DNA of 64,000 nucleotides from the human T2T-CHM13v2.0 reference genome, Homo sapiens: assembly GCF_009914755.1 (NCBI RefSeq), contig NC_060926.1; one strand, 5' to 3'. The notes under the pieces are model-generated. The model saw only the letters and a list, made by a program, of their open reading frames with translations. It was not told the DNA's origin and did not search any database. Made by a program: the position numbers and the translations under genes. Every line of letters starts with the position of its first letter. Within the stretch, counting starts at the first letter, position 1. Positions 1-64,000 of the stretch are shown piece after piece.

Positions 1-1207
1 ACAGAGAATTAACTGTTACAAAATGGCACATATTAAGTGAAGATACAGTGAGAAATAGAGAAGGAATATAAAAGCGGCTTTTCCATTTTTTTTCTCCATT
101 GAAAGACAATTCATATTTTGCTCAAAATTTGGAGAAAAAGAAGATGGGAAGTTTCAAAATTGCTAAAGCCGTGACTCACACAATCTATTGATTCTTAAAT
201 GAGAAGAGAAGAATTTTACTTCCCCGGAGCAGGAAGAATCCAAAAATATTTGAGAAGAATAGTAATCGCTAAAAGCTTAGAGCAAAGCTACAGAAAATAT
301 AGTCGAAGAAATTATATTGTTGAAAGTTGCCAACAAGAGATAGCATATGATTGTTTCAGTCACATACAATAATATCAAATAAAGAAAAAACACTATGTAG
401 CGTGTAAGGAGCCTTTTCAATTATACTTATTCTAAAAGGTATATATTAACTTTGGCATTTGACAAAAATTTATCAACTGTGGATCTAGTTGGGGACTGTT
501 TAAATATTCACTGAAGAAGGATGAGGAGAAATGTGGGTAAAGGAGCCGCTTGGGCAGGGCCAGCCAGTGGGGGCTGTGGCTGGGCTTGGTAGGGAGAACT
601 GGAATGATCTCATTGTGAGACTGAAGGAGACACTGGGAAACTAGAGTGGGATCTCAGATTGGGTGAGCTGTAAAATCCAATCCGGAGACCCGAGAAGTCT
701 GAACGGTTTGGCATTAAAGGAGGGTTCAAAAGCTCTCAAATCCGAAGTGGTCTTTGAAGCTGGAACTGGGTGGCAAGAGAGAGTTGCAGAGAGCAACAGT
801 CAGGAATAGGCAGGAGTGGCTTTGAGCAATTGCCTGAAATAGATTTTGTTTTCAAGCTGTTTTCTATGTACCAGCCACAGCCTGAAGCATGGCTTTTAGA
901 GCCAGGAGTAGGATGCATAAAGCCTCAGTAAATGTTACCAAATTGTCCTCCAGAATGATTTCACCAATCTATGTTCCCACCAACAGAGAATGCGTGTACT
1001 TCCTCACTACTTTCTTTGCCAGGATAAAAATTAAATCCTTTAATTCTTTTTCTTATTTTGCCAAATTGGTAAAGGAAAAAAAAAAAAGATATTTTGCATT
1101 TAATTTGCATTTTTAAATTACCAATAAACACATGTTTTATATATCTTTATTGGAATATATTTATTATATTTAAATATAAGTTGATTGTAAATTATAATTA
1201 AATATAA

Positions 1208-1399
<192 letters not shown>

Positions 1400-2229
1400 T
1401 AAATATAAATGTGTTTAATATAAATTATTTGATGTCTTCTGGATTTATTTATATTGCTGCTTTAATATTTTTATAATGATCTATATAAACACTAATATGT
1501 TAAGAGTATGACTACTCTCATGTTGAAATTTTCTTCATGATCCTCTATATGTATTTTCATTCTGATCTTTAATATATAAACATATGTACATATATATAAA
1601 GATTTATATATATAAATATATATGTAAGTATGACCTTTAATATATAAACAGTGTGATCAAATCTCTCAAGATTTTTTCCAGTAACTTTATATTTACAATA
1701 TTTTTTGTCCGAGCTGAAGTCATTTAAGAGCTCACATTTATTCTCTGATTGTTAAATGTTTTAATTTTACAATCAAGTATTTGAATTTCTGGGTTTTATT
1801 TTGGCATAAGGCAAGAATCTTTACTGGTCAAATAATGGATCTATTTTAGCTGGTTTAAGGTGAGAGGGATTTATTACATAGTTTAAGCTAATTCACTGAA
1901 TTACCAGGAGGGTAAGGGCACAAAACTTGGATGCCACACAGCCAAGAGCAAGAAATCTTCGATCACCCCATGTGAGTATTTTAGGGGAAACCCACTACTG
2001 CTGTATGCTAGGGACTGGAGAGAAGAACTCCCACTTTAGCAGCCCCAGAACAGTTAAATAACTCTACCAAGAGGCCCAGTTTCCTGGGGCACTCTTATCA
2101 CATCGTGGTGCCCATTTCTGCCTTCCAATGGGCAGAGAACGTGTAGTGAACTGGGATCTCTTAGATATGCATCTAGACATGTATCTCCTAAGCAAAACCC
2201 ATGCCTTAAAAGTATAACAAAGCTAACAC

Positions 2230-2457
2230 TATGCAATGCTTATTGCATGCCAAGCATTGCTCTAAGGGCTTTTACAGATATTAACTAATTTAAGTTTTAC
2301 AGTCTCCTCTGAAAGGGTATTGTTATTATCCCCATTTTGCATACAAGGAAGCCGAGACACAGAGTTAAGTGATTACCCAATATCACAAAGCTATTGGATG
2401 GCAGACCTAGAATTTTTACCCAGGCTGTCCAGCTCCTGAATCTGTGCTTTCAACCAT
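2230..2457 (-). mobile_element. MIR
   Basis: attatccccattttgc..gagacacagagttaagtga core. Many further MIR fragments are not listed singly (e.g. about 9610-10050, 43930-44380, 59540-59760). Confidence 0.8.
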
Positions 2458-2789
2458 TGTGTTGTACAGCTTGTGGTTTTAAGCTTCCCAGCTTCTATGG
2501 TACAAGAAGCCAAGTTGGAAAGAGGTGGGAGTGGGTGCTGAAATCAGTCTATTTGCAGTCCTGCACAGGCACTAATCTAATTTTTCCAAAGAGCTGCTCA
2601 GTTTCCTAGTGCCATTTATTGAATAATCCTACTTTCTTTATTGATTTATAATATACTAATGTTCTTATGCACTGAATATTTGTTGAATGAATGAATATTT
2701 TAGAGTGTACATTTGGACTATCTAATCTAGTCCATTGTCAATTCTGGCATTTTGTGGGCTATTTTCTGTTGTTATTTGAGATGCCCTCT

Positions 2790-3210
2790 CTGGATCTAAT
2801 CACTATGTCCACTCTTATCTGTCCCCTGTCTGCTAATGCCTAGGGACTGCATCCACGGACTCCTTTGCTCTCTGGCTTCTGGTTGGATTTGACCAGTGAA
2901 ATATATCACAGGAGACAGAGGAAGGAGGTAAGGTATGTTGGAGCATTTGTTGCCTTAGCTTCCTTCTGGCCATGGGTCAGTTTGTCCCTCTAGAAGGGCT
3001 CAGCACCTGCCAGGTGTCTGTCTTCCACTGTTCTTCCATTAGTGGATTTATAACTGCCCCTGTCTCCTCACCACCTTTCATGTCTAAGGTTGGCCTGGAG
3101 TATTGCATATAATTCCTTAGTCGTTTCTCTAAAATCTGCCTACACTTTTATAAACAGTTCCTTTATTCAACTCTCCTCAAGTCACCCGGTTTGTGTGTGC
3201 CATCTGTTCA
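2790..3210 (+). mobile_element. LTR33-like ERVL LTR fragment
   Basis: ctctggcttctggttggatttg...cctttattcaactctcctcaag...gtgtgccatctgtt. Confidence 0.65.
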
Positions 3211-3229
3211 AGTAAGTCAATAACAGTAC

Positions 3230-5100
3230 ATTGTTTTAATCATTGTCATTTTAAACATGTTTTAACATCTGGTAGGAAACATACTCAAGATTTCCACAAC
3301 CTCCAAACATGCTTTGCTATTTATTTATTCTTAGGTTAGAACTACATTGAAATCTAAAATATAATGCATTAAATTTTAAAAATTATAATATAATTAAACC
3401 TGAAATTAGTTAAAATGTTTTATTTTCCCAACTGAGGACATGAAATGCTTCCCATTTACTCATGTTTCCTTCACATTCTGCTGTGAAAGTTGACAATCTT
3501 CTTATACAGATCTGCATGTTTCCTGTTATTCCTGGGTCTTGTAGAGGTTCAACAGTGTTTCGTCTATTGTTATTTTATTTTTCTCTGCTATAATTTCTAT
3601 CTAGCCATATCTGGTACCTACATAAACAGTTCATTTTCATATTTTAAAAGTCCAGCCATGTTACTAACTTGTGTGTTCATTCAAACAGGTTACTGATTCT
3701 CTTGGATATCCTGGATAATCAACTCTCTTTGATGTCTTAGATAGGCAAACATGTCATCTTTTACCAATGATAATTTTACTTCTCCTCTGTAATCGCTGAA
3801 ACTTTTATGTCTCTTTCATGTATTACTGAATGGTCTAATTTCTTGAAAGGTTGTGATAATGGGCCTTTAGGACCTTGACTTGCACCTGATTTTAATTGGA
3901 ATGTCTCTAATTATTCAACATTAGTATGCAGTTGGTTCTTGATTTTAGATATTCTTTATAATGTTTAAGAAGTGTCTTTATAATTTCCAGTTCACTACAC
4001 GTTGCTGTTATATGTGTTTTCATTTCCCATTAATCTGGAATGGGTAATAATTTCATTAAATGACTTCTCATACTTTTTGAGATTATTAGAAATGTTCCTT
4101 CTCTAATACATGAAGATTTATTAAAATAATACAACTAATTTTATAACAGCCCTTTATTTCAGGAATAAAACCGACATAGTCGTAGTATACCAATCTTTAA
4201 ATACAGTTCTGGATCTTAATTTCTTGGCATTTCATAAAGTTTTTCCCATTTATTTTCAAAACTACAGATGAGATCTTTGTTCCTTCTGTGCTATCGTTGT
4301 CACATTTTGGTGAAATAAATTTGTGAAATTTCTGTCTTTTCTCTGCTTTGAAACAACTTCAATAACATGAGAATTATTCCATAACACCATAAAATATTTA
4401 ACATTGCCTGTTCCTGGAGTCATTCCATATTATAGGTTTTCTACTATGTTTTAAATTACGTGTTTTATTCAGGTTTTTCATTCTTCTTGAAACATGTTTG
4501 ATTGTTTATGTTTTCATTAAAAAATTAATTTTGAGATAGTGAAATGTATTAATATAGAGCTTCCATGACTTATTCTCAATTCAAAAAAACTAAAAACTGT
4601 ATTTTGAATTTGTCAGTGCTACTCTTTTTTGCGTAAATGCATTAGCTTATAATCCCTGTTTGCCCTTTCTTCCTACAATTTGATTTTATTGTTATTCCTA
4701 CACATTAAAATTTCATAACGTTCATCCTTAATTAACTTAATTCATTTTGATGCTTTCAATAATGAAATTATTCATTATTATTCATTTCCCTGTGTGTATA
4801 GCTTTGGTCCCATTCTCTACCTTCTCTTACAGTTTCTTTATTTTTACTAGGTTTCTAATAAACATATTGCGGCTTTAATTTCCACTTAAACATAGAAATT
4901 GTTTAGATAGTGCTTTTAAATAATTTCTAATTAGTATATCTTTGCTTTCATTATTAAAAGTGTTTTTCAACTATTGTTATTAATATCTAGTGTTACACTA
5001 TCGGTATAAGAGATAATAACCTATATGATTTCTTCTTTGTAAAGTTTAATAAGGATTTATTTATGACTTGCTAACACACCCTAAATTATTTTAACTGTTA
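3230..5100 (-). mobile_element. Old L1M fragment
   Basis: T-rich degenerate antisense L1 ORF2-like text. Confidence 0.6.
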
Positions 5101-6359
5101 TTACCTACAAATATTAAAGGCAGGCCTTAACATCTTGTCATCTTGTGGGGGAGAGGGGTGCGGATTAAGACACATATCATTTTCAAGCCTATTTGTTCTC
5201 TATATGTGGAAGGGAGGCAAATACTCAATCCAAGAGTGATTCTTTTATAATGCTAATCCCATCCTTCTCCATCCCTCATACCCACTCTATAAGCACCCAT
5301 GTGCTGTGGCTGACTAGAGATGAGTGGTGAAATTTTACCTTATCAGGCAATGACAGATGACTTTGTTTACAAACTTTGTCTCTTGTCCTCCCCATTCCTA
5401 GGAGATTTAGTAGGATAGGTTTTCTCCTGCCATTCTCTCCAGGTGGGTACACTAGGTGCTCTTTAGATGTCAATTAGATCAAATTGAATAATGGATGAGA
5501 AAATGTCAGTCATGTTAACAGTTCAGTACTGCACTAATATGGAAAGGCATTATTTAAAACTGAATTTGGTAACAATAGTATCTAACTTTGTAAAAATTCT
5601 AATATATTTTTCCAAATGCTTGGTAAGCCTTTTAATAAGAACAATTATTGCTTCTTACAATTGCATATATTTGGGGGGGGTTCCAAAGTACTTGTTAATC
5701 TATTATTTCATGCAGCCATTTTAAATTATGGTGGTCTGTAAGGATTTGCGTCACTTGACAAATGAATATTAAGCATCAGATAGATAAAATATTAAGAAGC
5801 AAGTAAATTCTGTGCTTAATATCACAAAGATAACAGAAACAGTAAAAGAAGATGAGCTCAATAATAATTTCAATAATTCAAATAATTTCAATAATGAAAT
5901 TATTCACTATTATTCATTTCCCTGTTCGTATAGCTTTGGTCCCGTTCTCTACCTTCTCTTACAGTTTTCAGCTTTTGTAATCATCCATTTGAAAGAGCCC
6001 AGGTCCCACCCACATCCCCAGGACAGTCTGAGCTGGTTGGATTACGCATTCCATGCCCAGTGTAGCCCTAGTTGTTCCACATTTTACTTTCTACAGGTCT
6101 CCCATATTTCACTGTATGTAATGTTGCTTCCTATCTCCTCAGCTGGAATATGAGCTTCATTGATGATGTCTGTTCTCCCTAGGTATCTCGACTAGGGTTT
6201 CCTGAGAGAAGGAGCCCTGGGGATGGGTAGAATGATTCACAGAGACAGACATGGCAAGGAATGAGTGTGTTGATGGGCAGCCCGGTCACCTAGGTATAGA
6301 CCCTTTGAAACCTTGCACAACCATTCCTTAGACAATGTAGGCCAAGGGTATATGGAGGG

Positions 6360-6855
6360 CATTTCAATCTTTTCTGTCCAAAAAGCAACCCCCAAATTAG
6401 TGGCATCTAAACAGAAGCCTTTATTTTTCACTTGTGAGTCAGATGTGAGTGGCCCTGCTGATCCAGCTAGGTTTGCTTCTCATCACCGGTCAGCTGGGGT
6501 GATAGCAATTCGGCTTGCCTAGACAGCTGGTCTTCAAGCTGTGGGTCCAGCCGGTGTAGATCTTCAGATCTGCTCTAAGTGTCTAATTCTTGGGTGCAGG
6601 ATGAAGTGATTTAGCTACTTGGTGGAGAGCAGAGGAAGATCTCATGGCAGTGATGGAGGGGCAGGAAGGCCAGGCCCATTGCACATGCATATTTACGTCA
6701 TATCTACCAACAGCCCATTTGTGAAAACAAATCACATGGCCAAGCCTATAGTCAGAGGGAAATACACTGTCTTTTTTAGAGCAAACTACAGATTTACACA
6801 GCAAAAGGCATGGATACAGGAAAGAGTGAAGGGTTCAATAATTCACTCTACCAAC
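6360..6855 (-). mobile_element. Old MLT1 (J/K/L-like) LTR
   Basis: cccaaattagtggc...cacatggccaagcc...aataattcactctacca. Confidence 0.6.
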
Positions 6856-8720
6856 AGAAGGATTTCAAGGCTCAGACCAAAAAACAGATGCCAAGGACAT
6901 GTACATCACACAGATATATAACATGTAAAATAATAAACTTAACTATAATGAAATGAAGCAAAGGGAAAACTTGCGAAGAGGTGCCTGAGGAGGTGAGGAG
7001 AATAGGTCATTATTCTTTATGTAAAAAGTGTCTGAGCTGAATTTGAATTGAATGAGGACATTCTAACCTCATATGCTATGTTCTAGCAATCTTGAAATAC
7101 TTGCAACGTTGCTGATGCATGGTGCTCTCTGACTCTTTATGCCTTCAAACACACTGCTATCTCTTAAAGTATTCTGTCATCATTCAATCCCTATGTATCC
7201 AGTTAATTGGCTAATTAACTTTATCTTCCAGATGGCCTCCTACAGGAAGTCCTCCCTAGCTTTTTAAATCACTCTAGGTACCCCCATTCTCTATACACCT
7301 CTAGCATCCTGTAAATATCCTAGGACCCTATTCGCTAATTATCTGTGTACATAATCAAGACCGTGGTTTTATTAATGGCAGGGATCAGGTCTTAATTTTC
7401 TCTCTATTCCTAGGGCTTACAGCAGTAGTGCACAGTAGACAAACAATTATTGGCTGAATAAGTAAATATCTGAAAGGCTTTCAGCATGAACTTATGGAAT
7501 CAAAAGAGGCTAAAGGAAAATGTAGAAGGAGAAGTTTACAAGTTATTTTTTGGTACAGGTTTTTTAAGTCTGTTTCTATTACTGAATAAAAATATTCTGA
7601 CTGAATACAAAGTTGGAACTGTTTTATATTAAACAACAGGGCTCTAGTTCTAGTCTGGTGTAAACTAACTGACTGATTACTGGCATGTTTGGGAGTTAAT
7701 TCATTGTTCTGGGTCCTACTTTTTTCATGTATTTTATGAGAGGGCTGTACCAGATCATCTCTAAATTCTAAAACTCCGTCTCTTAACATTTTTATTTCTA
7801 AACTTATTTACTTTGTTTATAGTTGAAGAGACTACAGCATGGGGCAAGTAGCTATAGAAGTAGCTGAGGAGGGTTTACAAGAGAAAATACAAGTTTGAAT
7901 TAAAATGACTACATTCAAAGTGAGAAAAATATCTAATACTCTTGCATAGAATGAGAACAAACTTGGATTGCCTATTGGACTACTACTAAACTACTCAATC
8001 AACTGCAATATATTATAATTTTCCTAATTAGATAAGAAATTATTTACCTTAGTAGTCTTTTTTTGTGATTTTTACCTCTTCTAATATCTATTTTAATCCA
8101 AATGCCCACTGTATGCAGTTGCATATTAACTAAGATGTATAGAGAAATATATTATCTGATGAATGTAAACCCAGGTACACAGAAGGTCACTGAGGGAAAG
8201 GCACAACCAACCATGAGAAGAGAGAATGATTAATGCCATTGAGGAAGAGTGAACGAGGCACTGTGGTCTCAGAAGCGTGCTTATGTTGTTCAAGGAACCA
8301 GAGAAGGTTTTCTTGAGCTGAAACTTCAAAGGGAGTAGGAACTGGAAGGTGAATGTCTGAGCTACCTGTTGTTCATATCTAACTACCCTCCCAGTTATAA
8401 AATGTCACAGCTGCCTAAAATGGGTTATTGGACTATGTGGGAAATCACTAATATAGCAATCTCGATAGACTTGCAAAGCTTTCTCCCTTAAACCATATTT
8501 CAATGAAAACTAGGAGCTGATGAGATATTCTACTTGGGAATAGGCTCATCCCATCTGGTTCTGAATCCATTGAAAAACATATACAGTACAGGATTCAGGA
8601 TGAAGATATCAGCTTGATCTCAGGTAAAAATGGACTAGAGAAGTTGGTTAGGCCTAGAAGCCAAGATGGGTTTTGTAGTGTATCCCCTCTGCCAACTCCT
8701 TCCCCACTCCACCCTTACAG

Positions 8721-8911
8721 TTGATTTTACTTGCTTAGTCACATACAGAGTTTCAGGAGAATCTAGGGCACCCCATCCCATGGCAGAGCTTTTCCTGGTC
8801 ATTTATCACATGGAAGAGAAGTTGGAGACACACATACCCCGCAAGCAAGAGAGAGTGGAGGAGAAGGGGCCATGCATCTGTAAGGCACTGTCCCCAAATT
8901 CTGTTAATCAG
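8721..8911 (+). other. Candidate exon of a spliced transcript (ATG at 8780)
   Basis: Pyrimidine tract cttccccactccacccttacag| and donor CAG|gtaggt; phase-0 end after ...SPNSVNQ. Confidence 0.5.
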
Positions 8912-10759
8912 GTAGGTCTCTTCTCCTCTCAGGCAGAGAGAGTCAGTTGGAGAAAATGGTAGGTATTGTCTCCTCTAGGATTCCAAAAATGGTGGATGCT
9001 TTCACATGAGCCAGGTGGGCATACGGGAGAGAAAGAGCATGAAAATGATTTCCTATCATCCATCTCCTCACTCCCATCCAAAGTAAGGACTGCCTTAGCA
9101 ATTTCTGGATGGTCCCCCACAAAGGCATAGATTTCATAAAAGAGACTTTCAGAATGTAATGAGTTGAGTTGGGGAGCTGGTGATGTTGGGAAAAGAGAGC
9201 ACAAAATCCTTTGTGAAGGCCCCTCACAAAAATTTTCCCAGTTGGGCATAACATCCTCTGTAATCCTAGCCCTAACCTATACCTGCCTACCTACCAAGTA
9301 TCTAGGAGATGTTTCAAAATTTCAAAGGTAAAGACCAAACATGAAGGAACATTAAAAAATTACAAAATATTTATTCTGTGACAAAGTAATAAATGCACAT
9401 TTCCATGAAGATTAAATCTAGAACCAAAGTAAACTATCAGCACAACCTCATGAGGAGTTCTAACTTTCTCATATTGGCTAATCCCTTTTAATCAACCTAC
9501 TGGAGTGACATGCCAAAGGGACTTAAGCTAAGGCCTAGGTTTCCTGTGTCTGGGTTTTGTATGTGTTATGCCCTTTTGACCCTATTTTTTTGGAGTAAAG
9601 TATATTCACTGGAAGGGTAGTGACATAGAAAGATCACAAAAGCGTTGTCAGGAATCCTGGGTTGTAATCTCACTTGTGTAATTTAATACCTGTGTGACCT
9701 TGGGCAAGACATTCAATTTCCATTTGCATTTAAGTGCTATCATCTGTAAAATGAGGTACTTGAAAATGTCAAAAATTCCTTTCTAATTTTAATTTTATGT
9801 ATTACATTTAAGTCTATGAAAAGTCAATAAAATATAAAAATTTCATCATTTGTTATGTGTAGTGAGCTCTGTTAAGATACTTACATAATGTCATTTAATC
9901 TTCCCAACAATGCTATGCGGTAAGAATAATTATCCCCATTTTACAGATGAGTAAACTTGAGCTCTGAAGCATTAAGTGATTTGCTCAGGGTAAGAGGGAA
10001 GGCTGGGATGAAAACCTATGGCTTATTCCAAAGCTCACTTCATTTACCATGTACTCCTCTAAAAATAGTATTTGCAAACTGTCAACTTTTCAAAACCTTT
10101 CCCTGTACCTGAGTTCCTGAGGTTCCCGTGACCATCTGTTTTTAGCCCCATTTTTCAGATGAGCAAACTGTGGTTTCCAGAAGCTGAGTTGCCCAAAGTC
10201 AGAAACATCATTCGAATCAGAGCTGAAACTTCTCCCAGATGGCCCTAGGGCTGAGCGCTGGAAGGCTGCTTATTTTCTCTGAGGCAGACCACACTTGGCC
10301 ACTTCTCCCAGAGCCAGTTGTTCTTCAAAGAAACCCCAATCACTGGGGCAGGCACCCGGCAGCTACTCTGACTCAGGCAGACAATTCCATTCATTTCCTG
10401 GGTTGGAGCATTCTGAAATAACTCTTTTTCTTCAACACAGTCCTATCTTCATGAGGCAGTATTTGTTGCCTCTTTGATTAAATCCATTAGCTATTCAGCC
10501 ACAGCTGCCCTTCGAAAAGCAGCACGCCTCTAAAAGCCGCACATTCAGCAGCTAAATGATTCTGAGCCAAACCAGGGAGATCTAACCCATCCAGCCAACA
10601 GTGAGGAATGTGAGCAAAACACACAACATCAGAGTTGGAACGGGACTTTGAAATCGTGAAAAGTACAAATCCCTCATTTTACAGATGGGGAACCTGAACC
10701 CAGAATCAAGAAGAGACAGCTCAAATCCAGGAAATGATGGAGCCAGGGTCAGAAATTAG

Positions 10760-11158
<399 letters not shown>

Positions 11159-11214
11159 TGAGAGCAATCTAGGACTCAGGCTGACAGAGCAGCTCTCTCT
11201 GCAACATCGCTGGT

Positions 11215-11674
11215 CATTATGGGTTGAATTGTGTCTCCCTAAAAAGATGATAAAGTACTGTCCCTCAGTACCTGTGAATGTGATCTTATTTGGAAATAGA
11301 ATATTTAGTTGATCAGGTGAAGATGAGGTCATTAGGGTGAACCTCTAACTGAATTTGACCATTGCCCTAATAAGAAGGAGAAATTCAGACATAAAGACAG
11401 ATATGGGCACAGGGAGGACATCTTGTGAAGATGAAGGCAGAGATTAGGATGATGCTTCTGCAAGCCAGGAAATGCCAAAGATTGTCAGCAAACCACCAGA
11501 AGTTATGGAAGAATCATGGAACATTCTCTCTCACAGCCTTAAGAAAAAAGAAAAAAACCTGCAAACACCTTGAATTTTGATTTGTAGCCCCCAGAAGTAT
11601 GAAACAATAAATTTCTCTTGTTTAAGCCACCCAGTGTGTGGTGCTTTGTTAGGCAACCCCAACAAACTGATACA
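11215..11674 (+). mobile_element. MLT1C-like MaLR LTR
   Basis: tatgggttgaattgtgtc...aataaatttctcttgtttaagccacccag...aaactgataca. Confidence 0.88.
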
Positions 11675-11689
11675 CTGGCTTTGTTGCAG

Positions 11690-12215
11690 AGAGATGCAAG
11701 AGAGAAAGAGATGTTGCAGCAGCTGCAAAACAGAGATACAAAGCAGGTGCTGCCTTCCAAAGCTTCTGCTCATACTCCACTGGACAAAGCACATCACACA
11801 GCTAAGCCTGATGGCAGTGGTGGTGAAAAGGATTTTCTTCACACAAGGACTACCCCCCCGCCCCTGCTCCAGGGAAGAGCAGGGAATATTTTTAACAATA
11901 AAACAGTCTACCGTAGCAACACTATCATCACTATAGGCAGATGGGTATTGAGGGCCATTGAACTCAGGCCCAAAGACAACAACTGAGTGGTACAAGCTGA
12001 ATAATTTGTGGAGCCAGTATATTATCCCTGCTTTTCTGCCCCAAATCCAAGGCTATTCCTACTGCATCCCCAAGGAATTCTAAAGGTAGCCAGTTTGCCA
12101 ATACTGATCCCTGTCCTGGAAGTGCTAATGCAACTCCCCTTCACAATATCAGCCACTTGGTTAAGAATCATAAAATTAGCTTCAAAAATAAATAAATAAT
12201 TAAACTTGTATAATA
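11690..12215 (+). other. Candidate terminal exon; with 8780-8911 gives a 142-aa ORF (stop 11984-11986)
   Basis: Branch-like ACTGAT at 11666, acceptor ttgttgcag|, in-frame RDAREKEML...RPKDNN*, overlapping AATAAA hexamers at about 12187-12200. Confidence 0.45.
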
Positions 12216-12564
12216 ATCAAAGGTCAGTCTTTATGCTCTTTCTTAGCATAAAGCCTCTCATTAGAATACTGCCTGAGCTTTTTTCCTGGGTAAACACATG
12301 TGTGAAATCAGGGCATTGGTTTGATTGTTGTGGTATTATACAGCTTTGTATAGATTTGCCTCGGAAAATGAACCTTTGAGGGTATTAATTGTGAGCCTCT
12401 TAACCAGCTCAGCCCAGCCTTCTGCTCACAATGTTTTGAGAGGCAGTAGCTAATTAGGCCAGTTAGGTCAGGTCAAGCCTACTATAGTGCATCTGGCTGG
12501 GCCTGCATCATAAATTAGGCCAGCTCCACATCTGGGAGGGCAGAGCTGGAAGGCTCCTTGCCCT

Positions 12565-12677
12565 TAGGCTAGCCAAATGTCCCAGTATGCCCAGGACTGA
12601 GGGGTTTCCCAGAACATGAGACTTTCAGAGCTAAAACTGGAATCACTCCCAGGAAACCAGGATGGTTGGTCACCCCA
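12565..12677. mobile_element. MER81 (hAT-Blackjack) copy 1
   Basis: tagg..ccaa..gggactgaggggtttccc..gactttcag.gctaaaac..ggttggtcacccca. Confidence 0.8.
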
Positions 12678-12776
12678 GGCCTCCGTCCTCTTCAGTAAAT
12701 CCAAGTCCAGAATTTTCAGATAGGAAACTCGAGACCAGAGAGGGAAGAGAACATCCACATCACATAACCTTAATGT

Positions 12777-12886
12777 TAGGGGGACCAATCATTCTGGTTT
12801 TCCCTGTGAGGGGGCTGCCACGCAGTGGGACTTTCAATTTTAGAGCTGGAACAGTCCTGGGGAAACTGGGAGGAGTGGTCATCTCA
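12777..12886. mobile_element. MER81 copy 2, same orientation
   Basis: tagggggaccaatc..gggactttcaattttagagctggaacagtcc..ggtcatctca. Confidence 0.7.
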
Positions 12887-13120
12887 TCCAATAATGTCTT
12901 ATTTTACAAATAGAGAAACTGAGACCCAGAGAAAAGTGAGTTGTCCAAGGTCACATTGGAAATAAATGGCAAACTGGGAGCAGAAGGAGGTTTCTTAACT
13001 CCCACTCCAGTGCTATTTCTGCAGTATAATACAGATTTCTATCTATCAGTAAGTGCCTATTTATTCACATTATTCAAGCAGCTTTCAAATTTATTTTGAA
13101 CACTTTGTAAAGACTAGAAA

Positions 13121-16100
13121 ATGGACTTCAGAATGGGAGACCAAGATGGTCCTTTCCCTAAGAGCACCTTGCTGAGGCTGAGGAGTGCCACCTGGCTATA
13201 GATCTCAGGGGCTCTCTTCTCTAGGATTTTCAACCCAGGAGATCTCTTCTACACAGAGCTTTTGTGATATCTGTCACACACACACAAAGATAAGCTCCTC
13301 TCTTCTCTCCTAATTGATATCACCTGTGCTCTTCTCCTGCACAGCTTTTCCAAGCAGACAGCATGCAAACACCTCTAATTCTGCATAGTGGATTCAGCAC
13401 CAGTGGACATGTCCTTCTTATCTTACCAGAATGCCACACAGTTGCCACATCTAGGTGTCTGCCTCAAATCCAAGACCCCAGTCCCAATCTCAGAGTTAGC
13501 AAGGGCTTAATTTGAATCATACCTCTCCCACATACTGTCCACTTAACTTTGATGAAATCACCTAATCTCTGTGGTCTACAGTTTTATTATCTACAATATT
13601 GCTCTCAGGATTCTTAAAAATCATTGTACAGTGTCTGATGCATTACTGGGCCTAGTAGTTATATAATAAATGACAGATTTATCAATGATATACTCTGATA
13701 ACTTGTTAACAGATTACAGAGTCATGCACATCTGGGTTTGAATTTTACATCTATTACTTATTAACATTATGACCAGGAGTAATACACTTTTAATTTCTGG
13801 CACTCAGATTGTCTTTGCTGTAAAGATCATGAATCATAGTCCTCTATCTGCAAGGTCACTGTATTTGTTTTTCTACAAAATGTGTATTCAATAATGTAGC
13901 TATTGTTAAAAATTGTCTTTGACCAGCGCTCCTCCACAAGAAATTCCCATGGAAAAAGTGGACACAGAAAACACTAAGTGCCAAATAAACACCATTACTT
14001 TTAAGTTCCCACCACCCTAAATTCCCAAGGCAGGACCATGGAGAGCTCCTTTTGATTTTTATAAGCTTTTTCTGTTTTGTTTTGTTTTGTTTTTGTTCTT
14101 TCTCTCTAAGAACTGGAGCAGAGCATTCTTCTGAGATCTCCCATCTACCTTTTTATTTAAATATAAATTTAAATATTTACCTTGTTTTTTCTCTCACTCA
14201 CTGTATTCATGGCTATGTGTCAGTTCAGATGGGTTCAGCTGCATTTAAAATAAGAAAACCTTACGAAACATTGACTGTAAAAGATAGAAATTTATAAAAT
14301 AAGTTAAGATGCAGGTGTTTTATGGCTGGTAAGGCTGCCTGACATTCCCAGAGAGACTGAAACCTTTCCTTTTCTAGTCTGCCATCTTTAGCAAGGGGCT
14401 TTCATGTTCAAGGATGCCTCATGGTAAAAAGATAGCTGCTGGAGCTCCAGCTATTGTATTTAGATTTGAAGAAAGAAGGATGGAAAGAGGCTAAGGCCAA
14501 AATCCCCATTTCACTATCACCAGATATATAACATTACCATTCTGTAGCTACAAAAAAAAGCCAGGAAATGTGGCTTTTGTTTTCTAGGTCTCAGTTTCTC
14601 AACTTATAAAATTGAATATTTGGCTGTGTGATTTCGATGTCCTCTCCCACTTTATAATATGTGAACTTAAAAGACTGTATTTCCTGACTTTCTTTGCAAC
14701 TGAGAGATATCCATATGTGAGTAGCAACCAAAGAGTGGGACTTTTGGAGAGCAGTTTAAAGGGATTTGGTTCAGTTGGAAGACGTTTTAGTTGGGTACAT
14801 TGCTGCTCTGTGTATCAGGGTTCTATTGCTAAGAAAAGAGAGAGTAGGTTTTGGATAAGCAGCTCATGGTTTCTGCCATATAATATTACATTGTTTATTC
14901 ATAAATCAGTTACATTCCATAGGTAAATCTGCAACCATTCCCTACCTTTGTTACCTCTAAAATACCACGGTAGCTTCCTGCTCGTACCATAGTTGATCAC
15001 TGCACTCTGATTCGGTGGTACGAAACCCCCATAGGATTGGTTAAATTTTGATTGATTGAATTCTCCTTGTAATCTGACTCTGTCCAATCAGTTGGTGAAG
15101 TCTCATTCCCTAGGTTATCTACTCTTATACAGATAAGGAGCTATATGAGTTTATAGTTCACATAATAAATAAATGTTTTTATTTATTTATCAAACTTTCA
15201 CATTCCCAGTGAAGGATAATTCCCCAACACAGTCTGAACTTGGTCTTGTCTGGCTGCTTTATTAAATTGTCTACTCTACTGAATATTGTCCTACTTATAC
15301 TTAAAACATTCTAACTTCACCACTGTGTATATGATGTTCTTGTCTAAAAAATAATTCATTTAAAAAGTATAATGATTTAAATAACCTATAAAATAAAATA
15401 GACTCTACTAACAGCTACATATATTTTCAAAAACAGTAGAAGAATATTGCCACACCTGCAAATAATATTGCCTAATAACCATGAGATGGTTTTTGTGAGG
15501 CTGGCTATATAGCTATTATACTCCTATTATCCTACAAATTTTACACATTAAAAATCATGAGACCTACAGAGCCAAGAATCTTCTCCAAAGACAGTGATTC
15601 ACCCCACCCCCTATTTTTGTAGAACATCTGAAAATTTGGAACTTATTCAGTTTGGGCCTTTTTCTGTATTTGTTGTTGTTATAATGTGAATCAAGTACTT
15701 ATGACAATCCCTGTTTATGAAAAATGACTCATAGTTTTCAGCAAAAGTGCCAAGCTCAACTGTGTACAGCAGAGTATTGGGAAGAGAAAGTTAAATTTAG
15801 CCTCCAAGTGAGGAAATGAAGACAGGGAAAAAAAATTAAAACTGTTCTCCAACATCCTGCATCAATGTGTTGGGTGGCCTGTGCTTAGTCATAAAAGCAG
15901 CCAGAAAAAAAGAACAATAAATGCAAAAGACTTTTAAAGACGTAATGTGCAATATGCTCTAGAAGTGAATTAAAGATATTTAAGTTATTTACAAAGAAAA
16001 TGAAATGACCACTTTGTTATAGGATACAGGACATAAAATCCAGCAGTGAGCCATTCAGTGGACTTACAACAGGGATCGTGTCCTGAATTTTACCAAGCTA

Positions 16101-16210
16101 CTTTTCAATGACCCTGGAAACATGTTTCATTAGCTCAATCAACAGCAAAGGTGATTCTTTTATTGAGAGTTCTTTACAGATTATAAATAAAGATTTATTA
16201 AGAATGAATA
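13121..16210 (+). pseudogene. Channel fossil repeat 1 (pre-S1, S2, S5, pore, C-linker, CNBD)
   Basis: RIFNPGDLFY 13223-13252 (pre-S1); IVDSAPVDMSFL 13385-13420 (cf. KCNH S2 VVDSIVDVIFL); LKYHGSFLLVP*LITAL*FGG within 14951-15019 (S5); KCFYLFI/QTFTFPVKDNSPTQSEL 15171-15241 (pore helix, cf. CNGB1 RCYYFAVKTLIT..P....E); NKIDSTNSYIYFQK 15392-15433 (C-linker, cf. MDSTVKYMNFYK); QVLMTIPVYEK 15692-15724; VIYKENEMTTLL*DTG 15984-16031; DLQQGSCPE about 16060-16086. Confidence 0.75.
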
Positions 16211-17028
16211 CAGTTTTTATTTATTGAGAATCTGCTGTGTACCCTTCCCATCCGTGCTGTGTGATGGAGACAGCACCATGGAAAGGCAGGATGAGTGATA
16301 CAGTTTCAGGGATCCCAGAAGTCTCTTCACTCTCCCCCAACCCCTCCTCAAAATGTCTCTTTTGATGTTAATCCCTTATGAATTCAAGTCTACATTTAGA
16401 GGAGCAATAATTTAAATCAAGGCTGTATCCCACAGTGAAGCACAGATCCTCTATGGACAAATCCAGTCTTGAATTTCTATCAGTCTTTTACCTCTTTGTG
16501 TGAATGGAGTTATCAAATAGACAGGAGAGAAGAGAGAACATGGGGCATAGTGCCGTTTATTGCAGAAGCTGTAGTTAGGCTCCCTGGAGGCCAAATCTGC
16601 CCCTGCCGATTTGCATCTCTTAGCACTTGTCATCAGTGTTCAGGAGGAATCATTCTTCTCTGGATAGCCACCAACATAGTGTATCTGCAGGGGTCCCAAG
16701 GGGGGCTATGTGCTCTGAAAGCTCCTCCAGAACTTGCCCACCACATGTACCACATGTCGCTTCAAGCTCCCTGGGTATGACAGTCTGGAGGCTGCTTCTC
16801 TTAAAGTGCAGAACTATTAAGGTCCATTTTTTGATAAATCACTTTTCAATTTTAAAAGAATATTCTTGTCCATTATATTTGAGCCACACGACAACCCTAC
16901 AGGGAATGTATTATTGATTTCATTTTATACAGAGAAAATGGAGGGTAAGAGAGTGTCTCCAAGTTACCCAGTTAGTTTGGTTTGGATTTTTCTAACCTCC
17001 GCTATCATGTCTATAAAAAGATCTACCT

Positions 17029-17236
17029 GGAACATCACACACTGGGGCCTGTCAGGGGGTGGAGGGCAAAGGGAGGGAGAGCATTAGGACAAATACCTAA
17101 TGCATGCGGGGCTTAAAACCTGAATGATGGGTTGATGGGTGCAGCAAACCACCATGGCACATGTGTACCTATGTAAAAAACCTGCCCTTTCTGCACATGT
17201 ATCCCAGAACTTAAAATAAAAATTAAAATAAAATAA
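17029..17236 (+). mobile_element. L1PA7/8-like 3' UTR fragment
   Basis: aacatcacacactggggcctgtc...gcacatgtatcccagaacttaaa followed by an A-rich tail. Confidence 0.9.
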
Positions 17237-19274
17237 AGTAAATCCACCTTACATTTTCATAATACATTTCAGCTCACAAAGCTTTTTCACACATAATCTC
17301 ACCAACTCCATCTGATTGAGCACCATTGTTTTCTGCTACTTCTCTCCAAAGACTTCCAAGGGCTGAACTTGTTTCTTGGACTGATCAAGTTCCCCACAAA
17401 TAAGCATAGAGAGAAGGCAAATGCATAAGGCAGGAGTCTATGTTTGTAAAACACACATAAATAGCCATATTCCCAGGGGCAAGAGAAGTGGCTGGGGAGT
17501 CAGGACCCTGCGACGGAATCCCAGGTTCATTACATGTCATCACTGTGGGCAAGTCAGACTCTGAACTCCTTTTCCAAAGCTGTAACATAGAGGTTAGATG
17601 AAGTGATATACATGAAGATGTTTTGTAAATGGTTACACACACATCAGGGGTTATAATAATCAAAAACAGGGTCCCCACCTTGAAGGGACTTGAAGATTTA
17701 AACTTTATTCATCTTCACACGACCCAGCTTAAAATAGGTTAAGTAAATCATTTGAATGATCAAATGCACAAATAACGTATACATCAAAAAAATGAGAGAG
17801 GCCTGAACTGTGACTAAGAACAGTGTTTGGGCAGGCAGGAGGAGAACTCCATTGATTAATTTCTCCCATTGATAGTGGGCCTCACAATGTGGGGTGCAGT
17901 TCCCTACACATTTTCTCATTTCACCTCCATCCATTTTGGCGGTCACAGAGCCTGTGCTCAGTGAGATTACTAAGTAACTTGTCCACCGTTAGTGACTAGA
18001 GGGGCTGGGGTTTGAGCCTGAGTTTGTGCAATTTCAAACTTTTGGCTTATTCTCTGCAGTTCACTGAGCACATTGAATGAGGAATTCTAGACCCTTGGTC
18101 CTAAGTAGCTACTGGTATTGTTTCTCCCCTACACCCTACTTATTACAGGATTTGGAGTTAAGATTAAACTTTCTCCAGGCTCCCCGTTAACGTTTCCTGA
18201 TTTTGTTCCTTCAGCTTGCCTGAAATCCCCTGGCTCCTTTGTTGCAAATGGCCTCACTTACTGTACTTCCCTAGGAGGTCATCCATGGATGACCATGTTC
18301 ACTACCATTTATCCATTGAAGACTTGTGGGTCACTCTCTGCCTCACCACCTCCATTTCTACCTTCATTCATGATGATTTCAAAATCCAAGTAAATGATAA
18401 AACCGACAAACTGGTCTCTCAATTTCTTACCCCTAAAACTGCACTTCTACTCCATTTATCACTCACTCCTATTGTCATTCCCTTAGCCATTTTCATTGTT
18501 GATAACATATTTCTTCAAAATTTTCTCTTTTAAGTGACCCAATCTGCATCCACTTATCTTTCACCCATATTTCTTTTAGTCACGTGACTCCAAAAGTTCT
18601 ACGATCCCTGCAAAAGGTCAAAGCCCTATCACCTTTTCACTATGATAAGTGACCTCACTTCTGGTTTTGATTTCTGGTCCATCATTATAACCCTCAACTC
18701 TCCTGTACCTCTCTCTCTATCCTTGCAACATGCCAACCCTGGTTAAACCCAACTCTCACTCTACTTTATACCCACATTTAAGGAGCTAAATAAAACTAGA
18801 TTTAAAACACAAAAATATGCCTTTTGTGCCTATGGATCTCAATTTTAATTTATGATCACAAATTTCAAGTGTGCTTTCAATGTTTCTCCCAAATGCAAAT
18901 ACATTTTCATTCACTCTCTCGTTCTCTAGGGTCACTATTGCGACTTTATCTTACTTCCTCAAATCTTAAAATATTCTAGTACTTCTTCCCTCTCAGCTGC
19001 TGACATTCACTGATTATTTCACTAACAAACAGAACTACCACAAGAAGTGCCTACCTTCTCCAACCCCCCAAACTATAAACTTACCCAATAGCTATAACTA
19101 ACTATGATTTCACAGAGTTTTAATAACTGATAAGCATGAGTGTTGATCTGTTTGAATGGGTGGCAGCTTTAAACATACTAGAACTATCATAAACGTACAT
19201 AGCCTTGAAATATCACCCCAGTCTATACCCACAGACACTCCTTTCACTTTTGTAATAGTGAACAACTATACTCC

Positions 19275-19313
19275 TATACTAGTCAGGGTTCTCTAGGGGG
19301 ACAGGACTAATAT

Positions 19314-19364
<51 letters not shown>

Positions 19365-19859
19365 GAAAGGGGGTTTATTAAGGAGTATTGACTCACGTGA
19401 TCACAAGGTGAAGTCCCACAATAGGCTATTTGCAAGCTGAGAAGCAAGGAAGCCAGTCCGAGTCCCAAAACCTCAAAAGTGAGGAAGCCAATGGTGCAGC
19501 CTTCAGTTTGTGGCTGAAAGCCCGAGAGCCCCTGGCAAATCACTGGTGTAAGTCCAAGAGTCCAAAAGCTGAAGAACTTGGAGTCTGATGTTAGAGAGCT
19601 GGAAGCATCCAGCATGGGACAAAGATGGAGGCTAGAAGATTTAGCCAGTCTAGTCTTTCCAAGTTCTTCTGCCTGTTTTATTCTAGCCATGCTGGCAGCT
19701 GATTAGATGGTGCTCATCCAGATTGAGGGTGGGTCTGCCTCTCCTAGTCCACTGACTCAAATGTTAATCACCTTTGCCAACACCCTCACAAACACGCCAT
19801 GGAACAATACCTTGCATCCTTCAATCCAATCAAGTTGACACTCAATATTAACCATCACA
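19275..19859 (-). mobile_element. MLT2A2 solo LTR (HERV-L) containing (GATA)12
   Basis: Typical termini (...agtcagggttctctag and ...ttaaccatcaca); 5-bp TSD actcc at 19270-19274 and 19860-19864. Confidence 0.92.
19314..19364. repeat. (GATA)12 STR
   Basis: Direct count. Confidence 0.97.
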
Positions 19860-21570
19860 ACTCCTAACTTGGGCCAATCCTTCTTTTAGGCACTAGATCA
19901 CATCCATTCCCATCCACTCAGGATATTACTCTGTAATTCTCATTTTTTCTTCTATATCATGTTTTCTCCTCTCTCTTGGTTTATCCTCATCTAGATATAA
20001 GCATACTGTAAGGTCTTCTACCATACAAAAAATATCTTTGATTTTGTCTACCTCCTGATCATTCTGTTCTCCTATGCAGCCGTTCTCTGTTATGACTATC
20101 TTCGACATTATTTTTCTCCATTCTTCCTTGAAAGCATCCCTGTCAGGCTTTCAAATCCATCACTCCACTGAAACAGCTTCCTTATTACCAAATTTGATGG
20201 TCAATTCTCAGTTTTTATCTCACTCAAAATCTTAGCAGCTTTTGACACAATTGATCGTCTCCTTTTTGAAACATTTCTTTATTGACTTTCTGGACAAAAT
20301 ATTTTTCTAGTGTCCTTTCTACTTAGTTGACCCACATGTTGCTGAATCCCCTTATCCTACTATCTAAGTGTTGGGGTGTTCCAGGCCCTATTCCCCCTAC
20401 TCTTCTATTTCCAATCTGCTGACACTCTTAGGTGACCTCATCTAGAATCATGGCTTTAAATACCATGTCTTCAATATGATGGCAACTTACAATTTTATAT
20501 CTTCAATCAGGTTTCTCCTCTGAACTTGAGATTCTTATGACAAACTGCCACCTCTATTTGCTTATCTAATTGCCATCCTAAAACCATTCTGTTCAGCAAA
20601 ATGAAATCATTTAATAGCCCGTGCAAACCTGCTGTTGCCCAAATGTTCACGTGTTGCTCAGCCCAACTGTCCTTTATTCTCTCACTTTCTACATCTAAGC
20701 CATCAACAAACCGCAGGCGACTTCCATCAACAAACTCCAGGAGAACTACCTTTGAAATACAGCCCAATTCTATGACTTGTTGCTCTTATATAACTGTATA
20801 ATAACCATATTTCTAGGCCAAGTCACTATCATCATTCTTCTGGAATGATGACACTATTATCTTTTACCTGGAATCCCACAATAGACTCATAATTGGTCCC
20901 ACTGTTCCAGCATTGTCCCCAACAGTCTATTATCAACCTAGCAAGCAGGTTATTTTATATTATTGTTAAAGCATAAATCTTACATGGTTTCTTTTCTGCT
21001 CAGAACCCTCAAAGTTTTTCCATTACACTTGGTATAAAATCCAAAGTCCTTGCTTCTGTGTCTTTGTCCCTGTCTGTCTAGCTCAGCTTTAGGACCTAGG
21101 TCAGATCCTACCTTCAAGAAGCAGGCAATCTGCTGCTTAATTTGACCTTACAGTACTTTGGAAGCCTTCTCAGCTTCAAGCCATGGTCAATGTTAGTCAT
21201 TTTTTCTCTCTGTACCTCAGTATATAACAGATGCAACCTTGCTTTCCCAGATTGGGGTGCAAACATAATTACATCTCTCGTATATTTCCCATTAGCCTCT
21301 GAATCCCTTCCTTGAGAAAAATCCATTGTCTTCCACTTGAGATATTTATATTCTTCTCACTGGCTTTTCTTACCCCATCCTACCTATTAACTGCCCAAGA
21401 ACTCCAAAGTTTACTCAGTCTAAACAGTGAAGAGAGTGAAACAGCAATTTCTTCCGCATCACTGGACCCCATACTCCTTTACAAACTTGTTTTGCCTCTT
21501 CCCCAAGGACCAGCTTTTCCTACCAGCAGAGGGGGACAATTGTTTACTAAGCTTCTTAAAAATAAACAAA

Positions 21571-21902
<332 letters not shown>

Positions 21903-22840
21903 TCACAAGCTTTTCTTACTCCTTCTGCCAAAGCAAGGTTTGATTCTTTATCATAATGAAAACTATCACTTTGTGGTGCCAAAAAAATCTATTTCTCCAA
22001 ATATCACTTTATTGTTGCACATATCGAAGATATTCTACATGTTTGTCTACAAGACTATCTCTTCAGTTAGACTGAAAGATCCTTGAGGGAAGGACTGTTT
22101 CTTATCACAGAACCCCATACAGGGAAAGGTTTACAATGCACATAGTAAGTGTTGAAATCAACAGAACTGAGTAGTCATTTTGTACAAATAGATTGATAAG
22201 TAGCTTTATTCAAATAAGTCCCAGCAAGTGCTGACAGACATAGCTCTGATTTATCACAAGAAGTGCAACTGATTTATTGACCACAGAGTTGTATGTTCTT
22301 TTGGCTGGTCTCTTGCTGCCCCTATAAAATGTATTCAATAGAGTTAATCTTCCCCTGATACAAAAATGAAATTGGGCAGATTCCATGCCTTTTCCTGGCA
22401 TACAAATGACAGAGTTTCTTACTTTAAATAACAAACCCAGCTTTACTCAAAAGTTAGAATGGACCAAATTTAAGATATTGATCTAAGGTTGGATTTTTCT
22501 TCCTCTTCCTTCAGGCTAAGACCTGTAGCTACTGCTGCCTCCCTCTAAGGAAGGTGAGGTGTTGGGACCAGCTCTTTCTCCACTCATCTCCATCACTACT
22601 AGCTAACTACTCTTTCCACCTTGACAGTTTAATCTGGTAGAAGAAGAGATAGGTATTAAAAAATTCTTACCTGACAGGTGACTTCCCACCTTCTGGTCTG
22701 TCTGATAAAGGTAAGTTTTTCTCATCAAAAGAGGTCTTTTTGATGGCAAATCTCATGATAGTGAACTTTCTCCAAACAATTCTTTGGCCTTGGATAATGG
22801 ATACATCTCTTGCCACTTGCAATTTCATTCTCAGCTCCTG

Positions 22841-22904
22841 ACTCTGGCATTCACCTCTAATGGGAAACACTCTGGCATTCACCTCTAATGGGAAACACTC
22901 TGGC
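22841..22904. repeat. Perfect 28-bp tandem duplication (2.3 copies)
   Basis: actctggcattcacctctaatgggaaac x2 followed by actctggc. Confidence 0.97.
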
Positions 22905-23089
22905 TGTCTAGGGTGGCTTAACAGGAACCAAAATGACAAACACTGGGTTTCTTTCTCATGTCATCATATTTGATCCATAGAAAAACATTCACACATCTAT
23001 CACTCGGACACTCTGGAGAACAATTCAATTAGCAGTCAGCCTCCATCATCCTACTGCCAAGGGCTACTTTAGCTGTCTCAGGGATCTGT

Positions 23090-23625
23090 CCTCTGGTCTC
23101 GTTGAGTCCAAAGCTTGCATTGCTTGCCACAGAATAGCCAATAAGTCAAAAGACAAGATGTTGGGACAAGGAAAGTGACTTGTTTCAGAGAACTAGAAAG
23201 CTGGGAAGATGGTGGCCTAAGGTCCCAAAGAACCATCTTAAAAAGCATGAATCTCAAGCTTCTTTTTATTTTTGGGAAGGGGGAACATAAAGGAGGTTGA
23301 GGTCAGGAGGTGAGAGGTGATCAGACCTCTGGTGTCAGATGGTGTCTGAAGGGGTTGCAAAATTTCTTTGTCCTTGGTCAGGACACAATACTCCTGTCAA
23401 TTTTTAACATAACATTGTTACTTGTGTGTATGCCCTCCTTATTTCCTCCAGGGTTAGTTTCCAGAAAGGACTATTATCATTCTTGAGTTAAAGGTAAACT
23501 ATAAACTAAATTCCTCCCGTAGTTAGCTTGGCCTACATGCAAGAATGAGCAAAGGCAATTAGCTTATAGGGGGTAGAAACAAGATGGAGTCAGCTATGTT
23601 CAATTTTTTTGACTGTTAATCTCTA
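23090..23625 (-). mobile_element. ERV1/MER4-group LTR
   Basis: aaactaaattcctccc..gttagcttggcctac..aagatggagtcagctatg motifs; subfamily not resolved. Confidence 0.7.
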
Positions 23626-23692
23626 AAATATAGGGAATTCTTTCAAGCTTTCCACGTTGTCCCATTGGTACACATCCCCCTCCCCCCCAACA

Positions 23693-23693
<1 letters not shown>

Positions 23694-23735
<42 letters not shown>
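23694..23735. repeat. (CA)n microsatellite
   Basis: Seen directly; similar dinucleotide tracts at about 31452-31482, 34516-34553 and 57030-57119. Confidence 0.95.
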
Positions 23736-23736
<1 letters not shown>

Positions 23737-23849
23737 GCTTGATGTGAAGCAGATCTCTTCCATTCCCTTTCCTACCTTTTTGGTGTGGAGAAGGTAGAGA
23801 TTCACAGCATAGCAGCTTCTCTTTATCAAGAAAATGCCTCAGATTTTTA

Positions 23850-24620
23850 CTCTTCCATCCCATAAGTTCAGGTTTTTTTCCTAGTTTTTTTAATTGGTAT
23901 GCCAAGGAACGTATGACTAGATATCAAATATTGTCAAACACTGTGTAGTTTTGTTTGTTGGGTGCTGGATTTCGTGGCAGATACATTACTTGGGATCAGC
24001 TTGATCCTTTTAAAGCTTATTTGTGTGTCTCTTAGGGTGCATCTAGAGTAGCCTCTAGTTTAAAACTAAGTAAATGAGGCTGTACTAAATACTAAGATTA
24101 TGCCTTTCTGAGCACTTTACCCACTTATGTATGGTTTATCAGGTTTCTTTATTTAGCTGGTGGAAATGCAAACTATTCCTAGTCCTCTACGAGCTCCTAG
24201 AATTGTTCAACTTCATGGTGTTTTACCCCACACATGTGCACCTCAATATTCAGACAGAGATTCTGGGGGATCCTCTATAGGCCTTTTCAGCTCCCTTCTC
24301 TCCAGTGCTTGTCTCCAAAATGCTAACTGCCTAGGATGCCAACCTCAATCTTCTCAATTCAGGGGAACTCTGGGCCCTGCTTGGGCTTTTCTTTCCCCTG
24401 CCAGGGCCTGGGAACTGCCTCCAGGCAGAGAGGTAGGGTGACTGCAAAGCTCACATGACTTATTTCCATTCTCTTAGAGATCGTACACACAGTCTTGCAC
24501 AGCCTGGTTGTCCAACATCTTGAAACAAATGTTCCATAGATTTTGACCAGTCTTGTAGTTGTTTGCAGTGGCAAAGCAATTCCCAGGGTGTTTATTCCTT
24601 CATGGGCAGGAGTGGGAGCC
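23850..24620 (-). mobile_element. Old L1M (MC/ME-type) fragment
   Basis: Degenerate antisense L1M 5'/ORF1-region motifs (gggtgctggattt, cttgatcctttt, gcctggttgtccaacatcttgaaac). Confidence 0.55.
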
Positions 24621-24855
24621 ATTCTAACTCCTATTTATACATCTGATTTAACCAATGAACCTGAATCCAAGAGGTATTTCTCAACCATTTATTTGGTCAA
24701 CTCTGCCTATGGTGGTTTGGCTTTGGAACTTTTTTATTTCATCTTACTGTTTGTAGGGAAATTTTAATTTCGACCTCCTCTTATAAGAGCTTTGAAGCCA
24801 GTAATCTATAAAAAACTGACTTAATTCACCTAATAGACTTGGAATTAAATTTTGT

Positions 24856-25000
24856 GTTTACTATATGCTTGTTTGGCATATAGTTTGCTATATGCAAGGT
24901 TGGCATATAGTTTGCTATACGCATGTTTGGCATATAGTTTACTATATGCATGTTGTTTACTATGTAAGCATATTGTTTACTATATGCTTGTTAGGCACAT
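24856..25000. repeat. 27-bp palindromic minisatellite
   Basis: Unit gtttrctatatgcwwgkttggcatata; three full copies plus partial copies. Confidence 0.92.
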
Positions 25001-25532
25001 CACAGCTCTGTTTCCAGATTCCTCACAGGGAAATATGGATAACAATTCCTGCTCCACTCATCTCTTAGATACACATCAAATGAAGGAACAAGTAACAGAG
25101 CACTTTGGAGTTGGAAGGGAATATAATCATCTCTATATCCCACCAGGTATTAGTAACTACCCAGTGAGTAATATTTATTATTTGATGTGCACCATATAAC
25201 TACCTTAGAAATTAGTAATATTATCTTCACTTTTGTTTTATTAGTCCTGATACAGCAGTTGAGGATTTGAAAGGTGAAGTAGCTTGCTCCATTTTACAGA
25301 GCTACTAAGGAGTAGCCTGGGATATGAATCCTGTATCATGCTGCCTGGTTTAAAAATTTGTTCTTTCCTTTTCCTTCAAAAGATGTCGTTTTTAGTCTTT
25401 TATGGGTCAGCTGGCATGCCTGCCACTGGATGTGGACTATATATCTGTAAGAATGACTACAAATACATTGTAGTTTCTTGTGCATTTCACATTTAACATG
25501 GCTGTTATCAGAATTTTATCTTCATCTCCCAG

Positions 25533-25768
25533 AAATACTAGTTTACAAATCAGAGCTGTGCCAAACCACAATTCTTATTAAGTTGCCTAGTAGGGAATCT
25601 TGAAACATTTTTAGAAGAAATCAGATCACTGCTTATCTTAAGATGCAAGACCTCTGCAAATCTTTTCTCTCTATAAAAACGATCCACCATCTAGTCAACC
25701 GATGCCCTGTGTTTGCAAATTCTGTCTATGCTAGAGTAGTAAGGTTAGTGAGAAAAGTTGAAAATCAG
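25533..25768 (+). pseudogene. Fossil exon (C-terminal half of the repeat 2 CNBD)
   Basis: Acceptor ttcatctcccag| and donor CAG|gtaaaa. 78 codons in one frame with a single TGA: EILVYKSELCQTTILIKLPSRES*NIFRRNQITAYLKMQDLCKSFLSIKTIHHLVNRCPVFANSVYARVVRLVRKVENQ. Ends in phase 0. Confidence 0.75.
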
Positions 25769-26207
25769 GTAAAATAAGATTACATTTAAAACAAGACCCA
25801 GGGTTGGCTTTTAATTTTGTTGTCAAATATTAAAACAAAAGAGCCATTGTCAGGAAGAGAGATCAATTATTCTGTAGGATTCCAAGAACTAGAAAAGGAC
25901 TTTTGGTTGAATTGAGGGGAGATACATTTCCACTCCATAAAAAGAAGAACTTAGAATGTTACAGTGAACAAAACCAGAATGAGATACCCAAGGAAGCCAT
26001 AGGTTCTTTATGTGGCATTGCATGATCACTTTGTTGGAGACAAGGAAGAGACCTTCACCTGGGACCATGGAAACCCCAAGTGGCCCCTGAATGGGATTTC
26101 AGAGGCCTGTGAATTTCTTAAAATTCTGTGTTTGAATGCAAATGCCCATTTGTTAGGGATGGTTTAAAGCTTTCCTTAGATTGTCAAAAATCTCCAAGAC
26201 TAAAACT

Positions 26208-26940
26208 AAATGCAAATCAAAACCACAATGAGATACCATCTCACACCAGTTAGAATGGCGATCATTAAAAATCAGGAAACAACAGGTGCTGGAGAGGATG
26301 TGGAGAAATAGGAACACTTTTACACTGTTGGTGGGACTGTAAACTAGTTCAACCATTGTGGAAGTCAGTGTGGCGATTCCTCAGGGATCTAGAACTAGAA
26401 ATACCATTTGACCCAGCAATCCCATTACTGAGTATATACCCAAAGGATTATAAAACATGCTGCTATAAAGACACATGCACACATGTTTATTGCAGCACTA
26501 TTCACAATAGCAAAGACTTGGAACCAACCCAAATGTCCAACAATGATAGACTGGATTCAGAAAATGTGGCACATATACACCATGGAATACTATGCAGCCA
26601 TAAAAAATGATGAGTTCATGTCCTTTGTAGGGACATGGATGAAGCTGGAAACCATCATTCTCAACAAATTGTCACAAAGTCAAAAAAACAAACACCGCAC
26701 GTTCTCACTCATAGGTGGGAATTGAACAATGAGAACATATGGACACAGGAAGGGAAACATCACACACCGGGGCCTGTTGTGGGGTGGGGGAAGAGGGGAG
26801 GGATAGCATTAGGAGATATACCTAAGGTTAAATGATGAGTTAATGGGTGCAGCACACCAACATGGCACATGTATACATATGTAACTAACCTGCACGTTGT
26901 GCACATGTACCCTAAAACTTAAAGTATAATAAAAAAAAAT
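26208..26940 (+). mobile_element. 5'-truncated L1PA (about L1PA4): ORF2 end and 3' UTR
   Basis: ORF2 C-terminal peptides (LEIPFDPAIPLL, MFIAALFTIAKTWNQPKCP) and 3' end gtaactaacctgcacgttgtgcacatgtaccctaaaacttaaagtataat with polyA. Confidence 0.95.
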
Positions 26941-27238
26941 TGGACACACACAAAAAAGAAAAGTCTATTAAACACAGAGCTATCTCATTATATTTGAATT
27001 CTCAGAGGAGATTTCTATTTTGAAAGGGAAGTTAGATTGTTTTTATTTCTGAAGCCCCTCATACTTCTAATATACTCTTTTCTAATTAAATGCAAGAGTA
27101 ACTAAGCAAATACATCTTTGAAAAATATAAGCTATAGCTCAGGATCAATGGCACATATGATAATAAAATAAAAAAATTTAACTATGCCCTGGCCACTTCC
27201 TAGATCCATTTACATTACATCAAGGTATTTTTTCCCAG

Positions 27239-27433
27239 ACAGAAGAACAATTTAAAGACTGCTTCTTGTCATTGCCTAAGACATTCACCCTATCACTAAA
27301 GAATCCAATTTTGAGAAACCAAAGGAACAGTACCCTAGAATTGAAGGAATCTACTATAAAAGAGTCCAAATTAATATTTCCCTTGTGAAAGAGTAGAGAA
27401 TTGGATATGCAACAATCAAAGTATGTAAGAAAC
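27239..27433 (+). pseudogene. Fossil exon (linker between repeats)
   Basis: Acceptor ttttttcccag| and donor AAC|gtaagc. 65 codons, phase 0/0, one TGA: TEEQFKDCFLSLPKTFTLSLKNPILRNQRNSTLELKESTIKESKLIFPL*KSRELDMQQSKYVRN. Confidence 0.7.
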
Positions 27434-27845
27434 GTAAGCATCAAATTAAAAAATATCTGAGAATGAAAAAATAGACTTCAATCAAAAATCCAAAGCCCAA
27501 AGCACACAAACTTCTTTCACTATTAGAGCACAGTGGAGCTCCTGTCAAACTGGATCTTTAAATATTTCCCCACTCCAACATCAAACATCTATCTCATCCT
27601 GAGGCAGTTTTCTCCTCTGACTTAATGTGACTGCAAGGGCACCCACTGGCCCTACCTGTGGAATAAAGACCTTTTAGTACATTCACAAAATTTACATGAC
27701 AAAAATGAAAGTAGATTTCCAGAGCTTTCAGCTTGTGCAATAGAAGGTTTAAAAATATGCCCTGTACATTTCAACTTCTCACTTAATAAAAAAAGTCCAT
27801 TTTTATTTAAAAAAAATACAAAAACCTTCACTTCTATTCACCCAG

Positions 27846-29127
27846 GAGGAGGATGACTCACTTTCTTAATCTCTTAAGTTTTTATTTAACTTTCTTGAGC
27901 CTCTGTCATAACAAGAATTCTCTGCCACAACCTGTCTTAAGTATCGGGGGAACCACCCCCAATATTTCAACTATTTTCTCTAAGTGTTGGCCGGTCTGAG
28001 AAATAAAGAGAAAGAGAACAAAGAGAGGAATTTTACAGCTGGGCCGCCGGGGGTGACATCACATATTGGTAGGTCCATGATGCCCCCTTTAGCCACAAAA
28101 CCAGCAAGTTTTTATTAGGGATTTCAAAAGGAGAGGGGTTGTATGAACAGGGAGTAAGTCACAAAGATCACATGCTTCAAAGGACAAAAGCAGAGCAAAG
28201 ATCACATGCTTCTGAGAAAACAGGGCCAGGACAAAATCAAAGATCACAAGGCAAAGGGCAAAATTAGTATTACTGATGTGGGTCTATGTTCAGCTGTGCA
28301 CGTATTGTCTTGATAAACATCTTAAACAACAGAAAACAGGGTTCGAGAGCAGAGAACTGGTCTGACCTCAAATTTACCAGGGTGGGATTTTTTCCCCACC
28401 CTAATAAGCCTGAGGGTACTGCAGGAGACCAGGGTGTATTTCAATCCTTATCTCAACCCCATAGGACAGACACTCCCAGAGGGGCCATTTATAGACCACC
28501 CCCCAGGAATGCAATTCTTTTCCTAGGGTCTTAATATTTAATATTCCTTGCTAGGAGAAGAATTTGGTGATATCTCTCCTACTTGCACATCCGTTTATAG
28601 GCTCTCTGCAAGAAGAAAAATATGGTTCTATTCTGCCCGACTCTACAGGCAGTCAGACCTTATGGTTGTCTTCCCTTGTTCCCTAAAATCGCTGTTCCTC
28701 TGTTCATTTTCAAGGTGCACTGATTTCATATTGTTCAAACACACGTTTTACAATCAATTTGTACAATAGTGGTCCTGAGGTGATGTACATTCTCAGCTTA
28801 CGAAGATAACAGGATTAAGAGATTAAAGTAAAGACAGGCATTAGAAATTATAAGAGTATTATTTGGGAACTGATAAATATCCATGAAATCTTCACAATTT
28901 ATGTTCAGAGATTGTAGTAAAGACAGGTGTAAGAAATTATAAAAGTATTAATTTTGGGAACTGATACATGTCCATATTAAAATGAAATCTTCACAATTTA
29001 TGTTCCTCTGCCACAGCTCCAGCTGGTCCCTCTGTTCGGGGTCCCTGACTTCCCGAAACACTTAAGTACCTTGATTTTGCCCAACTTATCCAGGAGTCTA
29101 TGGCAATAGAGAATCAACATGTACAAG
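27846..29127 (+). pseudogene. Fossil exon split by the MER11 LTR (27846-27941 + 29067-29127)
   Basis: Acceptor ttctattcacccag|. Removing the LTR and one TSD copy restores the frame: EEDDSLS*SLKFLFNFLEPLS*QEFSATTCLK^YLDFAQLIQESMAIENQHVQ. Ends in phase 1 at CAAG|ggaaat (an apparently mutated GT donor), matching the next exon. Confidence 0.7.
27942..29060 (-). mobile_element. MER11 solo LTR (HERV-K11/HML-8)
   Basis: Reverse complement begins tgtttcgggaagtcagggaccccgaac and ends ...cccccgata; 6-bp TSD cttaag at 27936-27941 and 29061-29066; internal tandem repeats. Confidence 0.95.
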
Positions 29128-29550
29128 GGAAATATTGAATAACAAAAATATTGTTTAACTCAGTCACTGAACAAGGTACATAATTTTTTAACTAAATTCT
29201 ATGTGAGATCTGGAATTTGAGATGTCAAGGTCAGGATTTGGAATTTGAGATCAAATGTTGCTGGATATTGCCTGGCTACAACTCAGAAAAGTTGGTGGAA
29301 TCAGATAGAAGTAGAGAAAAATAAATTTGGAAGATAAAGTGAGTTTATTGCTTACATAACTGATTTAAATCATTTAATGACAGTAAGCAATCTTTTTATG
29401 AGATTCACATTGCTGTGGGAAATCACCCAACAATAGTTAACTTGGTACATTGGTCATGTAGGGGAAACTAAAATAAAGTAATGGATTTAGGCAGGCAGCA
29501 GTGTTATTTTATTGTATAAATTAGGACTGCATATGCCTTGCTTTGTTCAG

Positions 29551-30179
29551 ATCTCATATCTTTAAATGATTTGCAAGAAGAGAGGCACAAGAATGTTGAG
29601 GAATCAAGACTCCAAAAAGGCAGGAATTAAAATAAAATACCCAGGAGAACATCAAGAACAAGGTTTTCCACCAGCTATTACTTCCAGGATGGAATGCTAT
29701 ATGTTAAAAAAAAAAAAAAAGAAGTTTTGGTCAGCACAAGCCAACTTGAGGATGTCTATGTAAGATTACTCCAGTTCCAGGAAAGAGAAGGAATCTCTTT
29801 CTTAAAATTGAACCAATCTGTTGACGACCCACTGGATTCCTAAGAGTTTGTCTAATATTCCAAATTATCCATTAATTGTATCCAGACCCTACAGTCTCAA
29901 TTACCAAGGTAAAAGTTTTCAAAGGAAAAAAACTGGCTTAATTACACGTTTGTTTCTAATTTGGAAGATGTCCAAAGGAATTTTATAAACAAACAAGAAT
30001 TGGCTTCCTTGAAGAAAATAACTAGTTTGACTCTTCTCATTAGTATCATCATTATCATTTATTACTCTTATGTTATTGCATTGCCTGTTTACTACCAGTA
30101 TAATGAGACAAGTGATGATCCCAAGTTTAAATATCTGTGGCAGATTTCTTGTAATGTAAAACTGACTGGAAACTTCTAG
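29551..30179 (+). pseudogene. Large fossil exon (linker plus hydrophobic segment)
   Basis: Acceptor ctttgttcag|, phase 1. About 209 codons in one frame with only four TAA stops before the TAG at 30177. Includes EVLVSTSQLEDVYVRLLQFQEREG and the TM-like LTLLISIIIIIYYSYVIALPVYYQY (ORF-track 29961..30179 is this frame). Confidence 0.7.
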
Positions 30180-30879
30180 AAATAAAAAAACAATACATTT
30201 CAACCATCAAGTGGAATATAAAAAATAAATTCACTGGTAAAAGAACACATTAAAACTTTCAAAAGAGTAGCAGCTTAAGAGATTTGAAGATTTATAATCC
30301 CATTCATAAAGTATGCATGAGTTTCTTCTTCATGTGGCCAAAGGAAAAAGTGTACTGGATCTATTTTATTAGTAGATGCATGAACAGGGATAGGGTAGCT
30401 TCTTCCAGGATGATCTGCAGATGCAGCTTTCTAAGGATCAAAGGAGTTGTTCAATTAGGTCAAGTTTGCTGAAGGCCAAGATTTTCTGGACTCCTCACCT
30501 TTTCTGCAGGATAAATCTCTATTCATCTTTTACAACATAACTCAGGTGTAACCTCCTCTGGAAGGTGACTTTGCTGTCACCTTCTCCACATCCTCCCAAA
30601 ACTCTACCACTCTCTTCTGTGTTATATTTGTATTTTGTACATATACTTGGTCACTGGTCTAATCAAACAGCATTACAATCTGTTCCTCATAGGTCTTGCT
30701 CCTCGATTAAATTTCCTTCATTTATTTTATAAACATTTATTAGACACCTGCAGTTTCAGACTTGCACTGTGGAGTCCTTGAGAACAGACACAATGTTTTA
30801 TTCATGTCATTCTCTTCAAAACTTGCCACAGTGCCTGGCTCCTGGTAGGTGTTTAGTAAATATTTGCTAAGCTGAATTC

Positions 30880-31448
30880 CTATGCCATCTCTGTTTGCTC
30901 TTATGTATGATGGCTTCTATTGGATCTGTAGTGAGATAATTTAAGAGTAGAAATATGTTTAGTGGCTAAACTTCCTCAAATATAAATCACTAACTAAGAA
31001 AGGGGGAATTCTGAATATAATATTTTTTATTAGCATAGATTCAGCCACTTTTCCGCAGATATGTTACTAAAAAATATTCAGTGTGTCATAGGTTAGCAAC
31101 CTTCTAACATATTCAGGTTTTCACCTATATTTGTGAAGGAAAAAGTTTTAAATCTGAACAGTTAATTTCTCTTTATGCATTCAATTTGAGTTTCCAGAAA
31201 GAGAGGGAGGACACTGAAAAAGAGGAGAAAGATTTGGAAGTAGCATATCTACTGTGGTTTTTTATTGATACTTGGGTCCTAACAGGCTAAGGTAAGCCAA
31301 TGCTTTGAGGAGCATTTCTACAAGCAATTTTTATCTCAGGGGTCATTTTCCTAACTTAGGCTACACAAACATAGAGTTTACGTCTATAGAAGTAATATAG
31401 AAGTTCTATAGAGGTAATAGCCTTTTTGCTCTCTTTACTGATCAGAGG

Positions 31449-31491
<43 letters not shown>

Positions 31492-32120
31492 CCCATCTAC
31501 TTTGGATATGTTTAGAAATGGTCCACATTATTTTCCACCTCTTTAAATGAGAACATACATTTGATAATTATATTTATGATAGTAACTTGAAAGAATTTGT
31601 GTGTGTGTGTTTTAAAAAGGTATTTTTAATAATTCATATAGTTTATAATTTTTAACGGAAATTTAATTCTGTTCAAAATGTGAAACTTCTTTATCACTTT
31701 CAAGTTCAGAATCTGGAATTTGAGGCCTTATGCTGCTAGACATTTCCTGGCTACACTTAGAAAAAGAGTTGATGGAATCAGATAAAAGTAAAGAAAGAAA
31801 GAAAGTAAGAGTCAGTCATTATGTAACACCAGAAAGTCAACGAGAACTAATAACTAAGTCATGAACTAATCATCAATTTGTTGTGTGACCTTGGGTACAT
31901 TCTCTTCAGTTTCTTCATTTTTGCTCTCTGAGCTGATTGGGCTATTTTGGAGCACTAATTCCATTAAATCTGATATCACAGACAGGCCGCGAGGTCCTCT
32001 GTCCTTGACTGACCTTATTATCTACCAAAAAAAATGTTCAGATTTAAAGATTCAGTCAAGATTCTATTTTTTCCTAATGTGATTACTTTTAATCTCAACA
32101 CAAAATAGCGATTTTCATGT
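30880..32120 (+). pseudogene. Channel fossil repeat 3
   Basis: RRYVTKKYSVCHRLATF 31054-31104 (S2-S3 loop and S3); LNLNS (S4-like); KEREDTEKEEKDLEVAYLLWFFIDTWVLTG 31198-31287; NLGYTNIEFTSIE 31353-31391 (cf. TVGYGNI.P.T..E); LLW about 31496; LIGLFWSTNS...LTDLIIYQ about 31933-32028 (CNBD start). Confidence 0.65.
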
Positions 32121-32136
32121 TGAAATCAACAGATGT

Positions 32137-32193
32137 TTTCCAGCTTCAGTGCACATATACCCTAAAACTTAAAGTATAATAACAATAAAAAAA
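32137..32193 (+). mobile_element. Micro L1PA insertion with 5' inversion
   Basis: 15-bp TSD gaaatcaacagatgt (32122-32136, 32194-32208) around 12 nt of inverted L1 plus about 45 nt of L1 3' end. Confidence 0.9.
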
Positions 32194-32895
32194 GAAATCA
32201 ACAGATGTGAGAGTTCACAAAGAGCTCCTGGTGCACAAAGGCATGAGGGTGGGGCAGGCAAGGACAGAGCCTGGAAGAAGACCAGCAACAGCCAGGTTGG
32301 CCTCACAGGGGCTGGGATGCATAGCTTATGTCCAGGTCTGGGCCCCTGAAGCCATAAACTCAATGACTCAAGCTCAGCCTCTGGGCTCTGGAAACTAGAG
32401 AATGCCCCAGGAGCTTGAGGTCACTGATGGGCTCCCATGCATCCACACAGGCTGGCAATAACAGAGATTGAATGTTGAAGCTACTCATGCTTTCGCTATT
32501 TGGTTATTTTCTATCAGTCAGCTTGGTCTGCACATAGCTAGGCCCTGAAGGACAGATCTCCGAGCCAAGAAAAAGGGCCAACGAGGTTTAGAAATGCTGT
32601 GAAGGCATTTGGACGTGGCCTTACAGGATAGAAAATAATTTTGGTATAGGGAGAAAAGAAAAACAACCTTCTAGGCAAAGCCAAATGCATATGTAGTTAC
32701 AAAGGAATGGTAGGCTAGGAGGCAAGTCAGAAAAAGGATACAAATCTAGGTCACTGTACATCAGGGCTCATGAATGGGGGCAGTAGAAAATGTGGCCTAG
32801 AAGTCATATTAGGAGGAAACTCGAACTTTTGGCAATGTAGCACCTGCTCATATAGGGAGCAGTGAGGTGGCACAGCATGTTTGTGAACAGTCCAG

Positions 32896-33390
32896 TGTAC
32901 TAGTTTCCCAGGGCCAGTGTAAGACCCCACCACAAAGGTAGTGGTTTAAACAATACAAATCTATGATCTCACAGTTCTGAAGCTCAGAAGTCTCATGAAA
33001 TCAGTGTCAGCAGGATTGCATTCTCTCTGGAGGTTCTAGGGGAGAATCCATTTCCTTGCCTTTCCCTTCGTCTGGAAGCTTTATGTGTCCTCTGGCTCAT
33101 GGGCCTCTTCCATTCTTCAAATCCAGCAGTCACATCAATCTGACCTCTGCCTCCTTCCTCACATCTTCTTCTCTGACTGACCCTCTTGCCTCCCTCTTTC
33201 TCTTATAAGGACTCTTGTAATTATATTGAATAATAAAATCCCAAGATAATCTCCCCATTTCAAAACCCTTAATTCTGTCTGCAAAGTCTTTTTTTTGCTA
33301 TATGTATGGTAACATTCACAGGTTCCAGAAATTAGCATGTGAACATATTTTGTGGTGGTGGTGGGGTCACTATATTTCCAACCAAACCCA
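32896..33390 (-). mobile_element. MLT1D-like LTR
   Basis: tgtactagtttcccagggc...ctcacagttctg...ggagaatcc...acattcacaggttcc. Confidence 0.85.
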
Positions 33391-33649
33391 ATTACAGACA
33401 ATGAAACCAAGCTGAAATAACGTTAATAGCAAACATTTGTTGAATTCATATTCTATGCAAGGCATCAAGTACCTCACATATGTTAGCTCAGTTAATCCTC
33501 AGAACAACCTTTTGATGTATCTAACACACAGAGAAGTTAAATAATTTAGCCAAGATCTCATAGCTGGGAAGGACCAGGTCAGTGGTATAAACCCTGGCCA
33601 TTTAGTGCCAGAAGCCACAATTGTAAACACTCCATGTGGTCACTTTTGA

Positions 33650-34513
33650 AGAAATGTAAGAGAACTGGTGAATTGTTTGAAGAAGAATCTTTGCTCCAAT
33701 AATCTTTCTTTTCCTGTCATATGCTTAAACCTATGCCTTTATTAGTATTGAGAAATTTTTCCTACAGAATATAAAGAGTAATAATACCCTAGAGTTAGCA
33801 ACCCTTCAGTAGTGTTTGCCCATATTAGTGTCCTCAGCAAAACATAATGCTGCTACAGAACAATAAGATAATGACTGTCTCACAGTCAGTTGGAGTCTGA
33901 AGCTCTGGTCTAATTACTATTTAGATACTCAAGTGTGATGCAGCATAAAGTATCTACTTGGAAGGGAAATGGTTCTTAATTGCCTTCTATTCTGCTCCCC
34001 CCAGTTTGAAGAATTGGAAGAAGGGTTTTGATAGGTTTTCTTCTGAAAACCTAATTGTCTTACATTTAGGGATGGTTTTGATATAAATTGACTTCCTTCA
34101 ATTGATAATGTTTGTTAAATACAGTAGATTCTAGAAGAAAATGAAAAGGCAGAGAAAGTAGCCCAGAAGAAAATTCACAATGAGCTGCTGCTGCTGATAA
34201 GATACACAGGGTGTTTCTGAGAGAATCTTTAGAGTTGGAAGAATTAAGTTACTGCTCTGGGTACCTATTTTTTAAGGCAAATATGTATTTGCCTAATCCA
34301 ATTTCAGCATAATTCATATCCCTGTAACACTCTGAGAACACTGGCATATGGTGACATGAGATATAAATTGGGAGTATGATTAAAAATCACTGGCATTTCG
34401 ATTTCAATTATATTTCACAAAATAGACTCCAGGGAAAAATTTCACAAGAGAGACCACAACCCACTGCAGGATGAGAGTGAAGAAAATTCTTCTACAAATC
34501 TGCATGCATGTGT

Positions 34514-34551
<38 letters not shown>

Positions 34552-35525
34552 ACTGCAGATCTGAGCAGGCACCTTATTCCCCAGATGAAGTCCTACAACT
34601 GGCTTTTTCTCAGTAGCCAGTCAAGTCTACTTGGTTTGACTTGAAGCTGAAGACCAAAGGTTCTCAGAAGCCATCGTGATGATATATGTTGAACAAAATA
34701 ACAGCTCATTTTTCTAAAATTTTGGAATCAGAAGTGGAATCTAATCCCAACTATTACTGTTCGACTTTGGGCAACTTAGTTAATCTTTCTTCAAAATGAC
34801 CTTGAAGAATAATTTTGAAGAAAAAGTGAGAAAAAGTAAATTTGGTGACACATAGTAGGAGCAAAAACATAATGGATTTTAAGTCAGCAAAACTTTGCTT
34901 AGTACTTAGGTCAGGTATCTTGTTGTATTCATCTTTATGTTCCTAGAGCTTGGCAGGATTTCTGGCATATACCAAATGCTCAACATATTTTCAGAATTGA
35001 AAATAAAGATTTAGGCTTTTCATTTTTCTACTTCTAATGCATCTTTAACTCTTCATGGAGATATTGCTCCTGAGTGATATAAAAGGGGAAAGGTGAAAAG
35101 TAATCATTAAAGATTTTAAGAGCAAAAATAAATTCTTCCCTCCTTAATCTTGACAGATGGGAATTTCAAGTTCCTCATTTTGTTTTAAGGCACTAATAAG
35201 GAGTTCATAAATCTCAATTACCTCTGTGGAGTTAAAAGCAGCCGCAGGTCTTCTAAGCATGATTCCAGTCTCCGAACAGCTCTAGTACCTTTATTAAAAC
35301 ACTGGAGGAGGAGAAAGGCCAAGTAATATTTCAACCTTGAACTGACATTACAAAAGTGAAAATTTCCTTTTCATTCAGAGTGAAGGAGGAGCATGGATCA
35401 GGCCAGGGCACCTGCAGGATGCTGTGTTGCACATTAAATTGCACATTACCAGCATCTTGAGAATTGGCCTCAATGATTTTCTAGCATTGACCAATCTCCA
35501 TGCATAATCAATGAAGAAATCAATT
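33650..35525 (+). pseudogene. Channel fossil repeat 4 (pore, S6, C-linker, CNBD)
   Basis: WFLIAFYSAPPSLKNWKKGFDRFSSENLIVLHLGMVLI*IDFLQLIMF from 33970 (pore and S6); ILEENEKAEKVAQKKIHN 34128-34181; LLSMIPVSEQ/STFIKTLEEEKGQVIFQP*TDI 35250-35349 (cf. HCN [30 protein letters not shown]); FLFIQSEG 35364-35387 (cf. MYFIQHG); SILRIGLNDFLAL about 35451-35489. Confidence 0.75.
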
Positions 35526-35643
35526 AATATTTATGTCCCTAACAAAACATACTGCCTTTTTTTCCTGCTACCTACACACACACATTTTTTTTCTCAGATT
35601 TACAAATTAAAATTTTAGGAAATTGTTTCTCTCCATTACTCCC

Positions 35644-36021
35644 TGCTGTGATTTGATTGTGTCCTCCAAAGTGTATGTTTCTAAAACTTCATCTCCAATA
35701 CAACAGTGTTGAGTGGTAGGGCCTAACAGGAAGTGATAAGGACATGAGGGCTCTGCCCTCATGAATGGATTTATGCCATTAACTTGAGGGTGGATTATTT
35801 ATTGCTGGAGTGGGCTTATTATAAAAGCAAGCTCAGCCCCTCTTACTCTCTTGTCCTTATGGTTTCCACCATGGGATGATGCAGCACTAAGGCCCTCACC
35901 AGATGTGGCCCCTCAACCTTGTACTTCCCAGCCTCCAGAATTGTAAGAAATAAATTTGTTTTCTCTATAAATTACCCAGTCTGTGGTATTCTGTCATAGC
36001 AACACAAAATGGACTAAGATA
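35644..36021 (+). mobile_element. MSTD-like LTR
   Basis: tgctgtgatttga...ctctgccctcatgaatgg...aaatggactaagata; TSD ctccc/ttccc. Confidence 0.88.
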
Positions 36022-36379
36022 TTCCCTAAAATTCAATCAGTCCTTAGTTCTGGTTGATTCTACCTCTCCAATGTCTATCAAGTTTGTCCATTCTCTAATT
36101 GGTCTGCCCTGAAACTACTTTGCCACACTTATTTCACATTTTACTAATCCCTCCTTCCTCCATGCACTCAGGCTATACCTCAGGCTGTTTTCTTTACCTG
36201 GGTATTTTCCCTCCCAAATTCAATCCCCAGTCCCTCTTATTTGATGTTATCCATGCATCAAGATTCAATTCAAACCTAAAGTTCTCTACTTCTAAATAGA
36301 ATTAAACATTCTATTCTCTGCTGTCCTTCATCTCTTAGGCTTCATTGTCCTATAGTTATTTGCATCCAAGAGGCAATAT

Positions 36380-36630
36380 GATGTAGTGGAAAGAGCAGGC
36401 ACTCTGAAGTCAGAGAGTCATAGATTAATAAGCTCAGCTCTGTCACCCCTTAGCTGTGGAAGTTTGAGTAAGTCAGTAAACCTCTCTTGAATTCAGTTGT
36501 TTTCTTATCTATAAGAATTGCATGTCAATGCTCACCTCATAGGGTTATTGCGAGGATCAAAATAAATTAAATATGTTAAATGTACTAAAGTGGTACATAG
36601 CAGGTAATCATAAACCACTTGTTGTTGTTA
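36380..36630 (+). mobile_element. MIR
   Basis: tagtggaaagagc..ctctgaagtcaga..cctcatagggttattgcgagga. Confidence 0.8.
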
Positions 36631-37590
36631 TTATTATTACTGGTATTACTACCATTGTGTTTTTATTGCCTCCCACAAGAATATTAGCTGAGAATAAGAA
36701 TTATAACTTCATCACACTTCTATGATTTATAGCACCAGGCCCACTGATTTTCGAATCTTAGTGCTCAACAAATATTAATTAAATTAATTTTGAGTTCTTC
36801 TTCTGAGACCACTGCTATCTAACATACGTTGTGTGACATTTATAAGGAAGATATTAATCTCCATAGTTAAGATGATAATCATAGTAATTCACAAGATTGC
36901 TTTGGGGATTAAACAAAACAATATTTATAAATCATAAGGTGCTATACAAATGTTGGAAATTCTTTAGGAGAAAAAATGCTACATAAAGGAGATCTTAAGA
37001 AGTGGATCTGTTTAAAGGTAAGGTGAAAAGAAGTATTTGAGGAGCAAGTAAAATTGAGCACCTGAGCGGAGGTCTCTGTAAGTGCCATATACCAAGAGGC
37101 GGCAAGGAGACCAGTCTAATGCACATAGAGATGGTACAAAGACCAGCAAGTAGTTTGGTATTTTGCTGGGCAGGGAATAGTGGCGGTGGCTCCTCTTCCT
37201 GCAGGGTGACAGGTGAGAAAACTCTGGTGAATCCAACACGAAGAGTCAATGCACACGGAAGGTTGGGACATTCCGTTCTGGGTCTGGGAACCCATAGGAG
37301 TTCTGTTTGAATGTCAGACAGGATATGAAAGAGCATATTCAAACTATGAGGCAGAGGTAGTGGATACCTTGAAAACAATCTCATTAATTAAAACTGATTA
37401 ATTACTAAAACGGTTTTTAACCATGATGCTAGGCCCTAGTGTTACAGAAATGAGTGAATTCACATTTCCTATCTTCACAATCTAGGGGAGGAAACAAATG
37501 TTTAAATTATCAAGTGCAATAAAATTTTCTGAATGTTATTATAAAATTCTGTTTGGGGTTGAGCAGGAGTATGGTGAAGCAAGTATTTGA

Positions 37591-37984
37591 TGTTAAAAGA
37601 AAAACTTGAGACAAATTAAATTTAGTGGTGTTTATTTGAGCAAAGAATGACTCATGAATTGAGTACCACTAAGAACTAGGGGAGGTTCAGAGAGCATCGC
37701 CCAGCAATGTGGGCAGGCAGTATTTGTACAGAAAAAGGATGTGGGATAGAGAAATAGCTTAATAGGTTACAGCTTGTCATTTGCCTTTTATGGAAATGGT
37801 CTGATCAGTTGGCAGCTTTAATTGGCTGAAGCTCAACTCCTATGATTGGCTGAGATTCGGCTGTTTGTTGCAAGAATATACTCTGAGGTTGCATTTTATT
37901 TACATATTAAGTTAGGTTTCAGTTTTCTATGTAGGAATTCAAAGTATGAAGGGAGCTTTAGGTCAAATTTAAGTTAAATTAACA
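37591..37984 (-). mobile_element. MER57/MER93-like ERV1 LTR
   Basis: tgttaaaagaaaaactt..aaattaaattta..ttgagcaaagaa; ends aaattaaca; repeated attggct boxes. Confidence 0.7.
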
Positions 37985-39466
37985 TCAGTAATTCTTGGTA
38001 ATAGCAACAGAGGTTTCATAAATATTATAATCCCTAATTTTGCGGTAAAGCATGGGGAAAGGGTGTAAAAGGAAAATAAGCAGCAGGAATGCAGGACGGT
38101 ATGTTGTGTTAATTGCAACAGTTTGATTTAGCTAAGTGAGGTAGAAGCAGTGAGAGGTGCAGCTGAAATGACTGACAGGGATGAGACCATGGAGAACCTT
38201 TTATAACAAGAAATGTAGACAGGGTTTCCACCAGTAGGTGATGGGAAGCTACTGAAGGATTTTAATCAAAAGAATAATATGAGCCGATTTGTGTTTTAAA
38301 AAGATTGCAATGAAATGGAGGCAGTAAATGGTCAATGCTATTTTGTTAATTAATGGAAGAATGAATATGTAGTTTTTCTTTTTAAGCCCTTCAAACATCC
38401 CACACAGTGGTAGGTATTCTGCAAGTCAAAGGAGATGTGTTTATACAAAATATTTCCTCAGAGGCCAGTAAGGGCTGGATTAGTTGCGTAAAGCTCCATA
38501 AGGAAAGAAATATTTGAGTTGGGCTGTGAATATATATCAAGAGAGCGAATTGAGGAGGAAGTAAAATTGAGCACCTGAGTGGAAGTCTCTCTAAGTGTCA
38601 CATATTACACTTATTATCTAATAAGAGAGAAGGGAAATATGGATACTAAACCTCTCCAAATCTGATTCCTCATCTGTAAAATGCAGACGATCATAAAGGC
38701 TACCTTATGTAACTGTTAGGAGTAAATGATTGAATGCATATTAAAAAGTAACCATAATTCCTAGCACACAATATGTTTTTAATCAGTGGTATTTATTCAA
38801 ATGGAAGGAGATGAGTAGATTTGAGATGTACTGGAAAAATGCAAGAGTTTTAAGTCAAATTAATTAATATTTTGTAGGACTAACCATGAGCTAGTCTTGG
38901 TACAAAGTCTTTTCTGTGTATTACCCCTGTAACAGATTTATGGGTTTGGTACTATTATTGTTTCTTTTTTATGCCTGAGAAACCTGTGTTTTAGAGATAA
39001 GTACTTTGTTCAAGATCAGATAGCTATAAGAGGCAGAGCCAAGACTGAAACAATCTGTCTAATTCCAAAGTTTATTGTCTCAACCACTACCTTATACCAG
39101 CTCTGATATTTACTTGCTGTAGTACCATGAGCAAACTTTAGCCACTATGGGCCAGTTGCTTCACTCACTTCCTCTACCCCGTGAGCATACCACCGCACAA
39201 TATTTCTCCATTACAACTGAGATTGGCCGTATGATGGAGTTATGGCCAAAGGCATATGAGCAGAATTAATGTATGCTGTAACTGCCAGAATTAGTTGAGT
39301 CAGAGTGAGTGGGTGTTAGCCACTGTTGACAACATTTTTAAAGACACTACAATAAATGAACTCAAGTAAGAATTGAGTAGTTTAGAAGCAGAAATAGAAG
39401 AGAATGGAGAAAATTCAAAGATACAAATTCACAGAGTTAGAATGCCAACTTTTTTGGTTCTAAGAT

Positions 39467-40110
39467 ACTATATTTAATTAATTATAAGACATACACTTTT
39501 CACATTTTAATATATTTGACTATGGAATGGTCCTTAAAATTTCCATCATCTCATAGTCGCTGTTGACTATGTGATGACTGTGACACAGTTGTCATTGCCT
39601 GCACATGTGTAAGCTTGCTACTTATTCCTATGCTTTATTGGATAACAACATCTCTTAAATATTTCAACCAATAAACCATTAATGGGAATTGGAGGAAGAA
39701 ATATGAATAAAGGTTGTATGTGAATGCCTTCTCCTGACAGGTGGATAAAGCTTCTATAAAATTAAAAACAAAAATGAAAAATGTGTCAGCATTAAAACAT
39801 ATACAGCAATTATTACTAACTTGGAAGAAAATCTTGGGGACAATAATGGAATACTTTAAAAAAAAAGTACCGTCAATACTTTCCATGACATAGAAGATGA
39901 TATTGCATGAAAAAAACACAGGTATCCAGAAATATTAGTCAGAAATTGATTTTTAAAATTTAACGGTGAATTCATAGAATTTTTGAAATGATGTAACCAA
40001 TTTCCTTACTTTCATTTGCCTCATGATGTATTTATAAAATGATATATAATATAAAAATATATGTCTAAACTTCCTTTCTAATAAAGCTGAATAAAGTCCT
40101 ATCAAACAAT
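39467..40110. mobile_element. Kanga/MER104-like Tc2 DNA transposon remnant
   Basis: ctatattt..taagacatacacttttcacattttaa terminal motif; boundaries approximate. Confidence 0.5.
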
Positions 40111-40934
40111 CTTCCAGGGAATAACAAGTATAAACTTCATAAAAAGCATAAAACACACTGTAGGATTAAGAAAAGACACTGAAAAACAATCAAAAGGAGG
40201 TATATTTTAGAGAGGGGTTGACAACTTGGAAGAATACAATAAGATGAATTTATTAGTCCTATAGTTTTAACCTGAGAGAAGACCTCAAACAGTTCACTTT
40301 ATACAGAAAACCTGCATTTTTTTCTAGACTAGAGAGACTCAGACAACAGAATTTACATAAACCATAGCAGCTGTAAAGTGAAGAGAAACTTCCAGAAAAA
40401 TGAGAGAAAGAGCTCTAACTTCTATGCATATACTCTGCTCCAAACCTCTGGCTGAACTCCAAGTTTTGCATACACAGGGAAAACTTCAGGCTCTCAAGCT
40501 AAGGACAAATGAACTGAACTAAGGTTGGAGCTACCAATGGAATGCCAACAGAAAGACAGTTTGAGCCCAATCAAGTAAATTGCCAGCTAAAAACCACCAG
40601 AAAAAGAAGATTTTTTAGGAATACTACAACAGAATCTAAAGTTTTCATCACATAAAAATTCCAACGTCCTAGATATCATAAAAAAATTCTTCACACAAAA
40701 AGAGACAGGAAAATATGATCTTTGAATCAGATAGATGAGAATTTAAGTCTTAGGACTAGCCATGGGATCTTGGACAAGTTTCTGAATTTTGCTAAGCTCA
40801 TAATTTCTTATCTAAAGTATTTTTAATTTTTTTTAAAAAAATCTGAAGTCAACCTCATTTTATGAAGTTTTGTCAGAATCACAGGCAATAATGCATAGAG
40901 TACCTGCCACATAATAGCATTAATCTGATATTAA

Positions 40935-41470
40935 TAAAGCACTTGGTCAACTCAGAGGAGTAGGTTGGAGCTCATCTTCCAAAGATATTAATTAGTGATA
41001 TTTATTTAAACTAATTAAATTACCAGAGAGAAATTCAATGACGCACGTTGGACATTGGCTTGACATTATAAGATTTTGACACCATTGATTCCATCTTGAG
41101 TTGGATTACATAGAGGAATATGCCTTCTCCAGTTCTTAGGAAATCTAGACTAATATGGTTATCTCCCTCATTCTCAGTGAAATAGTCATTGGAAATTATT
41201 CTCTATTTATTAAACGATTTGTTTAGAAAAGAAGTTTGGAAAAAAAGGGAGACTTCCTTGGGAATTAAAATGTGTGTTTGTTGACATTCAAAACATAAAA
41301 GATTATAAAACTGATATATTTTAGTGAATATATAGTTTCCCCACCTAGCTTATCTTCTAGTGCTATATTATCATTCATGACCAGAGCATAGTTTCTATTC
41401 AGATTGATCAGACTTTCAGAACAGTTGAAGGAAGTAGCTTTCCAGTGATTCTTCAACAGGACAACATAAT
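40935..41470 (+). pseudogene. Channel fossil repeat 5 (pore, S6, C-linker, CNBD; S1-S5 not recognised)
   Basis: ALGQLRGVGW 40939-40968; IDSILSWIT*RNMPSPVLRKSRLIW 41084-41158 (cf. CNGA IDAIKQYMHFRNV...YLW); EIILYLLNDLFRKEV about 41192-41236; IYFSEYIV../CYIIIH...EGSSF 41314-41441 (CNBD beta strands). Confidence 0.7.
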
Positions 41471-42735
41471 ACATTAGAAATAGTTGGAATATGGAATTAG
41501 GTTAGTAGTTGAATCCCAGTTCATTTATTTACTAGCTGCGTAGCTTAGAAAAATGTTTTAAGCTCTTTGAGTCTTGGGTAAAATAAGGTTATAGATATTT
41601 CCCTACAGTTCTTTGTATGTATGTATGAGTGTGTGTGAGGGCAAAGTGAAATAATAAGTATAAAGGTGCTTTATAGGTGCTTACACTTTCCATTGATGAA
41701 ACACCAAGAGGCAAGACTGTCAAGTTCAGATGTACTATGGCCGGAAAAAAAGTGAAAAAGTTTGGAGTCTTTTCTAAATCCTTCTCATCTTTGTTTCATA
41801 TTCACTCCCCAGATAAGAACCAGGGTGATTTTAATAGCACATTACTCACCTCATCTCTTCCTTTATTCCTTATCTTTCCTCAGAGTTCACCTAGCTTCAC
41901 AGGAAAGTCTAAAGGCAATGCTATGGGTTGAATGGTGTGAACCCTAGACTTTTCATCCCTTTGCCAATGCCAGCTCCAAAACTACCATGCTCTCCCTGGT
42001 TATCAACTTCCTAATAGACCACCCTTTTAAGCACTTGATAGTTGCACATGGTTTCCATTTGTCCTAAGTGTTGACTTTTAAATGCCTTTCCTTTTCTTTC
42101 TTTTTTTTTTTTTTTTTTTGTCTCTTATAGAATCAAAAGGAAAAAGATTTGAAACCCAGCAGCAGGACAGTGTTTCTGATATGCACTGAATGGCTTTGTC
42201 ATTTTCTTCACTGTTTTTAGGCTGGCTAAGATTTAAACATAAAGTGTCTCCTTTAAAGCATCTCCACTCCTTTAAAACATTATTCATCAATTAGAACACA
42301 TTCAGCAAGACCACTGATACTTTTCACACCATGAATTGAATTCTCCTTGTAATAGAAAACTAAACCAATGTCTTATTGTCATATCAAATTCAGTTATTTT
42401 TGCTCAAGTTCAATTTAGAACAAAGGTCAACTGAAAAACAAAACAAAAGCCAAATAACAACCAGAAGAGAATTTTAAGTTGAGACGGCATGTTGTGTTAA
42501 CTTGCTAGTAACTAACTGGCCATGCCATCCAGGACTTAATCTTTATTCAAAGTTTTCTGTGATATTGTTTTGTACTGAAGAGGTCCTAGCAGGTTAAAGA
42601 AAAGGGTACTCGCTCCATGCTGGGGGACAATGATGGTGAATTCTGGATGACCAATTGGGTCCATGTAGATTCAATCATTTCTTGTTCAAAAACACCTCAA
42701 TAGGTTCTTTACTGAAATTTTATAAACAAGTCTTC

Positions 42736-43168
42736 TGTATTCATCTCCCAGGGCTGCCATACCAAATTATCACAAACTGAGTGGCCAACAGAAATGTATT
42801 TTTCACAGTTCTGGAGGCCAGAAGTCTGAAATCGTGGTGTGGGCAGGGCTTCTGCCTTCTTGGACCTCTGGGGGAGAATCTGTTTCATGGTTCTCTCCAG
42901 CTTCTGGTGGCCATGGGTCATCCTTCCTGTTCCTTGGCTTGTTGACACATCACTCTGATGTTGGCCTCCACCTTCATGTGGGGTTCTACCTGTGTTTCTT
43001 CTCTGTTCCCTGTGTCTTCTCTTAGTCTGATAGTGGATTCAGAGCCTGCCCTATTCTAGTTTGATGTCATCATAAATTACATCGGCAAAGACACTATTTC
43101 CAAATAAAGTCACATTCTGAGATTCTGGGTGAACCTAAATTATGTGGGACATGACTCAATCCAGTACA
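42736..43168 (-). mobile_element. MLT1B/C-like LTR
   Basis: tgtattcatctcccagggctgcc...cacagttctggaggccagaagtc...tttccaaataaagtcacattc. Confidence 0.85.
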
Positions 43169-45060
43169 GCTTTTCTTGGGAAAAATGAAAACACATGACT
43201 GGAATATATGCACAAAGTAATTCTACCCACTTTGATTCTGCCATGTGGTGGAAAAAAAAAATGCCTTGCCTTGGTAACTGAAAAGTACTCACTGCAGTGG
43301 CTGTAGCTTTCTTTAACTCCTTGTGTTGACTGGAAGACCACACTTCTAAGTGACTAGGAAAGTTTCCCAGGCCTGTATCCTCTCTCTCCACCTGCTCTTA
43401 CTTTTCCTGTGGCAACAAGAAGACAGAAAGACTGATGTCAGGTTCTTTCTCAAACAGGACATTAAACTGCTTGGACTCAATAAGAGTCCTCAACTGTGTA
43501 GTGCCACCGGCATTATCTCCAAGGGAACCCAAATAATGAATGACAGTACCTTACATATTACTAGTATAGAGAAAGAACTGGATTTATTCTTACCAAATCT
43601 AAATATGAGACATTTCTTTCAAGAAGGACCTTATATTGGGAAAAAAAAAAAAAGAGTTGAGTAAATTAGCAGATGATCTGGTAAGAAATGACTCAATTTA
43701 CAAATACAGTTGAATGAGAATTTCCCACACCACTTTCATGGAACAAACTCTTTGTGCTGCAGAATCGATAACCCATGCTAAGTGTTTAAATGGAATTCAT
43801 CTGGTCCCCATATAAAATATGCTGATTCTGAGCAACCTCTTGTGCCTAATTCCATATTCTTCTAATTTACTTGCCTCTTTACAGTTTTAAACATATTAGA
43901 GATCACAAGTGTACCAGTGAACAAATAGTAATAATGATATCTACCATTATTTATTGAGCACCTACTGTATTCCAGGCACTGTAATTTGCATTCATCATAT
44001 ATTACTAAATTCAATCTCACTGTGAGGCAAGAGTTATTATCACAATTTTGTAAATGAGGAAATTTAGGCCTTTAAACACCATGTTTTTTTTCCATCATGC
44101 TACACTGCCTTACTATTCCTGACATACATATGGGTGAGATGTCTTATAAGGCCTACTCAAAATACTGGCCCCTATCTCATCAGGATCACAAAGTTAATAG
44201 TTTCTAATGTAACATTCATATCATTTGTCAAATTTTTGTTATTCCCTTGAACAAAAAGTGAATTACTTAATCTCTCCAAAGCCTCAGTTTCCTCACCTGT
44301 CAAGTAGGAAAAATAATGCTCATCCTCCAGGGTGGTCATATAGAAGGTTGCCATAAGAAGAGTTCAATAAATTGAGGTTATTATGTTCACTGTGCTTTAG
44401 CAACTGGTCCACCCTTCAGAGAGGCTACTCTCACACCTCTTTCCCAAAATATCATGTCATAGTCATCACCTGTCCCTGAGAGCAGGGTGTGCAGGTGATA
44501 GGAGATGGAGCTGGGAGAGAAGGGGCTTAGGGCCACAGATAATCTTCAATAATTCCAACAAGTTCTTGAAATCACCTTGTGAGCATGTAAATTACTCTGT
44601 CCTTCTACTCAAATTTCCAGATGGTGCTGAGTTAGGATAACTTAGAACTCACAGCTTCTGCTGCTGGACAGGAGAGAGGCAGCTGGGGGCAGACAGCAGG
44701 ACCCCAGCCATATATATTCAAGGCACCTCCAAGATCTAGCCTAGTGACTTCTTTATTAATTATACAAATAAAGTACTCATTGAGAATAAATATATTGCAA
44801 CAGTAAGCTGCAGCAGGAAAATTTTGTTCACTGATTTCTCAGTTTAAATCTATAACATATGAATCCCTCTGCTCTCACAGACTCTTAGATTTGAAAAATA
44901 CTTTAGAGATCATTTCATTTAAAAATAAATATTCACTTTATGGAGAGGGTAATTAGAGCTCATGATTAAATGGTTTGCCAAAGATCACATAATTAGACAG
45001 AGCTAGACCTAGAAACTCAGTTTTATTTATTTATTTTTAAATATGAAGATAACCTCAAGA

Positions 45061-45262
45061 CAGGGTTTCTCAACCACAGTGCTATTGACATTTGGGGCTG
45101 GATGATAATTTGTTGTGGGGGGATGTCGTGTGCACTGTGGGATGTTTAGCAGCCTCTCCCTGCTCAAGAGATGCCAGGAACAACCTCCAGCCCCTCAGCA
45201 TCACAATCCAAAATGTCTCTACACGTTGCCTGTGAGTAAAATTGCTCCAGTTGAGGATGACT
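45061..45262 (+). mobile_element. MER20
   Basis: cagggtttctcaacc..tattgacatttggggctggat..aaaatgtctc..gttgag. Confidence 0.85.
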
Positions 45263-46566
45263 ACCTTAAGACTTATTCTGGAAATCAAATGAAATAATGA
45301 GCATGCTTCATAACGAATTGTTGCTTAACAATGAAGTGTTGGACATTTACCAGTGATTATTAGGTCCAGGGATTCTGTTCCTGAGTGTTGTTTTCACTCT
45401 CTCATGCAGGAAGTACTTGCACAAGGGTGAGATAAACCCCCAGTGTGCAAAAGGGAACAAGAGAGTTCATAGAGCTCATGTGGCCTTTGGAATTAAACCA
45501 TGGGATCAACTCAGAATGGATGAGATCAGATGTCTACTTATGCCTATTATACCCTCGCCTATTCATCTTCAGTCCATTAATTCTCAAGCAGCCCCTCTTC
45601 AAGGAAGCTTTTCTGAAGTCTTCACCCTGGGTCTGGCGTTGGTTGCCTTCCTCTGTATTCCCAATCTCCCTATACATTTCTTAACTGCTGCACTCACCAC
45701 ATTGAGCTATAATGATTTGTTTACGTGCCTGTCTCTCCCTGTAGACATGGGTCTTAGAGGAAATGATTGTGTTTTATTTGTCTTTATATACTTACCAACT
45801 CATGCAATGCATGACTTATAAGATGATCAATTAATATTTGATGAATAGGTAATAGAGCAATGCAGCGATTTTTAAAAATAAAATGAGTAAGAGTTCTCCT
45901 TTCTCCATATCCATGCCAGCGTTTTTTATAATCGCCATTCTAACTGGGGTAAGATAATGTCTCATTGTGGTTTTGATTTGCATTTTCCTGATAATTAGTA
46001 ATGTTGATAATTTTTTTCCATATACATGCTGGCCATCTGTATGTCTTCCTTTAAAAACCTTTATTCAGATCTTTTCCCCATTTTAAATCAGATGGTTTGT
46101 TTTGCTATTGAATTATCTGAGTTCTTTATATATTCCAGATATTAACCCCTTGTCAGATGAGCAGTTTGCAAATATTTTCTCCCATTCTGTAGATTGTCTT
46201 TTCTCTCTGTTGATTGTTTCCTTTCCTGTGCAGAAGCTTTTTAGTTTGATGTAATCCCACTTGTCTATTTTTGCTTTTATTGCCTGTGCTTTTGGAGACT
46301 TGTCCAAAAATTTCTTGTCCAGACCAATGTCATGAACATTTATTCTATGCTTTTTTTCTATTAGTTTTAAATCTTTGGGTCTTACACTTAAGTACCTAAT
46401 CCATTTTGAGTTGATTTTTTTGTGTATGGTAAATTGTGTATATAGTATGTTGGTGGTAATGTAAATTAGTACAACTGTTATGAAAAATAATAGGGAGGTT
46501 TCTCAAAAAACTATGACCCAGCAATCCTACTACTAGGTATATATAACCAAAGAAAATACAATCAGT

Positions 46567-46921
<355 letters not shown>

Positions 46922-47100
46922 TCATAATTATTGCAGCACTATTCAAAATAGCCAAGATATGCAATCAACCTAAGTGTCCATCAACAGATGAACGGATAAA
47001 GAAAATGTGATATATATGCACAAAGGAATACCATTTGTCCATAAAAAATACTGGAATCATGTTATTTGTCATAGCATAGATGATCCTGGAGGACATTGTT

Positions 47101-47178
47101 TTGCTGTTGTTGTTGTTGTTGTTGTTGTTGAGACAGAGTTTCTCACGTCGCCTGGGCTGGAGTGCAGTGGCACGATCT
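47101..47178 (-). mobile_element. 5'-truncated Alu (about 50 nt) with (TTG)n tail, inside L1MA
   Basis: Alu 3' end in reverse complement; degenerate TSD ctggaggacattgtt / ctgaagaatattgtt. Confidence 0.85.
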
Positions 47179-48135
47179 CTGAAGAATATTGTTAAGTGAA
47201 ATAAGCCAGCCAAGAAAAACGAACACTGCATGATCTCATGCATACACTGAATCTAAAGAAGTTGATCTCATAGAAGTAGAGAATAGAATGGTGGTTACCA
47301 GAGGCTGGAAAGTGTAGGGAACTGGAGGGATAAGCAAAGATTGATCAATGGGCCCAAGGTAGAGTTAGATAGGAGGAATAAGTTCTGGTGTTCTATTGCA
47401 CTGTTGGGTGACTATGGATATTGCATATTTTAAAATAGCTAGAAGTGAGGATTTTGAATGTTCTTACCACAAAGAAATGATAAATGTATTAGGTGATAGA
47501 CATGATAGGTACCCTAATTTGATTTTTCCGCAAGGTATACATGTATCACAACATCACACTATATCCCATAAATATGTACAGTTATTATGTGTCAATTAAA
47601 AACAAAATAAAATGAATGGTAAAGCTTTAGAGATACAGAGTCCATTTACTTTAGATTATGAATAGAGCAAAGAGTTCCCAGGCCAGGCAAATAATTTTCT
47701 CTGAATTTAGCTGGACAAAGAAGAAAGTCAGCAGGCAGCTGCCGACAGCATCGATTCAAACAGTGTTCTGAAACATCTCTGAATAAAAAAAAAAAAAAGT
47801 GTGCACGTGTATATTATAAGATGAAATTAATCTATAATATTCTATTTTATGGAGGAGTATGTGGTTATAGGGAATACTAGTTAAGCAAGGCTCAAGTAAT
47901 AATAGATGCTCTCTGAACTCCCTTCTTAGGAAGATAGATCCATTTCCCTGCTGTGTATTATTTAGCCAAGAGGGATAGGCAAGGTTGGACCAGAGAGGAA
48001 CCCCCTGGAACAACAGAGGCTGAGCACAGCTATTGCCTTCTACTTTTATTGCCTCCCTAACCCACCTCACGCCCATGCAGAGCTCAATTTCTCCTCTCAA
48101 GAAGTGGTGAGCAACTATTTAAAGAATATCATTCT

Positions 48136-48396
48136 AGCTGGACTCAGTGTCTCACGCCTATAATCCCAGCACTTTGGGAGGTCAAGGCAGGTAGATCACT
48201 TGGCCAGGAGTTCGAGACCTGCCTGGCCAACATGGTGAAACCCTGTCTCTAATATATATATATATATATAAATTAGCTGGGCATGGTGGCACATGCCAAT
48301 AGTCCCAGCTACTCAGGAGGCTGAGATCATGCCACTGTGCTCCAGCCTGGGTGACAGAGTGAGACTCTGTCTCAAAAAATAAATAAATAAATAAAT
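48136..48396 (+). mobile_element. Alu with right-arm internal deletion
   Basis: ggaggctgag is joined directly to atcatgccactg; the middle A-tract has become (TA)n. Confidence 0.9.
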
Positions 48397-51300
48397 ATTT
48401 TGAAGCAAGACCAAATCATTGGCTTGGCCCCAGTTTTAATGTAATTGGCTGTATTATCACAACTGAATAAAGATCCTGGGATTGTACTGGGAAGAACATA
48501 AACAGTGGAAGGTCAGGAAAGGAAGAGCTAGTGAGGGAGACTTTAAAGTAGACATCCAAGGGTCCTGTGGGCCAAAGGTGGCCTGTTGGACCCTTAAAAG
48601 CATTTATCATCTTGACAGTGGGCATGGTGACTAAGGCTGATGCATGAAGCCATACTCAATTTACTCAATTTATGAAACTACCAGTCTTTACCCGATTCCA
48701 AGTTTACTAGCAACCTTGACTTCCTGTGTACTTTGTCTACAGGGAGTGTATTGTTTAGACCAAAAAGAAGAGTAGGCCTGGCTGACAGTTTTCTTTTTCT
48801 TGGTAAATGCACAACATTGTTCCTGGTTTACATAAGTGAATTTACTCAGTAGGAATTGACCTTCCCAAATATGATCAACTCTGGAACATTGGTAAGTTTG
48901 AGTTTCTTGACCTGTGGGACTAGAAGGGCTAGATCTGAGACTTCTGTGGTTTCAGCAAAGTAAATACCAAGCGGTGAGGCCTCACCACGGCAACTCTTAT
49001 TCTAATGTCACATCTGTCCTTGCCAATGCCTTTATCTCCACTTTCTCCACGGAACACTAAAATATCCATCCTTAGGATTCAGTCCAACTGTTTCATAACA
49101 AACTGCAATTATAAACTCCTACATGATGTCACAATAGCATCAGTTCAATCATGATTTTCTTGCCAAGTAAGCTCCCCTGAATGTAACTATGATTGTTTTT
49201 CTACAGAAACCACTCCATCTGGGATGCATGGGCTCCGAGAGAGCAGTGCATCTCCAAATCTGACAGACATCCAAGACAATTCACTCGAAATTTTGTTGTC
49301 ATTCTTTTTTCTTTCTTCTTTAAAGTGCCAGTCCTCCCCAAGATTCTGGGAAAGGTTCTGATTTTGTCATTTTAAATCTGTTCTTTCTCTACAAATAAGA
49401 TCTATTCATTTGCAATTGACAAGTCTTGGAAAATACAAAAGAAAAACTTAGACTGGCTAATGCATTTTTAATATTTATGGGCACAAAGCACATGTGTGTG
49501 TTTGGTCTACTGCCTAGTGCTTGGTAGAACTCACAATGTGAAATAATAGTCACTTGAAAAACCTAAAACTTGTAAGGAACAGAATAAACACTTTCCCAGA
49601 ATACTCTGCAAAATGGTTAGCTCTGTATTACCCTGTGCAGGGTAGATTTGGAAGTGCTGCATGAAGCTGAAATAAACACCTGAGTTATAAATAGTGAGAT
49701 GATCAACGCAGTTGAGTAAATGTTGAGATCCAGAAACATCTGGTGAGTTTTTACTTTCTCACCTGCCATCTCTCTGCTGTCGTCTTCTTCCAAACAGTGC
49801 TCAAATTTGTTTCTTCTAAGCTGGGGGGAAAGAAAATCTCCTGAGCGGTTCAGCAAATATCCCAGTGTTGCTGACAAAACCAAATAACGATTAGTGCCAT
49901 CTCTTCGTTGACAATTGCTGCCTCCGTTATCAGGGTCTGTCAGCTCACTCCTCTCAGGTGTGCATGCACTTCTGAAACCTGTGTCTCCACCCCTGCCATT
50001 CGCTGGGTGCCTCTAATGGGCAGCAGAACATCTTTGTTACTGTGCCTCAGCATGGAGTTGTCAAGGAATATGGCCGTCCCTAGGAAAAGGAAAGACAATA
50101 AAGCTTCAGTCATAGGATTTTCACAAAGGCGCAGCCACTTTCAAACCCAAACTACCCGAAGTAAAGGCAGAGCACAGCTGCACCTTCCCAGTGATGGGGC
50201 CCAGGAAGTGTCAGCCACATCTGTTAGCTCCTGTTTGGTTTCGATAGCAAACCTGCCAGAGTTCTCCATCAGCAGTTGTTCAGCCCCGCTGAAGCTGTCA
50301 TCTCACCAGGTAATTGAGCTACCTATGATGCTCCACATCACACTTTATTGGGGGAATATAACACTGTGGTGGAGAGTGTTTAAATATTTTTCCCATGGAA
50401 GTCACATAGTAACTATTGTGGCTGAATTCTTAAACTTCTGTTTTGTAATGACTGCTATTTGTATTGCATTTCTTAATTTATAAATCACTCTCCTATACAT
50501 TATCTTTTCATTTTAGTCACCAACCAGTAAAAGGTGACTATTATTATATAAGTGCAGAAATAAAGAGGATAAGTAAAATTTGCCTGTGATTACTCAAAAA
50601 AGAGAGAGCCAAGACTCAAATCCTGGACCTCCAATTACAAATCTTGCTCTCTTCCAATCTTGGAACTTATAAAGTCTAAGCAATAAGAAGGCACAGCTCA
50701 GCAGCTGGGGTTCCCAGGTTCTAACTTCATTTGTTAGGCCTTGTACTCTCCTGCAAAAATTATCCTGAAAATATCTAATTTGGACCTGAGATATTTTTGA
50801 GGATTACTGAATCTGCACATTATACAACGTATGCAGGCACACACATGCCCCCTTAACATATATATATGTGTGTGTGCGTATTAAACTATTGAGCTTTTAA
50901 AATTTTCTCAAGCAAAACCATAATAGACAAGTTGGAAATCTGTATAGTACTTGAGAATGAAGATGAGAGATGTGTGGCTCCAAGAACTAGGAGATATAGA
51001 AGATACCAGATCCAACGTAGCTGCTCCTGGACCAGATCTTACTCAATGATGTTGGCACATCCAAAGAAAGAATATTCCATTTTAAATGAATGGTGAACAC
51101 AAAAAACAAACTGAGAAGGGAAAACTGCCATTACTCTGGTGGGGGAGAAACTAGAGGACCATTCCTTGCAGGGAGGTGGGTGCCAAAATGCTTCGCCCAG
51201 CAAATAATAGTTGCAGCAGGCTTGGTGCTGTGTCTGAGTCTGCAGAGATAAATGAGGCATGGAGGTGTTTTCCTGGAGCTCACAGAAAATAAAGCAAGCA

Positions 51301-52421
51301 GCTAACAGACCACTGTGGTGCAGTGTGATAAGTACAATGAGAGGGGCACTCAGAGAGCCATGGGAAGCCAGCAGACGGACATCAGTTCAATCGGAGCATT
51401 CCAAGGGTTTAAGAAAGAATCTAGGAACAGAAAATTCTGGGAAAGGAAAACAGTAAGTGTGTCATGAACACAGTATAATGAATAAAGAGCATTGATCAGA
51501 TCTCTGTGTCTGGAGTGAAGGGTGCTTGGGAGGAAGTGATAAGAGATGGATTTAGAAAGATAATCTGATGTTGGTCATGAGGTTTTCCTACTGGACACCA
51601 GGCCACGGAGGAAGGGGTGGGGATGGACAAAAGTTAAGTCTTTTAAGCTTAAATTTAAGGGGTATCATCAAATTGCTTTTTAGGAATATTCTTAGCAGTG
51701 CACTTAGGATGACTAGAATTGGGTGAGATTGGGAGGCTATTTGCAGCAGGTCTGAAGAGATACGCTGCAGGTTTGAAGTCAGGAGGTTGCACTAGCAATG
51801 GAGGAAAGCGGCTGTGAGTGAGTGACAGTGTGGTGTAGCCACCCAGCCTGGAGGCTCTGCTGTGTCCTTTCTGCACTCAGACCACATCCACAGAAGCCAA
51901 ACTGGGCCCACTGAACTGCCTCACTATCTTCCATCCTGGACCACAGTGAGCCATGCCAGGAATGGGCACCTGACTAAAGCTGAACCAGTCAGAAGGCTTC
52001 TGCAAGACTTTTCAGCCTTGAGCTGGGGGAAAGAAACTCCTTTACCTATTAAGACTTACAGCAGGCAGCAGACATTTCTCGAATGAGAAGTGACCTCTTT
52101 ACAGTAGGTGAGAATAAAAGTGACACACTGAACACAACAAGAGTCCAGAGATGGAAAACAAACTTTTTGGATTCAGATTCTACAATCCCAGATACGATAA
52201 AACCACATCAGCCTTGGGCATGCCATCGAGGCTGATTATACCCTCCTTTTCTGCTCGTTTCTTTTATTTGGGATTTAGTCATTTGCAACTCTTTTAGGTT
52301 CTTAAGTTAAATACTGGGAACGAGACGAAGTGGGACAGAACTGGGAGACCTGAAAAAATGGAATTATGGGACACAGAAACAAGAAATGTGGCTGGTGCAT
52401 CAAGCTTAATATAGAGTATAT

Positions 52422-52638
52422 CAGGGTTTGGCAATTTCTTTCTGTAAAGGACAATAGTAAGTATTTTAGGCTTGGAAAGCCATACGATCTCTCTTCAACT
52501 ACTCACCTCTGCTGCTGTAACATGAAAGCAGTCAGACATATGTAAATAAATGACAATGGCTATGTTTCAATAAAACTTTATTTACAAAGACAGATGGCTG
52601 GTCAGATTTAGCCTGTAGTCCATAACTTTCCAGCCCCT
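52422..52638 (+). mobile_element. MER58A
   Basis: cagggtttggcaa..tctgtaaagg..aataaaactttatttacaaa..cccct. Confidence 0.85.
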
Positions 52639-52729
52639 AACCTGCACAGTTTACTTTCTTTTGCATTAATTCCAAGCTTATCAATTACTCTCTTTTTGCC
52701 AAGTGTAGCTCTCATATTACCTTAATATT

Positions 52730-55700
52730 GAGATGAAGGGGTATTATGGATTAAAGGGACAGCCACCTTCTTACCTGGAAAAGGACATCTCTGATGATCT
52801 GTTTAAAATTTGGCATCTCCTTTGTATACCAGTCTTTCAGTACATGAGTGAATATTTGGCCCCAAGTGTTAGCTATCTGTGGATATACGAAGGAAGTATA
52901 GGCTCTGGCCCCAGAAGCCTAGGTACCAGAACCCAGGTGATGTCAACTTCATTGAGGCAATGCCCCCAGAGAGGTGGCCTGCCTTCTCCTCCTCATGTCC
53001 CCTCTGCCACACAAAGGGCCACCTCCTCTCTTGCAAACTTTATCAGAGATTGCATTGTAATAGAAACAATGTTCCTAGTGACTTTGTAAGAAGCAGCAGC
53101 ATTAAGAAGCATCCTGATATCCTATTTCCTATTTCCAAGAAGTTGAATTTACCCCCTGCCTACTCTTTCTTACACTTTCTGTTCCATCTTAATGGTTTTG
53201 ACCTTCTGTTCACCCTGTTTCAAACTGTTAAAAAGTGCCAGATGCTAGATTGTTGACTTTGGGCATATCTCTTAGCTTCTCTGAATGCCATGTGCCCATC
53301 TGCAAATAGAGGAACTAATCTCTATCTCACAGGGTCACTTGGAGAGTTAAATTAGATAACAAATATGAGAATGTCCATCACTGCAGTGTCTGGCCTGTAG
53401 TGCTCTGTGCACACACCATGGTCCTGGAGGGCAGCAGGTGAATTATGCAGCGTCCATGGTCCTTGAACAGAAGCCCCCATAGAGAGATGCTCAAGGATTA
53501 TTCATTCAATAGGTTGTTTATTCTGCACATGTGGTCTGGGACCCACTGGAACAGGATTGAACTGACACCCTGCATGACTGTGAAGAAGAAAATCTAGGGA
53601 AACCCAGGCATGAGTGCTTTTGTAAATAAATGTAGCAACAGATGGGTGGAGTTAGATATTTTGTCAACATAGAAATCACTTTCCCAAAGTGAGTTTCCCC
53701 ATCTAAGGATAGCACTCTTAATTTCTACAATTAAAAATACCTGCCATATGTTAAAGTCTCTTTTGTAGCAGCTTTTAAGTGAAACTATACATTCTCCAGA
53801 ATTGTTTGGTATGTTAAGGCAATTGGAATTCAACAAGTCAGGAGAACTGGATTGTGGTTCACCCTGCCCTGGCTCTCAGCAAGGTGCTCTGACAGAGCAC
53901 TCTCCACTCCAGACCTTATTTTCTTGTGTACAAGTGCACAACTAGATGATTTTTAACACCCTCTGTGTAGTCAATGTCTGACTAAAATATACTGCATTGC
54001 ATAAAGATGAGACTGAAGAAGAGAGTAACTTTCAGAGAAAGATCCTGTGCATGTCACTGTTGCAGTGGAGTATGAGGGTGTGTATGTGGGAGTTAGGCAG
54101 TATGTGTGTGTTCGGGGGAGGCAGGGTTCAGAAGGGTACGCAGTTTGGGTGCAGCCTTCCTAGAATCACCCAGACAGTGACTTAGCACCATGTTCTCCAA
54201 CTTTGGAGTTAGAGAGGGCAGTGAACTCCCAATGAATATAGCTCAGATGCCTTGTCAGTGACCATGCGATGCCATGACCTTCAGAGCCAGGCAGACCTGG
54301 ATTCAGATCACAGCTTAGCCGTTTATTTCCTTTGTGAACTTTAGAAATTTATCTAATCTCTCTGAGTCTCCGTGAACTCATCTTAAACATGGGCATCATA
54401 TACTGCATACTTTCCAAGGTTTGTATGATGATAATGAGTTTTGAATGATGGCTCATGTCACATGACAGGCCCTCAACAAATGCTAATGATGACAAATTCA
54501 GTGCTGTGTCCACCCCTTCTCCCCCTCTGCTGCCTGCTCTGTAGTCTGGGTGCTCACTGCCTCTTACCTGGATCATAGCATTAACCTCCTAGTTCCCCCC
54601 CAATGCCAAGCTCCCTCCTACCCCAACTGCTTCTCTATAGCAGTCTCCCAAAGTGTGTTTTTATCCTTAAAACTTTTCACTAGTTTTCCACTGCTTAAAA
54701 AATAAAGCCAAAACCTAATAATATGGCAAAATCCTTTTAAAATCTTTTAGCCCTCATGCCGCCTTCATACTAACCCTATTTTAGCCTTCCTAGGCTGCCC
54801 ATATTTCCCCACGGAAGCCAAGCTCTCTCACTTCCCAGCCTTTGTTCAAAGTTCTCACCCCTGCAATGTCATCACTGTCCTTTATCACTCACAGAAATCC
54901 CATTTTTTCAATAAATAGCTTCAAGTAATTTCTTCAAGAAATATTTTCTCAAGCTAAATTGTCACTTCATTCATCCGTTCACCATTCAGTGCCACTACAC
55001 ATTTGTTGACTATCTGCTATGTCAGAAACCATGCTTGTTAATAGGAATATAGAAATTAATCACCCATCTCAGCTTTTGAGAGTGCCAAGTCTGATGCCAG
55101 ACAGGAGAATGTGGTCAGCCCATCAAATGCCACATGGTAAATACCACCATGGAAACATATACAGGTTACCTTCGTGGGGTCCAGAGGAGGGAGAAAAATC
55201 TCTGCCTGGGCTGGCAATGAACGTTGTCACTCTTTTTCCCGTAACTTGGCTCTGTGTCCCCACCCAAATCTCACCTTGAATTGTAATCCCCATAATCCCC
55301 ACATGTCAAGGGTGGGGCCAGGTGGGGGTGATTGAATTATGGGGGCTGTTTCCCCTATGTTGTTCTCGTGATAATGAGTGTGTCTCATGAGATCTGATGG
55401 CTTTATAAGCATCTGGCATTTCCCCTGCTTGCACTCATTTTCTCCGCTGCCACTCTGTGAAAAGGTGCCTTCTGCCATGATTGTAAGTTTCCTGAGGCCT
55501 CCATAACCATGCAGAACAGTGAGTCAATTAGACCTCTTTTCCTTATAAATTACCCAATCTCAGGTATTTCTTCATAGCAGTGTGAGAATGGACTAATACA
55601 GAATTGTGTAAACTGCCTTTTAGCACTGACTTGATTACTGTGATTGTTTATATGGCTGATTCCCTCATAGATATTGGAACTTCCGGAGTGTGTCCCTCTG

Positions 55701-56240
55701 AACCCTGGCCCCCCCAACATAAGGTCTGAGTGTGCTTGAGTGTGAGATGGTGCAGGATATTCTATCCTCGGTAGTCAGGGAGTCCCTTGGGGACTAAAAT
55801 GGTAACAGAACTGGCACTTGGCTTTAGCTAACCTCCAGGTCAAGATAAAAGCTGTCACATTAGCAACAATATTTAGCAAAATGGACCAATGCCAATGACA
55901 GAAACACCCTTTTCTGTTTCAAATGGCAAATCTGTTTGTTTCATCATTAAGGAAGGAGATCGACCTAAATTCCAGCTTAGTTGATTTCACGCCACACTTG
56001 GCAAGGGCGTTGATAAAGCCATCTATCTGTGCAGGTCTGGTTGGGTACCCACAGGTTTCTGACAAGTACCCAGAATGACATCTTATACAAATATCTTAGC
56101 CAGGGCCAAAGTTTCAGGAGACTCACTCCTCAAACTAACAACGCTTCCATGAAATTTCTCTGAGACTGATTAAAAACAATGACAAACAAAGTATGAAACA
56201 TTTTCAGCCATTGTCATTATATACACTATAATGTGTACAA
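52730..56240 (+). pseudogene. Channel fossil repeat 7
   Basis: DDLFKIWHLLCIP about 52793-52831; RWVELDILST 53640-53669 (S3); LATIFSKMDQ...FQMANL 55860-55934 (S6 end and C-linker); QNDILYKY...NNASMKFL*D*LKTM...IFSHCHYI about 56071-56223 (CNBD start). Confidence 0.65.
55246..55600 (+). mobile_element. THE1C-like LTR
   Basis: ttggctctgtgtccccacccaaatctc...catctggcatttcccctgc...gaatggactaataca. Confidence 0.9.
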
Positions 56241-57282
56241 TGGTTCACAATTTACAAAGCATTTCCACACACCTCTTTTTATTTGAACCTCACAAATTTT
56301 AAAAATACTATACCCATTTTACAGGAAGTGACACATAGGTCAAGTGATGGGTGCAAGGCTACACAGCTGCATAGTCCAGGCACTTTCTGCAAGCTGAACA
56401 CACTCCTTGTGCAAAAGTGAATATCAGAATACAGAGATCCCCGATTTCTTGCAACACCCAATGTCACCCAAAGCTACAGCTTCCTAACTTTTCACTATAT
56501 CTCCAAGTACAAGTTCACTTCCAGCGCTATCCCTACAAGCCATCAAGGAGAACTGGAGGTGCTGATATCCCAAGGAAATGACAGATGCCTTTAAGATCTA
56601 GAAGGCCTCACATGAAGGGGAAAACAGACTGACTTATTGTGCCCTCAGAGGCTAAAACTAGAACCTAGGAACCAGTAACAGGCAGACAAGGCTGAGCTCC
56701 ACCTAGAGAAGTCTCTTCTATGTTTACAGCCAATGACTTTGAGAAGTAGCCAGCTCAAACTTCTGAGATGCCCAGGCATCCTGTACCTGGGATTCAAGCA
56801 TCAGCTGGGCCTGGACTATGCACTCTTTTTAAATCCATTTGTCTACTGGGCTTCTGGGGTCCTTTTGTTACAACCTATTGCCTGTGGAATATAACTGCCT
56901 CTGCCTTCCTGGGCCTATCAGTCAGAGGAGGAGTCATCAAAAAAGCCTTTTCCTTATATTGCCATCTTGGTGACTCCAGGGGCAGGTGGACAGCAAGGCC
57001 ATCCTTCCATGTTCATGTTCTTTTTTTTCTCTCTCTCTCTCCCTCCCTCCCTCCCTCTCCCTCTCTCACACGTACACACACACACACGTGCACACACACA
57101 CACAAACACACACACACACCCCTCCTGTATCTCCCCCAGGTGATCAAGTGTTGGATTATATAGGTACCAACAAGCCTCATCACCCACATGTTATAAAACA
57201 GCTCACAAACTCAGTGTCATTCCTAAAAGAATATCAGCCTCTGGTCCACAAATAATTCTCCTGCTTTTTAAAACTCATATGT

Positions 57283-58164
<882 letters not shown>

Positions 58165-59787
58165 TCAATTGAACTTGTGTTTTATCAATTCTGTACCTTT
58201 TATCACAAAAATTAAATGATAATCTATTGCATGTTTATGTCAAACAAAGAAATTTATATTAACGATGGAACATTATTTGTCCCTTTACTAATTGCCTGCT
58301 GTAAATCAGGCCCTATGCCAGGAACTTTACATACATTATACCAATTCTCATCCCACAAGTTATAGGGTGCCCCACCCATTTTCCAGAGGTTCACAGAGAT
58401 TATGTTCCCTGATAACAACAGAGCTGGAATTCAACCTTAAGTCTGTCTGACTCTAAAGATGGTCTTATTCTCAATGCAATATGCTGCTGCAAACATTCCT
58501 AAGTGTATAGCCAAAAGTTAAGTTTGGATTCCAAGTTTTATATATAAAGGCCACTTTTATTTTCAGAATTGCTATTAAGAAAAAAAATAGGGTGGGGGAG
58601 GAAATATGACTAGAGAATGAGGTCCCATCACCAGGTTGTATGGTTATTTATTACAAATGCTGATTTTTTTTCTCTCTTTCCATTATTTACTTGTTCAGGG
58701 AGCTAGAAACAGGAAAGCAGCCCTAGCGATTCAGCAGTTATTTAAATAGAACAGTGTAGGGATTGTGTACTCAGTCCACCATAATTGGAAACTGTTCCTA
58801 CCGTGCACCAATATTTCAAAAGCAATACAACCCAATTCTCTGACCCATGAATCAGTTTTCCCTTCTACCAGCATGAAAGATTGGGGCCAGGGAGAACTGG
58901 GAGGAAGATTTCTTTTGGGCACAGATTTTGCAGAAGAAAGCTGACAAAGAAGAATCTCGTTAACTGAATTTTAATTAAATATTAGATTAAATTAAATGCA
59001 TGGCACTAGCTGTGCTCACATGCTAGAAAACATACTCTCTATTCTGAAAACTGAGTCACATACCTCTCCGGCCAGTTGTAACGGTCCCTGTAATTCAGTG
59101 TCTGGAAATAAACTCACTTTGCTACAATTATTTATATCCAAGCAAGATTTGTTGCTGGCAAAGTCATTGCCTTTCAAATTCATGTTAATTCTCCCCTGCT
59201 TCAAACATAATAATTTCAATTCAGGTATCCCTGGCTGCCAATCTCATCTTTGGGGAAAATGAAATTATGGGTTTTGAAACTGAGCAAACCTGACCTTACT
59301 ATATTGCACTGGATGGAATACTTTATTTTTCTAACCTCAGTTATCATGTCTGAAAACTGGTCATACATTGAATGGGCGTTGAGAGATTAAAGGAGGTGAT
59401 GTATTTAAAAGGGCCAGCAGCATCTGATACCCAGTGGCTACTCAGTAAATACTATCTCTGCTCTTTCTTTATTCTGTAATTAAAGATGCAGTGAACATTT
59501 TTGTGTCATAATCTTGTTTCTCTCAACCATATATAAATGCAAACAAATTTTCATGATATGCGTACCTATATTCCAAGTGCTTTACATTTATTATCCTGTT
59601 TACGCTACATTGTGAGGTTGTCAGCATTATCTCCATTTTACAGATGAAGAAACTAAGGCTTACCAAGGACAGGTATCTTGCCTGAAGTCAAACAGCAGGT
59701 AAACAGCAGAGCCAAGAATCAAACCCAAGTCTGTCTGTCTCTAAAGCCTATGCTTACTTATTCTTTTAAAAAATCTTCACTCCAGCA

Positions 59788-60008
59788 CAGCAGTTCTCAA
59801 ATAGTGGCAATTTCATACCCCAGGAGATATTCAACAGTCTGGAGACGTGTTTTATTTCTGCAACTGAGAGGAGAGGGGCATGTGATGTTACTGGCACCTA
59901 GTGCTTGGCCAGGGATGTTGCTGAACATGCTACAAGGCACACAGCAGCCCCCCACAACAAAAAATTATTTAGTCCAAAATGTCAATAGTGCTGCTATTGA
60001 AAATCTCT
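59788..60008 (-). mobile_element. MER20
   Basis: cagcagttctcaa..tctggagac..ccaaaatgtcaatagtgc. Confidence 0.85.
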
Positions 60009-60109
60009 CCTCTGGCATTTATCAAAATTGGTCTTGTTTTAATATAAGTGAACGTAATATCCTCATACTTCTGAATTTAGATGTTCATTCTTTATTGATG
60101 AGCAGGCAC

Positions 60110-61950
60110 CAGAAGACTGTATTTTTCTAATCCTCTGCAAGGCAGAGATTTTCCCACAGTGTGCTACATGTTCATACTGTCAGTTTCACTCATTTCCGCA
60201 GCACAGTGTCTACTGTCTCATGGTTTCCATGGTAAAAGGTCTATCTGCTGTTTGCTTAGATCATTTTTTGCTTGTTCATGCCATTTTGAAAACACTTTTA
60301 AAAATGAAACTGGCAAGGTCAAATTTAATATATTCTTCCCTCTTTTTCTCTTACTCATTTTTTCTTGAATAAAAACATACAGCATGCCTCAGAATTTAAA
60401 TGGTTCACAATATCTATAAAGAGTGCACCAGTTCTAAGGAATGCTGGAAATGATTACTTATTTTAAAAAAGTTATATCTTACTAGATATAAGGTTCTTGG
60501 GGCTCTAGTTCCCTTCCCAGCTTCATTTGACAGACAAGGACATGGAGACAAAATAAATTGTGATCTACCCAGAAATAAACAGCTAATTAACACAGGGCTA
60601 GACCAAGAGCACAGGTATGCTGACTCTTGCGCTGGTGTTTTCTTCATCACGCACTTGGGATTTTATGTTGCGAAATCCAATCAATATACACACACTGGGG
60701 TGTGCAGACTTGCGGGCATGCTCACATGCACACACGCACAGACATACATTTAACTGCATTTTGCCTTTTTGTCTTTTCAGAAGACTTCAAATAGTGATGG
60801 TTACCAATCTGTTAACTGAAAACCTAAAGTTATGATATAACTGATCTCTGCCCTACAGAGGGGCTAAGAGGGAATAGAGGCTTTAAGCCACTTAGAGTCC
60901 AAGATAAGAGATTGAGATACGCAGACTAATTACTCCAGACATCTGAAGCCCCCAGTTGGGTTTCTGGCATTGAATAAGCCTGATATAGTATGCAAAGAGT
61001 GGCATGAAGCTACTTTCTATCTCTCATCCCTAAGTACATCCCCACATTTCCTCCAAGGTTTCTTCCATGAAACATAAATAGGACAGACATATCGCCACAG
61101 GTTCAAAAGACATCAATGGCCTCCCATTTCCTAGATCAAAGCTAACATTTTCAGCGTGGGTATAAGCTGGTCTTACATCTCTAGCCTACCCTAGATATAC
61201 ACCTGCCCCTCATCTTTATGTCTAAGAGTTTCCCAGAAGGTTGACTCTCGTAGACACTGGGACAAGTTCCTCTTGACCTTCCATTCTGGCCCCTGGGTGA
61301 GTCTCACTGCTTCTTCCTCGGCAGCCAATAATGTCTACTAACATCACTGGCCTCTCTGGCACCCTCACCTGGAACAGAGGGAGGGATCATTCTCCTTAAT
61401 TTCCTCCAGCAGAACTTAGACCCCCATTTTCTTAAGAAGATATCACTGAAGATCAAGGATCTAAATAAACAAAGAAGATAATTTAGAAGCTTTTAGAAGT
61501 GGTCACTCTTAGGTCCCGAAACAAAAACAGAGCCTCAGAATTAGGCTCAACTCTCACCTAACTTCTTGTCAGGAGCCAATTATCCCTTTACTCAACACAC
61601 TTTCTCAGCATCTCCACATCTGTCAGTTTAGGCCTAACTCTTTCTCCACAGGTAGATAAGGAAATCTTCCCTCCCTACTTCTAAGAACCATTTCATTTCC
61701 TGCTCCAGGATGATCAAAAATGAAATGATCCATTCCTACTACGTATGTCTCAGCCAGAGAGATGTAATCTGACCACTGCCCCTAACTTAAATAGGAAAAT
61801 GGCACTTGCATATGTTAAAGTTTCAAAAGTTTGGATTGTCCATTCACAGCACCATGTGGCATCAGCCATAATCAATCCAGTTCCTTGTAGCTGCCTTTCC
61901 TTCAGCCTGAGAGATATGTGGCCTGACTTTCACCATACTCTAAGGGGAAA
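60110..61950 (+). pseudogene. Channel fossil repeat 8
   Basis: CLDHFLLVHAIL/FENTFKNETGKV about 60252-60320 (S2 and S2-S3 loop); VSQKVDSRR 61228-61254 (cf. HCN IQSLDSSRR); NLDPHFLKKISLKIK 61413-61457 (CNBD start); VASAIINPVPCSCLSFSLRDMWPDF 61856-61930 (CNBD end). Confidence 0.7.
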
Positions 61951-62416
61951 ACAGGCTGTCTATTCCAAAGCCTTTATTTCACATGAGGAAAATGAAGCTC
62001 AGAAAGGGCTTGTCTAAGGCACCCAGCAAGTCAACAGCAAAGCCCAGACTAGAACTCTGGTTGTCTAAATCCCAATCAAGCATTCTCCTTCTTTTCATAT
62101 GTTCCTGAAATCTCAATAATGGAAAACTTTAATTTTATATGACTATAAATACACATATTAGTAGTCAGCAACGGAACAGATATGAAAACCCCAGGAAAGC
62201 ACTGAACATATGGAAACTAAATCTGGGTCACAATATTCCTTGGGGACCCATCATTTCTTGGTCTCAAACATAATAACTTAAATGGGAAGGTAAATTTCAA
62301 TGGCAAGGGTACAATACACACTGTAATTGATCTAGAAGATGTATTTAGAAGTTGTTAATAATGCATGTAAGATGCTGAATATTATTTTTCTCATTATACA
62401 TATTTAAGAACATATC

Positions 62417-62468
62417 TTTTTTTTTATACTTTAAGTTTTAGGGTACATGTGCACAACATGCAGGTTAG
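62417..62468 (-). mobile_element. Micro L1PA 3'-end insertion
   Basis: polyT-atactttaagttttagggtacatgtgcacaacatgcaggttag; TSD gaacatatc at 62408-62416 and 62472-62480. Confidence 0.9.
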
Positions 62469-63072
62469 CTGGAACATATCGTTTTTAATAGCACAATATA
62501 TTACACTGTTATCAGCTCATATAAATGACACTACTCACCAGTTACATGAAGCCCAAAGGAAGACATATTTTCTGTGTCTGAAATGACCATAAAAGCAACA
62601 TTCTAAAATGAAAAAATAAAGTCCATTCTGAAAGACTCAAGAATTAGTCTTAATTCAAGGTGAATCTATCATCTCTTGTCACAAGAACCTGTACATAGTC
62701 CATTTATGTTACACAAAGTTAATTTTTCCATGTGACTTCCAGGGTTAGTTTCCTGCCTTGCCTTTTTAGTAGAGTTTTACTAGCAATAATCAAATTGGAA
62801 ATGTCTATCCTTTATTCTTTTCAGGTAAAGGAAGCCTTTGAACAGTTTTAGATACCATTCAGCTGCAGGTTTAAAAAAGAAACAAAAAAGAAGAATTAGC
62901 AGCTATAGTAGTGTTAATTAGCTTAATTATAAAACTTTGATTGAATGGTGTTTGGTCAATAAATTTGGAGCAAATACTACTCTGTCCTGGAAGAAACCAC
63001 CCCCAATACTATTTAGGTAGGCTCTTCAGACAAGGATGTTCACTGCTTCGAATCTAGTGATCAGAAAATAGT

Positions 63073-63463
63073 TGTCTTAGTTCGCTTTGTGGCTGCTAAA
63101 ACAGAATGCCACAGAGTGAATCATTTATAAAGAAAAGAAATTTATTTCTCTCAGTTCTGGAGGCTAGAAAGCCCAAGAGCTTGGTGCTGGTATCTAGTGA
63201 GGGCCTTCTTGCTGTGTTATCCCATGGTGGAAGGGCAACTGAGCACAAGAGACAGAGAGAACACCATGGGAGTCCCTTTAATAATGACTCACTGTCATGA
63301 AAACTAACCAACTCCCATAATATCAATATTAATACATTCATGAAAGCTTCACCTTCATGATCCAATCACCTCTTATTAAGTAAGCCCTACCTCCCAATAC
63401 TGCCACATTGGAGATTAAGTTTCTAGTACATGAAAATTTGAGAAACACATTCAAACCATAGCA
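63073..63463 (-). mobile_element. MST (B/D-like) LTR
   Basis: tgtcttagttc...cacattcaaaccatagca; TSD atagt/atggt. Confidence 0.88.
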
Positions 63464-64000
63464 ATGGTTGTACATAAATTTATATATAGAAAAACTTTTC
63501 CTGAAAAATAAGTCCCTCATTGTCAATCAGTTGAGGGAAATACAGAGGAGAGCAAAGAGCCAAACTCAGAAGTCAAACCCTTGGCTTGAAATTCTCAAAC
63601 CACCATTTACCAGCTGAATGACCTGAGACAAATTACAAATCTTTCCTGAACCTCAGTTTTTATATTCATGAATGAGAGGCAATAGGACTGTATTCTACCA
63701 CTTTTGGAAAGACTAGAACCAATATATTCCCTGTTCCCCATTGTTTGACATATAGTATCCACTGACACATCTCAGCTCAATTCTGAGGAGAAAAACAACT
63801 ACCCTATGAGCAAATGGAGTTTTTGGAGTTTTCAGTAAGGCTGTTTATAACACCTCATGTCCTTTGGTATCATGCTCCCCCAAAAAGGTTTATTTTTTTA
63901 AATCTAGAAATTAGGATCGTGTTTATAAGAGAAACTCTAAATTATTTCTTTGATTCTTTATTTTTAAGAACCTTCATTTCACTTTTTTTAATTCCTCTTC

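What the first reader, a model, noticed from the sequence alone, without database searches (positions are those of the whole stretch)
25533..30179. Chain of four phase-compatible fossil exons with no frameshift
SEEN: exons 25533-25768 (phase 1/0), 27239-27433 (0/0), 27846-29127 minus the LTR (0/1) and 29551 onward (1/-) splice into one frame of about 400 codons. It has only eight internal stops before the TAG at 30177, all TGA or TAA and one substitution from CGA or CAA, with AG acceptors throughout. This is homology-independent evidence for a dead gene. The frame looks better preserved here than in the TM parts, which may reflect chance, later relaxation, or continued use of these splice sites by a lncRNA.
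Basis: seen in the sequence. Interest (0 to 1): 0.7.

Follow-up and report, generated by a model that had tools for sequence, protein, structure and literature searches.

The report
Likely dead gene downstream of LRATD1
A single-copy, unannotated stretch of human chromosome 2 holds four segments that read in one frame with few stop codons, and it is likely the remnant of a protein-coding gene that probably died in primate ancestors, though its family could not be named.

Summary
The count holds: 405 codons, 8 internal stops, TAG at 30177; the other frames have 25 and 33 stops. Three corrections. (1) 29127 is not a GT donor; the nearest in-phase GT (29175) adds a ninth stop. (2) The homology-free evidence is modest: naive P is 1.6e-4, but once splice sites are chosen freely 3-4 of 250 shuffles and 3 of 36 genomic windows do as well. 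(3) 'No frameshift' is unlikely as history: under neutral decay 8 stops with 0 frameshifts has P at most 7e-4, against about 0.04 for 3 stops plus 4 frameshifts. Support comes from elsewhere: a codon-position signature (P about 0.01); the extended last exon 29551-30470 beats 97 of 97 AT-rich windows; and two unnamed database fragments match it, one in frame over 65 residues at 56%, one close relative frameshifted at the A-run. The locus is single copy. Pfam, PDB, fold and channel-profile tests named no family. Verdict: likely an unannotated unitary pseudogene (0.65); exon 4 is best supported, exon 3 least.

The parts
25533..25768 (+). Candidate fossil exon 1 (78 codons, one TGA at 25601)
   Evidence: AG acceptor 6.0 bits, GT donor 3.5 bits; stop P 0.055; no second copy in the genome; its last 27 residues are the best, still non-significant, match to a CNG/HCN/KCNH profile
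26205..26970 (+). Repeat in intron 1, ending in an A-tail; likely the 3' end of a primate L1 (family recalled)
   Evidence: Masked in the hub note; pieces shared with 17031-17231 and 46923-47090
27239..27433 (+). Candidate fossil exon 2 (65 codons, one TGA at 27386)
   Evidence: Weak acceptor 0.6 bits, donor 2.3 bits; rival donor after 27420; stop P 0.10
27846..27935 (+). Candidate exon 3, part before the insertion (two TAA, 27867 and 27909)
   Evidence: Acceptor 5.6 bits; stop density no better than chance, P 0.41; frame not fixed by the data
27942..29060 (.). Solo LTR-like insertion, 1119 bp, between 6-bp target-site repeats (27936-27941, 29061-29066); MER11/HERVK11 family and minus orientation are recalled, not tested
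   Evidence: Direct repeat; 2207 candidates in the genome, 40 other matches listed at 83-92% identity
29061..29175 (+).
29551..30179 (+).
   Evidence: Stop P 0.006; homologous fragments P0004 and P0005; single copy
29706..29720 (+). 15-base A-run; in frame with P0005, but P0004 changes frame here
29812..29985 (+). Open alternative frame (58 codons) over the cluster of three stops at 29841-29910; possible compensated frameshift
   Evidence: Stop map and best path
30027..30083 (+). Predicted single transmembrane helix (hydropathy 2.45 over 19 residues), partly encoded by an ATC/ATT-rich run
30155..30472 (+). Possible continuation of exon 4 in another frame (one stop in 105 codons); competes with a true stop at 30177 followed by AATAAA at 30181 and 30224
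   Evidence: three-base periodicity above the 99th percentile of the window at 30181-30480

Best explanation
These single-copy segments are likely the decayed exons of a spliced, plus-strand protein-coding gene, predicted to have encoded a membrane protein, that probably lost function in a primate ancestor and has since drifted neutrally. Shown: the low-stop frame, AG acceptors, an LTR-like insertion with target-site repeats inside segment 3, no second copy in the genome, and two database fragments homologous to exon 4. The protein family is not identified.
For: Stops 8 of 404 codons against 23 expected. With stops removed from real and control frames, G is commoner at codon position 1 than 2 (+0.086, P 0.0135) and G+C is lower at position 2 than 3 (-0.091, about 1% tail) among 2000 random frames. 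29551-30470 has the best frameshift-tolerant stop score: 0 of 97 windows with GC up to 0.37 reach it, 8 of 276 overall. P0005 (63 aa, E 7.8e-7) matches residues 7-71 at 56% with no stop and only whole-codon gaps; under neutral drift an open frame has P 0.03-0.05 and frame retention P 0.02-0.12. No paralog by protein or DNA search of the genome. An unguided chain search returns the same four acceptors.
Against: 3 of 36 genomic windows give an equally stop-poor chain and 10 of 36 an equal combined score. Exon 3 has no GT at the stated end and chance-level stops. P0005's replacements are not more conservative than neutral (P 0.13-0.20), and such a fragment can only be found if it is open and in frame, so its support is inflated by selection. 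No full-length relative of 365-4200 aa was found and none among 1.84 billion representatives, though these libraries may hold few vertebrate proteomes. Overall codon-position chi-square is not significant (P 0.14) and the purine test is null (P 0.58). Periodicity of equal height occurs at several other places in the window, and the predicted helix lies on a triplet-like run. No Pfam, PDB or fold match.
Confidence: 0.65

Rival explanations
1. Ordinary A-rich intergenic DNA: the chain is the best of many possible AG..GT combinations, and the database fragments are chance open frames called in host DNA of other mammals.
For: Genomic windows match the chain score in 3 to 10 of 36 cases; 8 stops with no frameshift does not fit neutral decay of one gene; other frames are open for 40-65 codons in the same stretch; P0005 looks neutral in its replacements; no family match anywhere.
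Against: Stop-independent codon-position signal; top rank among 97 AT-rich windows; in-frame open homologue at 56%; only 3-4 of 250 shuffles reach the chain.
Confidence: 0.23
2. Only the large segment 29551 to about 30470 is a coding fossil (a single exon, an old retrocopy whose parent has diverged or gone, or a piece of an ancient low-copy mobile element); segments 1-3 were attached by chance.
For: All homology evidence concerns exon 4; exons 1-3 have P 0.055-0.41 each; exon 2's acceptor is weak and exon 3 lacks its donor.
Against: AG acceptor of 3.9 bits directly before the frame; no parent or second copy found; exon 1 has good sites at both ends.
Confidence: 0.12

Closest known systems
Human unitary pseudogenes found by whole-genome PhyloCSF (Mudge et al. 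2019, PMC6886504; 44 loci, several lost in primates or in primates and rodents, many of uncharacterised proteins)
   Same: Single copy, multi-exon remains, several premature stops, damaged splice site, no RefSeq model.
   Different: Not among the 44 rows of Data S3 (the chr2 rows lie at 112.4 and 230.1 Mb); no intact ortholog has been shown here.
Cyclic-nucleotide-regulated channels (CNGA, HCN, KCNH) and the four-repeat sperm channel CNGK (Fechner et al. 2015, PMC4749565)
   Same: By eye, the end of exon 1 resembles the C-linker end and first helix of the nucleotide-binding domain, and a soluble stretch is followed by a hydrophobic helix.
   Different: No test was significant: exon 1 P 0.11, E 0.06, 2 of 60 shuffles; exon 4 P 0.10-0.23 with alignments that disagree with one another; no selectivity-filter motif. 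CNGK is reported absent from mammals, birds and amphibians (passage).
Solo LTR of the HML-8/HERVK11 group (MER11) for the insertion
   Same: About 1.1 kb, high copy, 6-bp target-site repeat. That MER11 is the HML-8 LTR: 10.1101/2022.05.11.490678, passages.
   Different: The family name for this copy is recalled; no repeat library was at hand.

Membership tests
Unitary pseudogene | Disabling lesions in the reading frame | tested here: met
   8-9 stops, an insertion in segment 3, no GT at 29127
Unitary pseudogene | No functional parent or paralog in the same genome | tested here: met
   Exon 4 protein, exon 4 DNA and exon 1 protein find only themselves; next best E 1.6 and 3.6. Exons 2 and 3 were not searched; the tool scores only a first look's candidates.
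Unitary pseudogene | Intact syntenic ortholog in another species | not testable with these tools
   No vertebrate genome but the own one; P0005 is an unplaced 63-aa fragment
Unitary pseudogene | Retained exon-intron structure | tested here: inconclusive
   AG at 4 of 4 starts, GT at 2 of 3 stated ends; chain P 0.012-0.016 against shuffles, 3-10 of 36 genomic windows as good
Unitary pseudogene | Past coding constraint | tested here: inconclusive
   Codon-position signature about P 0.01 in two of four statistics; P0005 in frame but replacements neutral-like; PhyloCSF could not be run
Processed pseudogene | Parent gene elsewhere in the genome | tested here: not met
CNG/HCN/KCNH/CNGK channel | Cyclic-nucleotide-binding domain | tested here: not met
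   No Pfam hit; profiles from human paralogs not significant
CNG/HCN/KCNH/CNGK channel | Six-helix unit with pore helix and selectivity filter | tested here: not met
   One hydrophobic helix in the chain; no filter motif in six frames; Kv/Nav and CNG/KCNH profiles rank nothing in the chain
Solo LTR (MER11) | Target-site duplication and many dispersed full-length copies | tested here: met
Solo LTR (MER11) | Match to the family consensus | not testable with these tools
   Name recalled

The most novel reading that the evidence does not exclude
The locus is the fossil of a multi-repeat cyclic-nucleotide-regulated channel of the CNGK kind that survived, unrecognised and fast-evolving, in mammals until the primate line, with further decayed exons near 14.6-15.2 kb and 39.5-40.4 kb of the window.
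Probability: 0.06. Interest if true: 0.8.

Novelty: new member of a known kind. Interest (0 to 1): 0.38.

Why it matters
If real, it adds an unlisted gene loss to the human record, in an interval where RefSeq shows nothing, and points to a membrane protein that other mammals may still make. The case is also a caution for scans of raw sequence: a low-stop chain picked by eye loses two orders of magnitude of significance once splice-site choice is counted, and 'no frameshift' alongside many stops is a sign of hidden frameshifts or chance, not of better preservation.

Tried and rejected
Family searches, all blank: Pfam on exons 1, 2, 4, on 15 read-through frames and on 148 + 150 stop-free plus-strand stretches (148 of 171 listed for 12-45 kb at 38 aa or more, 150 of 153 listed for the rest at 41 aa or more; none over a curated cut-off, best E 4.6e-4 to Noelin-1 at 45089-45232, below cut-off); the minus strand was not scanned against Pfam. 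PDB by sequence (best E 0.64). Word-index protein search for 365-2000 aa, 30-33 aa and 1320-4200 aa; lengths of 34-364 aa were not covered. AlphaFold2 on a 3-row alignment: pLDDT 44, Foldseek best E 0.8, both uninformative. Viral and prokaryote contig scans. Rfam 24000-32000: 0 matches. Channel idea from motifs seen by eye: rejected as unproven after HMMER, hhalign and frameshift-aware tests; a pore-helix-like word at 39633 was found with a pattern written after seeing it. Plasmid relatives of the nucleotide-binding domain were listed but not used. The protein-language-model atlas gave no result, earlier scan notes were not available, and DNA flanking the window was not read, so exons outside the window remain unexamined. 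Literature: FAM84A+NBAS+synteny 0 papers; unitary pseudogene+FAM84A 0; LRATD1+NBAS 1, a CNV study that only lists the genes (passages); channel+unitary pseudogene 0; no paper found for the indel rate, which is therefore recalled.
Full report
Setting. The hub places the window on human chr2 (CHM13 14,694,001-14,758,000), between LRATD1 and NBAS, with no RefSeq gene; the own-genome tool gives the same place.

1. The observation. The four segments, with 27936-29060 removed, give 1217 nt and 405 codons in the frame that starts at the third base, with 8 internal stops (2 TGA, 6 TAA) and TAG at 30177; the other two frames hold 25 and 33 stops. The insert is bounded by a 6-bp direct repeat at 27936 and 29061 and is a dispersed repeat: 2207 candidates, 40 other matches listed at 83-92% identity, most of them near full length. 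All four starts follow AG. One stated end is wrong: 29127 is followed by GG; the nearest in-phase GT follows 29175 and brings a ninth stop. The remark that each stop is one change from CGA or CAA holds for any TGA or TAA.

2. Is it more than chance? With a local stop frequency of 0.058, 8 stops in 404 codons has P 1.6e-4; exon by exon P is 0.055, 0.10, 0.41 and 0.006. A search for the best four-exon AG..GT chain found the same four acceptors but other donors for exons 2 and 3 and another frame for exon 3. Its score was reached by 3 of 250 (stops only) and 4 of 250 (with splice strength) block-wise dinucleotide shuffles, many of which formed no chain, and by 3 of 36 and 10 of 36 non-overlapping genomic windows of both strands, 2 of the 10 overlapping the chain. 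The homology-free case is therefore suggestive only. Splice matrices were approximate and recalled.

3. Independent signals. With stop codons removed from both sides, the chain has more G at codon position 1 than 2 (P 0.0135) and less G+C at position 2 than 3 (about the 1% tail) than 2000 random frames; a purine statistic (P 0.58) and the overall chi-square (P 0.14) were not significant. Three-base periodicity exceeds the window's 99th percentile at 29911-30180 and 30181-30480, as it does at several unrelated places. Allowing frameshifts, 29551-30470 outscores all 97 windows with GC up to 0.37 and all but 8 of 276 windows.

4. Relatives. HMMER over 1.84 billion representatives returned 2 proteins for exon 4, both unnamed and without context; I infer that they are gene-caller frames from animal DNA. 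P0005 (63 aa) aligns to residues 7-71 at 56% identity, has no stop, and needs only whole-codon gaps, one of them opposite the human TAA at 29628. In simulations of neutral drift to this identity, an open frame has P 0.03-0.05 and frame retention P 0.02-0.12, but the replacements are no more conservative than neutral (P 0.13-0.20), and only open, in-frame fragments could have been found. Its identity suggests a relative at monkey distance (inference), in which the frame is also broken. No full-length relative turned up, and the human genome holds no second copy of exon 1 or exon 4.

5. The 'no frameshift' claim. In this sequence 5.4% of substitutions make a stop. With 8 to 16 substitutions per indel (recalled range), decay long enough for 8 stops should leave 7-15 frameshifts; the best joint probability of 8 stops and none is 3e-5 to 7e-4, against about 0.04 for 3 stops and 4 frameshifts. 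So the TAG at 30177 may not be the ancestral stop, although AATAAA follows at 30181 and 30224.

6. What the gene was. The chain is hydrophilic except for one predicted helix at 30027-30083, partly on an ATC/ATT-rich run. By eye several pieces recalled cyclic-nucleotide-regulated channels. I tested this with profiles from human paralogs fetched here: exon 1 gave P 0.11, hhalign E 0.06 and 2 of 60 shuffles, and ranked 15th of 258 hits in a window-wide scan; exon 4 gave P 0.10-0.23; pieces at 14.5 and 39.5 kb gave 0.50 and 0.52; no filter motif exists in six frames. Pfam, PDB and fold searches were blank.

7. Mechanism. Most likely (0.65) a plus-strand spliced gene for a fast-evolving membrane protein was inactivated in a primate ancestor; an LTR then or later landed in exon 3 and an L1 piece in intron 1, and the remains have drifted since. 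The lesions and single-copy state are shown; joining of the four segments, the timing and the protein type are inferred. Rivals: chance chain in intergenic DNA (0.23); only the last segment is a coding fossil (0.12).

8. Known or new. It would be a new member of a known class, unitary pseudogenes. It is not among the 44 rows of Data S3 of Mudge et al. 2019 (PMC6886504; read: passages, Data S3 whole); FAM84A, NBAS, LRATD1 and two coordinate prefixes were absent from 7 of its 9 supplementary files, and six coordinate prefixes gave no relevant row in the held half of Data S6 (hg38 offset recalled; the other half was not seen and may bear on this). The one supplementary file of PMC10195156 had none of six terms (otherwise search listing only). 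Searches found no description of the locus. Other papers seen as passages only: PMC4749565, PMC6660944, PMC10485952, 10.1101/650218, 10.1101/2022.05.11.490678. GENCODE and alignment-based gene-loss catalogues could not be consulted, so it may already be listed there.

Verdict: observation largely right, one donor wrong, interpretation partly supported; interest 0.38.

Noticed in passing
window 39545-40420 (+): A-rich, low-GC stretch with protein-like pieces in shifting frames; possibly another decayed exon, but no test rose above chance.
   Followed up: partly
window 14588-15200 (+): 112-codon open frame followed by hydrophobic pieces; single copy, no Pfam or PDB match.
   Followed up: partly
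window 22515-22710 (+): The strongest AG..GT pair in the window (12.5 and 8.0 bits); 2-5 stops per frame, no Pfam match; a candidate non-coding or fossil exon upstream of the chain.
   Followed up: partly
window 4733-4835 and 5865-5967: Local 103-nt duplication at 87% identity, 1132 bases apart.
   Followed up: no
window 24856-24950: Three tandem copies of a 27-nt unit, 88-90% alike.
   Followed up: no
window 49875-50480 (+) and 49763-50079 (-): Longest open frame of the window (202 codons), overlapped on the minus strand by a strong AG..GT pair (8.9 and 7.2 bits); no Pfam match.
   Followed up: partly
window 45089-45232 (+): 48-codon stretch with a weak Noelin-1 match (E 4.6e-4, 20.7 bits, cut-off 25), probably chance among 298 stretches.
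   Followed up: no
window 37026-37091 and 38539-38604: 66-nt direct repeat at 83% identity, 1513 bases apart, unmasked.
   Followed up: no
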